DNA of 64,000 nucleotides, from NCBI GenBank assembly GCA_951406725.2, contig OX597819.1:32612001-32676000 (forward strand). Reading direction: 5' to 3'. The notes beneath the pieces were generated by a model. That model did no database searches. It was not told the origin of the DNA and worked only from the letters and a program-made list of their open reading frames with translations. The translations under genes were made by a program, and so were the position numbers. This document shows, in pieces, positions 1 to 64,000 of the stretch; position 1 is the first letter of the stretch; the number at the start of each line of letters is the position of its first letter. This DNA comes from Octopus vulgaris. Taxonomy: Eukaryota.

Positions 1-194
1 ACATTCACATTTAAGTGGGGATAAATATTACCTCTCCATATTAATACTGCGTCTGTCACAAATATATATTTATTTTTTAACAAGCTAAGTGGATAATGGC
101 GATATAAAATAAGTAGCAGTTGCTACGATTAGAGTCTGACGCTACGCCGTAAGGCGGGAAACCCAGGATGACCCCATAATCTGGCCTCCTTCAT

Positions 195-232
<38 letters not shown>

Positions 233-238
<6 letters not shown>

Positions 239-477
239 CAAAATGGGACAAGAACGCAAAACATCCGGACAACTAGGTGATACAAAAAGCGACAACAAAA
301 CATCCAGATAGACGATACAAAAAAAAAAAAAACAAGGACGGGTAATTCGAAGCTTTCTATCCTCAGTCAAGAACCGGATCATCCTCGTAATTTCGGCTGA
401 TTAATCTTGAGATTGCTCCAATCTGGCCAGCCCCAAGGAAAAACTAAGCTAAGAGCATTAGATTCCTTGGAAGAAAG

Positions 478-479
<2 letters not shown>
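233..479. repeat. Dispersed repeat fragment abutting (AT)n; second copy at 59056-59262
   Basis: AATACAAAATGGGACAAGAAC...GATTGCTCCAATCTGG...CCCCAAGGAAAAACTAAGCTAAGAGCATTAG...GAAGAAAGCA occurs here and at 59056-59262; both copies start directly after a (TA)n tract. Confidence 0.8.
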
Positions 480-518
<39 letters not shown>

Positions 519-911
519 TGGCGAGGAGATGAATTGCTGCTGCCTCTAGCGGTCGAGTGTCCATAATTGATAAGACTAAGCAAGGTCGAAATCCCGTGTT
601 CTGGTCGTCTCGGTGCAGGAGGATGTGGGGATTTATCCAAAATGTCAATATGAGAGTTTCTTTCATGTTAACTATCACAGTATAGCTTGTTCTAACAGAA
701 CATCCATGTTTAAGTGGGGATAAATATTACCTGGGGCTAATAAATCTTTTATTTCCTCGTGAAAATCTTTAGAACATCAGACAAAATATCTGGTAGAATT
801 TTTCCAGCTCTTTACAAATGGATTTCGATTTCTGCCAATGTCAACTTTCTATTTCAAATATTCGAGATGAATAAAATTAAGTATTAGTTAAGTATTAGGA
901 TTTATGTGATC

Positions 912-1159
912 GACTACCACCACCAGCTCAAAATTACTGGACTACCACCGCCAGCTTAAAATTACTGACTACCAGCACCAGCTCAAAATTACTGGACTAC
1001 CACCGCCAGCTCAAAATTACTGACTACCAGCACCAGCTCAAAATTACTGGACTACCACCGCCAGCTCAAAATTACTGACTACCAGCACCAGCTCGAAATT
1101 ATTGGACTACCACCGCCAGCTCAAAATTACTGACTACCCGCACCAGCTCAAAATTATTG
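912..1159 (+). repeat. Minisatellite, 9 units alternating 28 and 27 bp (55-bp higher-order unit)
   Basis: Units GACTACCAGCACCAGCTCAAAATTACTG (28) and GACTACCACCGCCAGCTCAAAATTACT (27) start at 912, 940, 967, 995, 1022, 1050, 1077, 1105 and 1132. Confidence 0.95.
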
Positions 1160-1328
1160 CGTAGCGGTCACTTTTCCTTTAAATACCACCGAAGTCGACT
1201 TTACCTTTTATCCTTTCGAGGTCGATAAAATAATATACCTGTCAAGTTCTGATGTATTAAACTTCTCCCTCCTCTCAGAATTGTTGACTTCGTATTTAAA
1301 AATTTGAAACCATAATTATTGAGGCTAA

Positions 1329-1540
1329 GGCGATGAGCTGGCAGAATTGTTAACACACCGGGCAAAATAACACATTTTGCCCATCTTTACGCTCTGAGTT
1401 CAAATTACACCGAGGTCGACTTCGCCTTTCATCGTGTCAGAGTCGATAAAATAATACCCAGTTGAGCACAGGATCTATGTGATCGATTAACTTCTCCCCA
1501 CAAATTTTCAGGCCTTGTATCTATAGTAGAAAGGATTTCA
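1329..1540 (+). mobile_element. SINE family A (GGCGGCGAGCTGGCAGAA head), diverged
   Basis: Matches family motifs GAGCTGGCAGAA, CTGAGTTCAAATT and GAGGTCGACTT.GCCTTTCATC, seen in more than 10 copies in the window. Confidence 0.8.
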
Positions 1541-1544
1541 AAAT

Positions 1545-1731
1545 TTTGGCCCAAGACCAGCAATTTCAGGAACGGGATTAAATCGATTACACCTACCCCA
1601 GCGCTAAACTGGTACTTAGTATATCGACCCCGAAAGGTGGAAAAGCAAAATCAACCTCGGTGGAATCTGAACTCAAGAAGTAAAGACGGACAAAATTGCC
1701 CGGTGTGCTAACGATTCTGCCAGCTCGCTAC
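1545..1731 (-). mobile_element. SINE family A, diverged, reverse orientation
   Basis: Reverse-complement motifs TATCGACCCCGAAAGG, CAACCTCGGTGGAATCTGAACTCA and TTCTGCCAGCTCGC. Confidence 0.75.
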
Positions 1732-1902
1732 TTTATTATTACTATGACATTACTTTGTTACGCAGATGTCATTCATCTGTCAAATCATTGTCAGATCATT
1801 GACGTCGTATTGCCACGTCAATGATCTGTTCAGTACGACCATATCCAGTCGGTCATACTCAAGTCGGAAATTCGTAATCCCAGAATATCGTTGGTTTCCC
1901 GT

Positions 1903-1941
1903 ATCATCATCATCGTCGTCGTCGTCGTCGTCGTCATCATC

Positions 1942-1973
<32 letters not shown>

Positions 1974-1993
1974 CATCATCGTCGTCGTCGTCG

Positions 1994-2024
<31 letters not shown>
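1903..2024. repeat. (TCA)n/(TCG)n microsatellite
   Basis: Direct reading; explains the poly-Ser and poly-Met ORFs. Confidence 0.95.
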
Positions 2025-2025
<1 letters not shown>

Positions 2026-2903
2026 TTTCGCTGTAGTAGTGGGAAGATGTACTTTTGATACTGTCTCCGAGTATTACGAAATAATACTGTCTCAAGTATT
2101 ACGAAATGAAATTTTCCTTGGAAAAAGGATAAAGATAACTTTAGAATTATCCAAGGAAAATCTGCCTTTGGTAACTGGTTATACACAACAACAAAAAACA
2201 AAAAAGAGGTCTGTTTCACAGACTTTTAAACTTTTATTTGCACACATATTTTCACATCCAAAACCGCTACCACACACACTAGTGCTAGAAGACCATTCAC
2301 TGCAATAGCAGAACAAATCCAGAATAGTGAACTAAATGTACAACAGGAAGAAGAAACTAAACACTTTCATAAACAACTAATCGAAGAAACTTTCCCCAAA
2401 TACTCAAATAAGTTACCTTGAAGACAGTGATAGTATTAACAACAATAGGAGTAGCATCTCTTAGATGTCAAATATTGAAATTCTTTCATATAGCAGATTT
2501 GAGAAGGCTAAATTTTCTTCAATATAAGATGAACGAATGGAAGTTTTAGATCTTTCATATTTACAAAAAAAATAAAAGAAAGAAAATTTTCAAGATGGAA
2601 AAAAATTTAAAAGAGATGAAAGAATTTCGTAAACCCTAACAGCATTTCGTTGCCACAACATCTGATCAAAACTAGGGAAAACAGACAAGTTATATATCTC
2701 TGCTTACGAAAATATTGAAGCAGACAAAATCTTTCTTTCAGTCAAAAAGTACAAAAAACTTTCTAGAACATATCGGGAGAAGTTATCACAAGCTAAAAAG
2801 GCAAAAGTAATGGGAAGATATTTAAACTTGAAGTTGTAAGCGAAATATAGATTGAAATAGGTTAGACTTCCAGAACAAGGCTGAAAGAAATACTGAATTA
2901 TAA

Positions 2904-3729
<826 letters not shown>

Positions 3730-4629
3730 CATATATATATATGCATACATATATATAGATATATCTATATACATACATAGATATATATGTGGCTCGGCTT
3801 AAAGAATGCATCCCGAAATTCTTTCCTGCGATATTCTCATCACTTGGCTGTTGTACCAGAGCTGCTGTGACCTCTCTATGTAGAGAAGGATTAGTTCCTG
3901 CTTGGTACTAATAAGACTACTAAAAACTACAATATGAAATGGGCTTGAAAGAATAATCATACCGCACCGTCCATTATATGAGTTAATAAGTATTTTAGGT
4001 AGAGTGATCTATTCGAAAATTATATTGCAGTTCTTACCCAATGCTGGTACAACTAGTTATAAGTCTTCAGCTTGTTCTGGAAGACGTGGGTTGGGAGTAC
4101 GAAGTATACGTATTTTACAAGTAACCCATTCTCTACGCTAAGATTCCTTAAGTTGATTGAAAGAAACTTTACTACTTTTATGCTTTCTTCCTTTGAGAGT
4201 AAATGTCCTTCGTTCCCAATGCATTTCATACAGTCAAGCCGGTGACCAAAATCACAACCCTAAATGTTCGAATTGGTTCACATGCAGCTGCAGAAGAACG
4301 GTCTCTAACTCTTGGAGCGGAGCACAGCCTCCTCGTTTTGAATAGGTACACCATATGGTTTAACAAAGTAGCCTTTACTATCATTGTGATTCCATTTTAG
4401 AATGCATTGAGGAAGCAGCCTCTAATTAAATTTTTGTCAATTTTTGTGTTAGCTTGTTTCGGTTATGTCTCTCATACACTCCTTTCTAAGTATAATTAAC
4501 TTGCTTTCTGTTACTTCTAGAAACACTCCTTCTTATGTAGCATGTACTAGCCTTCCTTCATACCTAACTTTCTGCATCCAGCTATCATCTACATGCAACC
4601 TTGTCACATCATATTAAAACTGCACCTCT

Positions 4630-4835
4630 TTCAGTGACAGAGATCTCGAAAATATCTTTCAATTAAGGAAATGACGAGCTAGATTCAACAGCACAAATAC
4701 ATAATTGCTGTTCATATCAAGGAAGTAATCTTGCGTGTTATATCGTCTATAACCATGGACAATGCGCAGTTTAAAACCTCAAAGTTGCTACCAATGGCTT
4801 CACAAGCATTAATACTCGTACACTCCACTGGTGAC

Positions 4836-4866
<31 letters not shown>

Positions 4867-5070
4867 ACAAACACACAAAACAGCGTCCCAAACAACTAGC
4901 CTTCCGCTTTCATCTGAAAAAATACTTTAGTTCTGATGAATTTCTGACTCTCTACAAAGCTATGGGCTTCTCCTCTCATATACGAAACCTTGTGATTACT
5001 AGAAATAATTCAAAAGAAGGACATCTGATTGTTGGACAACGGTCATCAACCTCTGACCTACGGACGTAGT
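4630..5070 (+). pseudogene. CR1/Jockey-type LINE reverse transcriptase 3' remnant
   Basis: Translations DLENIFQ..., (R)FNSTN and LAFRFHLKKYFSSDEFLTLYKAM resemble late RT motifs (DL..I..W...FN..KT; L..L.R.K.YF....L..LYK). Frameshifted and interrupted by (CA)n. Confidence 0.55.
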
Positions 5071-5229
5071 TTTCCTTCTATATCTATTACAATGGCCTCT
5101 TGTGTTCTGTAATAACTAGTTGCGTCCTATGTACACTGAAAGCTGTAGGCGGGATGCAACCATTTTGGTAAATAACTTTATAACTTGTATACAAGTAAAT
5201 AACTTGTATTCGATATTTAGTGTATTTAA

Positions 5230-5425
5230 GGCGGTGAGCTGGCAGAATCGTTAGCACGCCAAGCAAAATGTCTTTACATTCTAAGATCAAATTCCGCCAA
5301 TTTGAATTTGCATTCCATCATTTCGGGATCAATAAAATAAGTTTCAGTTGGACACTGGAATCGATATAATCGACTTATCCCCTACCCCAGAACTGCTGGC
5401 CTTGTGCTAAAATTTGAAATCAATA
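5230..5425 (+). mobile_element. SINE family A, diverged
   Basis: GGCGGTGAGCTGGCAGAATCGTTAGCACGCC head and family body. Confidence 0.8.
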
Positions 5426-5445
5426 TTTAATGTATTTGCTTCACT

Positions 5446-5665
5446 CTTTACTCTTTACTTGTTTCAGTCATTTGACTGCGGCCATGCTGGAGTACCGCCT
5501 TTAGTCGAGCAAATCGACCCCGGGACTTATTCTTTGTAAGCCCAGTACTTATTCTATCGGTCTCTTTTGCCGAACCGCTAAGTGACGGGGACGTAAACAC
5601 ACCAGCATCGGTTGTCAAGCAATGCTAGGGGGACAAACACAGACACACAAACATATACACATACA

Positions 5666-5710
<45 letters not shown>

Positions 5711-6267
5711 GACATGCTTCTTTCAGTTTCCGTCTACCAAATCCACTCACAAGGCATTGGTCGGCCCGGGGCTATAGCAGAAGACACTTACCCAAGATGC
5801 CACGCAGTGGGACTGAACCCGGAACCATGTGGTTGGTTAGGAAGCTACTTACCACACAGAGGCGCAATGGCCCAGTGGTTAGGGCAGCGGACTCGCGGTC
5901 GTAGGATCGCGGTTTCGATTCCCAGACCGGGCGTTGTGAGTGTTTATTGAGCGAAAACACCTAAAGCTCCACGAGGCTCCGGCAGGGATGGTGGCGATCC
6001 CTGCTGTACTCTTTCACCACAACTTTCTCTCACTCTTACTTCCTGTTTCTGTTGTACCTGTATTTCAAAGGGCCGGCCTTGTCACTCTCTGTGTCACGCT
6101 GAATATCCCCGAGAACTACGTTAAGGGTACACGTGTCTGTGGAGTGCTCAGCCACTTACACGTTAATTTCACGAGCAGGCTGTTCCGTTGATTCGGATCA
6201 ACCGGAACCCTCGTCGTCGTAACCGACGGAGTGCTTCCACCATTTACCACACAGCCACTCCTGCGCC
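5446..6267 (-). mobile_element. tRNA-derived SINE family B with internal microsatellite, interrupted by a family C SINE
   Basis: Minus-strand head GGCGCAGGAGTGGCTGTGTGGTAAG with B-box-like GGTTCAGTCCC and internal (TA)n(CA)n. The 5446-5760 part is nearly identical to 32645-32946. Confidence 0.9.
5861..6243 (+). mobile_element. tRNA-derived SINE family C, full length, 11-bp TSD
   Basis: Head GGCGCAATGGCCCAGTGGTTAGGGCAGCGGACTCGCGG...GGTTTCGATTCCC; TTACCACACAG duplicated at 5849-5859 and 6244-6254. Confidence 0.92.
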
Positions 6268-6963
6268 GGTTAGCTTCCAATACAATTATCTATTAAATCA
6301 AGTATGAACATAGCCATATTATGCATTTAGTTGGCTATCAACTCCTCATCGTCTATTTAGCTTACTCTTCTCTATATTTTTTAAAAGATGGCGTGTTCTT
6401 TTTTCCGGGGAGGATTCGAGCGTTGACTACCAAGCTCCGCTCTAAACGTTTTACTTCTAAGATTGTCGTTATTACAAAAAAGTTATACAAAATTTCTAAT
6501 GTCAGCTATTTCAAATACAATAGTCTACATACATTATTAACTTTGCCTTACAGTAATATTAGAACAAATATTTATGTTAAAAGATGCAACTACATTTTCT
6601 CATTTTCATTGAGGAAATTGAAATTAAATAAATAAAAATATAATGAAAAAATAATTCAATGAATTATTTTCCTCCAAATTAGTTTACAAATCTAAGCAAT
6701 GTTTCTGTTCCGTTTTCATTTCTGCATATTTAGTCTGTATTCAACACAGACTTTACAGTTATAGTTATTTATAGGCATGGAAAGGTGTGACGCTGTCAAG
6801 TTTCTTAAAAGGCATCAGCTATGTAAATCGCAAATGACATGAAATGACTTCTAACGTGATCAGAGAATATGATTCGGGTTTCGATCCAGTGAAACTGCAT
6901 GTCAACCAAGAAGCTTCTACGCAGTAGAATGATTTTCAGCCTTAGAGCACACAAAAATGTCTT

Positions 6964-7191
6964 GAAAAGGCAAAAAAATATATTGGATTTGCGGTCCAGC
7001 CTCTGGCAGTGGAGGCCTCGGGCATTCATAGCTCCTGGACTACATTCCTTCTCAGTGCTACCGGGACAGGGATGGCTAACCGCAAGAGCGAGCCCGGTGA
7101 GTCGGAGTGGCTGCTCCATCGCGTCTTTCTCGCCATTCTCCGGGGCAATGCCTTTTCCATTTTTTTCTGTCGGGATCATGAGGCAAACTGA
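6964..7191 (+). pseudogene. C-terminal restriction-like endonuclease remnant of a CRE-like non-LTR retrotransposon
   Basis: One frame reads EKAKKYIGFAVQPLAVEASGIHSSWTTFLLS...ESEWLLHRVFLAILRGNAFSI, matching the RLE tail pattern E..K..KY....F.P.A.E..G...FL...WL.QR.S.A..RGNA..I. Confidence 0.65.
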
Positions 7192-8176
7192 CAAGACTTA
7201 TGTCTCTTAGATATGATGTTTATTAATTCAGTATTCCACCCTTTCAATTACAACACTTATAAAACATTTTTGCTGATATACGTGTTGGCATAGATTTTCG
7301 CTCGTTATTTGTAGCATTATCACCCAATTCAATAAATTAATCAATTTATAAATAAATATTCTCAGGGAGACCATCTGTATGAAAAATAAGTAGAGAAGCG
7401 CAGGCTGACATATTTAATGCAGTGAGCCGCAAATGATTTTTAATCAGTTGAAATTATAACCGTAACGAGAAAGACAGTCATTAGTACTAATGGCATCGAG
7501 CACATTAAAAGGAGAGATGGTCATCGCTAGCTTATCTTCGAAGAACGATCTGCTGACCTGGGATTAAACAACATCAATCATAGCTTAGTCTTTACTCTTC
7601 AGCGCAAAGTGCTTTGTCTGACTCTGTTACGTTTCTGCCACTGCGCTACCTTGGACGGTGTATTTCATTATCGTTTGGAGGATGGCGTTTAGATTTGACC
7701 ACGGTGAGAAGTGAAAAGAGTGTTCGAAGAGCCTGAAGAAATACAAGGAAAAAAGAAGTATATAGGCAAACAATGACCCTGAAATATTTTACAAATTTTC
7801 AGTCCACGAATAATATTTGTTAATCCTAATTTGTCTTTTGTCTTGAACAAACGATAAGTTGTCACAGGTCTTGCTGCGAAGAATTAAACATGAATTTGAG
7901 CAACAAAAATATATGGTAAGCGACAGACGAAATGGAGATACTGCATTGGAGAGGTTTTATCGTTTTATTAGTAAAACTAGAAATAAAAATCTGTTTTTGT
8001 TACAATTTACTGTAGTGTAATTAGGATATCGTACAATCAATTATCAAATATCTACGTATTAAAACTTCCATTTTCACAAATAGCTTCAAGCAATTACATT
8101 ATACCTACCCACCTACATACATACATTACTTATATATATATATATATATATATGCTTATGTACTATTGATATATAC

Positions 8177-8215
<39 letters not shown>

Positions 8216-8479
8216 TACATACGCCCACGCACATCTTCTATTAGTTAATTATTTTCACAAATACTTGTTAGGAATGGGGTTGTAAGACCATTATCAAAAC
8301 CATTATCATCAGCATTATCAACAGCAACAAAATTTTCAATGTAATGCTATTTCATCAGCCGATGCATTGTATAATTAATATACATCGCCTACTGAAGTAA
8401 ATGATTTTCTCCCCTTATTTTGAATATCTTTAAAAAGTTATTACATTCGGAACAAGAGACGTATTTATTTACTACTGGT

Positions 8480-8820
8480 TTCAAATTTTGGTACAAGGCT
8501 AGCAGTTTTGGTACAAGGCCATAGTCGATTACATCGAACCAGTATTTAGCTGGTATATATATAATCGACGACGTCAGGATGAAACGCCAAGTCGAACCTC
8601 GGTGGAATTTTAACTCAGTACGTAGAGACAGGTGAAATGCCGGTAACCGTTTTGCCCGGCGTGCTAACGACTCTGCAAGTTCGCTGCCTTATTTATTTAT
8701 TTTGGGACAAGGCCAACAATCCCGAGGAAAGGGTCAGTCGATCACATCGACCCTAGTGCTCAACTGATACTTATTTTATCCACCCCCAAAGGATGAAAGA
8801 TAAAGTCGACCCCGGCAGAC
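8480..8820 (-). mobile_element. Two SINE family A fragments, reverse orientation
   Basis: GTCGAACCTCGGTGGAATTTTAACTCAG, CCCGGCGTGCTAACG and GGATGAAAGATAAAGTCGACC motifs. Confidence 0.7.
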
Positions 8821-8847
8821 TGATTTATTTAATATTACGAAATAGAA

Positions 8848-9065
8848 GGCGGCGAGCTGGCAGAAACGTTAGCACGGCAGGCGAAATGCTTAGCGGTATT
8901 TCTTCTGCCGCTACGTTCTGAGTTCAAATTCCGCCGAGGTCGACTTTGCCTTTCATCCTTTCGGGGTCGATAAATTAAGTACTAGTTGCGTACTGGGGTC
9001 GATCTCATCGACTGACCCTCTCCCCCAAAATTCCGGGCCTTGTGCTTAGAGTAGAAAAGAATATT
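8848..9065 (+). mobile_element. SINE family A, near full length
   Basis: GGCGGCGAGCTGGCAGAAACGTTAGCACG...TTCTGAGTTCAAATTCCGCCGAGGTCGACTTTGCCTTTCATCCTTTCGGGGTCGATAAATTAAGTAC. Confidence 0.9.
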
Positions 9066-9077
9066 TCGAAATGGATA

Positions 9078-9285
9078 AGACGATGAGCGAGCAGAATCGT
9101 TTGCATGCTAACCAAAATGTCTTGCTGCAAGTTTTGTGTTCTGAGTTCAAATCCCACTCGAGTCGATTTTACCTTTCATCCTTTCAGAGTCGATAAAATA
9201 AGGAACAGTTGAGCATGGAAGTCGATGTAACCGACTGGCCCCCTCTCCCGAAATTACTGGCCTTGTACAAAAATATGAAAGCAAT
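9078..9285 (+). mobile_element. SINE family A, diverged tandem copy
   Basis: Same motifs in diverged form directly after the previous copy. Confidence 0.75.
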
Positions 9286-11648
9286 ATTACGAAATGGAAA
9301 TCCTTACGATCTTCGTGGGTCTTTAACACAAAGATCACTATTAAAACATATACATTGAAACAGCCACACATAAATGCAATGTGGGTGGGGTGATCTTTGA
9401 TTATAACTTTCCACTTTTTCTGAAACTGTTGTTAGTAGCTGTTGATTTGGCGGCTGCAAGAAGCCTGCTTGTCATTATCAATATTCTAAATCTTTTGTTG
9501 TATCTCGGGAGGATTATTATGCCTATAATAAATACATCCTCTGGTTATAATTTATTTCTTTTGTTATTATTAGTTACTTAATTAACCAATTAACTAATAA
9601 ATTATTTGATTAATCTTTCGGTTACTGAATCAATCAGCAAGGTTTCTCAAAGTCCTCTCGTCGCCATTTGAGACCTCATGAATGATATACCCTCTTTACC
9701 CCATGTTTGTAGATCTTGAGCAGAGAGGGTGCGTTGTTATTGCTGAAATCCATTTTTGAGCTTTTGTTGTTTTTGTTTTATTGTCACTGTTTAACTCTGA
9801 CCGAACTCAGACTACTTGAAATCACGAGCAAATATCCATAGATCACACCTTCCTATCTTAAACAAAAGCACAACAATGAACAACAACAAAGTTCTAAACG
9901 ACCTGACACAATCACACCTTAACTCTCTTTAAGAATACGACAGAAATATAAAAAAAAAGGCAATAACAACAAAACAATAGTTCTTAGTTGTCGACTCCCA
10001 CCTCCCCAAAATTTCATATGATAAACAAGGCGGTCTAAATCAGCTTTTGAAAATGTATGCATTCTGGTTTGCGGCTTCATATCACTTCATTCCTTCTGTT
10101 GATGAAGCAAACATTGTTTATATACTGTAGTATATCAACTCCTTGAAAGCATTTATTAGCTATTTTTTAATTTTATTTATTTATTTTAAAAAGGGACTAA
10201 ATTGACTGTTCATTATTTTAAAAAGTGACTAAAGTGACTGTTCCTGTTTTGAGACATTGCTAGACCATCATCACTGTAAAGCCCTTTTCTAAATTCCACC
10301 AGTTTGCAATCTCTGCCACATCTAGCATCCCATGCTTATTTTGGAAAACATTTTGCTTTCTTTCTTTATCCATGGCGAGTATTCGTAGAATACAAAGGCA
10401 AGATCTTTTCAATTACATTATTAAATTTATCTGTTGGTCGCTTATCGTTGTTAATCTATTATAAACGTCTAGTCTATTATTTTTAGGTATTTCTGATCGG
10501 CTGGTTAATTCTATAATGCCGAAATGGTAGGAATTTGTATGCCGTCCGACCAATCGATGATAGTTATGCTTCAGTTCTGTTCTATATTCTTGTCACTTGT
10601 CTAATTTTTGTGTTGATATATTCTAGGATCTTTGATCAATACATGTAAATCAACCTACATATATAAAGAGAAATAGGAAACTAGGTTTGTGGTTATTCTG
10701 TCACCTTGCTACTTATCCTGTTCTGAGTTTCTACAAATTTGTTGGTTATTCTTGTGATTTTCTGGGGTTGCGTTGTATACGTTAGGGTTTGTTTTGTTAT
10801 ATTTTTACAATGCTTTTCAGGAGAATGTTAGGGTGAGACTTCGTCTGTAACGTACAGATATTTTGTTTTCTTCTGCGTCTGAATGAAATTTGTCCTTGGA
10901 ATCCTCTTCTAGATTTAAAAAAAATTGCCCACTGTGTCAAGTCTAAGTTGCATTCGAATTTCTGTAAGTTTTTAGTTACGGCGCACATTGCTGGTTCTAA
11001 ACGAGAAACCAAATGTTAATCATTTGGGCATGACGTCGTTGTCTTTTTCATGATGGCAAATTTTTCCAATACTTGCGTTTTGATCAACTTCTTGGATCAG
11101 CTATTTCATGGATTGCTTTCTTCTTAATATAATGATATTTTTGTTTAAATTTCGAATACATTCTATTGTATATTCACATAAACGATTTAAAGCAAACAGG
11201 ATATGTTTACAAATCATAGAGTAGGTCCAGAGCAACAACTAGATTTGCGAATGTAAAATTGGTAATGCCACAATGATAAAAAAAAAATCGTAAATTAAAA
11301 TATATGAAAACCCTGATATAATAAGGAAATCGATAAATGAAAACAGAACAGACGAAACGATAACAACGATGTCTGTCTTCACTTTAATATAGCAACATTT
11401 CAAACTGGCCAATGTAAAAAAAAAAAAAAACGTACTACACGTATACAAAATAACGAGACCTCTTGAAATACGGGGAATGATAAAGTTCATTTGATGACCG
11501 CTATCACAAGAAAACTCAAATTGGAATAAACGCACAAACGCTAGCGTATGTATAATTGTATGCATATGCTTATACACACACACAAATACACACACATGTA
11601 CATACTGACATTAAACGCATACACTACACATGTACATAGATACACACC

Positions 11649-11725
<77 letters not shown>

Positions 11726-11854
11726 CTGTCTGTGTCTGTGTCTGTGTGTGTGACTGAAACCGGTACTAAAATGTTTTTATGATAAAATTATTTTAGCATA
11801 TTCTACCTTGACTTTTTTCTTATACATATCAACTCGTGAGTTCCTTTTCAACCT

Positions 11855-11905
<51 letters not shown>

Positions 11906-12371
11906 ACACACATTTATATACGCTCACACACGTAACGTGGTTTTGAAGCAAACTTCTTAAACATGACGGTTAATCAGTCATTTCTCTTTAAAATCATTCA
12001 TGAACATTTAGGAAAATAACGTTTGATTCTATCCCTCCACCTCTCCCCTATGTCTGTCGCCTTCTCTCTCTCTCTCTCGCTGTCTTGCCTCACTTTACTC
12101 TCCTTTACGACTGTCCTTATTATCCTCCCATTTTCATTCTTCTACCCGTACGTTTCTCCTTCCTTCACTCTCCCTCCTCCTCCCCTCTCTCTCTCTCTAT
12201 CTCCGGGTCTGTTCATCTGTCCTCCTTCCCTCTCACTTTCTTCATCATATCTTCTCTTTGCGTCCACCGCTCTCTATCACATGTTCTAATACTAATAAAC
12301 TTGCAAAGCTATATAACTAAATTCCCGACTAATTTCTTCAGCGAATGTCTGTTTTAATACATTTTACTCAC

Positions 12372-12515
12372 TTTACTCCAATACTGTACAACAGAAGCAC
12401 GACCATAATACCACAATAATACGTCTATTGCTCCAAAGATAGCCATAAATAATACGGAAAGCTGAGTCAACATCGTCAAATTAACAATTTTGACGACGCT
12501 TCTTCTACCAGGACA
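12372..12515 (-). CDS. Candidate isolated coding exon with a hydrophobic segment (unverified)
   Basis: Open frame CPGRRSVVKIVNLTMLTQLSVLFMAIFGAIDVLLWYYGRASVVQYWSK between a CATAG acceptor and an AAA|GTGAGT donor. No partner exons or homology recognised. Confidence 0.2.
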
Positions 12516-12675
12516 CTATGAGTTGTTAGAAGATATGAACAAATCAACATAAAATTGGTGAGCAAACTAACTCTCCAGTCGTGTGTGTTCAGCCAAACAT
12601 AGCGAAAAGAAAAATTACCCAAGCTGCACTAATTTGAATAGAGGTATATTACGTATACACGTGTTCATGTACATG

Positions 12676-12752
<77 letters not shown>

Positions 12753-13211
12753 GTCTCCTTGTCTGTCTATTTATCTGTCTTTCTGTTTGTCTGTCTCTGT
12801 CTGTCTGTCTGTCTCTCTCTGTCTCTCTGTCTCTCTCTCTCTCTGTATATATGTGTGTATGTGTCTGATGTATATATATATATTTGTATGTACATGCCTT
12901 TTTATGAGTATAAATGACAGTGTATGTATTATGAATTTATGTATACGAGTGAATGTTTATATATATATATACACACACATATGTATATATGTATTTACAT
13001 ATATATATATTTGAGTAGTTGAATGAATTATCTTATTAAGGATAATTCGAAAGATAACCGATACCTGGGTAGCAAATTCACATCAGAAAGAACACGGTTG
13101 AAGCTACGTCCCTTGGGCATAGACTACGTGTCTTCGTGCGGAAATTTGTATGTTTATTTTAAAATTATAAGTATATGAAAGAATGGAGTTGAACGACTAG
13201 TTAACAAATAT

Positions 13212-13306
13212 CCTTTATTCTCGACATATGTTTCGAAGGCTGCATATTCCTAATTCCGAAGGAATAAGGAGTATATTATGCAGATTTCTCATCAGGAAAA
13301 TCAAGG
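13212..13306 (-). ncRNA. Type I hammerhead ribozyme (minus-strand copy)
   Basis: Reverse complement of the plus-strand HHR at 13374-13468; predicted cleavage between 13223 and 13222. Confidence 0.75.
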
Positions 13307-13373
13307 AACTTATGTCGACATTAAAATGCACAAAAAACATTTAGCTGACCGCTCTCATAAGTCGACATAAGTT

Positions 13374-13468
13374 CCTTGATTTTCCTGATGAGAAATCTGC
13401 ATAATGTACTCCTTATTCCTTCGGAATTAGGAATATGCAGCCTTCGAAACATATGTCGAGAATAAAGG
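13374..13468 (+). ncRNA. Type I hammerhead ribozyme with long stem II and minimal stem III
   Basis: CTGATGA 13385-13391; stem II G13392..C13445 (GAA/TTC, CTGCATA/TATGCAG); GAAAC-ATAT-GTC with cleavage after C13457; stem I CCTTGATTTTC pairs with GAGAATAAAGG (one G.U, one mismatch). Confidence 0.8.
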
Positions 13469-14446
13469 ATATTTGTTAACTAGTCGTTCAACTCCATTCT
13501 TTCATATATATATAATTTTAATATATATATATATATATATGTGTGTGGAAATCTGTGGGTATGTTTGTTTGTGGCGTTGTTATGTAACTCGTCCTACAAA
13601 GTTTTATCGATTTTAATGAAACTTAACACGTGAGTAGAACTTGTGTCTGGGAAATTAGTGGCATACTTAGATTGTTGAAAAAATTGATAATAGGGCCTCT
13701 GGAAAGGATTTTTTTATCTACTACATATAACTAATATATTGTTTTTAAACATCCAAGAGAAATAACACATTCGCTCCTGAAACGGATCCTTATATATAGC
13801 CAAGAGAAATAAACGATTCATATTCGTAAATTATTTCGTATAAATCAAATTGAGTATGCTTATTTGAGCTATTTTAGTTATTTTCGCAATTTATCCAGTA
13901 CAACGCTTAAACAAGTGAATAATATTTTCCTACACAATATATCCACTTATTTCGCTTAGTGCCTTATTCATGAATACACCAACACTAGCGCCGCTGAGGG
14001 TAATATTCTCTGCGAACGCATAAAAGCTTTTTTTCAGAGATTTTTACTTCGAATTGTTATTATCTCATATCTAATTAGCCTGATATTACGTAACATGCTT
14101 CATGATTTTAGTACACATACATTATTAGTATTTCCTCCTAAGTTTTATATTCTCTGGGAGCGTATTAAAGCCCTTTTCGGTGCTACTTTATTTGAATTCT
14201 TACTATCGGGTAATTAATTTCATGTTATTACATAACTGACTTCACAGTTTGGAAATATTGGAAATTCCTAAAAACAAGATCCCGTGTAAGACAGTGCGGT
14301 ATTCTCTGTAAATGCACAAAAACGTTTTAAAGGCTACATACTTTGTATCGTTGCTACTTGATTAGCAAAACAATTATGAGAACGGAACCAAGGGATATAT
14401 ATATATATATATATATACTCTTACATACATGAGCATATGGAGTATA

Positions 14447-14497
<51 letters not shown>

Positions 14498-14501
14498 CAT
14501 T

Positions 14502-14533
<32 letters not shown>

Positions 14534-14910
14534 TATTATGAATATATATGTGTAAATATAAATCAAGAAGGACTATCAAGAAGAAAATAGATCATTCACA
14601 ACAGGAAGTGGTATTACGTATTTAAATTAGAAGAAGGGGAGGGGGAAAGGCAGATGGAGCTACTCAGAGTTTCCCGGCTCCGGAAAAACGCGGAATAACT
14701 GTTTGTGAACGTTTCAGTTTCCTTTAAAATCGCACATACACGGGCATAAATATATACACTGGCGACGGTGATCTATGCAATTTTGGCGAATTTTCTCGTC
14801 CATGTATCTCCCATTAGCAGCTCAGAAAGCTAACCATAGCCATTCACAAAGTGAAAATTAATTCCCTCAGGTTATGATTTTTTTTTATCTACGAAGCCGA
14901 TGTAATTTTC

Positions 14911-15311
14911 GGATCTTTTCGGTTTGAACGGCAGTTTTTTTTACTAGCGGTGTCATATGAAATTGTCACCCATAATTATGACCCTAGAATCGATCTATTG
15001 CATTTCAATCTGTTTTAGGGTTAGGGTTAGTTAGGGTTAGTTAGGATTAGGGTTATGGTTAGGGGTGGGGGAAGGGTATCTTTTTTTCTTCACAAATGTA
15101 AATAAACCCAATCTGTTTCTTAAACGAGGGACATATTCATACGGCACAGAATGCTCTTTAACTAAATACACGTCACTGATTGATTGAAATTGCAGAAATT
15201 GAAGAAAAAAAACAACAAACTATAGAATTTTCTCAATAAAGGCAAGAGAAAAAGATGTTTTATAAACACATTCTACCAGTATACGAAGTTTAAAATGTTT
15301 TAATTACCTAG
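14911..15311 (+). mobile_element. Right-truncated copy of the MITE at 39519-39936
   Basis: Starts GGATCTTTTCGGTTTGAACGGCAG and aligns along the 39519 copy; contains TTAGGG-like repeats; no right TIR. Confidence 0.85.
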
Positions 15312-15761
15312 CGGCTTTCTTTCACTAGTGGAATGTTATGCACCCAATTATGCTGCCTCGAATAGCGCTGCCTGGGTCACATCAGGTACATGCCCACATA
15401 AAGTGGTGTCCCGCAAAAATCAACATGACTGCGAGAACTCAAAATAGTTAGCGGAACACCAATTTATGTATGCATCCTGTCAGACAACACCGATTGATGC
15501 AACATAATTGGATGCACAACATCCCACCCATGAAAGACAGTCGTAGGTGGGGTCGAAACGATCGTCGTATTGAATAAAGAATCATGACAAATCCATTTTC
15601 CGCTTCATTCTCCGATTAATATTATCTGAATTAACACTGCGGAATTCCTGATATAGATCCAGTGGAAATGCACCCTAACCATAGATGACACTGGATAGCC
15701 CAAACTGTAAATGTACTTAACTCAACATACTAATTGAAATATACCCATTAGTCCTCAAAAT

Positions 15762-15795
<34 letters not shown>

Positions 15796-15799
<4 letters not shown>

Positions 15800-16821
15800 T
15801 GTTGGACAAAATAATGGAAACACCTTAAAATTTCAAGCAAGGTTATTTTAATATGGGGCAGGACCATCTTTAGTAGTAATTACAGCTTGGATTCTATGAA
15901 GTATGGATTCGTACAAAGTTCTTGTAGTGGGGATGGTGGAGAATATCGACTCCTTACTTGATTTCTAAAATGCACTATAAGTGTTTAATAATATTGAGAT
16001 CTAGGGACTATGGTGGCCAGATAAGATGTTCAACTTCACTAGAATGTTCCTCGTGCCAGTCAGTAACAACTTTAGCTGTGTGAATTGCTGCATTATCATC
16101 CTGAAAGATTGCGCTTCCCTTCGGAAACAGTTTCGTAAACATAAGATGAATTTGATCAGATAAAATGCTTAAATAGTCTTGACTATTAATTCTGTCATGA
16201 AGGGAAACCAAACGAGCCTGCGGATTTCCGAGATATAGACTCCCAGATCATCACAGAACCTCCTCCATGTTTAACAGTTGAAAGAAGGCAGTCTTGGTCA
16301 AATGCTTCTTTTGGCAGTCTCCAGATGTATATTCGAACGGTGGGAGGAAATAAGGTAAATGATGACTCGTCCGAGAAAACGACATTCTTCCACTGCTCTA
16401 GGGACCAATTCTGTAGGTTTTTACTCCACTTTAAACGCGTTGCAACGTTTGTTTTTGAAACTAGTGGTTTTCTGATTGCAGCCCTCCCGTGAAATCCGGT
16501 TTGGTGCAGCTCCCGGAGAATAGTTTTTGTGGAAACTGAGTTCTCGAGGTGGTCATTAAGCCCTGCAGTAATTTTGGGAGCTGCACTTTTCTGATCCTTT
16601 CTAAGAACTCGCGTAAGTGTCCGACTGTCTCTATCTGAAACTTGATTTTCTTCCGGAGTTTTTTTTCGACGAGGAGGTTTTCCCTCTTTTTCAAAGGCTG
16701 TCATTACTTTCGAGGCATTACTTTTTGATACACCAAACATTTCGGCTGTTTTTGTTACGATAGCGCCTACAATAGGAGCAAAAACAATTTGACCTCTTTA
16801 AAAGTCCGATAGATCTGTCAT
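15796..16821 (-). pseudogene. Tc1-family transposon, decayed transposase, one TIR
   Basis: Motifs VVFSDES, TVKHGGGSVMIW, IFQDDNAAIH and WPP*SLDLNII; start MTDLSDF*RGQIV at 16821; TA|CAGATGTTGGACAAAATAATGGAAACACC terminus at 15796; the opposite TIR was not found. Confidence 0.92.
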
Positions 16822-16973
16822 TTTAATGAATTTTAATTACCTTTTTCTGATATATGAAAAGAAACAGCAATTTTAGAAAACCATATTAAGCAACACTAAT
16901 AATAAAACAAAAATCGTAAACATAAACAAGCTGTTGACGGTTTTATAGATATTTCAAAATTATGATGCTATAA

Positions 16974-17035
<62 letters not shown>

Positions 17036-17160
17036 TTTATTTAAAAGCACCAGAAATATAACAAAAACTGTTACTAATAGTTTCACTAATTTCAAAAACA
17101 AAACTGTCCGACGAACTCTGAGTAACAGCTTTTGTTATGTTTCTGCTGCTTTTATATAAA
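17036..17160. repeat. 40-bp inverted repeat with 45-bp spacer
   Basis: 17036-17075 pairs with 17121-17160 at 36 of 40 positions. Confidence 0.85.
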
Positions 17161-17232
17161 GCATATTACTCTACCTCTGGTATTTGAGTACTCTTTTTTC
17201 CACCTTGTTTCACATTTATGTGTTCACTCCGG

Positions 17233-17269
<37 letters not shown>

Positions 17270-17299
17270 AGATTAGCACGTATACGAGTGGGTATATAT

Positions 17300-17510
17300 T
17301 TGTAAAAAATGAAGTTTGAAAATGCTGCTATATTAGACAAATTTTAATTTTTATATATACATTATTTATTTAACATGTTTCGGTTCTTGAAATGACGAAC
17401 CTTATCAAAAAAAATTTATATATAAAAAAGATAGTTCATGCTATCAAATATAAAAAATTCATATATAATATTCAATAGAGTCAGACATAAATTCATATAT
17501 AGTAAAGCGA
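17300..17510 (-). mobile_element. Solo 3'-end fragment homologous to 24695-24897, with a variant HHR
   Basis: TTGTAAAAAATGAAGTT.GAAAATGCTGCT...AACATGTTTC.GTTC...GAACCTTATCAAAAAAA...GAGTCAGACAT is shared with the PLE distal end. Confidence 0.8.
17365..17414 (-). ncRNA. Minimal hammerhead-like motif, U3-A8 variant
   Basis: Minus strand UUGAUAA-GGUUC-loop-GAACC-GAAACAUGUU; stem I is weak and A-U only. Confidence 0.45.
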
Positions 17511-18348
17511 GTCAATGCTATATGTTTATATATATATATATATATATATATTTATTCACACACATATATATATGTCTGTATATATATGTATATATACAGA
17601 GAGAGAGAGAGAGTGAGAGAGAGAGAGAAAGAGGGAGAGAGAGGGGGTGAGATTTATATATGTATGGATATATATATATATATGTGTGTGTATATACACA
17701 TATATATAGATATCGATATAGATGTGTATATACATACACACAGACACACACACAGACACACACACATATTTATATACAATAGATAAAGAGATAGATAGAA
17801 ATAGATAGATAGATAGATAAATTGAGAGAGAGAGAGAGAGAGAGATTCGCATCCCTTCACCTCATAAAATTTATGTCGCTGACGAATTGTCTACAGCTGT
17901 GAAGTAATGTCTGAAACGTGTGTAAATCTCTATGTCTATTCAATCTATACTTGGTGTCACTGTGTAGATAGCTCCAAGTGATGTTTGTCTATATGATATC
18001 CGTTCAATGTCTCTTAAGTTTTACTGTTGTTAAGCAAAAGGCAAACGAATTGATAACACAACTCTTCACTTTTCTTGCTAGATAATATTTGAAAAAGAAA
18101 AAAGAAAAGAAAAGAAAAAGAATACGGAAAATTATACTCTGATGAATTGAACTCTATCTTTCTTCATTTTTTTTATCTCTTAAATTTTTAATCTGAATCC
18201 CACGTCTCTCTCTTCCTTTCTCTCTGTCTCTCTCTTTTTCATTGTCTCTCTTTCTCACTAACTGCATCTGAAATTATATTGCTGCCTCTGTCCTTTCTCT
18301 ATCTCTATCTCTTCCTCCTAAGCTTTATCTTTCTGGTTCTATATGCGC

Positions 18349-18393
<45 letters not shown>

Positions 18394-19174
18394 CCACTAG
18401 TCGCCATGATATATCGTTAGCCATTACACACATTTTTTTCTCTCTTGGTTTTTTCTGTGTCCCTTTCTGTAGAAGAGCGTAGGCTCGAAACGTAAAAGCC
18501 TTTTTTTTATTCCTGAGCGTTATACTAATAAATCTGTTTGTTTTGTACACCACCTGCTTTCGTCTTTTGTAAACTCTCCCTATATATATATATATATATA
18601 TATACACGCACAAACGACAATTCCCCAGCATAGCCGCAGCCCTTGGGCTGAAATTAAAAGGAGTATATATAGGTCATCAGTAAGTGACAAATCCGAAAGA
18701 GAAGCACACTAAGTTATAGAGCTGTAGTGTATATAGAGAAGGATAATTATAGCCGGTTCATGGGGTTGCCCAGGATTTCGTATCTATGAAGCGCTTAGCT
18801 TTACATACGTCTAGTCAAACTCTGATGGACAATGATCCCGGACGTGAAACTCTGGATAATCCGACGAAGCGGGCATCTCTCTCTCTCTTTCTTTCTCTGT
18901 AGATATATATATCTATATCCGTCTATCCATCCGCTTATCTTCTCACCCAACATACCGTCCACCCTCCCATTCAACCATTCACCCACCCGGCCGCCCATTC
19001 GTCCATTCATCCACCCACCAAAACACTCAGCTACTCACCCTTCCCTTCCTCCATACATTCATCCATCTATCCCTCTACTCTTCCAAACATTATGCTTTCC
19101 CAGTCTACCACCCATCCGTCCATCCATAAACATAGACACATACATAATATATATACATACACACACGCACATGC

Positions 19175-19340
19175 ATGGCGGGCTTCTTTCAATTTCCGTT
19201 TACCAAATCCACTCAGACAAGGCTTTGGTCGGCCCGCGTCTCTATTAGAAAACACTTACCCAAGATGCCACGCAGTGGGACCGAACCTCGAACCATGTGG
19301 TTGGTAAGCAAGTAATTTACCACACAGTCACTCCTGCGCC
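19175..19340 (-). mobile_element. SINE family B, head half
   Basis: CGGGCTTCTTTCAATTTCCG...CACACAGTCACTCCTGCGCC. Confidence 0.85.
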
Positions 19341-19554
19341 TATCATCTATATATATATTAATATACACATAATCGTACATCCCAGTCATACACAGAATCA
19401 TCCACCCGGGCATCAATACATATTTCTACACTCACCCAATCCATCCAACCATTCAGCCACGCAGCCATACACCCAGCCAATCCACCATTCCTTCAAACCA
19501 TCCATCTAACTGGATAATTAAGACAATTACATAATTGAACCAAACAAATTCTTT

Positions 19555-19751
19555 ACTTACTTATTTCAGTCATTTGACTGCGACCATGCTGGAGCACCGC
19601 TTTTAGTCGAATCAAATCGACCCTAGGACTTATTCTTTGTAAGCCTAGTACTTATTCAATAGGCCGCTTTTGCCGAACCGCCAAGTTACGGGGACCTAAA
19701 CACACCAGCATCGATTGTCAAGCGATGTTGGGGGGAAAAACACAGATACAC

Positions 19752-19823
<72 letters not shown>

Positions 19824-20003
19824 CATATATACATATATGCGACGGGTTTCTTTCAGTTTCCGTCTAGCGAATCCACTCACAAGGATTTGGTCAGCCCGAG
19901 GCTATGGTAGAAGACACTTGCCCAAGGTGTCACGCTGTGGGACTGAACCCGAAACCATGTGGTTGATAAGCAATTTACCTACCACACAGCCATTCCTGCG
20001 CCT
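19555..20003 (-). mobile_element. SINE family B, full, with internal (CA)n(TA)n
   Basis: TTTCAGTCATTTGACTGCG tail through CACACAGCCATTCCTGCGCC head. Confidence 0.9.
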
Positions 20004-20389
20004 ATATGTAAATAATATCAATGACATCTACTGTAAGTTCGTGAAACCATGAATACAATGACTAAATCTGGAAGAGAGAGGTAGAAGAGAATTATGTCGA
20101 ATGCGTGTGACACCCAAATATATGTTTCAGTCTTATTATATCTTCTCAGCGAATTATATGTCTTATCGTTAGGAGTCTATTTCCTAACAGTGTAAATTTA
20201 ATAAATGAATCTATTTCAGTTCATTTCATTAAATATCCAAATACAATTCGTTTACTGTACAATAGACATCATTTCTAATATTTAGAAAAATGGTGTGAAT
20301 AATGAAGGGGTGTGAGAAACGGATAAATTCATGTGGTAGGCGGATATGTTCAATAACTAAGATAGACGTAAGTCATCTCTCTCGCTCAA

Positions 20390-20427
<38 letters not shown>

Positions 20428-20434
20428 ACTCTCA

Positions 20435-20464
<30 letters not shown>

Positions 20465-20465
<1 letters not shown>

Positions 20466-20756
20466 GGAAGCACAATGGCCCAGTGGTTAGGGGCAGCGGA
20501 CTCGCGGTTCCGATTCCCAGACCGGGCATTGTGAGTGTTTATTGAGCGAAAACACCTAAAGTTCCACGGGCTCCGTAGGAGGTGGTGGTGATCCCTGCTG
20601 TACTCTTTCACCACAAGTTTCTCTCACTCTTTCTTCTGTTGGCCTGGTCGCTTAGCCAGCGGGGTGGCGTCATTTGGAGGCTAAAACAATGCGAAGCGCA
20701 TTGTGACCAGCGATGTGTAGCAACATCTGATAGCCTGGTCGGTCACGGTGATCACG

Positions 20757-20760
<4 letters not shown>
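20465..20760 (+). mobile_element. SINE with family C head and an alternative 3' tail
   Basis: CAATGGCCCAGTGGTTAGG head; tail TGTTGGCCTGGTCGCTTAGCC...GGTCACGGTGAT is also present reversed at 30188-30445. Confidence 0.85.
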
Positions 20761-20812
<52 letters not shown>

Positions 20813-20856
20813 CATACATATCCATATATCTATCTACGTATTAAACTGTTTAGCTG

Positions 20857-20941
<85 letters not shown>

Positions 20942-21038
20942 ATCAGTTTGTTTTTCTACCAGTATGTCTGCTTGTGCCTCTGGCCGAAAATCTGAAAGAT
21001 TTGTGTACTTTTACAGATTTGAGATGTTATTTTTGTAT

Positions 21039-21115
<77 letters not shown>

Positions 21116-21122
21116 TGTGTTT

Positions 21123-21210
<88 letters not shown>

Positions 21211-21759
21211 CAATCAATTCGAAGTTTGCTTGGTATTAACTTCGTCAGATCGTATACTTCTTTCGTTACTGCAATCATATATTTTCGGTTCATCTTGTGG
21301 AAGCAGTTTAGTGGTTGTATTGTTTTAAGTGTGCATTTCTGAGACATATACAAAAGCCTTTTTATAGTTTGTTTGAGTGGACGATCGGAACTATGTATAT
21401 CTATAGAAAAAAATAGCAGCTTAGATATATTATATTAATACATAATAATTTCATTATACTTTATATTTCTGCTCATCCAATCAAAATCCCTCAAAAATGT
21501 CTTAAATATGACTCAAAATACACGGTGAAACCGCACCTAAAGTAGCAACATGACCCCACCCAACTCACAAATTATATATATAAAAAGGAGTCAAAACCCC
21601 AGTATTTAAAAGCTGACGAATCTATCAACTGATTGTTTGAAAGTTAATGTCAAAATTTTTACCTTTTAGATATAAATGTGATTCTCTACATAAATATATT
21701 CAGTGCTGATTATTCAATTGATATTTGAGTAATTTTTTTATAAAGCTGTATGAAAACAG

Positions 21760-21960
21760 TCATTAAACTGCAGCCGTGCTGGGGCACCGCATAGAAAAGT
21801 TTACAGTCGAATCGACCCCGAAATTTTTTAAGCATTGAACTTAGTCTATTGATCTCTTTTGCAGAAACGCATAAAGAGGCGTAAATAAACAGACCAACAC
21901 CGGTTGTCAAGCGGTGGTGAGGGGCAAACATAGATACAAAGACACCCCTCACACACACGA
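21760..21960 (-). mobile_element. SINE family B tail fragment, diverged
   Basis: CAGTCATTAAACTGCAGCCGTGCTGG...CCAACACCGGTTGTCAAGCG. Confidence 0.7.
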
Positions 21961-22144
21961 ACATTTATTGTGATTTTAGGGTCAAGCTTTGGTTGCTATT
22001 TCAAGTGTGGCGGTATCTCTTAGATACACTAAATTATAATTTTGATAATAATTATTATTTTTGAAGGTTTATATTCCCTTGATAAGATCGATATTTAAAT
22101 AACGATCTTATCCTTATTTATATAAATCTTACCAAGGGAATCTG

Positions 22145-22224
<80 letters not shown>

Positions 22225-22258
22225 ACTATCTATCTATCTATCTGTCTGTCTGTCTGTA

Positions 22259-22312
<54 letters not shown>

Positions 22313-22355
22313 ACTATCTAACTATTTCTCTCTCTCTCTCTCTCTCTCTCTCCCT

Positions 22356-22418
<63 letters not shown>

Positions 22419-22906
22419 AATCAAGTAAATTAACAATAAATTTATCAATAATAAACAACAAGAGGACGTCTACAAGGAATGTATTCGTCTGACGCTCAGT
22501 GAAAAGTGAGCAAAGTCATAAATGACAGAGGCATAGTTTAATGAAATTTTATTTGGCAGTAGGAAAATTCTAATATCACGACAACATGTGAAAAATTTAT
22601 ATCGTTATGTTTAATGATAAATTATATTTATGACTTAACACACGCCTTCTAATTTTCTCTTGTATCTGGTGTCGTACCATGTAGTCTAGGTTTTGGAGGA
22701 TGATACATTGAGGAGTTGTATTTATGAGTACTATCGGATTACTTGAATTCATATATTGTGATTTAAGTTTAGATAGGCAGATACATAGATATTTAGAAGA
22801 TAGATAGATAATACATAGATAGAGATAGACAGAGACCGATAAATAGACAGGTAGATAGATAGAGATAAGATGATAGAGAGATAGATAGACAGAGATAGAT
22901 AGATAA

Positions 22907-22980
<74 letters not shown>

Positions 22981-23336
22981 GGATAGAGATAAGATGAGAG
23001 ATAGATAGATAGATAGATATGTTTATTAGCCACACAGTGTTGCACACAGACAGGAGAGATTACAAAGTAGAGCTTTTCTTTTTTGGGGAAAACAAAAGGT
23101 GGGGTAGGTTTTCGATTAAAAGGGATCGTAAAAGGGAAAGAAGAGAAAAAAAAACAGAACAAAAAAGGAAAAGAAAGAAAAAGAAAAGAAAAAAACGATC
23201 AATAGGTATCGCAGTGTTATGATGTAAGGTGTAAAGGGGGAAGCAGATAAGGTTTATCCGTGGGAAGAAAAGCCTACGGAAAAGACCACGGTAACCTCGG
23301 TCAATATTGTTACATGTTACCACAGGGGATAGATAA

Positions 23337-23369
<33 letters not shown>

Positions 23370-23714
23370 GACTGATCAAAGAAGAAAAGGATCCTATCAC
23401 CTTTAAATGGAGTCTGGTCAAATTTCTTCAAGGGATAGTAGATAAGCCACCTAAACCTGGATACGACTCAGTCAACAAGAAATCCCTACTTGAATGGACC
23501 ATGACACCACAAAACTTGAATTAAAAAGGATTTAGATAAACCTATCAGGTGGTGCAATTAAGTTAGACATGACCTGGACCAATCTTTGGTCGAAACATAT
23601 CTAAGTTTATATATATATATGTATATATATATTAAAGTATTTAATAATTTTATTGTGTTTTGTTTTCACTTATGTATATTTAGTATTCTCATATATATAT
23701 ATATATATATGTAT

Positions 23715-23776
<62 letters not shown>

Positions 23777-23822
23777 GTATATTTATTAATTAATTGTTTT
23801 ATTGTTCTAGTTTATTTTTAAC

Positions 23823-23901
23823 CTGATGAGTGACTATATTTATATCGAAGTGATTTCTACTACTATAATCATTTCCTAAATATAGCCACGAAACACGTGT
23901 C
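23823..23901 (+). ncRNA. Hammerhead ribozyme core with 60-nt stem II and weak stem I
   Basis: CTGATGA 23823-23829; GTGACTATATTTA/TAAATATAGCCAC (12 of 13 pairs) plus inner GAAGTGATT/AATCATTTC; GAAAC-ACGT-GTC ending at 23901; stem I is only 3 bp after a C.U mismatch. Confidence 0.6.
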
Positions 23902-24060
23902 TTTATTTTACAAATTATATACGTTTTTATTATTATTTTTTTGCAATTTATTTAATCATTGACACTTTATTATTTTAATTTTAATATTTCCGTTATGTGT
24001 AATTTTCTAGATGGTGTAATTTAATTGTTCATTTTGAATTGATAAAATGTGTTTTTTTTC

Positions 24061-24148
<88 letters not shown>

Positions 24149-24639
24149 TGTATGCATATATATAAATACATATACATAAATATATATATATATAAAATGA
24201 AGAAGCAAATGGTATAGTTACCCACATTATCCTGCACAACTAATCAGCGCTCTAATAGATCTTGAGGAATATAAAATTAAGAAAGAGAGAAACAAATTTC
24301 AAAGGTCAGTATTCATATTCATTCAGTCCATTTCAAATTGTCCGAATTCTCCACAATATACATAGATACATTCATATATATATGATATGGTAAAAATACA
24401 TAAGAATTTATAGATATATAAATATACGAGGATTTATTAATATATAAAAATTCATAAACATGTAAAAAAATTATAAATATATAAAAATTTATAAACATAT
24501 AAATCTAAATACATAGATTTACTTGCGTGGTTGAATGTCCGTATTAGAATTAATGAGAAGGCTAGATGAGAAAGTTAGTATAAAATGATTTAAGAGGAAT
24601 CTTCAATAAGTGCTTGGTCTGACGTGTGTGTGTGTATAT

Positions 24640-24698
<59 letters not shown>

Positions 24699-24754
24699 AA
24701 AAAATGAAGTTCGAAAATGCTGCTGTATTATACAATTTTTAATTTTTATATATA

Positions 24755-24800
24755 CATTATAACATGTTTCAGTTCCTGAAATGAACCTTATCAAAAAAAG
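24755..24800 (-). ncRNA. Minimal hammerhead-like motif, U3-A8 variant, at the PLE 3' end
   Basis: Minus strand UUGAUAA-GGUUC-AUUUCAG-GAACU-GAAACAUGUU; G10.1.U11.1 wobble; poor stem I. Confidence 0.4.
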
Positions 24801-25169
24801 TTATATATAAAAAAAGACAGCTCATGCCGTCAAACACAAGAAATTCATTTATAATACACAACGGAGTCAGACATCTTAGAGTTCATGTATAGTTGATATA
24901 TAGTTCATGTATAGTTGATATATAGTTTGAAGTATATGTTCAAAGTGTTCGATGCAGTGGCCCACGGTGGCGATACGTATTCAATACAAAAAACAGATCA
25001 AAGTGGTGGAAAGCGGTCAATACAGAAGATTGATGTTTCCGAAAGAGCGAGGAATTCATTTTTACTTTAAGCAATTGTGATGACCCATGGTGGAAGTTCG
25101 CTGGGTGGTTCTAGTGAGTTTTTGTGAAATGCTCGGTTTTATAATGCCTGTTAGGTGGTCAATCTAGCG

Positions 25170-25605
25170 TAGCGTGACGTCATCAATGTTTTGACCAATC
25201 GTTTCGTTAGGTGGCTTTAATCAAGTAGAACAGGACGTCATCATTATTTTGACCAATCGCTGCATTATAACTCCCTCTTGTTTGTTTCCTGTTTTGACCA
25301 GTCGCTTCGTTAGTCAAGTAGAACGGGACGTCATCATTATTTTGACCAATCGCTGCATTATATCTGCCTCTTGTTTGTTTCCTGTTTTGACCAGTCGCTT
25401 CGTTAGTCAAGCAGAGCGGGACGTCATCCAGATTCTGCCCAATCACGACTTATAGCTACATTAGATCTGCCCCCTGTCTGTACTTGTTAGGTGACTATTC
25501 AAGCAGAAAAGGACGTCATCAATATTCTGATTAATGACTGTCCCCTGTTTGTATCCTGTCCATTCTAGCAGAGCTAGACGTCATCAACTTGTTGACCAAT
25601 CAGAA
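25170..25605 (+). promoter_or_regulatory. Array of six GACGTCA-N12-CCAAT composite motifs in ~93-bp tandem repeats
   Basis: GACGTCA at 25176, 25234, 25327, 25420, 25512 and 25577, each followed after exactly 12 nt by CCAAT (TTAAT in the fifth). Regulatory function is inferred. Confidence 0.5.
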
Positions 25606-25754
25606 TCGGGTCTGACCCTTAGCTGTATCGTATGTATCAGGGTCAGATTTTTTCCTTTTTTACTAAGGCATATTTCCGTCAGAGTGAGTGTCTGTTTGAA
25701 GTAGCGGCCGTGGTGGAATTTTGCTTCTCCTTTTCGGAGGACTTATCTTTTGTT

Positions 25755-26921
25755 TTAGTATTCCTGGCCCAGGGTGTTTAAACTTGGTCTAAATTTTTTT
25801 ATGAAATATAGTTCTTTATTTTGGCGTTGTGTGAAGGTTGCGTTGTCACTGAATTTATAGACAGGGTTAGTTGTAAATTTCGGATTTACATTTCCAGCAC
25901 ATCTATCTATGTGTCCGCTGACCGGTATTTTGCGGTAATCAGGGTTTCTAATTTGTGATTTATGCACCGCCATCCTGTTACGTAAGCTATTTTTTGTATG
26001 GCCTATATACTGCCTATTGCAGCCTGCGCATGTTATGACGTAAATTAAGTTTTCTGATGCGCAGGTGAAGTTTGTTCTAATGGTGAACTGGTGGCCTTGT
26101 TCCAGTATAAATTCTGATCCTTCTTTCAAGATGACACAGATTCCGCAGTTGGGCCTTCCACATTTTCTAAATGCTGGTTTTGTGGTTGATGTTGAGTGCA
26201 GTGTAGCTTGGGTTAAAATCCTTTTCAAGGATTTTGGTTGCCGTTTACTTTTAATGATGGTGTGTGTTTCGAGGATCCGGTTCATCTTTGGGTCTCCCTT
26301 TAGTAGGGCTGTGCTTTGTAGTATGGTGTTGAAGGCCTCATTGTTGAGTGGGTTGTGTGTAGAGATGTAGGGAAGGGTTTTTAATTGTTCTTTCTTTTTT
26401 GGTTTTGTTTGTCTCAGGTCTTCTCTACTTAATTTAAGTACCCGTTGGATTGTACTGTCTATTAGGGGCTGTGGATAGTTTCTATTTGTGAGTGTGGTTC
26501 TAAGTTCCTGGAGACGTGTGTGTCGGGTGTTTGTGTCTGATATTATGGTGCAAATCCTTCTAGCTAAACAAAAAGGGACATTCATTCTAGTGTGTCGTGG
26601 GTGGCATGAATCAAAGGGTAGGTACTGTTTAGAGTCTGTCGGTTTATAGTAGATATCTGTCTCTATTTTGTTGCCGGTTTTCTTAATAAGGATGTCTAAA
26701 AATGGTAATTCTTTTTCGTTGTGGTCCATCGTGAATTGTATATTGTCATTTATTCCATTTAATAGAATTTTAAATTCCTCAAGTTTCTCTATGCCTTTGT
26801 CCCAGATGATGAAACAGTCATCGAGGTATCTTTTCCAGTTGTTATGGATATAGGTGGCGAAGGTGTTTCCATATTTCTCGAGTGTCATCCGGTATAGTAT
26901 TTTCTCGAGGTATCCCATCAC
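25755..26921 (-). CDS. Penelope-like element polyprotein, C-terminal RT plus GIY-YIG endonuclease (5'-truncated)
   Basis: 388 codons without a stop; LVMGYLE, WKRYLDDCF, LPFLDI, YYKPTDS.QYL, PRHTRMNVPF; CGRPNCGIC zinc motif; NLIYVITCAGCNRQYIGHT...LRNRMAVH GIY-YIG. Confidence 0.95.
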   Translation of the reverse strand: MMGYLEKILYRMTLEKYGNTFATYIHNNWKRYLDDCFIIWDKGIEKLEEFKILLNGINDNIQFTMDHNEKELPFLDILIKKTGNKIETDIYYKPTDSKQYLPFDSCHPRHTRMNVPFCLARRICTIISDTNTRHTRLQELRTTLTNRNYPQPLIDSTIQRVLKLSREDLRQTKPKKKEQLKTLPYISTHNPLNNEAFNTILQSTALLKGDPKMNRILETHTIIKSKRQPKSLKRILTQATLHSTSTTKPAFRKCGRPNCGICVILKEGSEFILEQGHQFTIRTNFTCASENLIYVITCAGCNRQYIGHTKNSLRNRMAVHKSQIRNPDYRKIPVSGHIDRCAGNVNPKFTTNPVYKFSDNATFTQRQNKELYFIKKFRPSLNTLGQEY

Positions 26922-26949
26922 TAGGTATTTATATATATATATATATAAA

Positions 26950-27094
26950 TACGTCAGGCTTCTTTCAGTTTCCGTCTACCACATAAGTTTTACCCACCCC
27001 AAGCCGAAGACATCCAAGGTGTGACACAGTGAAATTGAACTTGGAAGCAGTTGGTCGGAAAAGAAGTATCTTACCACACAGCTATGTCTGCGCC

Positions 27095-27095
<1 letters not shown>
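26950..27095 (-). mobile_element. SINE family B head fragment, diverged
   Basis: GGCTTCTTTCAGTTTCCGTCTACC...TTACCACACAGCTATGTCTGCGCC. Confidence 0.7.
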
Positions 27096-27148
<53 letters not shown>

Positions 27149-27974
27149 AACACACAAATGATAAGAAAACAAAGAAAATTTTTTAACACATCTTTAATGA
27201 TTCGTTATAATTGTTTGTGTACCAGCTCTATTTCTAACGACAATTTACGCAAAAATTATCAGTGAAAATTTACGTAATGTTTGCGGTTTTTGACATTTGA
27301 GAGGCACTTCATCAGACTTGCAGCAAAGGTGTGCTGTCACATTGTACTTCTCATGGTCCTTGTTTCTTGGACTTATATCGGGAGGAAACAGAAACGTAAT
27401 TAAAAGTGTGGTTATGGGATGAGTAAATGAGGGTAGAGATCATGTCGCGGGAGTAATCAAGAAGAAGAAGAAGAAGAAGAAGAAGAAGAAGAAAGGGGTC
27501 ACATATAGCAAATCGGGTTATCCTAGCGTATGCACGTAGTTGGTCAGTACAAACGGCTCCGCTGTTACCAAAATTCATCTGATGGGTGAACATTTATTTG
27601 CTCACCAGACGACATTCACTAGCAACATCTGAAAGTGAATTTAAAATTGACAGTTGCCCAAGATTCAAATGATGACGATATTTATGATGTTTGTGACGAG
27701 GGAGTAGTGTGGTCCATGGTAGGGTAGCATAAATTGTCTCCCAGCTAGCAGGCCTATGTTGTGTCCTTACGGTGGGTAGGGAAGAGTAAAGAGATGGAAA
27801 GAGAAACAGAAAAAAAGGGAGTGAAATGTAATAGGGGTAGTTTTGCCCTAAAAGTTAAAGCAGAAATTAGAAATTTAGATTTTAATTAAAGAGTGATCAG
27901 AAGAATTGTAAACTATGCAAATTAGAACAGATTTGGCTAAATAAATAAAAAGTATAGACGGAGAATTAATACTT

Positions 27975-28175
27975 ACTCTTTTACTTGTTTCAATCGCTTG
28001 ACTGTGGCCATGCTGGAGCACCACCTTTAGTCGAATAAATTGACCCCAGGACTTTTTTTCGTTGTAAGCCCAGTACTTATTCTATCGGTCATTTTGGCCG
28101 AACCGCTAGGTTACAGGGACATAAACACATCAATATCGGATGTCAAACGATGATAGGTGGACAAACTGAGACACA
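27975..28175 (-). mobile_element. SINE family B tail fragment
   Basis: CTCTTTTACTTGTTTCAATCGCTTGACTGTGGCCATGCTGGAGCACC...GCCGAACCGCTAGG. Confidence 0.8.
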
Positions 28176-28199
28176 CAAGCATATATATATATATATATG

Positions 28200-28269
<70 letters not shown>

Positions 28270-28990
28270 AAGTAAATAAGATGGCTAGAAGCAGGCTGTT
28301 TCGCCTCATACCGAAGGAATTAGAAATGGCAGTCAAAGACCGTTTTTTCCATTTTCTATAAGTGGAGATTCCAAAAACGAAGGCCCATGGGGCTCACATA
28401 CACAAAACCGGAGTAGCAAATAGACGAAAGCAGTCACTTACCGTTAATAACGAACACGTGTTTCTGGATCACAAACATAGAAAAGTAGTTTGAATTCCGT
28501 CATCGGCGCTATATTCGATAGCTTTACCAAATGCCACTGGCCCTCACTTCCGACCAGCGACATCAGATAGTGGGGGGAAGTGTGCAGATGTTAAAACTAA
28601 GTAACGACTGGGAACGTAAATTTTCCCTCCAAAATTCTGCCATGTGATTTAGCTGTTGGACACGAGCACCATTGTCACGACATCGTGATATAAAGTGTTA
28701 AAGTTAAAGTTGAGATCCCAAGCTAGTATTGTCGTCCATTGTAGATTGATAGAATGCTGAGTTTTCGTTATACAACCCTTTCTACTATTAAGGCTCGAGA
28801 TCCTTGTGAACGTAAACAACACTGATCAACCTTTTGTATTATTTTGTCGTTTTCTTATTTCAATTCTCGCGTTGACTGTTCCACTTGTTGACAATATTGC
28901 TAAATTATTTTCAGCGCAGTCGATATTATTGAGTGTAGAAGTTTTTCAATTGGCCATCGTTAAAATGGTATTATGGTCCCTGGGAGTGAA

Positions 28991-29290
28991 GGCGCGTGGC
29001 TTTGTGGTATGCGGATCACGATCGTAAGGTCACGAGTTTGATTCCTGGCGGCGCGTTGTGTCCTTGAGCAAGACACTTTATTTCACGTTGCTGCAGTCCA
29101 CTCAGCTGGCAAAAATGAGTAGTAACTGTATTTCAAAGGGCCAGCCTCGTCACAGTCTGTATCAAGCTGAATCTCCCTGAGATCTACGTTAAGGGTACGC
29201 GCGTCGGTGGAGTGTTCAGCCACTTGCACGTTAATTTTTTCAGAGATGGCTGTACCGTGGGTCGGATCAACTCGTAACCAACGGAGTGCC
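28991..29290 (+). mobile_element. tRNA-derived SINE sharing the family C 3' tail
   Basis: Head GGCGCGTGGCTTTGTGG...GAGTTTGATTCC; tail TGTATTTCAAAGGGCCAGCC...CGTTAAGGGTAC...CGTAACCAACGGAGTGC as in 5861-6243. Confidence 0.8.
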
Positions 29291-30147
29291 AGTTTTATGA
29301 CCACTGAGCTATTCATCAGAAGAAAATCCAAGGTGGATCTATTATCACGTTACCTTCGTTTCAAAGGCGGTTATCGTAGAAGTTAATCGATGCATTTACT
29401 TATGATTGTCCACCACCTCTGAAATTTATCATGATGGCTAATATGTACCTGGCATACTTTTCAGATGCAAAACTTATTATTGTGAGACACTGAAATATTT
29501 TCCTTGCGCAAGTACTAATACAACACATTATTTTTGAGTATTTCTATGTCACTACTAAATTTAGTTTTGAAATTAGATCACAATAACACATTTAATCGTT
29601 TGTTTTTATTATTAAAACTGATTTCAATGAAATTACAAATATGGACATTTCTCAAATGTTTTATGCGTAGTCTTAAATTCTTAAGTGTTATCTCAAAGTC
29701 TATTTCTTGTTTGCATCTATCCTGGATTCTTGCAACAATATCATATTGTGGATTTCTTTTTCTAACAGTTTTTGAAAATCTTGTGGGGACTTCATTCCAC
29801 CAACTCCCTTCTACGAGCAAAGTTTCGCAGCTTTTTGTTTGTGGTGGGGCATGATTAAAATCTATGGTGGACAATATATTATTGTATGCGTTGTAGCTTC
29901 TTTGGTATTGTGACGAGGTCAAACATAATTCCTCCTGAAACTGCTCTTCCCCTTCAAACACAAGCATGTGTTATTCTATAGTTGCTGCTATCACTGTTGT
30001 ATTACTGTCGTCGCTTTCGTTTTCTGATGTTAATTTTGTTATTGTTATTTAAACATAAGTCTGTCCTCATTGAACAATCCTGTGAGCAAAAACATTCTAG
30101 TCGTAACTATCCCAATATTTACTTAGGCAGTGTTCATTTATTCAATA

Positions 30148-30187
<40 letters not shown>

Positions 30188-30191
<4 letters not shown>

Positions 30192-30445
30192 CGTGGTCAC
30201 CGTGACCAACCAGACTATCAGATGTTACTACACATCGCTGGTCACAATGCGCTTCGCAATTGTTTTAGCCTTCAAATGATGCCACACCGCTGTCTAAGCG
30301 AGCAGGCCAACAGAAGAAAGACTGAGAGAAACTTGTGGCGAAAGAGTACAGTAGGGATCGCCACCACCCCTGCCGGAGCCTCGTGGAGCTTTAGGTGTTT
30401 TCGCTCAATAAACACTCACAACTCTGGGAATCGAAACCACCATCC
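30188..30445 (-). mobile_element. SINE with family C head and alternative tail (5'-truncated)
   Basis: Reverse complement of the 20465-20760 type. Confidence 0.85.
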
Positions 30446-30724
30446 TACAATTATGGTGTACTCTATGGAGTGGGTATGTATCTTCCCCTAGGAAATTTAT
30501 CCCATGTCAAACATTTTGAGGTAGATTTTTCTCGAAAGATATTTCCCTTTCGAAGAAAGTTCACTGGTGGAGGTTTTGCTACAAAGTAAGTCCAGGTTAT
30601 ATTTTTGTTGATGAAAAATACTCTGCTGATGCTAATCACGATCTATTCTATGAAGTATGTTTCTATCTTGTTTTCATACATACATACGCACGCATGCTTG
30701 CACAAACACAAACTCAAGCAAAAC

Positions 30725-30845
<121 letters not shown>

Positions 30846-31473
30846 CGTTGGATACAATGTTTCATGTTATTTGTGCCAACGCTCGGTTTTCTAGTTTCGA
30901 AAATCGCCGAGGTCAACTTGACCAGTCATTCGTTCAAGATCGATAAAAAAAAGCACCAATATAGGACAATGAACTATGGGAAATGTGGGAACGTCCAACG
31001 ACATGCTACATAATATTTGTTCCAGCTCAGTAGATTCTGAGTTCAAATACCACCCATAGCCTATATGGGGCACACAATCCATTGCTAGTTTAACACCTTC
31101 ACTTGGAAACTTGGGTACCTTTAGCAGAATCTATACATTTTCCAACGTAAGAGACTGTCTCCAATTTGAGGATACCGCTATACTTTCCCACTCTCCACTC
31201 CCGAGGACTGCCAAATGTCAGGAACCCTGCCTTTATCTTGAATAAAACGAGGAAAAAATAATACCGGAAGTGTATACAGTAATCAATAATGTTATAATAG
31301 ATGTGGTTCGGAGGAATTCATGGGAGAGAAGACGAAAAATAGAAAAATATTTGTTTAAATCTTAAGGAGAAATGGTCCTGAGTAAGTGGCTGATGATCAG
31401 TTGCTTGGATTTCCTACAATGCGAAGATCCGCAGACAAGATCGACCGGGTGATAGTCAGTTTCACCTAAGTAC

Positions 31474-31652
31474 AGGCTCATGCGTGGCTGTTGGGTAAGA
31501 AGCTTGATTCTCAACCATGTGGTTCCACATTCAGTCACGCTGCGTGGCACTTTGAGCATGTCTTCCGTTGCCCCGGGCCGGCCAAAGCTTAGTGAGTGGA
31601 TTTGGCTGACGGAAACTGAAAGAAGTCCGTCGTATAGACACACACACACACA

Positions 31653-31729
<77 letters not shown>

Positions 31730-31855
31730 TTTTATGTGTGTGTCTTTGTATCTGTGTTTGTCCCAACACTGCTTGACAAATGGTGTTAGCTTCATTAGGT
31801 CCCGTTAATCAGCGGTTCAGCAAAAGTGAACGACAGAATACGTAGCAGGTCTTAT
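31474..31855 (+). mobile_element. SINE family B with internal (CA)n
   Basis: GTGGCTGTTGGGTAAGAAGCTTG head and GGAAACTGAAAGAAGTCCGTCG body. Confidence 0.8.
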
Positions 31856-31869
31856 ATGTGCGTCTTTCA

Positions 31870-31985
31870 TTTTCTATCTTTTACCTCTTTCAGTAATTAC
31901 ATTGCTGCCATGCTGGGGCAGCGCCTTGAAGAATTTTAAGTGAACAAAATGACCCATTAGTCTCTCTCTCTCTCACACACACACA

Positions 31986-32082
<97 letters not shown>

Positions 32083-32213
32083 ACACACACACACGTAAAC
32101 ACACAACGGGCTTCTTTCAGTTTCCATCTGCGAAATCTGCTCAGAAAATTTTAGTCAGCCCAAGGCACTTACCTCAACACAGTCGGATTGAATCCAGAAC
32201 AATGTAGTTAGAC
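31870..32213 (-). mobile_element. SINE family B, diverged, interrupted at its head by an hAT MITE
   Basis: Family motifs around a long (CA)n tract. Confidence 0.7.
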
Positions 32214-32432
32214 CAGTGGTTTTCAACCAGGGTTCTGCGGAACCTTAGGGCTCCGCCAGTACAGTCCAGGGGTTCCGCAAGAAGTTACAAAACTGCTAAA
32301 ATCGGCAGTAATTTTTAATTCTCCTGTGCAGATATGTGCGCATAAAACTATTAAATTATTGCACAGGGGTTCCTCGAGCCAGTGGAATGTTTACTTGGGG
32401 TTCCACTCCAGGAAAAAGTTTGAAAAGCACTG
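32214..32432. mobile_element. hAT (Charlie-like) MITE, 219 bp, perfect 8-bp TSD
   Basis: TIRs CAGTGGTTTTCAA and TTGAAAAGCACTG; AGTTAGAC duplicated at 32206-32213 and 32433-32440. Confidence 0.92.
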
Positions 32433-32644
32433 AGTTAGACAGTAAATTTCTTACCATAGAACCACGCCTGTTCTCAAAGTTAGCTCATTTATTTTCATTT
32501 ATTTTCATCGCCACCAAATTGAACAATTTTATCGTTAATAGCGCAAAATTATCAAAATTTTTGGATGATAACTGTCGAGGGAACAGCATGTCCACATTTG
32601 TGTGTAATGTTTCAGTGTTCCTTGGTCGTCCTTGTATATCTTTT

Positions 32645-32946
32645 TCTTTTATCTTTTACTTGTTTCAGTCATTTGACTGCGGCCATGCTAGAGCACCGCC
32701 TTTAGTCGAGCAAATCGACCCCGGGACTTATTCTTTGTAAGCCCAGTACTTATTCTATCGGTCTCTTTTGCCGAACCGCTAAGTGACGGGGACGTAAACA
32801 CACCAGCATCGGTTGTCAAGCAATGCTAGGGGGACAAACACAGACACACAAACACACACACATACACACACACACATATATATATATATATACATATATA
32901 CGACAGGCTTCTTTCAGTTTCCGTCTACCAAATTCACTCACAAGGC
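32645..32946 (-). mobile_element. SINE family B, young, head truncated
   Basis: Near-identical to 5446-5760. Confidence 0.9.
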
Positions 32947-33086
32947 ATATAATTTTTAAATCTTATTATTTATCGTAACACCACACACCCTTCTTTTTGT
33001 TGCCACTCAGGGGCAGCCCACAACAAGAAATAATTGATAGAGCATCTCTCTTTCTTCACCCCTCTCTCTCTCCATTCTGCCTTAGC

Positions 33087-33231
<145 letters not shown>

Positions 33232-33232
33232 T

Positions 33233-33550
33233 AGGCGCAATAGTCCAGTGGCTAGGGCAGCGGACTCGCGGTCGTGGGATCGCTGTTTCGATTCCCAGAC
33301 CTGGCGTGAGAGGCTCCGGCAGGGAGTGGTGGCGAACCTTGCTGTACTCTTTCACTACTGCTTTCTCTCACTCTTCCTTCCTCTTTCTGTTGTACCTGTA
33401 TTTCAAATGGCCAGCCATGTCACACTCTGTGTCATCCTGAATCGGTACACGTGTCTGTGGAGTGTTCAGCCACTTGGACGTTAATTTCACGAGCAGGCTG
33501 TTCTGTTGATCGTATCAACTAGACCCCTCGTCATCGTAACCGACGGAGTT
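33233..33550 (+). mobile_element. SINE family C with internal deletions
   Basis: GGCGCAATAGTCCAGTGGCTAGGGCAGCGGACTCGCGG head; CGTAACCGACGGAG tail. Confidence 0.85.
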
Positions 33551-34809
33551 CTACTATATATATATATATAGAGAGAGAGAGAGACAGACAGACAGATATA
33601 TATATTTATTCACACGTATTCACACACAAAAACAAACAAAAATCCACATAAGGCTATACACATAATCTACTATCAAAGTAAATACAATCTATGTGCGTTT
33701 TTATCCCTAGACGTATATAATGGGATTAGTTTATCAAATGAGAAATGCCAAGTGTTGTGTCACAAGTCTGACAGGAAGAATACAATTGTTGCTTTGAATT
33801 TGATGTGTTCAGATTGAAGTGTCGATTCTGATGTGAGATACTGGATCTATCGGATTATATACATCAAGTTTGATGTTATCAGTCTGTTCCATACTGGAAG
33901 ATGTAGTTGTAAAGGCGGGAAGCGTTTTACAGTGTGTTCTATAGACACAGATGGAGAAACATATGTATTCTTGGCGGTGAGAAGGCTTTCAGTCTGTTCC
34001 ATGTAGACAGATGTAGTTGTACAGGTGAGAAATCTTTCAGTTTGTTCTCTACTGGCAGATGCAGCTTTTGAGTGTGAACTGTTTTAAAATTTCTTCGCAA
34101 CACCTCGTTTAAATATGTTTAAAATGTAATCAATGCTAAAAATAATATTCCTGTAAACTTAAATTAATGAGTTCTTGTCTTTTTTTTTTTTTTTGTATCT
34201 GTTTCAGTTCTTTGATTGCGGTTAAGCTGGGGCACAGCTATGAAGGGTTTCAGTCAGACAAATCGAACCCAGAACTTTTTTCAAGCCTGGTACTTATTCT
34301 ACCGGACTTTTGCCGAACCACTATGTTATGGGGACGCAAGCACACCAACACCGGTTGTTAAGCACTTTTAATAAAAAGCTACAAAATTATCACAAGACTG
34401 CTACTCGGAATTACCAATTCCTGTTTGTCGGACAACGTGAAACTTAGAGAAACAGTTTTCTGATGATAAATGCATATTATTATTCTTTCGATATTCGCGT
34501 ACCATTCTTTTCACCTTGCTTTGAAATTATAAGCTCACCCCTGTGTGTATGTGTTTTTGCACGCGCGCAAATATATATTTATTCACACGTATACATGTGA
34601 TCTCTTGAGCACCACCAGTTCAAATATTTTTTCCTCTGTCTTCCCTTCTTGGGATCTTTCCTTCTCCTTGTTTCCGACGAAGAGCTCCGCTCGAAACGTT
34701 AGGCCCTCCTTCCCTTCATTCCTGAGCGTCAATAATACTTTAATTGTTCCACGTCCTGCGTTGCTGTGTTTTTTTCTCTCTTTTTTTCTGTGTTTTCTTG
34801 TTTGGGTTA

Positions 34810-34865
<56 letters not shown>

Positions 34866-35121
34866 TTTAACAATTAAGGATAATCTCTTAATAAGGGATC
34901 TTAACAAGAAATTATCGGGTAGCTAGCGTGAAAACCTCATAAAAGAAAAGAATCCGAAAATAATTTTTTCTTTTGAACAAATTAATTATATCTATATTGT
35001 ATAGAGGGCATTATTACACATAAATGCCTCACACTAGGAGGGACAAAGTCATTACTACCAAAATTATACTAATCATACCCAAATGCAGTTTTTCAAAGCA
35101 AGACATTTAAAAAATGAATTT

Positions 35122-35179
35122 AGTTCTGTATCACCGTGATTTCACATTCAACTTACGTCTAATGATCGTCAGCAGAACT
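35122..35179 (-). ncRNA. Type I hammerhead ribozyme, unit 1
   Basis: Minus strand AGTTCTG-CTGACGA-TCATTAGAC GTAA GTTGAATGT-GAAA-TCA CGG TGA-TA-CAGAACT; 7-bp stem I; cleavage between 35129 and 35128. Confidence 0.8.
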
Positions 35180-35600
35180 GATTCTGAACACATCATAAAT
35201 AAACTACCAACCTTACGTAGCGAAGACGAACAGACAACTGCTCACTCCGGCCAAGCACATGGAATGTTTATAAATCATATATCCGGTAAATGGCGGGCTT
35301 TTTACGAACTGCATGTCGGGTAATGAAAAGTATTTCGGAATAAGTTTAACATTAAGGATAATCTCTTAATAAGGGATCTTAACAAGAAATTATCGGGTAG
35401 CTAACGTGAAAACCTCATAAAAGAAAAGAATCCGAAAATAATTTTTTTCTTTTGAACAAATTAATTATATCTATATTGTATAGAGGGCATTATTACACAT
35501 AAATGCCTCACACTAGGAGGGACAAAGTCATTACTACCAAAATTATACTAATCATACCCAAATGCAGTTTTTCAAAGCAAGACATTTAAAAAATGAATTT

Positions 35601-35658
35601 AGTTCTGTATCACCGTGATTTCACATTCAACTTACGTCTAATGATCGTCAGCAGAACT
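35601..35658 (-). ncRNA. Type I hammerhead ribozyme, unit 2
   Basis: Identical to unit 1, 479 bp downstream. Confidence 0.8.
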
Positions 35659-36079
35659 GATTCTGAACACATCATAAATAAACTACCAACCTTACGTAGC
35701 GAAGACGAACAGACAACTGCTCACTCCGGCCAAGCACATGGAATGTTTATAAATCATATATCCGGTAAATGGCGGGCTTTTTACGAACTGCATGTCGGGT
35801 AATGAAAAGTATTTCGGAATAAGTTTAACAATTAAGGATAATCTCTTAATAAGGGATCTTAACAAGAAATTATCGGGTAGCTAGCGTGAAAACCTCATAA
35901 AAGAAAAGAATCCGAAAATAATTTTTTTCCTTTGAACAAATTAATTATATCTATATTGTATAGAGGGCATTATTACACATAAATGCCTCACACTAGAGGG
36001 ACAAAGTCATTACTACCAAAATTATACTAATCATACCCAAATGCAGTTTTTCAAAGCAAGACATTTAAAAAATGAATTT

Positions 36080-36137
36080 AGTTCAGTATCACCGTGATTT
36101 CACATTCAACTTACGTCTAATGATCGTCAGCAGAACT
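36080..36137 (-). ncRNA. Type I hammerhead ribozyme, unit 3 (stem I mismatch)
   Basis: T>A at 36085 creates a U.U mismatch at stem I pair 1.2. Confidence 0.7.
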
Positions 36138-36559
36138 GATTCTGAACACATCATAAATAAACTACCAACCTTACGTAGCGAAGACGAACAGACAACTACT
36201 CACTCCGGCCAAGCACATGGAATGTTTATAAATCATATATCCGGTAAATGGCGGGCTTTTTACGAACTGCATGTCGGGTAATGAAAAGTATTTCGGAATA
36301 AGTTTAACAATTAAGGATAATCTCTTAATAAGGGATCTTAACAAGAAATTATCGGGTAGCTAACGTGAAAACCTCATAAAAGAAAAGAATCCGAAAATAA
36401 TTTTTTTCTTTTGAACAAATTAATTATATCTATATTGTATAGAGGGCATTATTACACATAAATGCCTCACACTAGGAGGGACAAAGTCATTACTACCAAA
36501 ATTATACTAATCATACCCAAATGCAGTTTTTCAAAGCAAGACATTTAAAAAATGAATTT

Positions 36560-36612
36560 AGTTCTGTATCACCGTGATTTCACATTCAACTTACGTCTAA
36601 TAATCGTCAGCA
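36560..36612 (-). ncRNA. Truncated hammerhead, unit 4, cut by the inversion junction
   Basis: Core intact, but only 2 nt of the 5' strand of stem I remain; G>A at 36602. Confidence 0.6.
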
Positions 36613-37061
36613 TTTTTAAATGTCTTGCTTTGAAAAACTGCATTTGGGTATGATTAGTATAATTTTGAAAAACTGCATTTGGGTATGATTAGTATAATTT
36701 TGGTAGTAATGACTTTGTCCCTCCTAGTGTGAGGCATTTATGTGTAATAATGCCCTCTATACAATATAGATATAATTAATTTGTTCAAAGGAAAAAAATT
36801 ATTTTCGGATTCTTTTCTTTTATGAGGTTTTCACGCTAGCTACCCGATAATTTCTTGTTAAGATCCCTTATTAAGAGATTATCCTTAATTGTTAAACTTA
36901 TTCCGAAATACTTTTCATTACCCGACATGCAGTTCGTAAAAAGCCCGCCATTTACCGGATATATGATTTATAAACATTCCATGTGCTTGGCCGGAGTGAG
37001 CAGTTGTCTGTTCGTCTTCGCTACGTAAGGTTGGTAGTTTATTTATGATGTGTTCAGAATC

Positions 37062-37119
37062 AGTTCTGCTGACGATCATTAGACGTAAGTTGAATGTGAA
37101 ATCACGGTGATACAGAACT
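37062..37119 (+). ncRNA. Type I hammerhead ribozyme in the inverted block
   Basis: CTGACGA 37069-37075, GAAA 37098-37101, AUA triplet with cleavage after 37112; stem I extends by GAAT/ATTC (37057-37060 with 37122-37125) after a 1x2 loop. Confidence 0.8.
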
Positions 37120-37240
37120 AAATTCATTTTTTAAATGTCTTGCTTTGAAAAACTGCATTTGGGTATGATTAGTATAATTTTGGTAGTAATGACTTTGTCC
37201 CTCCTAGTGTGAGGCATTTATGTGTAATAATGCCCTCTAT

Positions 37241-37333
<93 letters not shown>

Positions 37334-37352
37334 TATACATATAAATAAATAA

Positions 37353-37388
<36 letters not shown>

Positions 37389-37704
37389 ATATATGTATAT
37401 GTATATATATGTATATATATATTTATATGTATATATATATATATTTATATATATACATATATATATTTATACACACACACACACACACACATACACACAT
37501 ATATATATAGTGGTCGTATACCGTCAACTCAATGTGACAGTCCCGTAAGGGAATTACACCACCGCCATTTAGCCCTCGGAAACATCGACGTCTCCTGTCG
37601 GCTTTGACACATATTCTGTGTTCTTATATTTGCAAAGGGGAGGCAATCACCCCCGCAAGCCGGGACTAAGCACCTGAAGACATATGTTTCTGAGTATATC
37701 TATA

Positions 37705-37850
37705 TACAACGGGCTTGTTTCTGTCTACCAAATCCACTCACAAGGCTTTGGTCGGCCCGAGGCTATAGAAGAAGACACATGCCCAAGATGCCAGGCGGTG
37801 GTATTGAACCCGGAACCATGTGGTCAGAAAGCAAGCTTCCTACCAGACAG
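37705..37850 (-). mobile_element. SINE family B, head half
   Basis: CTACCAAATCCACTCACAAGGCTTTGGTCGGCCCGAGGCTATAG...GAACCCGGAACCATGTGG. Confidence 0.85.
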
Positions 37851-38261
37851 ACAGCCTCTTTTTTTCTTTCGTATTATGAAAATATATGGAATTTTGTATT
37901 AGTAGTTTGATTCTAGGAGAAAGTCTGTGGGTGTTGTTTTTTGTTCTAGTTTACCAAATAAGTTAGCATTGATCAAATAGACGTAATTGATCAAATAGAC
38001 GTTCTAGTTGTGGCCATGTCATCTTTATTTCAGACGTAGCGTATGTACTATATGATTAAACACGATGTGATTATATTTGAAGAATTTTTTTCTGTCTACT
38101 GTGTTTTCATAGCAAGTGGAGCGACGGCGTAGAAGCCTCTCATTAGAACAGAATTTTAACTTGCCTGTTAAGGCAGGGTGTTTTCTTCATCTTCACAATG
38201 ATTTAAGCTGCCAACTGATGCGTGGTAGACGTTCCATGAATGACTACTACTACTACTGACG

Positions 38262-38649
38262 GATGGAAGCACTCCGTCGGTTACGACGACGAGGGTTCCG
38301 GTTGATCCGATCAACGGAAAAGCCTGCTCGTGTAATTAACGTGTAATTGGCTGAGCACTCCACAGACACGTGTACCCTTAACGTAGTTCTCGGGGATATT
38401 CAGCGTGACACAGAGAGTGACAAGGCCGGCCCTTTGAAATACAGGTACAACAGAAACAGGAAGAAAGAGTGAGAGAAAGTTGTGGTGAAAGAGTACAGCA
38501 GGGATCACCACAACCTTTCTCTGCCGGAGCCTCGTGGAGCTTTTAAGTGTTTTCCCTCAATAAACACTCACAACGCCCGGTCTGGGAATCGAAACAGCGA
38601 TCCTATGACCGCGAGTCCGCTGCCCTAACCACTGGGCCATTGCGCCTCC
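38262..38649 (-). mobile_element. SINE family C, full length, with a long flanking duplication
   Basis: Near-perfect reverse complement of 5861-6243; 28-bp exact repeat at 38214-38241 and 38650-38677. Confidence 0.92.
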
Positions 38650-38678
38650 ACTGATGCGTGGTAGACGTTCCATGAATA

Positions 38679-38747
<69 letters not shown>

Positions 38748-38760
38748 GCTACTGCTACTG

Positions 38761-38838
<78 letters not shown>

Positions 38839-38905
38839 GTGGTAGTGGTAGTAGTAGCATATAGTAGTAGTAGAGTTGCGCGTTTTTTATTTTATTAAAA
38901 TTAGA

Positions 38906-39065
38906 GGCGCAGGCGTGACTATGTGGTAAGAGGCTTGTTTTCCAGCCACATGTTTCCGGGTTCAGTCCCACTGCGTGACAACTTGGGCAAGTGTCTTCTA
39001 CTATAGATTCGGGCTGATCCAAGCTTAGTAAGTGAGTTTGGCAGGCAGAAACTGAAAGAAGCCCG

Positions 39066-39107
<42 letters not shown>

Positions 39108-39335
39108 ATATATACCTGTGTGTGTTTATGCTTGTGTTTACCCACTACCGTTGCTTGACAACCGGTGTTGGTACGTTTACTTCCCCGTAACTTAACGGTT
39201 CAGCAAAAGTGACCTATGCCATAAGTACCAGATTTTAAAATAAGTAAGCACTGGGGTCGATACATTCGACTAAAAGAAAATGCTTCGAGGCAGTGCCCCA
39301 GCATGGCCGCAGTCAAATGACTGAAACAAGTAAAA
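38906..39335 (+). mobile_element. SINE family B, full
   Basis: GGCGCAGGCGTGACTATGTGGTAAG head to GGCCGCAGTCAAATGACTGAAACAAGTAAAA tail. Confidence 0.88.
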
Positions 39336-39518
39336 AAAAAAAGAAAAAAATATGAAAGGTGTCCAGGACGAAAAAGTTGCGAGCACCGAAGAAGAGTTGC
39401 ATTATCCACGATTTAATTTCGACTGCGTAGGTCCTATGCGGCACATGAAAACACTGTGCCATCTAGGATTTAAAGAAGCGCTGCGAGTACTGAAGAAGAG
39501 TTGCATTATCCACGATTT

Positions 39519-39936
39519 GGATCTTTTCGGTTTGAACGGCAGTTTTTTTTTTTAGCGGTGTCATATGAAATTGTCACCCATAATTATGACCCTAGTATCG
39601 ATCTATTGCATTTCAATGTTTTAGGGTTAGGGGTGGGGTGAAGGGTATCTTTTTTTTCTTCACAAATGTAAATAAACCCAATCTGTTTCTTAAAAGAGGG
39701 ACATTTTCATACGGCACTGAATGGGTGTTTTTACCTCAATAGACGTCACTGATTGGTTGAAATTGCAGAAATTGAAGAAAAACAACAACAAATATCTTAC
39801 AAACTATAGAATTTTCTCAATAAAACCAAGAGAAAAAAGATGTTTTATAAACACATTCTACCAGTATACGAAGTTTAAAATTTTTAGTTACCTAGAAATT
39901 ATGTTAAAATCTGCCGTTCAAACCGAAAAAATATCC
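39519..39936. mobile_element. MITE with ~24-bp TIRs and an 8-bp TSD (hAT-like)
   Basis: GGATCTTTTCGGTTTGAACGGCAG ... CTGCCGTTCAAACCGAAAAAATATCC; CACGATTT (39511-39518) versus CATGATTT (39937-39944). Confidence 0.85.
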
Positions 39937-40459
39937 CATGATTTAATTTCGACTGCGTAAATCCGAGGCGGCAAATGGAGAAATGTGCCGACTAATATGT
40001 ATAAAGAACAGCAATTGTGAGAACTGAGTATTGCCGACTAGTGGAGAAATTTAACAGACGCAATGACCTCCTCTTTGACATTGCAACAATGCCATAGTAC
40101 CATATTGAAATGGTAATGATATTCAATCGATTCTTGCTCAACATAAATCAACAATATTTATGTCGTTTGTGATAACATTACCAGCTCATTCTGTCGTCAG
40201 ATCGACATTGTGGAATCAGGTGAAAATAACGTCAAACCATATTCTTGTAAGTGGCAGTGATGTTCTGCAGATTCTTCTGTTGAAAAGGATTAGATATAAA
40301 TGGCCCAATAAATAAACATACGGTTTCAGCAATGAGACATGGTATATCAGAGAGTAGCGGCGACGGCGCAACTTAATGCGCGCAAGGAGAACGACTGAAA
40401 CAGATAGGGGGTTATGGAATAACTAACCGAACAATAAACAACAAGTTGTCTTGTGTGAC

Positions 40460-40506
40460 TAGAATAGAGATAAGCAACTAGGCTGTGTGCGTGTGTGTGT
40501 GTGTGC

Positions 40507-40561
<55 letters not shown>

Positions 40562-41081
40562 GGCGTGGGGGCAAGGGAGGAGGAGGAAGAAGAAGAAGGT
40601 ACGAGAGCGAGTGTGTGAGAGTGTAAATGAATGTGTGTGTTTGAATGTGTGAGTGGGAGAGGGGGTGACAGATGGACGGAGAATGTGTGTGTCGTGATTA
40701 AAAGACAGAGGAAGAAAAATAGTCTGTGTGAATAGGTGTGTAACAGAGAGAACGTGTGTGCGTGTATAAGAAAGAGAGAGAGAGAGAGATAGTGGATGCG
40801 TGTATAAGAAAGAGAGAGAGATAGTGTGTGCGTGTATAAGAAACAGAGAGAGAGATAGTGCATGCGTGTATAAGAAAGAGAGAGAGAGATAGTGTGTGCG
40901 CGTATAAGAAAGAGAGAGAGAGAGGGAGAGAGAGGGAGAGAGAGAGAGAGAAAAGAGGGAGGAGAGAGCGAAGAAGAAGAAAAAGAAGAGGGAGAGACAG
41001 TGTGTGTAAATGAATGCATGAGTGCGTTTAAGTATCTGTGTGTATGTGTGTGTGTGTTTATGTGTGTTGTGAGCGCATGTC

Positions 41082-41114
<33 letters not shown>

Positions 41115-41187
41115 AAAGCAGATTGATAGACAGACAAAGAATATGTGCTTGTGTTGTAAGCAAAAGAGAGAGTGAGGTAGAGGGAGA

Positions 41188-41234
<47 letters not shown>

Positions 41235-41340
41235 AGAAGAAAATCAGTGAATGTGAATAGATCTGTGAATGAAAGAATTTGTGCGTAAGAGAAAAACGGA
41301 CGGGGAGAGAGAGAGAAAGAATGGCGGGGGGGGGGGGAGA
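40460..41340. repeat. GA/GT-rich low-complexity field including a ~32-bp GTGTGCGTGTATAAGAAAGAGAGAGAGATA minisatellite
   Basis: Direct reading; the unit recurs about five times in 40750-40920. Confidence 0.85.
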
Positions 41341-41726
41341 GTTCTGTGAAATCCTTGCAGCGAGTTAATTCAAAGTCATTAGACCATTATATCATTATAT
41401 TGCAGTAGAAGAGTTTTGTCGTCAATTTTATACAATTGAAGGCGACTAGTCAAGTCTGAATTTCTAATCAACGTGTTAATCTTCAAACACTGAGGCTGCT
41501 TCACATTACAATAACATGATAACAAATATTTAGGTCGCAGACCTATGACCTCAGTTCACTTTTGTAGCGTAATTCTTACTTCTGTTACAGGCATTGATTT
41601 CGGACTATGGCTACTGCCAAGTAACTGATGGCTTCTTGTCTTTCTGCATTTTTTTTTTTTTTTTGCGCTGTTCAGCAAACCGAGGCACTCGTTCGAATGA
41701 GTTTTAAGGTTCTAATTTATTATCGA

Positions 41727-42243
41727 CTAGCAGTATCGCCCGGCGTTGCTCGGGTTTGTAAGTGAAATAACTATATAAGCATTTTTAGAGAGTTACTTCC
41801 TTTATAGATGCCAATTCGGGCTTTCTTAGCCATTTCTGTTTTGGTGTCTTCAAGCCATGAAGTCGTTGTTCTAAAAGAACGCTGGTCTCCTTGACAACGC
41901 ATTACGACGTTGATTTCCTTAAACTCCCTTCCCCACAGCTTCACGAGGGAGGGAAGAAGGGGGAGAAGCAAACACAGGTGCAGGGGTTTGAGCGTGGACG
42001 CCAACTCCGCCGCCATCGACACACGAAAAATTATGCATTAAAATGGAATAAAAAATGATGTTAAATTATTTTTAAAATCGTAGACTCATCATAGACGCGC
42101 GCTAATAGCCAGACGGGCTCGATATTAATCACGACTATAAGATACCCGAATTTGGTTAAACTGCACCGCAAAATGTGGGAGGAGTTAGGAATCTAAATCG
42201 TAGGAGACAGACACTCACACAACTACAGTTTTATATATATAGA
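41727..42243 (-). mobile_element. Non-autonomous Helitron, 517 bp
   Basis: Minus strand A|TCTATATATATAAAA 5' end; GC-rich hairpin CCCGAGCAACGCCGGG followed by CTAG|T 3' end; no TSD. Confidence 0.8.
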
Positions 42244-42594
42244 TGAAATGTCTAAGTGGTTAAGTTACCAACACACAGAACATGACCTTCCCTCGACTGC
42301 ACTCAATTCACATTGTGTTAAAGAAAAACCCCATATTTTACTATTTTTTTTTTATTTTACACTATTCTTCTCTGTTTGGCGAAAGTGAAGACCACACAGA
42401 TATGAGAAAGTTACAGTCAATAGAACACTAGGGACCTGTCCCGTGAAAATTTCTCTCTCATGCGACTAACCTTACTGAACGCGGATTAAGTGCCAAGTTC
42501 CGTTAGAAGACATACTTCCCTGTTCAGAGATGCTGAGTTTCTTTCCTCGACAGTCATCGTGTCTGACTAAAAGGTATAAGATAAACATGTACGA

Positions 42595-43265
42595 GGCGGC
42601 GAGCTGGCAGAAACGTTAGCACGCCGGGCGAATGCTTAGCGGTATTTCGTCGGCCGTTACGTTCTGAGTTCAAATTCCGCCGAGGTCGACTTTGCCTTTC
42701 ATCCTTTCGGGGTCGATTAAATAAGTACCAGTTACGCACTGGGGTCGATGTAATCGACTTAATACCTATGTCTATCCTTGTTTGTCCCCTCTATGTTTAG
42801 CCCCTTGTGGGTAATAAAGAAATAGGTATTTCGTCTGTCGTTACGTTCTGAGTTCAAATTTACAGAGGAGACAAACAAGGACAGACATACGGATTAAATC
42901 GATTATATCGACCCCAGTGCGTACGTTCTGAGTTCAAATTCCGTCGAGGTCGACTTTGCTTTTTATCCATCGGGGTCGATAAATTAAGGACCACTTACGC
43001 ACTGGTGTCCATATAATCGACTTAATCCGTCTGTCTGTCCTTGTTTGTCTCCATTGTGGGTAGTAAATAAATAAATATTTTGTCTGCCGCTACGTTCTGA
43101 GTTCAAATTCCTCCGAGGTCGACTTTGCCTTTCATCCTTTTGGGGTCGGTTAAATAAGTACCAGTTACGCACTGGGGTCGCTATAATCGTCGACTTAATC
43201 CGTTTGTCTGTTCTTGTTTGTCCTCTCTGTGTTTAGCCCCTTGTGGGTAGTAAAGAAATAGGTAT
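42595..43265 (+). mobile_element. Concatemer of SINE family A copies with a short inverted fragment
   Basis: CGTTCTGAGTTCAAATT restarts near 42660, 42843, 42923 and 43093; reverse-oriented piece at about 42862-42922. Confidence 0.85.
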
Positions 43266-44640
43266 AGGATAAATATGTACGAAAGATAAGGTTTATAGTC
43301 TGCGAGTCGTAAATTATTTTAGTAACTAGCCTATTTTAATTCATATCAACGGAAAACCACTAATCTTCCTTTTCTCTTTATTCTGTTATCTAATGTTAAC
43401 CATGTTTTCAGTTTTAAAAAGACAAATTTGCAACGTCAATGAATTCAATTAGAAAACTTTATATTCTATAAAGTTATCTTCATAATAAAAGCTGTGTTGG
43501 AAATAAATTTAAAAAGTTCCAAAAACAAAATAAAAATCTCAGGATTTATACACATACACAGCATTCAAGGAATAGCACTACTAGGCACCGAACGTATAGA
43601 AAGTCCGAAACCGATAGCCAGACAATGGAAGACGATATCAGGCGCTCACAGCCCTTCACTTGAGAATACAGCAAATGTGATAAGAACCAGCGAGTTCTAA
43701 ACTAAGACTGTGAGAGGGTAGATAATGATCGTTTAGGAGCAGATTATGAAGGATTTTCTGTTGTACACAATAAACAGTTTTCCAAACTACTTGTCCTACC
43801 AATGCGGCTATAAGACATTGCTGGCTTGTGATAAATTGAACAGGCATAGAGATACAATCGGCCAAGCACACCAAACAATGAAGCAAACAGGAAGGAAACT
43901 TTAACACCTCATAAAATAAATCAACAGTGATGTTAACCGTTTGTGTGTGTTATTAAATGTCTAGAATGGCTGGATCCACGTTTTAATAGCTTCAACTTCA
44001 ATACGCGGTCTCAAGCAGGTAACTCTGTGTACGTGTGTGCCTTTCTCTGTCTCTGTCTGTCTCTTTTTCTCTCTCTCTCACACATATATACACACACAAA
44101 ATTATGTAATATCCTAACCACACACACGCACAAAGTTTCTCGAAAATGACTTCGAAATTTAATCGGTAGTGATTTTGTGCAAACGGTCCATGAGTTTAAA
44201 TATGCCACACCGGCAACATTTTAAATTACAATTAAAAAAATATATATTATGAAAGAATTTATACAAGTATTGAATCCATTATTTATTTATATATGTCTAC
44301 CTATTTAATTTATCTATACACACATGTATACACCTCTTGCGTGGGGACATAAATTCCAGGCTGGAATACCGCATGCCGTAAAACCAGAGGGAGTGAGGCA
44401 CATTGAAGCATGCCCCGTAGAGAAGGTTACTCCGGAATAAAGTGCATATTTTTTTTACTATTTTATTTTTCTATAATGTGCAGCACTGTAAACAAATTAA
44501 CTGTGTAGGTTGTTTTGTTGGGTCAAATTTTTCTGAAGTTTTTGATCCTTATTCATTGAAATCGACGCGAGAGTCCATCATGCATTCAAATGCACAGAAA
44601 TACATACATGCGTTCATAGTTACATACTTAGATGTACGTA

Positions 44641-44808
44641 TGAAGGGCTGCTGAAAGGCCGGGCTGGAGGTCCAACCTTCCGAGTTCTTTTACAAGGCTT
44701 AGAAAACCTGAAGGATCGCTGGAATAAGTGTGTGAATCTGAGAGGGAAATATGTTGAATAATACATAATTTTCTTTTCCCCAAAGCCCGGAACTTCAGCA
44801 GACCCTCG
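44641..44808 (+). mobile_element. Mariner-derived MITE, TA TSD
   Basis: TA|TGAAGGGCTGCTGAAA ... CTTCAGCAGACCCTCG|TA; internal [15 protein letters not shown] is a mariner transposase C-terminus. Confidence 0.75.
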
Positions 44809-44874
44809 TATATATGTATGTGTGTATGTATGTATGTATGTATGTATGTATATATATGTATATATATATATATG

Positions 44875-45059
<185 letters not shown>

Positions 45060-45095
45060 GCATATGTATGTATACGTATATATAATACATATATA

Positions 45096-45312
45096 CGTGG
45101 AGGTGCTGAAAAGTTCCTGGCTTTAAGGGTATCGCGAAAGCCTTGGCTGTTGGTCCAACCTACCGAGTTCTATTTACAGGGCTCAAAAAAACTGAAGGGC
45201 CGTTGCAATTAGTGTGTGAATCTGACAGGAGTATGTTGAGTAAAATCATAATTAATAAATCCTCCTGTATTTCCTTTATACTCAAAACCAGGAACTTTTA
45301 AGCACCCCCTTG
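45096..45312 (+). mobile_element. Mariner-derived MITE, TA TSD
   Basis: TA|CGTGGAGGTGCTGAAAAGTTCCTGG ... CCAGGAACTTTTAAGCACCCCCTTG|TA; same internal remnant as the previous element. Confidence 0.85.
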
Positions 45313-45458
45313 TATGTTCGTATGTATGCCAATATACTGTGGTTCGATGCAATTATTTAAAACGTTGGTGGTGAATGTGATGGATGTGTATAATGACTAA
45401 ACTGACGTCGAGGGAAATATTATTGCACACTTTATATTTAATATTCAGAGCCCATGTA

Positions 45459-45645
45459 AGGCGGCGAGCTGGCAGAATCGTTAGCACGCCGGGCGAAATG
45501 CTTAGCGGTATTTCGTCTGCCGCTACGTTCTGAGTTCAAATTCCACGGAGTCAATAAATTAAGTACCAGTTGTGTTCTGGGGTCGATCTAATCGACTGGC
45601 CCTCCTCCCCAAAAATTTCGGGCGTTGTGCCTACAGTAGAAAAGG
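45459..45645 (+). mobile_element. SINE family A with internal deletion, 18-bp TSD
   Basis: ATATTCAGAGCCCATGTA (45441-45458) versus ATATTCATAGCCCATGTA (45646-45663). Confidence 0.88.
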
Positions 45646-46189
45646 ATATTCATAGCCCATGTATTTTCGAATGCTTTCAGAGTTATAATTTTCTGTGTCT
45701 TTATATTTATATGTTGTTCCCCTTCTATATGTTTATCTAAAGAAATGCCAAATAGTGAAGCTATAAGATGTACAAGCAAAGATCTGACATTTGAAAGGTT
45801 ATTCACCTACGTCAGTTCTTTCGTTTGACTTCAGATGACCTCCTCTTATCGACAGACATTTAGCACAGAGTCCATACTTGCAGAATCGAAAGAAATGAGT
45901 AAATGATTATACAGTTTCACACCTGGTAGATGATGAAAATTGAGTTGATATATATCCAACTGAAATGCATTGAAATATCCAGTCTTTACGTCAAAGATGT
46001 CATCTTTCGCAGCCAATCAGCGAAACTCTATGAAATCCCTCGGCGTGTTTGAAATAAGAGTCTCAAACCCTAGCCTCTTCAAAAGGAAGGATACACGTGA
46101 TGACCTGGTCCCGGACATACAATTTCATCTTTTGTAGGATCTTCTTTTTCTCTTTTTAAAACGGTCTGTCCAGTATATCTATATATTTA

Positions 46190-46330
46190 CTGCCCACAAG
46201 GGGCTAAACATAGAGGGGACAAACAAGGACAGACAAAGAGATTAAGTCGATTATATCGACCCCAGTACGAAACTGGTACTTTATTTATCGACCCCGAAAG
46301 GATGAAAGGCAAAGTCGACCTCGGTGTCCA
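46190..46330 (-). mobile_element. SINE family A 3' fragment
   Basis: CCCACAAGGGGCTAAACATAGAGGGGACAAACAAGG...GGATGAAAGGCAAAGTCGACCTCGG. Confidence 0.85.
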
Positions 46331-46500
46331 GTATATCATTATCAGAACATCGCTGGTACCTTACTTTATCCATCCCAAAGGGATCAAACTAAAAACTGAC
46401 CTCGGCGTAATTTGAATTCAGAAAGTAAAGAACCAGAACAAATGGCCGAAACGTCATTTTGTTCGACGCACTTATGACTCTTTAAAAAAACTTCCTGCGT

Positions 46501-46557
<57 letters not shown>

Positions 46558-46869
46558 TGCGTTTGAAAATCAAAACATTGGAATAGCCACGGTGAGAACA
46601 CTGGGCCAGAGCTGACCTTGTGCTAAACAGCAACATCAACAACAACAAAAACAACAACATCATCATCATCATCATCAACAACAACAACAACAACAACAAC
46701 AACAGCAACCTCTAAGAAATGATATAAACACAATGGAATATAAAAGCATGAACAGAGAATTGCTGATTTGTCTGTCAGGAGACATTTAACGACTTTCGTT
46801 GCTTTTGCATTATTTTTTAACTTTAAATCTAATATTTCAAACACGAAATCACATTTTCAATGGCTTCGT

Positions 46870-47122
46870 TGTCATCATCATCATCATCATCATCATCATC
46901 ACTATCATCATCATCGTCATCATGAACGTTTAGATCATCATCATGAACGTCAAGATCATCATCATCATCATCACCATCATCATCATCGTCATCATGAACG
47001 TCAAGATCATCATCATCATCATCATCATCACTATCATCATCATCGTCATCATGAACGTCAAGATCATCATCATCATCATCATCATCAACACTATCATCAT
47101 CATCGTCATCATGAACGTCAAG

Positions 47123-47156
<34 letters not shown>

Positions 47157-47169
47157 GCATCACCATCAC

Positions 47170-47219
<50 letters not shown>

Positions 47220-47270
47220 CTATCATCATCATCGTCATCATGAACGTCAAGCTCATCATTTATCGTCTAT
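46870..47270. repeat. (CAT)n microsatellite with a recurring in-phase GAACGTCAAGAT interruption
   Basis: Interruptions at 46924, 46945, 46996, 47053, 47113 and 47242. Confidence 0.9.
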
Positions 47271-48020
47271 CATTTGTCTGTCTGTTTGTCAATCTTCTCT
47301 CTCACCCTCGCTCATCTGCTCCCTCTTTTCCTCCATATTTTTCTTTCTCTTTCTCTTCTTCCACTAAAACCACCAGAATTGTATAAAAGCTATTTTCGCC
47401 ACTACCACCATTACACCCACCATCTCCATCACCATTACACCACCACCACCACCACCGCTACCAACAATACTACTACTGCCTTCAGTCGCAACCACTAAAT
47501 CCCAGCATCCATTGCAACCCCCACTACCATTGTCACCGCCGCCTCCCCTACCGTCAACACAGCCACCACCGCTGCCCCGCTGCCACCATTACTGACGCCG
47601 CCGCCACTACCATTAGCACTACCACTGCCACCGTCACTACCACTACCAATGCCATCGCCGCCGCCATTGACAATTACACTACCAACACCACTAACAGTAC
47701 CGCCACCGCTGCCACTACCTCGTCCGGTCCTCATTCTGTGAGATTGTCGATAAATCTATTCTGGAAATTGTTGTTACTTATGGTTTTTGAGTCGTGAGGT
47801 TGGCCGTTATGTGGATTGAATATACAATGACTACCATGAATATCTTAGTAATGAACTTATGACATGTCTTACACCTTCACGTACGCATATATACACCTTC
47901 ATATGGGTATATACACATACATGCACATTTAGACAATGACTTTCATACACGCAAACTCACAAGCACAGTGTTGTATTACTATCACTACTTCAATGTGTAT
48001 ATACCGCTTTCTATAATGTC

Positions 48021-48068
<48 letters not shown>

Positions 48069-48905
48069 CACACACATATATATATATATACATACGTACA
48101 TATACAAATACATATATGGACAAATATATATATATATATATATAGATAGATAGATAGATAGACAGATAGATAGATAGACAGCTAAAAATATAAATATACA
48201 TACATATATGTGTATATGTGTATGTTACGTGTGTTTGTGTATGTGTGTGCGTGCATAAATGATGTAAAGAGAGAAAAAAACAAGCGTGAGAACGGAGACG
48301 GAGAATCTGATTATAAGGTAACTGCATAAAAGGGTTAAATCGAAATGGATCGATTCATCAATAAGTATTTACCCTAGAAAATACTGTTGTGGATTTTAGT
48401 TCGGCTACAAATCACTGTACATACATACGTACACACATACTTAAATACACACACATGCACGCACGTACGCACACACACATACACACACACACAAACATAC
48501 ACATACACACATACACACACATACACACACACACACCGCAAATACACAGACAGACATTACATAGGTATGTCTTTTAACCGAAATGTTCTGCTTTTCTACA
48601 CAAGCGAAACGTCCCGCGTTCTTCCTGTGTCCCTGTTGATGTGTGAGCATGCGCACGCGCGTGTATGTATATACATACACATATAAATACAAATACACAT
48701 GTACGTATGCATGCATGCATGTATGTATGTATGTATGTATATATATACACACACACGCGCTCATGCTTACACACACACACACTCATATTTTTACATAAGC
48801 TGTTGTTTATAGCTTTATGTGTTTCGATATGTTACCTTTCCTCGAGTGTTTATAAAATTCGTATGTCAGTAATATATGATACATACCTACATCCATACAT
48901 ACATG

Positions 48906-48975
<70 letters not shown>

Positions 48976-48980
<5 letters not shown>

Positions 48981-49147
48981 AGCTTGCTTCCCAACCGCAT
49001 GGTTTCGGGTTCAATCCTACTGCGTGACACCTTGGGCAAGTATCTTCTACTATAGCCTCGCACCGACCAAAGCCTTGTAAGTGGATATGGTAGATGGAAA
49101 CTGAACGAAGTTCGTCGTATATATATATATATATATAAATGCGTGTT

Positions 49148-49187
<40 letters not shown>

Positions 49188-49345
49188 TGTATCTGTGTGT
49201 CTGTGTCTGTGTTTGTCTCCTCCATGGCTGCTTGACAACCGGTGTTGGTGTGTTTGCGTCCCCGTAACATAGCTGTTCAACCAAGGAAACCGATAGAGTA
49301 AGTACCAGGCTTGAAAAGAAAATAAGACTGGGCCGGAGTCTAATG
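48976..49345 (+). mobile_element. SINE family B, head slightly truncated
   Basis: AAGAAGCTTGCTTCCCAACCGCATGGTTTCGGGTTCAATCC...CTGAAACAAGTAAAAG. Confidence 0.85.
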
Positions 49346-49371
49346 TCTGAAACAAGTAAAAGATAAAAGAT

Positions 49372-49434
<63 letters not shown>

Positions 49435-49723
49435 ACACAAACTTGTGTATCACACTGAAAATCAAGGTGTTTCAAGGATTATGCAAAGTTTAATTTGCGT
49501 TTGATGTGACATTTAAATAAGAAAGAAGTGATGACTAAACTTCTTTTCGAAGAGCGGTTCACGAATAATCTTTTATGCCCTGCTGTAGGAAGGTACATAG
49601 ACACGACAGAAATAAATAGACACCCATAAAACCTCGTTTTATATTTATTTTAACTTGAAAAGTTTTATATTTTTTGTTAATTGCCATTTTTATGTTTCAG
49701 GTTCTATATGTGACTGTTTAATC

Positions 49724-50716
49724 ATGTCACATACAAAAGAAGCCTTGGAATTGTCCGAATTTCAAAGAGGCTGTACTGTGGATCAATCTGAAAATACACT
49801 TAGCGTAAAATTGCAGAAAACCTCGGGGTCCTGCTTTCTACAATTAATAGAGTGAATGTACAATTCACCAGAGAGGGGAAGGAGTCCACATCACCTCGCC
49901 CAGATCGACCAGTGCTCTCTGACAGGCCCCTTCGCTTTGTTAAGAGAAGTGTGGAGGATAATCCTCGTGTCAAGGCATCTGACATTGCAGAAAAAGTTGA
50001 TGTCAGTCCCAGAACAGTTGTCAGATACCTCCACAAAATTGGCTACTATTGCAGAGCAGCAAGAAGGACGCCACTTCTTCGACTAACCAATATAAAGCGG
50101 AGAAAATATTGGGCCAGTGAGATGGTGAAGAGGCCACTAGCATTTTAGGACATTGTCATGTTCTCTGATGAGTCCAGATTTGCTGTAGTTTCTGACAGTA
50201 GCTTTGGATTGACGTGAAAAAATTGCCGCCAGCAATGAAACACAGCGGCTATTTTTTTATGGTTTGGGGAGAGCAATTTGAAGCAATTGTCGATTAGAGC
50301 TAGTGGAGTGTGAGGGGAACATAAACTCAGATAAATATGTGTCCATATTGCCGTAAGGAATCCTTCTAATCTTCTGCAGTGGTGAAATGATTAAAGAAGA
50401 CTCATTATGGAAGATGGGTTTCCTTGTCACACGGCTAAAAAGACTCAGGATTAGTTGGAAGAGAATGACATTAAAAAGCTTCCATGGCCAAGACGATCAC
50501 CAGGTATGGACCCTATTGAACATCTCTGGAGAATACTGGACAGGTAATTTCGTAAAAAATAAAATTAAGAAAGCATCTTCAAAGATAGATCTTTTGAGAT
50601 TACAACATGAAAATTGACAAGAAAGTCCTCAAGAGAATATTTCTGATCTGATCACCAGCATGCCTAAGAGGACCCTTGCATTGATAACGCAAAGGGCATG
50701 TTTTTCTAAATATTAG
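49724..50716 (+). pseudogene. Tc1-family transposase pseudogene
   Basis: MSHTKEALELSEFQRG start; VSPRTVVRYLHKIG; VMFSDESRF; WPRRSPGMDPIEHLW; multiple stops and frameshifts. Confidence 0.9.
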
Positions 50717-50811
50717 ATATTCACAATACAATAATTAATAAATAGTTTGAATGTATAATTTCAGATTTAAATGAATTTTGACGATTATAAGGTTGTCTAT
50801 TTACTTCTGTT

Positions 50812-51900
50812 ATGTCTGTATACATTGCTAATCATAAAATTTCCAACAAAACATTGCTCCTTTTAGACAATGCATTAAGCAATAGAATGATATTAACCGA
50901 GCTTTCCAATAATGTGACAGTAGAGTATATCCCAAAGAATGCAATTTCTTTGCTCCAGCAAACGGATCAATGTGTAATAGCTAATTTGAAGGCATATTAC
51001 CTGAGAACTTTCACAGAATTTAGGAAGGATAAACCTATAGGGAAAGACATCTGAAAACATGTGAACATAACGAATGCTGTGGATAACATAACTGAGTCAT
51101 AGGATGAGAGGAAACTCTTGGCTTTGAATGGTCCTTCAAAAAGTGTTCGACCAGGTTGAATCTGTGACCGTACACGTTTTCCACACGTAGAAAATATACA
51201 CCAAACTTGGAAAGATGTTACACTTGAAAACAATGAGTATTTTGAAGAAGTCGTGGAAGATGATGTGTTTGAATCACTAGTGTTCCATAAAAAGTTAGAT
51301 GGCGCATGGCTCAGTAGTTAGAGCGTCGGGCTCACAATCTTGAGTTAGTGAGTTCGATTCCTGGACCGGGCTGTGTTGTGTTCTTGAGCAAGATACTTTT
51401 TCACATTGCTCCAGTTCACACAGCTGTAGAAATGAGTTGCGACGTCACTGATGCCAAGCTGTATTGGCCTTTGCCTTTCCTTCGGATAACGTCAGTGGCA
51501 TGGAGAGATGGCTGGTATGCATAGCCTATTGCTAGTCTTCTATAAACAATCTTATTCAGACTTGTGCCTTGGAGGGTAACTTTCTACGTGCAATCTTATA
51601 GTCATTCATGACCAAAAGGGATCTTTACTCTTTACCCTATAGAGAGTTGATCTAACGAGTACCTAATGCTGTTAAAGCAAGAACAAGCTGAGAATACAGA
51701 TGGGAATGCAAAAATTCCACCAAATCCACTGAAACTGACTATAAAGAGTATTTCTAAAGGGTTGGCAATTATAGAGAGAGGTCTATAAGTTTTTACTGGT
51801 GAAAGGAGCTTTTGGGGTAGTATTCTCTGACTGATAACCAGATACACACACCCGATGATGCTGTAAATTTCTATTGCAACAATACAGTAAAAGAAGTGAT
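50812..51900 (+). pseudogene. Tigger/pogo (DDE_1) transposase remnant, interrupted by a SINE
   Basis: KTLLLLDNALS...NVTVEYIPKNAISLLQQTDQCVIANLKAYYLRTF matches LLLLDNAP..H...V.FLP.NTTS.LQP.DQGVI..FKA.Y. The right boundary is approximate. Confidence 0.8.
51301..51628 (+). mobile_element. tRNA-derived SINE (a further family)
   Basis: GGCGCATGGCTCAGTAGTTAGAGCG A box, GAGTTCGATTCC B box, TTGAGCAAGA core. Confidence 0.8.
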
Positions 51901-52435
51901 TTCTATTTATCTAAAGAAAGTAATAAATACTCACAGCACCATAGACAGCCAGCTTAGTTTCTCTTGAATGAACAATCGGTATATTTTGTTCTCACTTTAT
52001 AGTTATGCTTTTGCAATCCAGTTCCAGATACAGGAAATCAAAACAAACTTCCTAATGCACAAAAGGTATATGGAAGCAAGCAAAACACTTAGAAGTATTA
52101 ATCAGTGCTGACATCCTGGAGTTAACTACGAACATATCATTTACATCATAAGCAGCTGTCTGCCGAAAATGTCCTTTCGATACTATCTCTTTGGCGGGTT
52201 ATTGTAGATAAAACTCTAAACAATACAACTCGTCGAATGGTTAATCACTAAGATCAAAATTTACGAAATTATACTCACTCATAATACTAAACAAAACCGG
52301 TAAACTATTCTTTGACAAAACCTTGATGCGATATACACATAACAGATCAAGTTCAGTAATCTAAGACGGTTAAAAGAATGTGTACACAGTAGTAGAGACC
52401 AGTTGACCAGTAGATGCTGACATTATAATCTTTAC

Positions 52436-52631
52436 TCTCTTTTACTCCTTTACTTGTTTCAGTCATTTGACTGCAGCCATGCTGGAGCACCGCCTTTAGT
52501 CGAGCAAATCGACCCCATGACTTATTCTTTGTAAGCCTAGTACTTATTGTATCGGTCTCTTTTGCCGAACCGCTATGTTACGAGGACGTAAACACACCAG
52601 CATCGGTTGTCAAGCGATGTTGGAGGGACAA

Positions 52632-52716
<85 letters not shown>

Positions 52717-52876
52717 ACGGGCTTCTTTCATTTCCGTCAACCAAATCCACTCACAAGGCTTTGGTCGGCCCGAGGCTATAGTAGAAGACACTGGCCCAAG
52801 GTGCCACGCATTGGGAATGAACCCGGAACCATGTGGTTGGTAAGCAAGCTACTTACCACACAGCCACTCCTACGCC
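52436..52876 (-). mobile_element. SINE family B, full
   Basis: Complete tail-microsatellite-head structure ending CACACAGCCACTCCTACGCC. Confidence 0.9.
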
Positions 52877-53766
52877 TATATAGAAGATAGAAGTAAAAGA
52901 AAAACATCCATGGCGAATTAATGAGAAATCTCTAGGTTCAAGATCATAACAATTGCATTCGATTTATAATTGTGGCAATTTGAAAGAATGTTTATGTAAT
53001 GAACGCCTCAACAACAACCATGGGACGCTGCGCTTCTGAAAATCAGAAAGGTTACAGCTGATTAAAAATTACATCTACAAGACATTAGTGTAACTGCAAA
53101 AATATGTAAACTATTCAAGAGATTTAGACTGTAGTATGTAGATATGGACATGTATAATGTATACAAACATAATTCGAACTATAAATCCACGCCTGCAGCG
53201 ACAGCTATGCACATATATATATAGTGGAGTGCGCGGATATATATTGACTAAAGGCTGGCTTTTTCTTTACCGGAAAGAAATTAGATAAATATAAGCAGAG
53301 CACTTATCTTCCTTCCATCCATCCATCCATTCTGCATGCATGCATACGTTCATACATACATGCATGCATACATAAATACATGCATACATATATTCATATA
53401 TACATTCATACACATATACATGCATATGTTTTTTTTTTCAATGATACATATTTACACTTGTATGATCCAAGGTCATTGCTATGAGTTTCTACCTCTTCAA
53501 ATGTTCTATATACCTAAACACATATACGCATTAGTTTATTTTTCCACTCGAGTGAATATTAAATTCAGAGCGTGTTTTTGACATTCGCATGACATTTAGA
53601 CTGGCGATACCAATAGTACAGTTCTTTCAGTGGCAACATTCAGTAAAATATTGGTTGATGGTGGAATGAATACGACTGAGAGACATATTGTATATGAACT
53701 TAAAAGTACATTTTAAAAGTAAGCATTTAATCAGTTAAAATGTACTGAAGTACATTTCAAAGGCAA

Positions 53767-53999
53767 ACCTATTTCTTTACCACCCACAAGGGGCTAAACA
53801 CAGAGAGAACAAACAAGGAGAGACAAACGAATTAAGTCGATTATATCGACCCCAGTGCGTAAATGGTACTTATTTATCGACCCCGAAAGGATGAAAAGCA
53901 AAGTCGACCTCGGCGGAATTTGAACCCAGAACGTAACGGCAGACGAAATACCACGTAGCATTTCGCCCGGCGTGCTAACGTTTCTGCCAGCTCGCCGCC
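53767..53999 (-). mobile_element. SINE family A, full length
   Basis: Reverse complement of the 42595 head copy, ending TTTCTGCCAGCTCGCCGCC. Confidence 0.92.
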
Positions 54000-55161
54000 T
54001 TTCAAAGACAAGCCGTTAGTGCTAACGTAGAGACTTTTCTAATGGTTACTAGTTTTTTTTGGGACAAAACTAGAAACACTGAGTGGTGAGAGGTACTAGT
54101 AGATCGATACTACTTCACGACACTTCAAAAGATGTTCCCGAAAATATGCGTTGAGAAACTCTGTTGTTCTTAAAACGCATGTTAACAAAGATGGCTGTTT
54201 GCAATCAAAGTGATGTGGGTAACATCTTTTGGTTTGATCTTGTTTTCTTTCTTTTTCTAATTAAGCAAATTGTATTTTTTTGCAGATTTACTTTGTAGTT
54301 ATATTCTGCATGTGTTGGTGTCCAGTTGGTCTTCTCTGCAGTTAAATACTAGCATTGAAAAGAAGAATAATCCATCCGCTGGGCAATACACTTACCTCAA
54401 CATTAAAATGGTTGAATTTAGGTTCAAACTCATGGTTTCATCCAAAACTTGTGAATGAAATAGAATAAACGCAACCTGTGCAGAAGCTCGTTGACTGGGA
54501 AACAATTGCCAGTTTTAACTACCTCTTGGACTTTGAGTGCTTTCTATGTTCCGACTAGGTTTCTCAACTTGAGACACTTAATTAATGCTTCTTGGAAAGC
54601 CATGAACGTTACAACTTCATGATAAAATCTTCTAAAACTTATGTCTCATATAATATTAATATTTAAAAATATATAGAACCCGAGTTAAATGGTGAGGATT
54701 TGTGTCAAAAACAATTTTTATTCCAAATTTAATTTACTTTCTCTTATACGACTTAGAGAACGAAGAGTAACCTCGATGATCACGTGGCCGGAAATTACTC
54801 TTTCATAAGGGACCAAACCAAAATTCTTAAAATAGGGTACTCCGTTACACCCATCAACATGCGGATTGTGGTTTTAAAACATGTGATAGATCAAATTTGC
54901 TACACAATTGTACAATAGGATGGTGCTCGAAATGACTTCGGTTCAATGCGAATCTCTTAACCACTTAGCCATGTGCCCTCCCAATCGGTAAATAAGATCA
55001 TTTCATGTGTGGTGATGACAGGTCATTGATGATGTTTGATGCAGCGTCTTTCTTCGCAGAAATGAGTAGACTACTAAATAAATTTAAAAGTTGTTATGTA
55101 ACACAACTCCTGCACAAGTTTTATGCATTTGTACGACGCGTACATATACCCGTAGACATAT

Positions 55162-55382
55162 CCCTTTAGTGTTCACATTATTCTGCCACAATTAATGCTT
55201 CTTCATCCACATTGTTTTGACTTAATCATGCATTATCTTGTAGCTATGAGATTTTGATGAGGTAGATGTTAATTTTTAAAATGATATTGTAGGGTTGGTG
55301 TGAGAGACTAGATCTGGCCAGTTTGAACATAAAACAGGCAGAATACTTTTGGCCGGATATGGCCGGTTTAAATGCTAAAGGG
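55162..55382. mobile_element. piggyBac-like MITE flanked by ATAT
   Basis: ATAT|CCCTTTAG ... CTAAAGGG|ATAT; 221 bp. Confidence 0.65.
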
Positions 55383-55792
55383 ATATGCAGATAGGTTCCT
55401 TTCTTAAGCTGACATAAACCTACAATCTCTTTCAGGAACTTGTTGATTGTTTCTTTGCTAGTTGATTGGTCGTTCGGCTGGTTGTCGCTTGGTTGCACTT
55501 AGTTCTTTGGGTAACTGGTTAGACGTTTCTCAAAATAATTCCATTAGTCATTTGTTAGAGCTCCTTGTTACAATAGTAAATATAGAGGTAGGTCAATTGG
55601 TTGATCGGTCAGTCCGTCGACTAATTTAGCAGGTCAATATAGTCGAACTTGGCAACCAACCTGATATAGCAATCATATATAAACTGCATTGGAACGTTAT
55701 TGTCATTGATTATCTCAACAGTGGTATGTTCGAAAACTGTTCTCTTACTCAATGAATATTTAATTTCAATGGTGCAGACATTTTTCTCTGTC

Positions 55793-56040
55793 TATGTATG
55801 TATGTATGTATGTATGTATGTATGTATGTATGTATGTATGTATGTATGTATGTATGTATGTATGTATGCATGCATGTATGTATGTATGTATGCATGTATG
55901 TATGCATACATGTATGTATGTATGCATGTATGTATGTATGTATGTATGAATGCATGTATGTATGCATGCATGTATGCATGCATGTATGTATGTATGTACG
56001 AATGTATGTACGTATGCATGCATGTATGTATGTATGTATG

Positions 56041-56074
<34 letters not shown>

Positions 56075-56312
56075 TGTATGTATGTATGCATGCATGCATG
56101 TATGTATTATGTATGTATGAGTGTGTGTGAACGTATGGATATATCACTGCATATGTACATGTGCATATATTTACACATATAGATAACTGTGTACACACAT
56201 ATATGTATACATATATATATATATATATATGTATGTGTAAATGTACACATTTATATATTTAATACATACATACATACGTACATTTATGTATGTATGTGTC
56301 TGTATTTACGTG

Positions 56313-56347
<35 letters not shown>

Positions 56348-56350
56348 GTA
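55793..56350. repeat. (TATG)n/(TA)n microsatellite field
   Basis: Direct reading. Confidence 0.95.
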
Positions 56351-57616
56351 TATATGTGTATATGTGTGTTACTATGTGTGGTGAGCTGTGGATTTTCTAT
56401 ACCCTAGAGATCTAAGCTTATAGTTTAGAAAAGCTGTTACTGATCTTTGTCGCGGTCTGCAACATTTCTAGTCAAACGAAACGTCTATTTTGTTGAATTT
56501 ACCATTGATTTTTATCACAATCTTATTGGTGTATGCACATATTAGTGAATGAGTGTGTGATAGTGGGATGGAGGGAGTTAAGGAGAAAGTGTCCGTTTGT
56601 GTGAGTTTGAGTGTATATGGGTGTCACATTGTGCATACGACTATGTATGTGTATTTGTGTGCTAGGATACGTGCGTTTTTTTTTTTTTTTTTTACTTTTC
56701 ACAGTTATGGAGGAAAACTTGGAAAATGTTTTTATTTAGTGTGTTGGAAATGTTGGTTGTTTGTAAGATTTCCTCGTCAATCCCTATTTCCATTGATTTA
56801 ATTTTTTATTACCAAGATGGTTGGCCATCAAACTGATAAAAGATGTCTGCCAGTAAAGAGCCGGAGATTGAGTTAGTTATGCTAAATTCGGTCTTTAATA
56901 GAGATCAATATCGTAGCTTTGTTGGTAATGTGTTTATCTGACTTGAATAACAAAATACACCGAAGAAGACACTGCAAACATACGAACACATGTCATAAAA
57001 CCAAAATATACACACGTTCACATACGTATAAAATTATGCTCACATATTCTTCCACTTACGCTCACTCGTACGCTATCACACTCGCGTACACAAATACAAA
57101 TATATGAGCAGAAAGGCACAAATAATTTTGTCTATACACAAATCAAATTCATACATACACAATCACACATATATGGACACACATAGCCTGAGAAACTCAA
57201 ATAACTTTAATACATACACGGAATTGCCAATCACACGCAAACACGTCTCGTAAACGAAATTTCCAAGAAGCTTCTTCTATGTTGTTTAACGATACGAGTA
57301 CTTCAACTATTGTCGTCTATGTTGATTTAGCAATTTCATAGTTCCTTGGTAACGACATTCAATGTCCTAGTCCCCATTATATAGCATAATTGGAATAACC
57401 ATTTGGTTAAGTATTAACTAAAGTTTAAAGAATAAAAATAACAATGGAATGTTTCTCTACAAGTATGGCTGTGCCACTGAAGAGATTTAACAGCTATGAG
57501 GTCCGAGTTCGATTCTCCAGAGTGATACAATGACTAACCACAACATTCACGTCACAGCTTCAGAATGACCAGAACCTAAAGAGGATTTTGTTGGATTCGT
57601 TTATAAATATAAATAC

Positions 57617-58395
<779 letters not shown>

Positions 58396-59023
58396 CAGAA
58401 TAAATGAATGTATAATTTTCAGCATGTAGTGACCGTCTAGTTGAGGCACGTTTGTTATTTTTTTCTTTCCATTTATTTTTCTCCCCTCGTCTATTCTTTC
58501 TGTAGAAGAGCTCACGCTCGAAGCGTAAAAGACTTCTAATTTTTTACGTTCATGTTTTTGTTTTTCCAAGATTCCTGATGTTCAATTGTTTGTTGAAACA
58601 GATATTGTTATATTTCGGGACGGTCATTTTGTTTTTCTTTTCGTTTCTCTTTTTTATCATTTTTTTCAAATAAACACACACACACATACTATATATCGGT
58701 TTTTCACTTCAGATTTATATATTGTTTGGATGGAAATTCGCTGAAGAGGTCACAGGATGTGTGACGAAAGATTTTCAAACAGAAAAACAGTAATATAAGA
58801 ACAGTGATGAATCTAAAGTGAGGAACGAAGATATAGTGCATGTGCTTCTTTGATAAAATAAGAGAAAAATGACCACCCTGGCTGAACTATAACAACTCCT
58901 AATTTATCTTGAGCATGAACTTAATATACCCTGTTTGTTTGCTATTTTACTTCGTTTCCATGTGTTAAAAACTTCTTCTACCATATGTATGTATGTATAA
59001 GAGACCAAAGTGTACGCACACCG

Positions 59024-59055
<32 letters not shown>

Positions 59056-59059
<4 letters not shown>

Positions 59060-59262
59060 CAAAATGGGACAAGAACACAAAACATCCAGATAGACGATAC
59101 AAAGAAAATAAGAACGGGTCGTTCGAAGTTTTCTTTCCTCAGTCAAGCACCAGATTATACTCGCAATTTCGGATTTCGGCTGATTATTCTTGAGATTGCT
59201 CCAATCTGGTCAGCCCCAAGGAAAAACTAAGCTAAGAGCATTAGGTTCCTATGAAGAAAGCA
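59056..59262. repeat. Second copy of the 233-479 dispersed repeat
   Basis: See feature 233-479. Confidence 0.8.
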
Positions 59263-60329
59263 GAGAATGTATACAAAAACATGGACGGATAAAACGGACC
59301 ATGTTACACAAATATAAATACAAAATATGCATATATGTATGTATATATGTATGTATGTATGTATGTATGTCTTATGTATGTCTAAGCGCACGACACACAT
59401 ACACATATATATGCATATGCTTGTGTGTGTATGTATGTATGTATGCATGTATGTATGCATGCATGCATGAATGTGTACATGTATGTATGTACAAAAAGAA
59501 CTTAGCACCTTCATATACACTTGATTGTGAAAAGACCTTCGTTATGGAAACTGTATAAGGAAATTCTTACAGACAATATATGTGAAAACAAACCGCTAAC
59601 TTATGAATAATGTCACCGGAACGTTGAACTCACAGGTTTTTTTTTGTTCTGGCCACTTGATCCATTGTACATTGCTACACTCAGAAACAGCTGTTCTTAT
59701 ATTTAAACAGGAAATAGTGGATTCACTGATGAGTGCAAGGTTTGGTCAGGCAAAAATTAATTAATTAGCGGCGCATGAAGCAACGTTGATTGAACTACAG
59801 GTAAGTACCATTATATTTAACACGTTCGTGTACACTCAGATGTAGAATCTCGAGACAAATTTCAGTGGACCTCTAAATGGAACTAAATCTCATTTCATTC
59901 TTTAAAAAGGTTAGGGAAAAATCATTCAATCGGTTATATGAAGACGATGGAAAATAGCTGGGATTTAGCGCCAAACATCAACGTTAGCTTGCAACGAAAT
60001 AACATGACCAGTGACCGATGCGATAACAACAATAATACAAGAATGAACATACGGCTAATACACAATCAAGTAGTAACTGATAACGAACAGACGGCAGTAA
60101 TGTAATGAGTGGCAAATATAAACAACTGAATGTTCGCTTAAGAGCAGTATTGAAGCAAAACCTGAGCATCTGCATTAATAAGCAATTATATGAAAGAATA
60201 ATATAGGAGACAACACGAATCAAAAGAAGACTTACAGATCTGATGTTATCTGTGATTAACCAATTAGCTAAGAAGCAAGAAGCAGGCATTGAGAATTCCG
60301 GCTTATGAACTTTGCAGGTTTTATTTGAG

Positions 60330-60632
60330 GAGGCACATGACCTAGTGGCTAGAGCAGCGAAATCCCGGTCGAGGGATCGTGGGTTCGAATCTCAGACCGG
60401 ATGATGTGTGTGTTTATGAGCGAAACAACCTAAGCTCCACGCGGCTCCGGCAGAAGGTAATGGCGAAACTTCTGCTGACTCTTTCGCCACAACTTTCTCT
60501 CACTCTTTCCTCCTGCATCTTGCAGCTCACCTGCGATCGACTGGGGTCCCGTCCAGGTGGGGAACCTATACGCCAAGAAACGGGGAAACCGGCCCTTATG
60601 AGCCAGGCAAGGCTCGAGAAGGAACAAACAAC
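60330..60632 (+). mobile_element. SINE with a family C-like head and a third type of tail
   Basis: GGCACATGACCTAGTGGCTAGAGCAGCG...GGTTCGAATCTC; shared CCTAAGCTCCACGCGGCTCCGGCAG core; distinct tail TGGGGTCCCGTCCAGG. Confidence 0.8.
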
Positions 60633-60639
60633 ATGATTT

Positions 60640-61170
60640 ATTTATTGAGCGGCAGTTGCCATTTACCAACAAGTGGAAGTAAGAGAAATCAATCATAAGT
60701 AGAACTTATTTTATTGATAAACCTAAAACTGTGACCGGAAAATATGATGTAACGGTACTCTGGGACATGCCAATCAACACCAATAAAAAAAATCAAGGCA
60801 AACAAGCCAGACATAATCATCAAAGATAGGAAGAATAAGAAATGCTTAATGATAGATGTGATAGTACCATCAGAGAGAAATGTGTCCATCAAAGAAGTTG
60901 AGAAATTATTTAAATACAAAGACCAAGATGAGGTGGGTGAAAATCAGCACAGTTCCAGTGGTGAATGGAGTGTTAGTGTTAATTAAAAAGGGCCTTGATA
61001 AGCAGGTCAACAAACTCCCTTACAGTGTTAACGTGGGAGAACTTCAGAAAATAGTGTTGCCACGTTCCGCACACATTTTACGCCGTGTGTTCTCCATAAG
61101 TTGAGGACCTGCTGTGACCCTAGAGTCAAGGGATGATCCCGGTTTAGCAGAAGACAACAGACCATATTTT
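60640..61170 (+). pseudogene. R4/Dong-like LINE 3' end (restriction-like endonuclease) followed by (TAA)n
   Basis: VLWDMPINT...ANKPDIIIKDRKNKKCLMIDVIVPSERNVSIKEVEKLFKYKD and LQKIVLPRSAHILRRVFSI* are typical of the R4/Dong RLE tail. Confidence 0.8.
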
Positions 61171-61172
61171 AT

Positions 61173-61390
<218 letters not shown>

Positions 61391-61989
61391 TGCCCTGATG
61401 CAGTACCAGGCAGTGGCTCTCATGGCTTCTGATCTTAACTGTTTGGAAGTGTTATCATGTACATTGTTTGTCTTGGTATAAAAGATGGGCTACAGCAAAT
61501 ATTCTTCTCAATACCACAGATTTGCTTGTCAGTGAACATAACCAGTTGAACACGTCCCCTTGACCATGATCAGAAGTAGTAGGGCGGGGTGGGGGCATCA
61601 TAACTGTGTGTCAAGAGGATTTCTCTGGGTTTTGAATAATTCACTTGTAGAAACGTTGGTGCTTCATTCAACACCCTTAAACAACTCTTTTTCAGGGACC
61701 TTTTGAGCAGGATGTGCTACTCGATCTGAAGAAATTTCTAAACGGGCCCCAGCTGCAAAAAATCGTGCGTTGTTATCGTGATATGAGATCACCATGTCAT
61801 GCACATATGGTTGTGATGCATGTGCCTGGTGTACCCTTATCAGACGGGTAATCATGATGGGTATATTAGGCTTTGTATATTTTACCCCAGTGTCATTTTG
61901 ATGACATGCGCTGCTCTCTCACTCAATAATAATAACGATGGAATTTGAAGTTAAATAGCATTGTATACATATCATAAAAAATGTCAAAA

Positions 61990-62850
61990 TATTGTCATCA
62001 TATAGTGTAGAACTACCCAACGGCGAGAGAATCAAAGATGTTCAGGTAGATGTATCTGGTGTTTTAGAGTATGACACAAATTATGGAGATTGAGATGAAG
62101 GAAAGGTATGGCGAGATTAACTCAGGAGATTCAAATTAATTATGACGAGCAGACTCAATGGAAAGAACATAATCAGAGCAGTGAATACATGCTGCTGCAT
62201 CCTTAGTGCAGTATTGTTAGATACAAAAACATCGAGCTGGAGGAAATGATACAGAAAATCCAGGAAAGAGATGACAGTGAACGGGAATGGATTGTGTGTA
62301 GCAAGAAACAAGAGAGGAAGAGGTTTCATGGGCTGCAAGATCTGTGTTGCCAATGAGGAAAACAGTCTGGGATGGTACGTCAAAAAGCAGACTGAACTTT
62401 TGGTTGTTGCTGTTAGAAATAGCAAGAAGATACCAAGTGAAAATGTGACACCCAAACGTATTTAATAAAGAACATGGAGAACAAAGATTGAACAACTGGA
62501 ATATAAAAGCGAGGCATAGGCAATACCTCGGAGAAATAGAAGGTAAAGTTAACATCAACACTTGGCTGTGGGTACGGAAAGGTGATCTAAAAGGATGCAC
62601 TGAGGCATCGACATGCTCTGCTCAGGAACAGGCACCAGGACAAATTAACTCCAATTTCCAAATAGCTGAGATCAATGAATTGCACTTGTGCAGGATGTGT
62701 GGAAGCAAAAGGAAACAGACAACTGTTGCGATACCTATGTACGCTTATGTGCTTCGAGCTCTGGACTGCGGAGTCACATTCGCAGAGAACACAGATTTTG
62801 TCATCGTCGGATACCGATGGATCACCACCAACAACAACATTTAGGTAGGA
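61990..62850 (+). pseudogene. R4/Dong-like LINE remnant (end of RT to CCHC region)
   Basis: RLNGKNIIRAVNT, VARNKRGRG, TWLWVRKGDLKGCTEA...AQEQA, CRMCG; frameshifted. Confidence 0.75.
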
Positions 62851-64000
62851 TAAAATCCGAGCAGTATCCTTTTGAAGTACATCTGCTCAGACCAATATTA
62901 TAATATGTGCGGGAGTTTATATTGGGAGGGTGGGGGTGGAATATAGACTATAAGCCCCCACATATATTGTACCACGACTCACACTGCATGCATGCATAGA
63001 TGCCCCAATAATTTAACCAAAACATAACAGAAAGAAAACGCTAACAAACCAACATTTGTATATGTGTTCCTCCCTTCAAAAACTATGCATATAGTACTAC
63101 TACATTCATTCCATTTCCACAAGAACACCAGCCTTAAAGATACATTTCTCATAAACTCTTTTCCAGAAAACTCTCAACGACTTGCAACAAAACGACCCAC
63201 CCGAGATGATGTTTTTGGACCAACAGACATAACTCTTAACTTAACCCCAGCTCGATTCTTTTCATCATCCTTTTCCCAGCAACCACAAACCGGATGTGTC
63301 TATTCATCTCCAACAACAGAGAGTGGTCATCATATTTCATTCCATAACGGCTACCTCTGGAGAGCGAAAGCTTACGTAATCGGACTGTTTGTTACCTAAC
63401 ACTCCGGCTGAACCCCTAGTGCAAAGTTTATTGGTAAGATCGGACGTAATGGCAATATAATACTCTTCACTTCGATTAATACACCCACTCTACTGGTAGA
63501 TATACGAAAGCATGTTGTTCCTGACTTATTGGACTCTTAGATGGCTTATACACACACACACACATGTATGTATGTGTGTGTGTGTGTGAGTGTGCGTGTG
63601 TGTATGTACGTGTGTGTGTATTGTGTATATGTGTGTGTTGTCTTGATGTTTGTCTGACCGTTTATATCAATGAGGAAACTAATGAATGTGCCACTCAGCA
63701 TATTTTGTTGGAGTTATATGTATTTAATTAATTTGACTCAGCTCCACATTACTTAAAGTTTCGTGAAGTATAATTTGCTCACATCATCAGATATTCGGAG
63801 TGAGAAAGAAGAGAATTTAAAAGAAATTTCAAATTATTTCCTGCTGAGTTTATTTAAGCCTGCATTGGTCAGTTCAGGTGACGAGGTGGACTTAGCTCTC
63901 TTAGCGACATCATTTCTTTCATTGGAATCCCGTATAGTAAAGCAGACTGTATGCTGACGTCAGTTGGTCCGCATTATGCTGGGTATAAATATCTTAATGA

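What the first reader, a model, noticed from the sequence alone, without database searches (positions are those of the whole stretch)
13159..13521. Near-perfect 161-bp foldback placing a complete hammerhead on each strand
The arms differ at only 3 positions and face head-to-head across 41 nt. Each arm has all core nucleotides (CUGAUGA, GAAA, GUC), a 10-pair stem I with one mismatch, a 54-nt stem II and a palindromic stem III loop (AUAU) of the minimal, dimer-cleaving type. A transcript in either direction carries an HHR in its 3' half and its antisense in the 5' half, so it could form long dsRNA that sequesters the ribozyme or feeds small-RNA pathways.
Basis: partly seen in the sequence, partly recalled or inferred. 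Interest (0 to 1): 0.75.

Follow-up and report, generated by a model that had tools for sequence, protein, structure and literature searches.

The report
Head-to-head Penelope retroelement insertion, hammerhead on each arm
The foldback is real, but it is an ordinary double insertion of a very abundant octopus Penelope-like retrotransposon. Two truncated copies of its ribozyme-bearing 3' end were laid down 5'-end to 5'-end in a (TA)n microsatellite, a layout already described for these elements.

Summary
Arms 13159-13319 and 13361-13521 differ at 3 of 161 positions, and each carries a complete type-I hammerhead motif with an 8-nt palindromic helix III. The predicted cuts are after 13457 on the plus strand and between 13223 and 13222 on the minus strand.

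The foldback is not a dedicated module. The arms are two 5'-truncated copies of the 3' untranslated region of a high-copy retroelement (at least 1386 first-look candidates in this 2.8-Gb genome, probably an Octopus).

Longer copies run upstream into an ORF end with a GIY-YIG-type endonuclease. Its relatives carry the reverse-transcriptase and linker motifs of the 'Hydra' clade of Penelope-like elements (PLEs). The published traits of that clade are canonical hammerheads and (TA)n targeting.

Fourteen of 30 sampled loci show the same head-to-head layout, each with a different junction. In every pair one copy ends at the long 3' end and the other at an internal AU-rich site. An unrelated hammerhead family shows the same layout.

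This matches the published PLE insertion pattern and the in vitro result that a PLE protein cleaves and extends both DNA strands.

The scan has noted similar head-to-head PLE insertions elsewhere in this genome. I file this as a new member of a known kind, of low to moderate interest.

The parts
13011..13357 (-). Long-form copy of the PLE 3' region, 5'-truncated at family position F331 (= E1). It contains the hammerhead and the ~150-nt 3' extension ('tail', 13011-13158) that the right copy lacks.
   Evidence: It is collinear at 95-98% identity with copies at 29 other loci. The same sequence continues 5' into an ORF end in L019, L025, L014 and L005.
13211..13307 (-). Hammerhead motif of the left copy. 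The predicted cut is between 13223 and 13222.
13358..13360 (.). 3-nt filler at the 5'-to-5' junction of the two copies.
   Evidence: Junction listing. Family homology of the left copy ends at 13357 and that of the right copy starts at 13361.
13361..13521 (+). Short-form copy covering F369 to about F539. It is 5'-truncated 38 nt further than the left copy, and its 3' end lies at the internal AU-rich site about 65 nt past the predicted cut.
13373..13469 (+). Hammerhead motif of the right copy: CUGAUGA at 13385-13391, GAAA at 13446-13449, palindromic helix III at 13449-13456. The predicted cut is after C 13457.
12953..13010 (.). (TA)n/(CA)n microsatellite at the 3' end of the left copy.
   Evidence: All sampled copies end in (TA)n.
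13522..13547 (.). (TA)n(TG)n microsatellite at the 3' end of the right copy.

Best explanation

Two cDNAs of the element's 3' untranslated region were primed from the two ends of the cut target and grew towards each other. They were joined 5'-end to 5'-end with 3 nt of filler. One cDNA started at the terminal site and gave the long form (minus strand, 13357->13011). The other started at an internal AU-rich site about 65 nt 3' of the ribozyme cut site and gave the short form (plus strand, 13361->13521).

The region copied contains the family's hammerhead. This is a type-I motif with a 2-bp helix III and a palindromic loop, which is expected to cleave only as a dimer or with protein help. The inverted layout therefore puts a hammerhead on each strand.

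What is shown: family membership, the recurrent layout with independent junctions, the (TA)n ends, the long/short asymmetry, and the ORF link to PLEs. What is inferred: priming on both strands, single-event origin, ribozyme activity, and any RNA made from this locus.
For: (1) Copy number. The 161-nt arm has at least 1386 first-look candidates in the genome, and the top 50 are 95-100% identical.

(2) Element structure. Copies are collinear over up to about 1.17 kb (L005:687-1860) and run 5' into an open 321-aa ORF end (L025:1-963). The ORF end has a GIY-YIG-like domain (Pfam E=7e-4, 20.2 bits).
- Its last 115 aa have 16329 first-look candidates in the genome, inside open frames of up to 713-883 aa.
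- phmmer finds 1962 relatives.
- The long relatives (P0099, P0082, P0062) carry RWK, ADKT, an F.DI..FYPSI motif A, a YRDDG motif C, a CxC..C-PLxGxC linker, and CxxC and CxH in the endonuclease. These are the features Craig et al. 2021 list for Hydra-clade PLEs, together with canonical hammerheads and (TA)n insertion (PMC8557442).
- A profile of these proteins aligns over 402 columns with a bona fide PLE ORF of this genome that has RVT_1 plus GIY-YIG (hhalign probability 97.3%, E=2.7e-11).

(3) Recurrent layout. Fourteen of 30 sampled loci have a head-to-head pair.
- Truncation points differ between loci.
- The junction gap is 0-6 nt in 11 of the 13 pairs whose junctions were listed, some with palindromic microhomology such as CCATGG. 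The 14th pair (L019) was inferred from the translation.
- There is no microsatellite at the junction.

(4) Asymmetry. Every pair has exactly one copy ending at F678. The partner ends at F522-541 in 13 pairs and at about F479 in one.

(5) Independent family. An unrelated-sequence hammerhead family has a 233-nt-arm foldback with a 10-nt spacer, (TA)n on both sides and an ~88-nt extension on one side only.

(6) Literature.
- PLE insertions often carry an adjacent inverted 5'-truncated copy and a tail at one end only (PMC8557442).
- A purified PLE protein cleaves and extends both DNA strands and initiates reverse transcription internally, downstream of the hammerhead (PMC11167929).
- Metazoan type-I hammerheads with a 1-2-bp helix III and a palindromic loop work as dimers (PMC4209133).

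(7) Ribozyme conservation.
- A subfamily only ~77% identical keeps the core (CUGAAGA), has a U-A to A-U compensatory change in stem II, and has GUA in place of GUC.
- Several sequence-distinct motif classes in the sampled loci keep the architecture with different helices and palindromes: ACGAUCGU, ACUCGAGU, ACAAUUGU.
- The predicted dimer has an intermolecular 8-bp helix III and is 7.4 kcal/mol more stable than two monomers.
Against: - The RT link therefore rests on homologues from other sources and on open-frame lengths.
- The Pfam GIY-YIG score of the octopus ORF piece is below the curated cut-off, and Pfam finds no RVT_1 in the long homologues.
- In L025 the CxC..C linker is replaced by N/S-rich low-complexity sequence, so that copy may not encode a working enzyme.
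- Partner copies are no more alike than random copies of the family (1.8% against 1.2% divergence). Sequence similarity therefore gives no support for co-insertion.
- No Rfam hammerhead model matches.
- There are no RNA or read data.
- The 30 loci are the best matches to the arm, not a random sample.
Confidence: 0.87

Rival explanations
1. Two independent insertions: a second copy of the same family landed next to an older one by chance or by target preference.
For: The family is very abundant and targets (TA)n. Insertion into the (TA)n tail of an older copy does occur, as in the head-to-tail arrangement in L022. Partner copies are not more similar than non-partners.
Against: A (TA)n-targeted second insertion should land at a microsatellite, that is at the 3' tail. 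Here the copies meet at their 5' ends with 0-6 nt between them and no microsatellite, in 11 of the 13 pairs whose junctions were listed. All 14 pairs combine one long copy with one shortened copy. Taking the proportion of long forms among solo copies as about 0.78, chance would give about 3e-6 for 12 pairs (my own arithmetic on the counts).
Confidence: 0.05
2. A DNA-level foldback element or MITE whose terminal inverted repeats happen to contain a hammerhead and which moves as a unit.
For: The arms are long, near-perfect inverted repeats with a short spacer.
Against: The junction position, spacer and arm length differ at every locus, so the foldback is not copied as a unit. The outer ends are unequal (long against short). 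No target-site duplication is seen, only (TA)n. The arms are collinear with the 3' region of an ORF-bearing retroelement.
Confidence: 0.02
3. An assembly or long-read artefact, that is a palindromic chimera.
For: Palindromes are a known failure mode, and Craig et al. note that PLE structures trouble assemblies. No reads could be checked.
Against: The arms differ at 3 positions and end differently. They lie inside unique flanks in a 135-Mb contig. Fourteen loci and a second family show the same layout with their own junctions.
Confidence: 0.02
4. A host-selected hairpin-RNA locus (miRNA- or siRNA-like precursor) derived from the element.
For: The hairpin is very stable. There are sub-threshold matches to long plant miRNA-hairpin models (MIR821, 152 bits against a gathering score of 249).
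Against: The Rfam matches are below threshold and symmetric on both strands, so they reflect the hairpin alone. The arms are as diverged as any two copies of the family. Nothing distinguishes this locus from the 13 other pairs. No expression data are available.
Confidence: 0.03

Closest known systems
[quoted passage not shown] 2021, PMC8557442)
   Same: (TA)n insertion; a canonical hammerhead in the non-coding repeat region; an inverted 5'-truncated copy next to the 5' end; an extension ('tail') at one end only. Relatives of the ORF end carry RWK, DKT, a CxC..C linker, and CxxC and CxH, and lack CCHH.
   Different: The one-sided extension is about 140-155 nt here, against the 30-40 nt described. 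The 3' junctions fall on AU-rich stretches matching the (TA)n target. In the octopus copy read here the zinc-finger-like linker is replaced by low-complexity sequence. Copy number looks very high (16329 first-look candidates), whereas the paper reports only a few Hydra families outside Cnidaria.
Poseidon PLE of Anolis carolinensis, PAc (Frangieh et al. 2024, PMC11167929)
   Same: The protein cleaves and extends both target strands. Reverse transcription starts internally, downstream of the hammerhead cut site. There are two alternative start sites, which explain the 'tail'. The target is AT-rich.
   Different: In PAc the two start sites are 30-40 nt apart, show no homology to the target, and show no strand difference in vitro. 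Here they are ~150 nt apart and AU-rich, and in every pair the two sides used different sites.
Metazoan type-I hammerheads and PLE minimal hammerheads that act as dimers (Cervera & de la Pena 2014, PMC4209133; Forster et al. 1988 as cited there)
   Same: Full catalytic core, G10.1-C11.1, a 6-bp proximal helix I, and a 2-bp helix III with a 4-nt palindromic loop that allows an extended intermolecular helix III.
   Different: Stem II is a 54-nt imperfect hairpin rather than about 4-6 bp. No Rfam model detects it.
Animal non-LTR retrozymes (Cervera & de la Pena 2020, PMC7229834; Li et al. 2026 preprint, 10.64898/2026.07.22.740005)
   Same: Non-coding hammerhead-bearing repeats linked to PLEs.
   Different: Retrozymes are direct tandem repeats that can release unit-length circular RNA. 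This locus is an inverted pair, which cannot, and the family has an ORF-bearing parent.
L1 twin-priming inversions (Ostertag & Kazazian 2001, from my own knowledge)
   Same: Both ends of the target break prime reverse transcription, giving an inverted 5' segment.
   Different: In L1 the two segments are adjacent, non-overlapping parts of one RNA. Here the two copies overlap over 161 nt, so either two templates were used or one template was copied twice.

Membership tests
Hammerhead ribozyme, type I | Conserved core C3 U4 G5 A6 N7 G8 A9 / G12 A13 A14 / A15.1-U16.1 / H17 | tested here: met
   CUGAUGA, GAAA and ACAUAUGU-C are present on both arms. The core is kept in a subfamily ~77% identical.
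Hammerhead ribozyme, type I | Helices I, II and III around the core, open at helix I | tested here: met
   The minimum-free-energy fold gives helices I and II. Helix III is 2 bp in the monomer and 8 bp in the predicted dimer. Different helix sequences with the same architecture occur in other families. The motif scan gives 50 observed hits against 0 in 20 randomisations.
Hammerhead ribozyme, type I | Match to a curated Rfam hammerhead covariance model | tested here: not met
   No hammerhead family matches at the gathering score or at E<=10. The likely cause is the 54-nt stem II and the minimal helix III; that cause is my inference.
Hammerhead ribozyme, type I | Site-specific self-cleavage | not testable with these tools
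Related PLE hammerheads cleave weakly in vitro or need protein.
Penelope-like element (Hydra clade) | [quoted passage not shown] | tested here: inconclusive
   Only the last 321 aa were readable in this genome. They have a GIY-YIG-like domain below the Pfam cut-off. Open frames reach 713-883 aa. Homologues show RT motifs, and their profile aligns with a PLE RT-endonuclease ORF at 97.3% probability. No full-length octopus copy was read.
Penelope-like element (Hydra clade) | RWK, DKT, CxCX5C linker, CxxC/CxH in the endonuclease, no CCHH | tested here: inconclusive
   All are present in homologues P0099, P0082 and P0062. In the octopus piece CxxC and CxH are present, but the linker cysteines are absent and the N-terminal motifs lie outside the piece.
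Penelope-like element (Hydra clade) | Insertion into (TA)n | tested here: met
   Every sampled 3' end is followed by (TA)n. Many 5' flanks are also microsatellite.
Penelope-like element (Hydra clade) | Hammerhead in the non-coding repeat region; complex inverted insertions with an adjacent inverted 5'-truncated copy | tested here: met
   The hammerhead lies ~550-650 nt 3' of the stop codon. Head-to-head pairs occur in 14 of 30 loci.
Penelope-like element (Hydra clade) | Partial tandem (pseudo-LTR) organisation | not tested
   No full-length unit was available. A pseudo-LTR was seen only in the other, 781-aa PLE family.
Non-LTR retrozyme | Direct tandem repeats, each with a hammerhead, that release unit-length RNA | tested here: not met
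   The two copies are inverted, not tandem.
Foldback / MITE DNA transposon | Fixed terminal inverted repeats and target-site duplication, copied as a unit | tested here: not met
   Junctions and arm lengths differ at each locus, the outer ends are unequal, and there is no target-site duplication.

The most novel reading that the evidence does not exclude
The head-to-head pairs record integration of an RNA dimer. The palindromic helix III of the hammerhead (ACAUAUGU) pairs two template RNAs in a dimeric PLE ribonucleoprotein. Each strand of the (TA)n break then copies one of them, from two different start sites (terminal and internal). The resulting thousands of foldbacks become hairpin-RNA sources that feed silencing of the family.
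Probability: 0.08. Interest if true: 0.6.

Novelty: new member of a known kind. Interest (0 to 1): 0.25.

Why it matters
For the question asked, the finding is explained. A hammerhead on each strand here is a side effect of how Penelope-like elements integrate, not a new ribozyme device.

It has modest value for transposon biology. The family is young (about 1-2% divergence) and very abundant, which gives many independent genomic records of PLE integration. These records have nucleotide-level junctions and a strict one-long, one-short rule. The in vitro system (PMC11167929) did not show that rule.

The hairpins are candidate dsRNA sources in a cephalopod genome, but nothing here shows that they are used.

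Tried and rejected
- Rfam at gathering score over the whole window, and at E<=10 on the locus and on a full copy, gave no hammerhead family. It gave only sub-threshold hairpin matches (MIR821 and others), which I reject as artefacts of the long hairpin.
- My first reading was a ~714-nt non-autonomous SINE-like element. I rejected it when longer copies ran into an ORF.
- I looked for the parent among 32 GIY-YIG loci of the genome. These belong to other PLE families, including an intact 781-aa one, and none shares the tail or the hammerhead. The parent was found instead by walking 5' along long copies.
- I searched the genome with a tail-only copy.
- I tested whether partner copies are more alike than non-partners. 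They are not, and the family is too homogeneous for the test to decide.
- Pfam on the long homologues and a PDB sequence search with their profile found nothing. The RT identity therefore rests on motifs and on the hhalign match.
- The search for homologous proteins found only two unnamed Octopus sinensis proteins.
- A fragment in L003 that seemed to start at the ribozyme cut site starts about 8-9 nt past it, so it is not evidence of cleavage.
- The tail of the 479-nt retrozyme array aligns only weakly with this family's tail, so I claim no homology.

Full report
**1. The observation**

The inverted repeat is real. The repeat finder gives arms 13144-13319 and 13361-13536, 176 nt long, 95% complementary and 41 nt apart. 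Outside the core only AT-rich low-complexity sequence matches.

As RNA the region forms one hairpin of -280.6 kcal/mol. Shuffled sequences give -73.7 +/- 5.3 (z = -39).

Each arm, read 5'->3', holds a complete type-I hammerhead motif:
- helix I 5' strand;
- CUGAUGA;
- a 54-nt imperfect stem II;
- GAAA;
- a 2-bp helix III with loop AUAU, so that ACAUAUGU is an 8-nt palindrome;
- C17;
- helix I 3' strand.

The monomer fold recovers helices I and II. A two-molecule fold forms the intermolecular 8-bp helix III and is 7.4 kcal/mol better than two monomers.

No Rfam hammerhead model matches at any threshold I tried. The only Rfam matches are sub-threshold miRNA-hairpin models, which respond to the hairpin itself. 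A strict motif scan of my own found 50 instances in 347 kb of window plus fetched loci, and none in 20 randomisations.

**2. What the arms are**

The window comes from a 2.8-Gb assembly of 227 contigs. The only close protein relatives found are from Octopus sinensis. Earlier notes of this scan also take the genome for an octopus.

The 161-nt arm has at least 1386 first-look candidates in the genome, and the best 50 are 95-100% identical. Comparing 30 fetched loci showed several things.
- The left arm is part of a longer collinear copy (minus strand, 13357 down to about 13011) that ends in a (TA)n microsatellite.
- The right arm is a shorter copy (13361-13521) that stops at an internal AU-rich stretch and is also followed by (TA)n.
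- The 41-nt 'spacer' is 38 further nucleotides of the left copy plus 3 nt of filler.
- Other copies extend further 5', first by 330 nt and then to about 1.17 kb.
- The longest ones run into the end of an ORF.

**3. The parent element**

L025:1-963 is an open 321-aa C-terminal piece. It ends in a GIY-YIG-like domain (Pfam E = 7e-4, 20.2 bits, just under the cut-off of 22.6).

Its last 115 aa have 16329 first-look candidates in the genome. The best 150 are 79-100% identical and lie in open frames of up to 713, 741, 833 and 883 aa.

A full phmmer scan of 1.8 billion representatives gave 1962 relatives. The long ones (P0099, P0082, P0062) carry the following motifs:
- an N-terminal RWK;
- ADKT;
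- reverse-transcriptase motifs (F.DI..FYPSI, GLYRDDGL, FLD);
- a CxC..C-PLxGxC linker;
- an endonuclease with CxxC and CxH.

Pfam does not recognise their RT, and neither does a PDB sequence search. However, their profile aligns over 402 columns, from RT to endonuclease, with a 781-aa PLE ORF of this genome that does score for RVT_1 and GIY-YIG (hhalign probability 97.3%, E = 2.7e-11).

Craig et al. 2021 define the 'Hydra' clade of C-terminal-endonuclease PLEs by exactly these traits: RWK, DKT, a CxCX5C linker, CxxC/CxH, no CCHH, canonical hammerheads readily detected, and almost all families inserted in (TA)n (PMC8557442). I therefore place the family in or next to that clade.

**4. The foldback as an insertion scar**

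Of the 30 sampled loci, 14 carry a head-to-head pair of copies of this family.
- The truncation points differ at every locus, so the foldback is not copied as a unit.
- In 11 of the 13 pairs whose junctions were listed the copies meet within 0-6 nt, sometimes on a palindromic microhomology such as CCATGG. No microsatellite lies between them.
- A second, independent (TA)n-targeted insertion would land at the 3' tail, not at the 5' end.

In all 14 pairs exactly one copy ends at the terminal site (F678). The partner ends at the internal site (F522-541) in 13 pairs and at about F479 in one. Taking the proportion of long forms among solo copies as about 0.78, chance would give about 3e-6 for 12 such pairs (my arithmetic on the counts).

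An unrelated-sequence hammerhead family shows the same picture:
- 233-nt arms, 97% complementary, with a 10-nt spacer;
- (TA)n on both sides;
- an ~88-nt extension on one side only.

**5. Agreement with the literature**

Frangieh et al. 2024 showed three relevant things about a purified PLE protein (PMC11167929):
- Reverse transcription starts at two internal sites downstream of the hammerhead.
- The hammerhead is protein-assisted and is not needed for insertion in vitro.

Cervera and de la Pena 2014 describe metazoan type-I hammerheads with a 1-2-bp helix III and a palindromic loop as dimer-dependent (PMC4209133).

The most likely mechanism follows from these results. The endonuclease opens a (TA)n tract. 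Both 3' ends prime on AU-rich stretches of the template, one at the 3' terminus and one at the internal site about 65 nt past the cut site. The two cDNAs are then joined at their 3' ends, which correspond to the RNA 5' ends. The priming on both strands and the joining are inferred, not shown.

**6. Is the ribozyme maintained?**

A subfamily only ~77% identical overall keeps the region around the hammerhead much better than its flanks. It has CUGAAGA (N7 is free to vary), a U-A to A-U double change in stem II, and GUA in place of GUC, which is still a permitted cleavage triplet.

Several sequence-distinct motif classes in the sampled loci share the architecture, with other helix sequences and other 8-nt palindromes of the form AC-NNNN-GU. 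This is covariation between families.

Activity itself is untested. Related PLE hammerheads cleave poorly on their own.

**7.

A transcript through the whole locus would indeed fold into a long perfect hairpin and hide the ribozyme.

Nothing sets this locus apart from the other pairs. Its arms are as diverged as any two copies of the family.

**8. Other points**

- Twelve of about 44 sampled copies begin within a 15-nt window (F306-320), just 3' of a TGACGTCA plus TATAAAG pair. This suggests a discrete RNA 5' end, perhaps an internal promoter as reported for PLE pseudo-LTRs. That reading is an inference.
- The 3' tail of the family is shared with another high-copy family (at least 1516 candidates).

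**9. Verdict**

The locus is an ordinary head-to-head insertion of a Hydra-like Penelope element and a new member of a known kind.

The scan has already noted similar head-to-head PLE insertions on other pieces of this genome (s1-118415, s1-118360) and in this window (s1-118400).

Noticed in passing
L001-L030 (pairs in L001, L003, L006, L010, L012, L013, L018-L021, L024, L027-L029): In all 14 head-to-head pairs exactly one copy ends at the terminal 3' site (F678). The partner ends at the internal AU-rich site (F522-541) in 13 pairs and at about F479 in one. The one-sided extension is ~140-155 nt, much longer than the 30-40-nt PLE 'tail' in the literature.
   Followed up: partly
L025:1-963 (+), compared with P0099, P0082 and P0062 in alignment A3: In the octopus ORF piece the CxC..C-PLxGxC zinc-finger-like linker is replaced by ~130 aa of N/S-rich low-complexity sequence, yet the family still ends in (TA)n. 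If this copy reflects the active protein, that argues against the proposal that the linker directs (TA)n targeting.
   Followed up: no
L004:1420-1452, and the same position in other copies: A TGACGTCA (CRE-like) box and a TATAAAG box sit about 60 nt 5' of the hammerhead. Twelve of ~44 copies start within the 15 nt just downstream (F306-320). This may be an internal promoter or RNA 5' end.
   Followed up: partly
window 24635-26926 (-): A 5'-truncated copy of a different PLE family, 98% identical to L043. L043 has an intact 781-aa ORF (RVT_1 plus GIY-YIG), 456-nt direct pseudo-LTRs and a (TA)n 3' end, but no canonical hammerhead in the part read.
   Followed up: partly
window 3618-3722 (-): A tail-only (~95 nt) copy of a related family lies between two TA microsatellites. 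That tail variant has at least 1516 first-look candidates in the genome at 98% identity.
   Followed up: partly
L046:3429-3904: A second, unrelated-sequence hammerhead family (helix III ACGAUCGU, cleavage triplet GUA) forms a 233-nt-arm foldback with a 10-nt spacer. It is flanked by (TA)n and lies next to a copy of the 781-aa PLE family.
   Followed up: partly
window 16195-16740 (-): An ORF with a Tc1/mariner-type transposase HTH domain (PF01498, E = 8e-14).
   Followed up: no
L027:1975-2032 and L003:1407-1463: Two pairs join further 5' than the rest. In L027 the junction is a perfect palindrome built from ~24 nt of element sequence on each side.
   Followed up: no
window 12641-12870: Long compound microsatellites, (ATCT)n then (GTCT)n/(CT)n, lie immediately left of the insertion site, so the neighbourhood is microsatellite-rich.
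   Followed up: no

What the first reader, a model, noticed from the sequence alone, without database searches (positions are those of the whole stretch)
34863..37244. Retrozyme-like array: 479-nt units each carrying a type I hammerhead, predicting a circular RNA
Every unit has, on the minus strand, a 7-bp stem I (plus 4 bp beyond a 1x2 loop), CUGACGA, a stem II with a GUAA tetraloop (7 of 9 pairs), GAAA, a 4-bp stem III and an AUA cleavage triplet. Cleavage at successive sites would release exact 479-nt monomers (for example 35607 to 35129) with ends suited to ligation into circles, as established for retrozymes. Head-to-tail near-identical units fit reverse transcription around a circular template. 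Unusual points: the unit is longer than the few-hundred-nt metazoan retrozymes I recall, there is a non-canonical U10.1.U11.1 pair, and the near-palindromic stem III (AUCACGGUGAU) could allow dimeric cleavage between units. No credible protein is encoded.
Basis: partly seen in the sequence, partly recalled or inferred. Interest (0 to 1): 0.9.

Follow-up and report, generated by a model that had tools for sequence, protein, structure and literature searches.

The report
Octopus hammerhead retrozyme array, head-to-head
This is a short array of 479-bp non-coding repeats, each carrying a hammerhead self-cleaving RNA motif, in what is probably an octopus genome: an ordinary member of the known animal "retrozyme" class, whose two-armed inverted layout inside a (TA)n microsatellite looks like an insertion made by a Penelope-like retrotransposon.

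Summary
The repeat and the motif are real. There are 479-bp units, 98-100% alike, at 34861-37255. Each has a complete hammerhead core (CUGACGA, GAAA, A15.1-U16.1, A17) framed by three helices open at helix I (type I).

- 34861-36612 holds 3.7 units with the ribozyme on the minus strand.
- 36613-37255 holds 1.3 units inverted, with the ribozyme on the plus strand.
- The 5'-truncated ends meet at 36612/36613, and both 3' ends abut (TA)n.

Only four hammerheads are complete. One of them has a helix I mismatch, and the copy at the junction lacks helix I. Only two exact 479-nt monomers could be released.

Rfam Hammerhead_1 scores 14.5 bits against a threshold of 34. My own descriptor expects 0.017 chance hits per 64 kb.

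The same window holds a 5'-truncated Penelope-like element (91% identical to an Octopus vulgaris protein) and three more Penelope-type hammerheads, nearly all bounded by (TA)n.

Verdict: a new member of the non-LTR retrozyme class, probably inserted by Penelope-like machinery. Variants shared between units argue against copying of a single monomeric circle. Self-cleavage, circles and expression are untested, and I found no other copy.

The parts
34814..34863 (.). Left flank: (TA)25 microsatellite abutting the 3' end of the left arm
   Evidence: The junction reads ...AAACTTAT|ATATAT on the minus strand, a TAT microhomology.
34861..36612 (-). Left arm, ribozyme sense on the minus strand. Units: m0 36612-36567 (unit positions 434-479 only), m1 36566-36087, m2 36086-35608, m3 35607-35129, m4 35128-34861 (unit positions 1-268).
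   Evidence: TRF period 479, 3.7 copies, 98%. BLAST of the monomer against the window. Unit alignment.
35122..35179 (-). Complete type I hammerhead; predicted cleavage between 35129 and 35128
   Evidence: Strict descriptor hit. Hand-built fold -11.8 kcal/mol against an MFE of -13.2.
35601..35658 (-). Complete type I hammerhead; predicted cleavage between 35608 and 35607
   Evidence: Strict descriptor hit.
36080..36137 (-). Hammerhead with an intact core but a U.U mismatch at helix I pair 1.2-2.2 (unit position 2, A to U); predicted cleavage between 36087 and 36086
   Evidence: Missed by the strict descriptor for this reason.
36560..36612 (-). 5'-truncated hammerhead at the head-to-head junction. 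The core and helices II and III are present, but the 5' strand of helix I is lost. Carries C10.2 to U, which keeps a G.U pair.
36613..37255 (+). Right arm, inverted, ribozyme sense on the plus strand: unit positions 16-70, then 32-479 (36664-37112), then 1-142 (37113-37255)
   Evidence: Inverted repeats of 540 nt at 99% and 521 nt at 100%. BLAST. 0 mismatches and 1 homopolymer gap against the m2+m3 register of the left arm.
36629..36702 (+). 35-bp tandem duplication (2.1 copies, 100%) at the 5' end of the right arm, next to the junction; unexplained
   Evidence: family D5.
37062..37119 (+). Complete type I hammerhead of the inverted arm; predicted cleavage between 37112 and 37113
   Evidence: Strict descriptor hit.
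37245..37471 (.). Right flank: imperfect (AT)n microsatellite abutting the 3' end of the right arm
   Evidence: The junction reads ...CTCTATACAA|ATATAT.

Best explanation
The locus is one insertion of a non-autonomous, non-LTR retrozyme, a 479-nt family, in a cephalopod genome that is probably an octopus.

How the element would work (inferred from the family):
- Multimeric transcripts fold a type I hammerhead at each unit boundary.
- Helix III is too weak to stand alone. Two neighbouring ribozymes pair their near-palindromic AUCACGGUGAU segments into a double hammerhead and cleave after ...GGUGAUA.
- The 479-nt monomers carry a 5'-OH and a 2',3'-cyclic phosphate. A host RtcB-type ligase can close them into highly base-paired circles.

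How this copy arose (inferred from the layout):
- A Penelope-like element's RT/GIY-YIG enzyme cut an AT-rich (TA)n microsatellite on both strands.
- Both 3'-OH ends primed cDNA synthesis on retrozyme RNA at short TA microhomologies.
- The two cDNAs grew towards each other and were joined at their 5'-truncated ends. This gives two head-to-head arms whose 3' ends face the microsatellite.
- The template was more probably a multimeric (or at least dimeric) RNA than a single monomeric circle.

Shown here: the array, the motif, the two-arm geometry, the microsatellite flanks, the nearby Penelope-like elements and the fold statistics. Inferred: catalysis, circle formation, transcription and the integration pathway.
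For: Array and motif. Chance expectation is 0.017 strict-descriptor hits per shuffled 64 kb, roughly 1e-4 for one 479-nt unit on both strands.

One polarity only: no ribozyme family of any kind matches either strand at E <= 10.

Retrozyme-like properties:
- 33.6% G+C.
- The circular fold is -119.6 kcal/mol, z = -5.7 against 200 dinucleotide shuffles, 66% paired. The complement gives only z = -3.3.
- No coding capacity.

Dimer mode: the helix III hairpin is worth 0 to -0.2 kcal/mol, against -11.9 for the inter-ribozyme duplex. An unconstrained cofold of two 76-nt domains gives the extended helix III at -37.7, against 2 x -13.2 for two monomers.

Precedents from papers:
- Animal retrozymes are tandem 150-450-bp, low-GC, type I hammerhead repeats that co-exist with PLEs (PMC7229834).
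- Consensus lengths run 51-972 bp and the units are related to PLE pLTRs (bioRxiv 10.64898/2026.07.22.740005).
- Axolotl HHR_Amex2 has a U.U at the base of helix II and cleaves better as a dimer.

Penelope-like signature:
- PLE insertions are partial tandems with an adjacent inverted 5'-truncated copy, and favour microsatellites (PMC8557442).
- A purified PLE enzyme cuts and extends both strands at AT-rich DNA (PMC11167929).
- Here both arms read outward from 36612/36613 and end in (TA)n. P is about 1.6e-4 for both ends lying within 3 bp of a (TA)n>=8 edge.
- The window also holds a 5'-truncated PLE with a GIY-YIG domain. It is 91% identical to an Octopus vulgaris protein and bounded by (TA)n on both sides.
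- Three further PLE-type hammerheads are present, two of them in the same head-to-head geometry.
Against: - Rfam Hammerhead_1 scores 14.5 bits, far below its 34-bit threshold. Rfam also misses the textbook-looking PLE-type hammerheads at 13.3 kb, so this is weak counter-evidence.
- U10.1.U11.1 replaces the usual G-C pair, and the MFE of the isolated domain is not the active fold.
- I retrieved no second locus, no diverged copy and no transcript. So there is no covariation evidence and no evidence of expression or mobility.
- Within the array, 2 of the 8 variant positions fall in the hammerhead, so no purifying selection is detectable.
- The unit shows no sequence similarity to the PLE copy or to the other hammerhead elements in the window.
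- The two arms end at different unit positions (268 and 142), unlike the fixed RT start sites of the one PLE studied in vitro.
- My descriptor was written after I had seen the motif.
Confidence: 0.68

Rival explanations
1. The array is an inert satellite or tandem repeat. Its hammerhead-like motif is either decayed or never active, so it makes no ribozyme-processed RNA and no circles, and grew by unequal crossing-over.
For: Sub-threshold Rfam score. A non-canonical U.U at 10.1-11.1 and a marginal helix III. No other copies or transcripts found. No depletion of variants in the motif.
Against: All 13 invariant core positions are present with three correctly placed helices, at a chance rate of about 1e-4 per unit. 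The same U.U variant and weak helix III occur in experimentally active axolotl retrozymes. The strand-specific excess of structure (z = -5.7 against -3.3) and the Penelope-type insertion geometry are not expected of a plain satellite.
Confidence: 0.12
2. The element is a retrozyme, but the inverted right arm is not an insertion footprint. It arose later by a DNA-level inverted duplication (fold-back or template switch) of the m2-m3 segment, or it is an assembly artefact of a chimeric long read.
For: The right arm is identical (0 mismatches, 1 homopolymer gap over 581 nt) to the m2+m3 register of the left arm. All three indels between units lie in homopolymer runs, as expected of long-read error. 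Craig et al. note that such tandem/inverted PLE structures cause assembly problems.
Against: The junction is not a perfect palindrome. The arms are offset: one starts at unit position 434, the other at 16, with a 128-nt spacer and a 35-bp duplication. The right arm ends in its own (AT)n at a unit position (142) where the left-arm copy continues. A second hammerhead element at 13144-13536 has the same head-to-head geometry, and that geometry is a described hallmark of Penelope-like insertions.
Confidence: 0.25
3. One reading: the tandem units were made by rolling-circle reverse transcription around a single monomeric 479-nt circular RNA.
For: Units are head-to-tail and 98-100% identical. This is the model proposed for animal retrozymes (PMC7229834 discussion; abstract).
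Against: One circle should give identical units. Instead position 204 alternates T, C, T, C in m1-m4, and position 158 is G in m2 and in the right arm only. The right arm matches one particular pair of neighbouring units exactly. This fits copying of a heterogeneous multimer (or a dimeric circle plus one later change), or later conversion. In vitro, unprocessed multimeric RNA was the dominant PLE substrate. Only five substitutions carry this argument, so it is weak.
Confidence: 0.2
4. The repeat is not a separate non-autonomous family. It is a run of solo pLTRs (untranslated terminal repeats) of an autonomous Penelope-like element whose ORF is absent at this locus.
For: PLE pLTRs carry type I hammerheads and form partial tandems. 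In Xenopus, retrozymes and pLTRs are sister sequences.
Against: The unit has no similarity to the PLE copy in the window or to its 3' region. The O. vulgaris PLE locus L002 lacks the motif. This hammerhead (CUGACGA, U.U, GUAA loop, A17) differs from the three PLE-type hammerheads in the window (CUGAUGA, G10.1-C11.1, palindromic hexamer, C17). I could not search all PLE families of the genome.
Confidence: 0.1

Closest known systems
Metazoan non-LTR retrozymes (Cervera & de la Pena 2020, PMC7229834), e.g. the Mytilus galloprovincialis 350-390-bp repeats and axolotl Rtz353 with HHR_Amex2
   Same: Tandem non-coding repeats of a few hundred bp with low G+C. One type I hammerhead per unit in one polarity. 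A highly self-paired predicted circle. Co-existence with Penelope-like elements. A U.U at the base of helix II and reliance on a dimeric ribozyme, as in HHR_Amex2. The host is a mollusc, as is the mussel.
   Different: The unit sequence has no detectable relative. Helix II is long (9 positions, GNRA loop) and helix I is 7 bp plus an extension, rather than the canonical 6/4 bp with loop-loop contacts. The array is short (about 5 units) and two-armed. Expression and circularity were shown for the mussel, coral and axolotl elements and are untested here.
Hammerheads of Penelope-like elements and their pLTRs (Cervera & de la Pena 2014, PMC4209133; Craig et al. 2021, PMC8557442)
   Same: Type I topology, a long helix II, a weak palindromic helix III implying dimeric action, partial tandems with an adjacent inverted 5'-truncated copy, and insertion into microsatellites or AT-rich DNA.
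   Different: No RT/EN ORF between the repeats. 10.1-11.1 is U.U, not the conserved G-C preceded by a bulged base. Helix III has 4 bp. There is no sequence similarity to the PLE copy or the PLE-type hammerheads in the same window.
Newt satellite 2 and other classical hammerhead satellites (Schistosoma Sm-alpha, cave-cricket pDo500)
   Same: A tandem genomic repeat transcribed into self-cleaving monomers, with a double-hammerhead requirement caused by a weak helix III (Forster et al. 1988, as cited).
   Different: These are now subsumed under retrozymes. They have huge copy numbers and match Rfam Hammerhead_1, which this motif does not.
Plant LTR retrozymes and viroid-like circular RNAs
   Same: Hammerhead-bounded monomers that circularise into compact RNAs.
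   Different: Plant retrozymes have type III hammerheads inside LTRs, plus a PBS and PPT. Viroid-like RNAs replicate RNA-to-RNA and often carry ribozymes in both polarities. Here there is one polarity, type I, no LTR, and the element is DNA-encoded.

Membership tests
Hammerhead ribozyme, type I | Conserved core: C3 U4 G5 A6 N7 G8 A9, G12 A13 A14, A15.1-U16.1, H17 not G | tested here: met
   The sequence reads CUGACGA ... GAAA ... A15.1/U16.1 ... A17 in all five copies, with no core substitution.
Hammerhead ribozyme, type I | Three helices around the core, with helix I open and helices II and III closed by loops | tested here: met
   Helix I has 7+4 bp, formed by sequence before the core and after the cleavage site. 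Helix II has 7 of 9 pairs and a GUAA loop. Helix III has 4 bp and a CGG loop.
Hammerhead ribozyme, type I | Match to the curated covariance model (Rfam RF00163) at its gathering score | tested here: not met
   14.5 bits against 34, E = 0.5 in 101 nt. The model also fails on the PLE-type hammerheads at 13.3 kb, so it is insensitive to this class.
Hammerhead ribozyme, type I | Canonical G10.1-C11.1 pair at the base of helix II | tested here: not met
   It is U.U here. The same deviation exists in the active axolotl HHR_Amex2.
Hammerhead ribozyme, type I | Compensatory changes that maintain the helices across relatives | tested here: inconclusive
   Only near-identical copies are available. One C-to-U change keeps a G.U pair and one A-to-U change breaks a helix I pair. 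No outside relatives were found.
Hammerhead ribozyme, type I | Site-specific self-cleavage | not testable with these tools
   Needs in vitro transcription of monomer and dimer constructs.
Metazoan non-LTR retrozyme | Head-to-tail repeats of about 50-1000 bp, each with a type I hammerhead | tested here: met
   479-bp period and one hammerhead per unit boundary. The published range is 150-450 bp or 51-972 bp.
Metazoan non-LTR retrozyme | No LTR, PBS, PPT or coding capacity; low G+C | tested here: met
   Pure tandem units, ORFs of at most 69 aa without homologues, and 33.6% G+C.
Metazoan non-LTR retrozyme | The monomer is predicted to form a stable, highly self-paired circle | tested here: met
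   -119.6 kcal/mol, z = -5.7, 66% paired.
Metazoan non-LTR retrozyme | Co-occurrence with autonomous Penelope-like elements | tested here: met
   A 5'-truncated PLE (RT C-terminal half plus GIY-YIG) at 25755-26921 and PLE-type hammerheads at 13.3 and 23.8 kb. I did not look for an intact autonomous copy.
Metazoan non-LTR retrozyme | Multiple dispersed insertions in the genome (mobility) | not testable with these tools
   No host genome is searchable at the DNA level. There is only one locus in the window.
Metazoan non-LTR retrozyme | Expression as linear and circular RNA of unit length | not testable with these tools
   Needs RNA-seq back-junction reads, northern blot or RNase R treatment.
Penelope-like-element-type insertion | Partial tandem plus an adjacent inverted 5'-truncated copy, in microsatellite or AT-rich target DNA | tested here: met
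   Head-to-head arms meet at 36612/36613 and both 3' ends lie in (TA)n. The hallmark is described in PMC8557442.
Penelope-like-element-type insertion | A 30-40-bp 'tail' at an outer end, or a fixed internal RT start site | tested here: not met
   The arms end at unit positions 268 and 142. The 35-bp duplication lies at the inner junction, not at an outer end.

The most novel reading that the evidence does not exclude
This locus may be a natural footprint of how animal retrozymes are mobilised. On this reading, a Penelope-like RT/GIY-YIG enzyme primed from both strands of a cut (TA)n microsatellite. It copied linear multimeric retrozyme RNA, not a monomeric circle, and so preserved the donor array's unit order in both arms. 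The locus would also be the first retrozyme family characterised in a cephalopod, with an active hammerhead that tolerates U10.1.U11.1 and a 9-position helix II.
Probability: 0.3. Interest if true: 0.55.

Novelty: new member of a known kind. Interest (0 to 1): 0.35.

Why it matters
Animal retrozymes are a recognised but thinly sampled source of abundant ribozyme-made circular RNAs. How they are copied back into DNA is still an open question. The published proposals are target-primed rolling-circle copying of circles, and mobilisation by Penelope-like elements.

If the layout at this locus recurs genome-wide, it would be sequence-level support for Penelope-like mobilisation and for a multimeric template. 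That layout is: head-to-head arms, 3' ends in a (TA)n microsatellite, and unit variants kept in register between the arms.

On its own the locus adds one more host lineage (cephalopods) and one more hammerhead variant to a known class. That is useful for annotation and for improving the covariance models, which miss it. It is not surprising to a specialist.

Tried and rejected
- Rfam at gathering score on the whole window: nothing. At E <= 10 on 34000-38000: only AT-repeat 'miRNA' noise and no ribozyme.
- Search for relatives of the hammerhead with the pattern CTGACGA-N16-30-GAAATCACGGTGATA(C). Viral contigs gave 0 hits. Metagenome contigs gave 1 hit (L001), which has no helix I and no repeat and is about what chance predicts. 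I rejected it.
- Exact look-ups of the 69-aa and 57-aa ORFs in public assemblies: none. Homology searches with both ORFs: none. This route was meant to catch transcriptome or genome contigs of the same repeat.
- The Octopus vulgaris locus L002, which encodes the closest PLE protein: no array, no matching hammerhead, no tandem repeat. I could not BLAST it against the window because the locus file never appeared in the script sandbox.
- tRNA scan for a SINE-like origin: none.
- My hand-written dimer structure could not be scored because it is pseudoknotted in cofold notation. I used the unconstrained cofold instead.
- The MFE of the isolated 68-nt domain is no better than shuffles (z = -0.25). 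Thermodynamics alone therefore does not single out the ribozyme fold.
- I first guessed a penaeid shrimp from the microsatellite load. I dropped that after the 91% match to an Octopus vulgaris protein.
Full report
**1. What is there**

Tandem Repeats Finder reports a 479-bp period at 34861-36612, with 3.7 copies and 98% matches. I took the minus-strand stretch 35607 to 35129 as the monomer. It is exactly 479 nt. BLAST against the window gave the following.

On the minus strand:
- 36612-36567, unit positions 434-479 only (m0)
- 36566-36087 (m1)
- 36086-35608 (m2)
- 35607-35129 (m3)
- 35128-34861, unit positions 1-268 (m4)

On the plus strand:
- 36613-36667, unit positions 16-70
- 36664-37112, unit positions 32-479
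- 37113-37255, unit positions 1-142

The repeat finder confirms inverted arms of 540 nt (99%) and 521 nt (100%). No other copy exists in the 64-kb window. A 35-bp tandem duplication (36629-36702) lies just inside the right arm.

**2. The hammerhead**

The minus strand reads AGUUCUG-CUGACGA-UCAUUAGAC-GUAA-GUUGAAUGU-GAAA-UCAC-GG-UGAU-A|CAGAACU.
- Every invariant core position is present: C3 U4 G5 A6 C7 G8 A9, G12 A13 A14, A15.1-U16.1 and A17.
- Helix I has 7 bp, extended by 4 bp past a 1x2 loop.
- Helix II has 7 pairs in 9 positions under a GNRA loop, with U.U at 10.1-11.1.
- Helix III has 4 bp with a 3-nt loop.
- Helix I is the open helix, so the topology is type I.

My descriptor, under strict settings, hits only the array (minus 35179-35122, minus 35658-35601, plus 37062-37119). 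It expects 0.017 hits per block-shuffled 64-kb window. The caveat is that I wrote the descriptor after seeing the motif.

Two copies are impaired:
- The m1/m2 copy has an A-to-U change at unit position 2 that breaks pair 1.2-2.2.
- The junction copy m0 has lost the 5' strand of helix I.

Only m2 and m3 are therefore bounded by complete ribozymes.

Rfam does not report the motif at gathering score. Hammerhead_1 reaches 14.5 bits against 34. Rfam also fails on the more canonical Penelope-type hammerheads at 13.3 kb, so I treat this as a limit of the model and not as refutation. No other ribozyme family matches either strand.

**3. Properties of the RNA**

- The unit is 33.6% G+C.
- As a circle the hammerhead polarity folds to -119.6 kcal/mol. 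That is z = -5.7 against 200 dinucleotide shuffles, with 66% of bases paired. The complement gives only z = -3.3.
- Helix III alone is worth 0 to -0.2 kcal/mol. Two AUCACGGUGAU segments pair at -11.9 kcal/mol.
- An unconstrained cofold of two 76-nt ribozyme domains adopts the extended inter-ribozyme helix III at -37.7 kcal/mol, against 2 x -13.2 for separate monomers.

This is the double-hammerhead arrangement described for newt, axolotl and Penelope-type ribozymes. It predicts cleavage in multimers and stability of the monomeric circle.

The longest ORFs (69 and 57 aa) have no homologue.

**4. Context and host**

ORF 25755-26921 (minus) carries the RT YLDD region and a GIY-YIG domain. It aligns to residues of about 296-677 of full-length Penelope-like proteins, so it is a 5'-truncated copy. 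It is 91% identical to an Octopus vulgaris protein, with weaker hits in Argonauta and bivalves. The window is therefore cephalopod, probably octopus.

Three more type I hammerheads of the Penelope kind are present. They share CUGAUGA, G10.1-C11.1, a long helix II, GAAA, a palindromic hexamer and C17.
- An inverted, outward-reading pair lies at 13216-13302 and 13378-13464, inside a 176-nt inverted repeat.
- A single one lies at 23823-23915.

Microsatellite flanks:
- The array, the PLE copy (about 24695-26929) and the 23.8-kb fragment are each bounded on both sides by (TA)n tracts.
- The 13.3-kb pair is bounded on one side only.
- A random point lies within 3 bp of a (TA)n>=8 edge with P = 0.0125, so both ends do so with P of about 1.6e-4.

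**5. How the locus probably arose**

Penelope-like insertions are described as partial tandems, often with an inverted 5'-truncated copy adjacent at the 5' end, and with a bias for microsatellites that hides target-site duplications (PMC8557442). A purified Penelope-like enzyme cuts AT-rich DNA and extends both strands (PMC11167929).

If both 3'-OH ends of a double cut prime on retrozyme RNA, the expected product matches what is seen:
- On the left, the element's sense strand is the minus strand and its 3' end faces the left flank.
- On the right, the sense strand is the plus strand and its 3' end faces the right flank.
- The 5'-truncated ends meet in the middle.
- The outer junctions show short TA microhomologies...CTTAT|ATAT on the left and ...TACAA|ATAT on the right, where the unit itself continues TATAGATATAA.

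This pathway is an inference. Against it, the two arms end at different unit positions (268 and 142), and the 35-bp duplication is not at an outer end.

**6. Circle or multimer as the template?**

The units differ at eight positions:
- Position 204 reads T, C, T, C in m1-m4.
- Position 158 is G only in m2 and in the right arm.
- The right arm matches the m2+m3 register with 0 mismatches and 1 homopolymer gap over 581 nt. It has 4 mismatches against the m1+m2 register and 2 against m3+m4.

Copying one monomeric circle should give identical units. The observed pattern fits two cDNAs copied from the same heterogeneous multimer, or a dimeric circle plus one later change, or a later DNA-level inverted duplication or gene conversion. 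Only five substitutions carry this argument, so it is suggestive only. All three indels lie in homopolymer runs and may be sequencing error.

**7. Comparison with what is known**

The locus meets every genomic criterion of metazoan non-LTR retrozymes that I could test: tandem type I hammerhead units, no LTR/PBS/PPT, no coding capacity, low G+C, a self-paired circle, and co-existence with Penelope-like elements.

- Consensus lengths of 51-972 bp are reported.
- A U.U at the base of helix II characterises axolotl HHR_Amex2. That ribozyme cleaves 22% in one hour as a monomer and much better as a dimer.
- Palindromic weak helix III with dimeric action is the norm.

I found no paper describing retrozymes in cephalopods. 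The nearest is a count of 235 Hammerhead_1 hits in the giant squid genome.

**8. Limits**

I could not retrieve any other copy or transcript from viral contigs, metagenome contigs, protein look-ups or the one O. vulgaris locus. Catalysis, expression, circularity, copy number and conservation are therefore all untested.

**9. Verdict**

This is a new member of a known kind. Interest is moderate to low. The head-to-head, microsatellite-embedded layout is the one aspect worth following genome-wide.

Noticed in passing
window 13144-13536: A 176-nt inverted repeat (95%, 41-nt spacer). Each arm carries a Penelope-type type I hammerhead reading outward (minus 13302-13216, plus 13378-13464): CUGAUGA, G10.1-C11.1, a helix II of about 50 nt, GAAA, palindromic CAUAUG, C17. 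This is the same head-to-head geometry as the 479-bp array, and the right end runs into (TA)n. Rfam does not call these hammerheads.
   Followed up: partly
window 23773-24064 (hammerhead at 23823-23915, plus strand): A third Penelope-type hammerhead (CUGAUGA ... GAAACACGUGUC, short helix I) in a fragment of about 290 bp lying exactly between two (TA)n tracts (23724-23772 and 24065-24109).
   Followed up: partly
window about 24695-26929, minus strand (ORF 25755-26921): A 5'-truncated Penelope-like element with the C-terminal half of the RT and a GIY-YIG endonuclease, 91% identical to an Octopus vulgaris protein. Both ends abut (TA)n (24643-24694 and 26930-26947). Its 3' UTR holds a decayed hammerhead-like stretch and a 93-bp tandem repeat (25217-25428). 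Its 3' end ...TTTTTTACAA(AT)n resembles the right-arm end of the array.
   Followed up: partly
window 36629-36702: A perfect 35-bp tandem duplication (2.1 copies) at the inner (5') end of the inverted arm, next to the head-to-head junction. Its origin is unexplained. It may be slippage or a template switch when the two arms were joined.
   Followed up: partly
window 16195-16740, minus strand: A Tc1/mariner-type transposase fragment (Pfam HTH_Tnp_Tc3_2, E = 8e-14).
   Followed up: no
window 31362-31769, 38603-39145, 48850-49284, 57645-58157: Spurious ORFs across these regions share peptide motifs (…DGLLSVS…IH… and …CHAVGLNPE.CGW…) next to microsatellites. This suggests a dispersed short repeat (SINE-like) associated with simple-sequence tracts. 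I did not examine it further.
   Followed up: no
window, whole: Very high microsatellite load: 58 pure (TA)n>=8 tracts covering 3.4% of the window, plus long (AC)n, (AG)n, (TCTA)n, (ACT)n, (TAA)n and (TCA)n arrays. A 55-bp tandem repeat lies at 912-1156.
   Followed up: no
window about 29240-29320, minus strand: A tRNA-like stretch (…AUAGCUCAGUGGU…GGUUACGAGUUGAUCC…) after a chance CUGAUGA. ARAGORN calls no tRNA, so it may be a tRNA-derived SINE remnant.
   Followed up: partly
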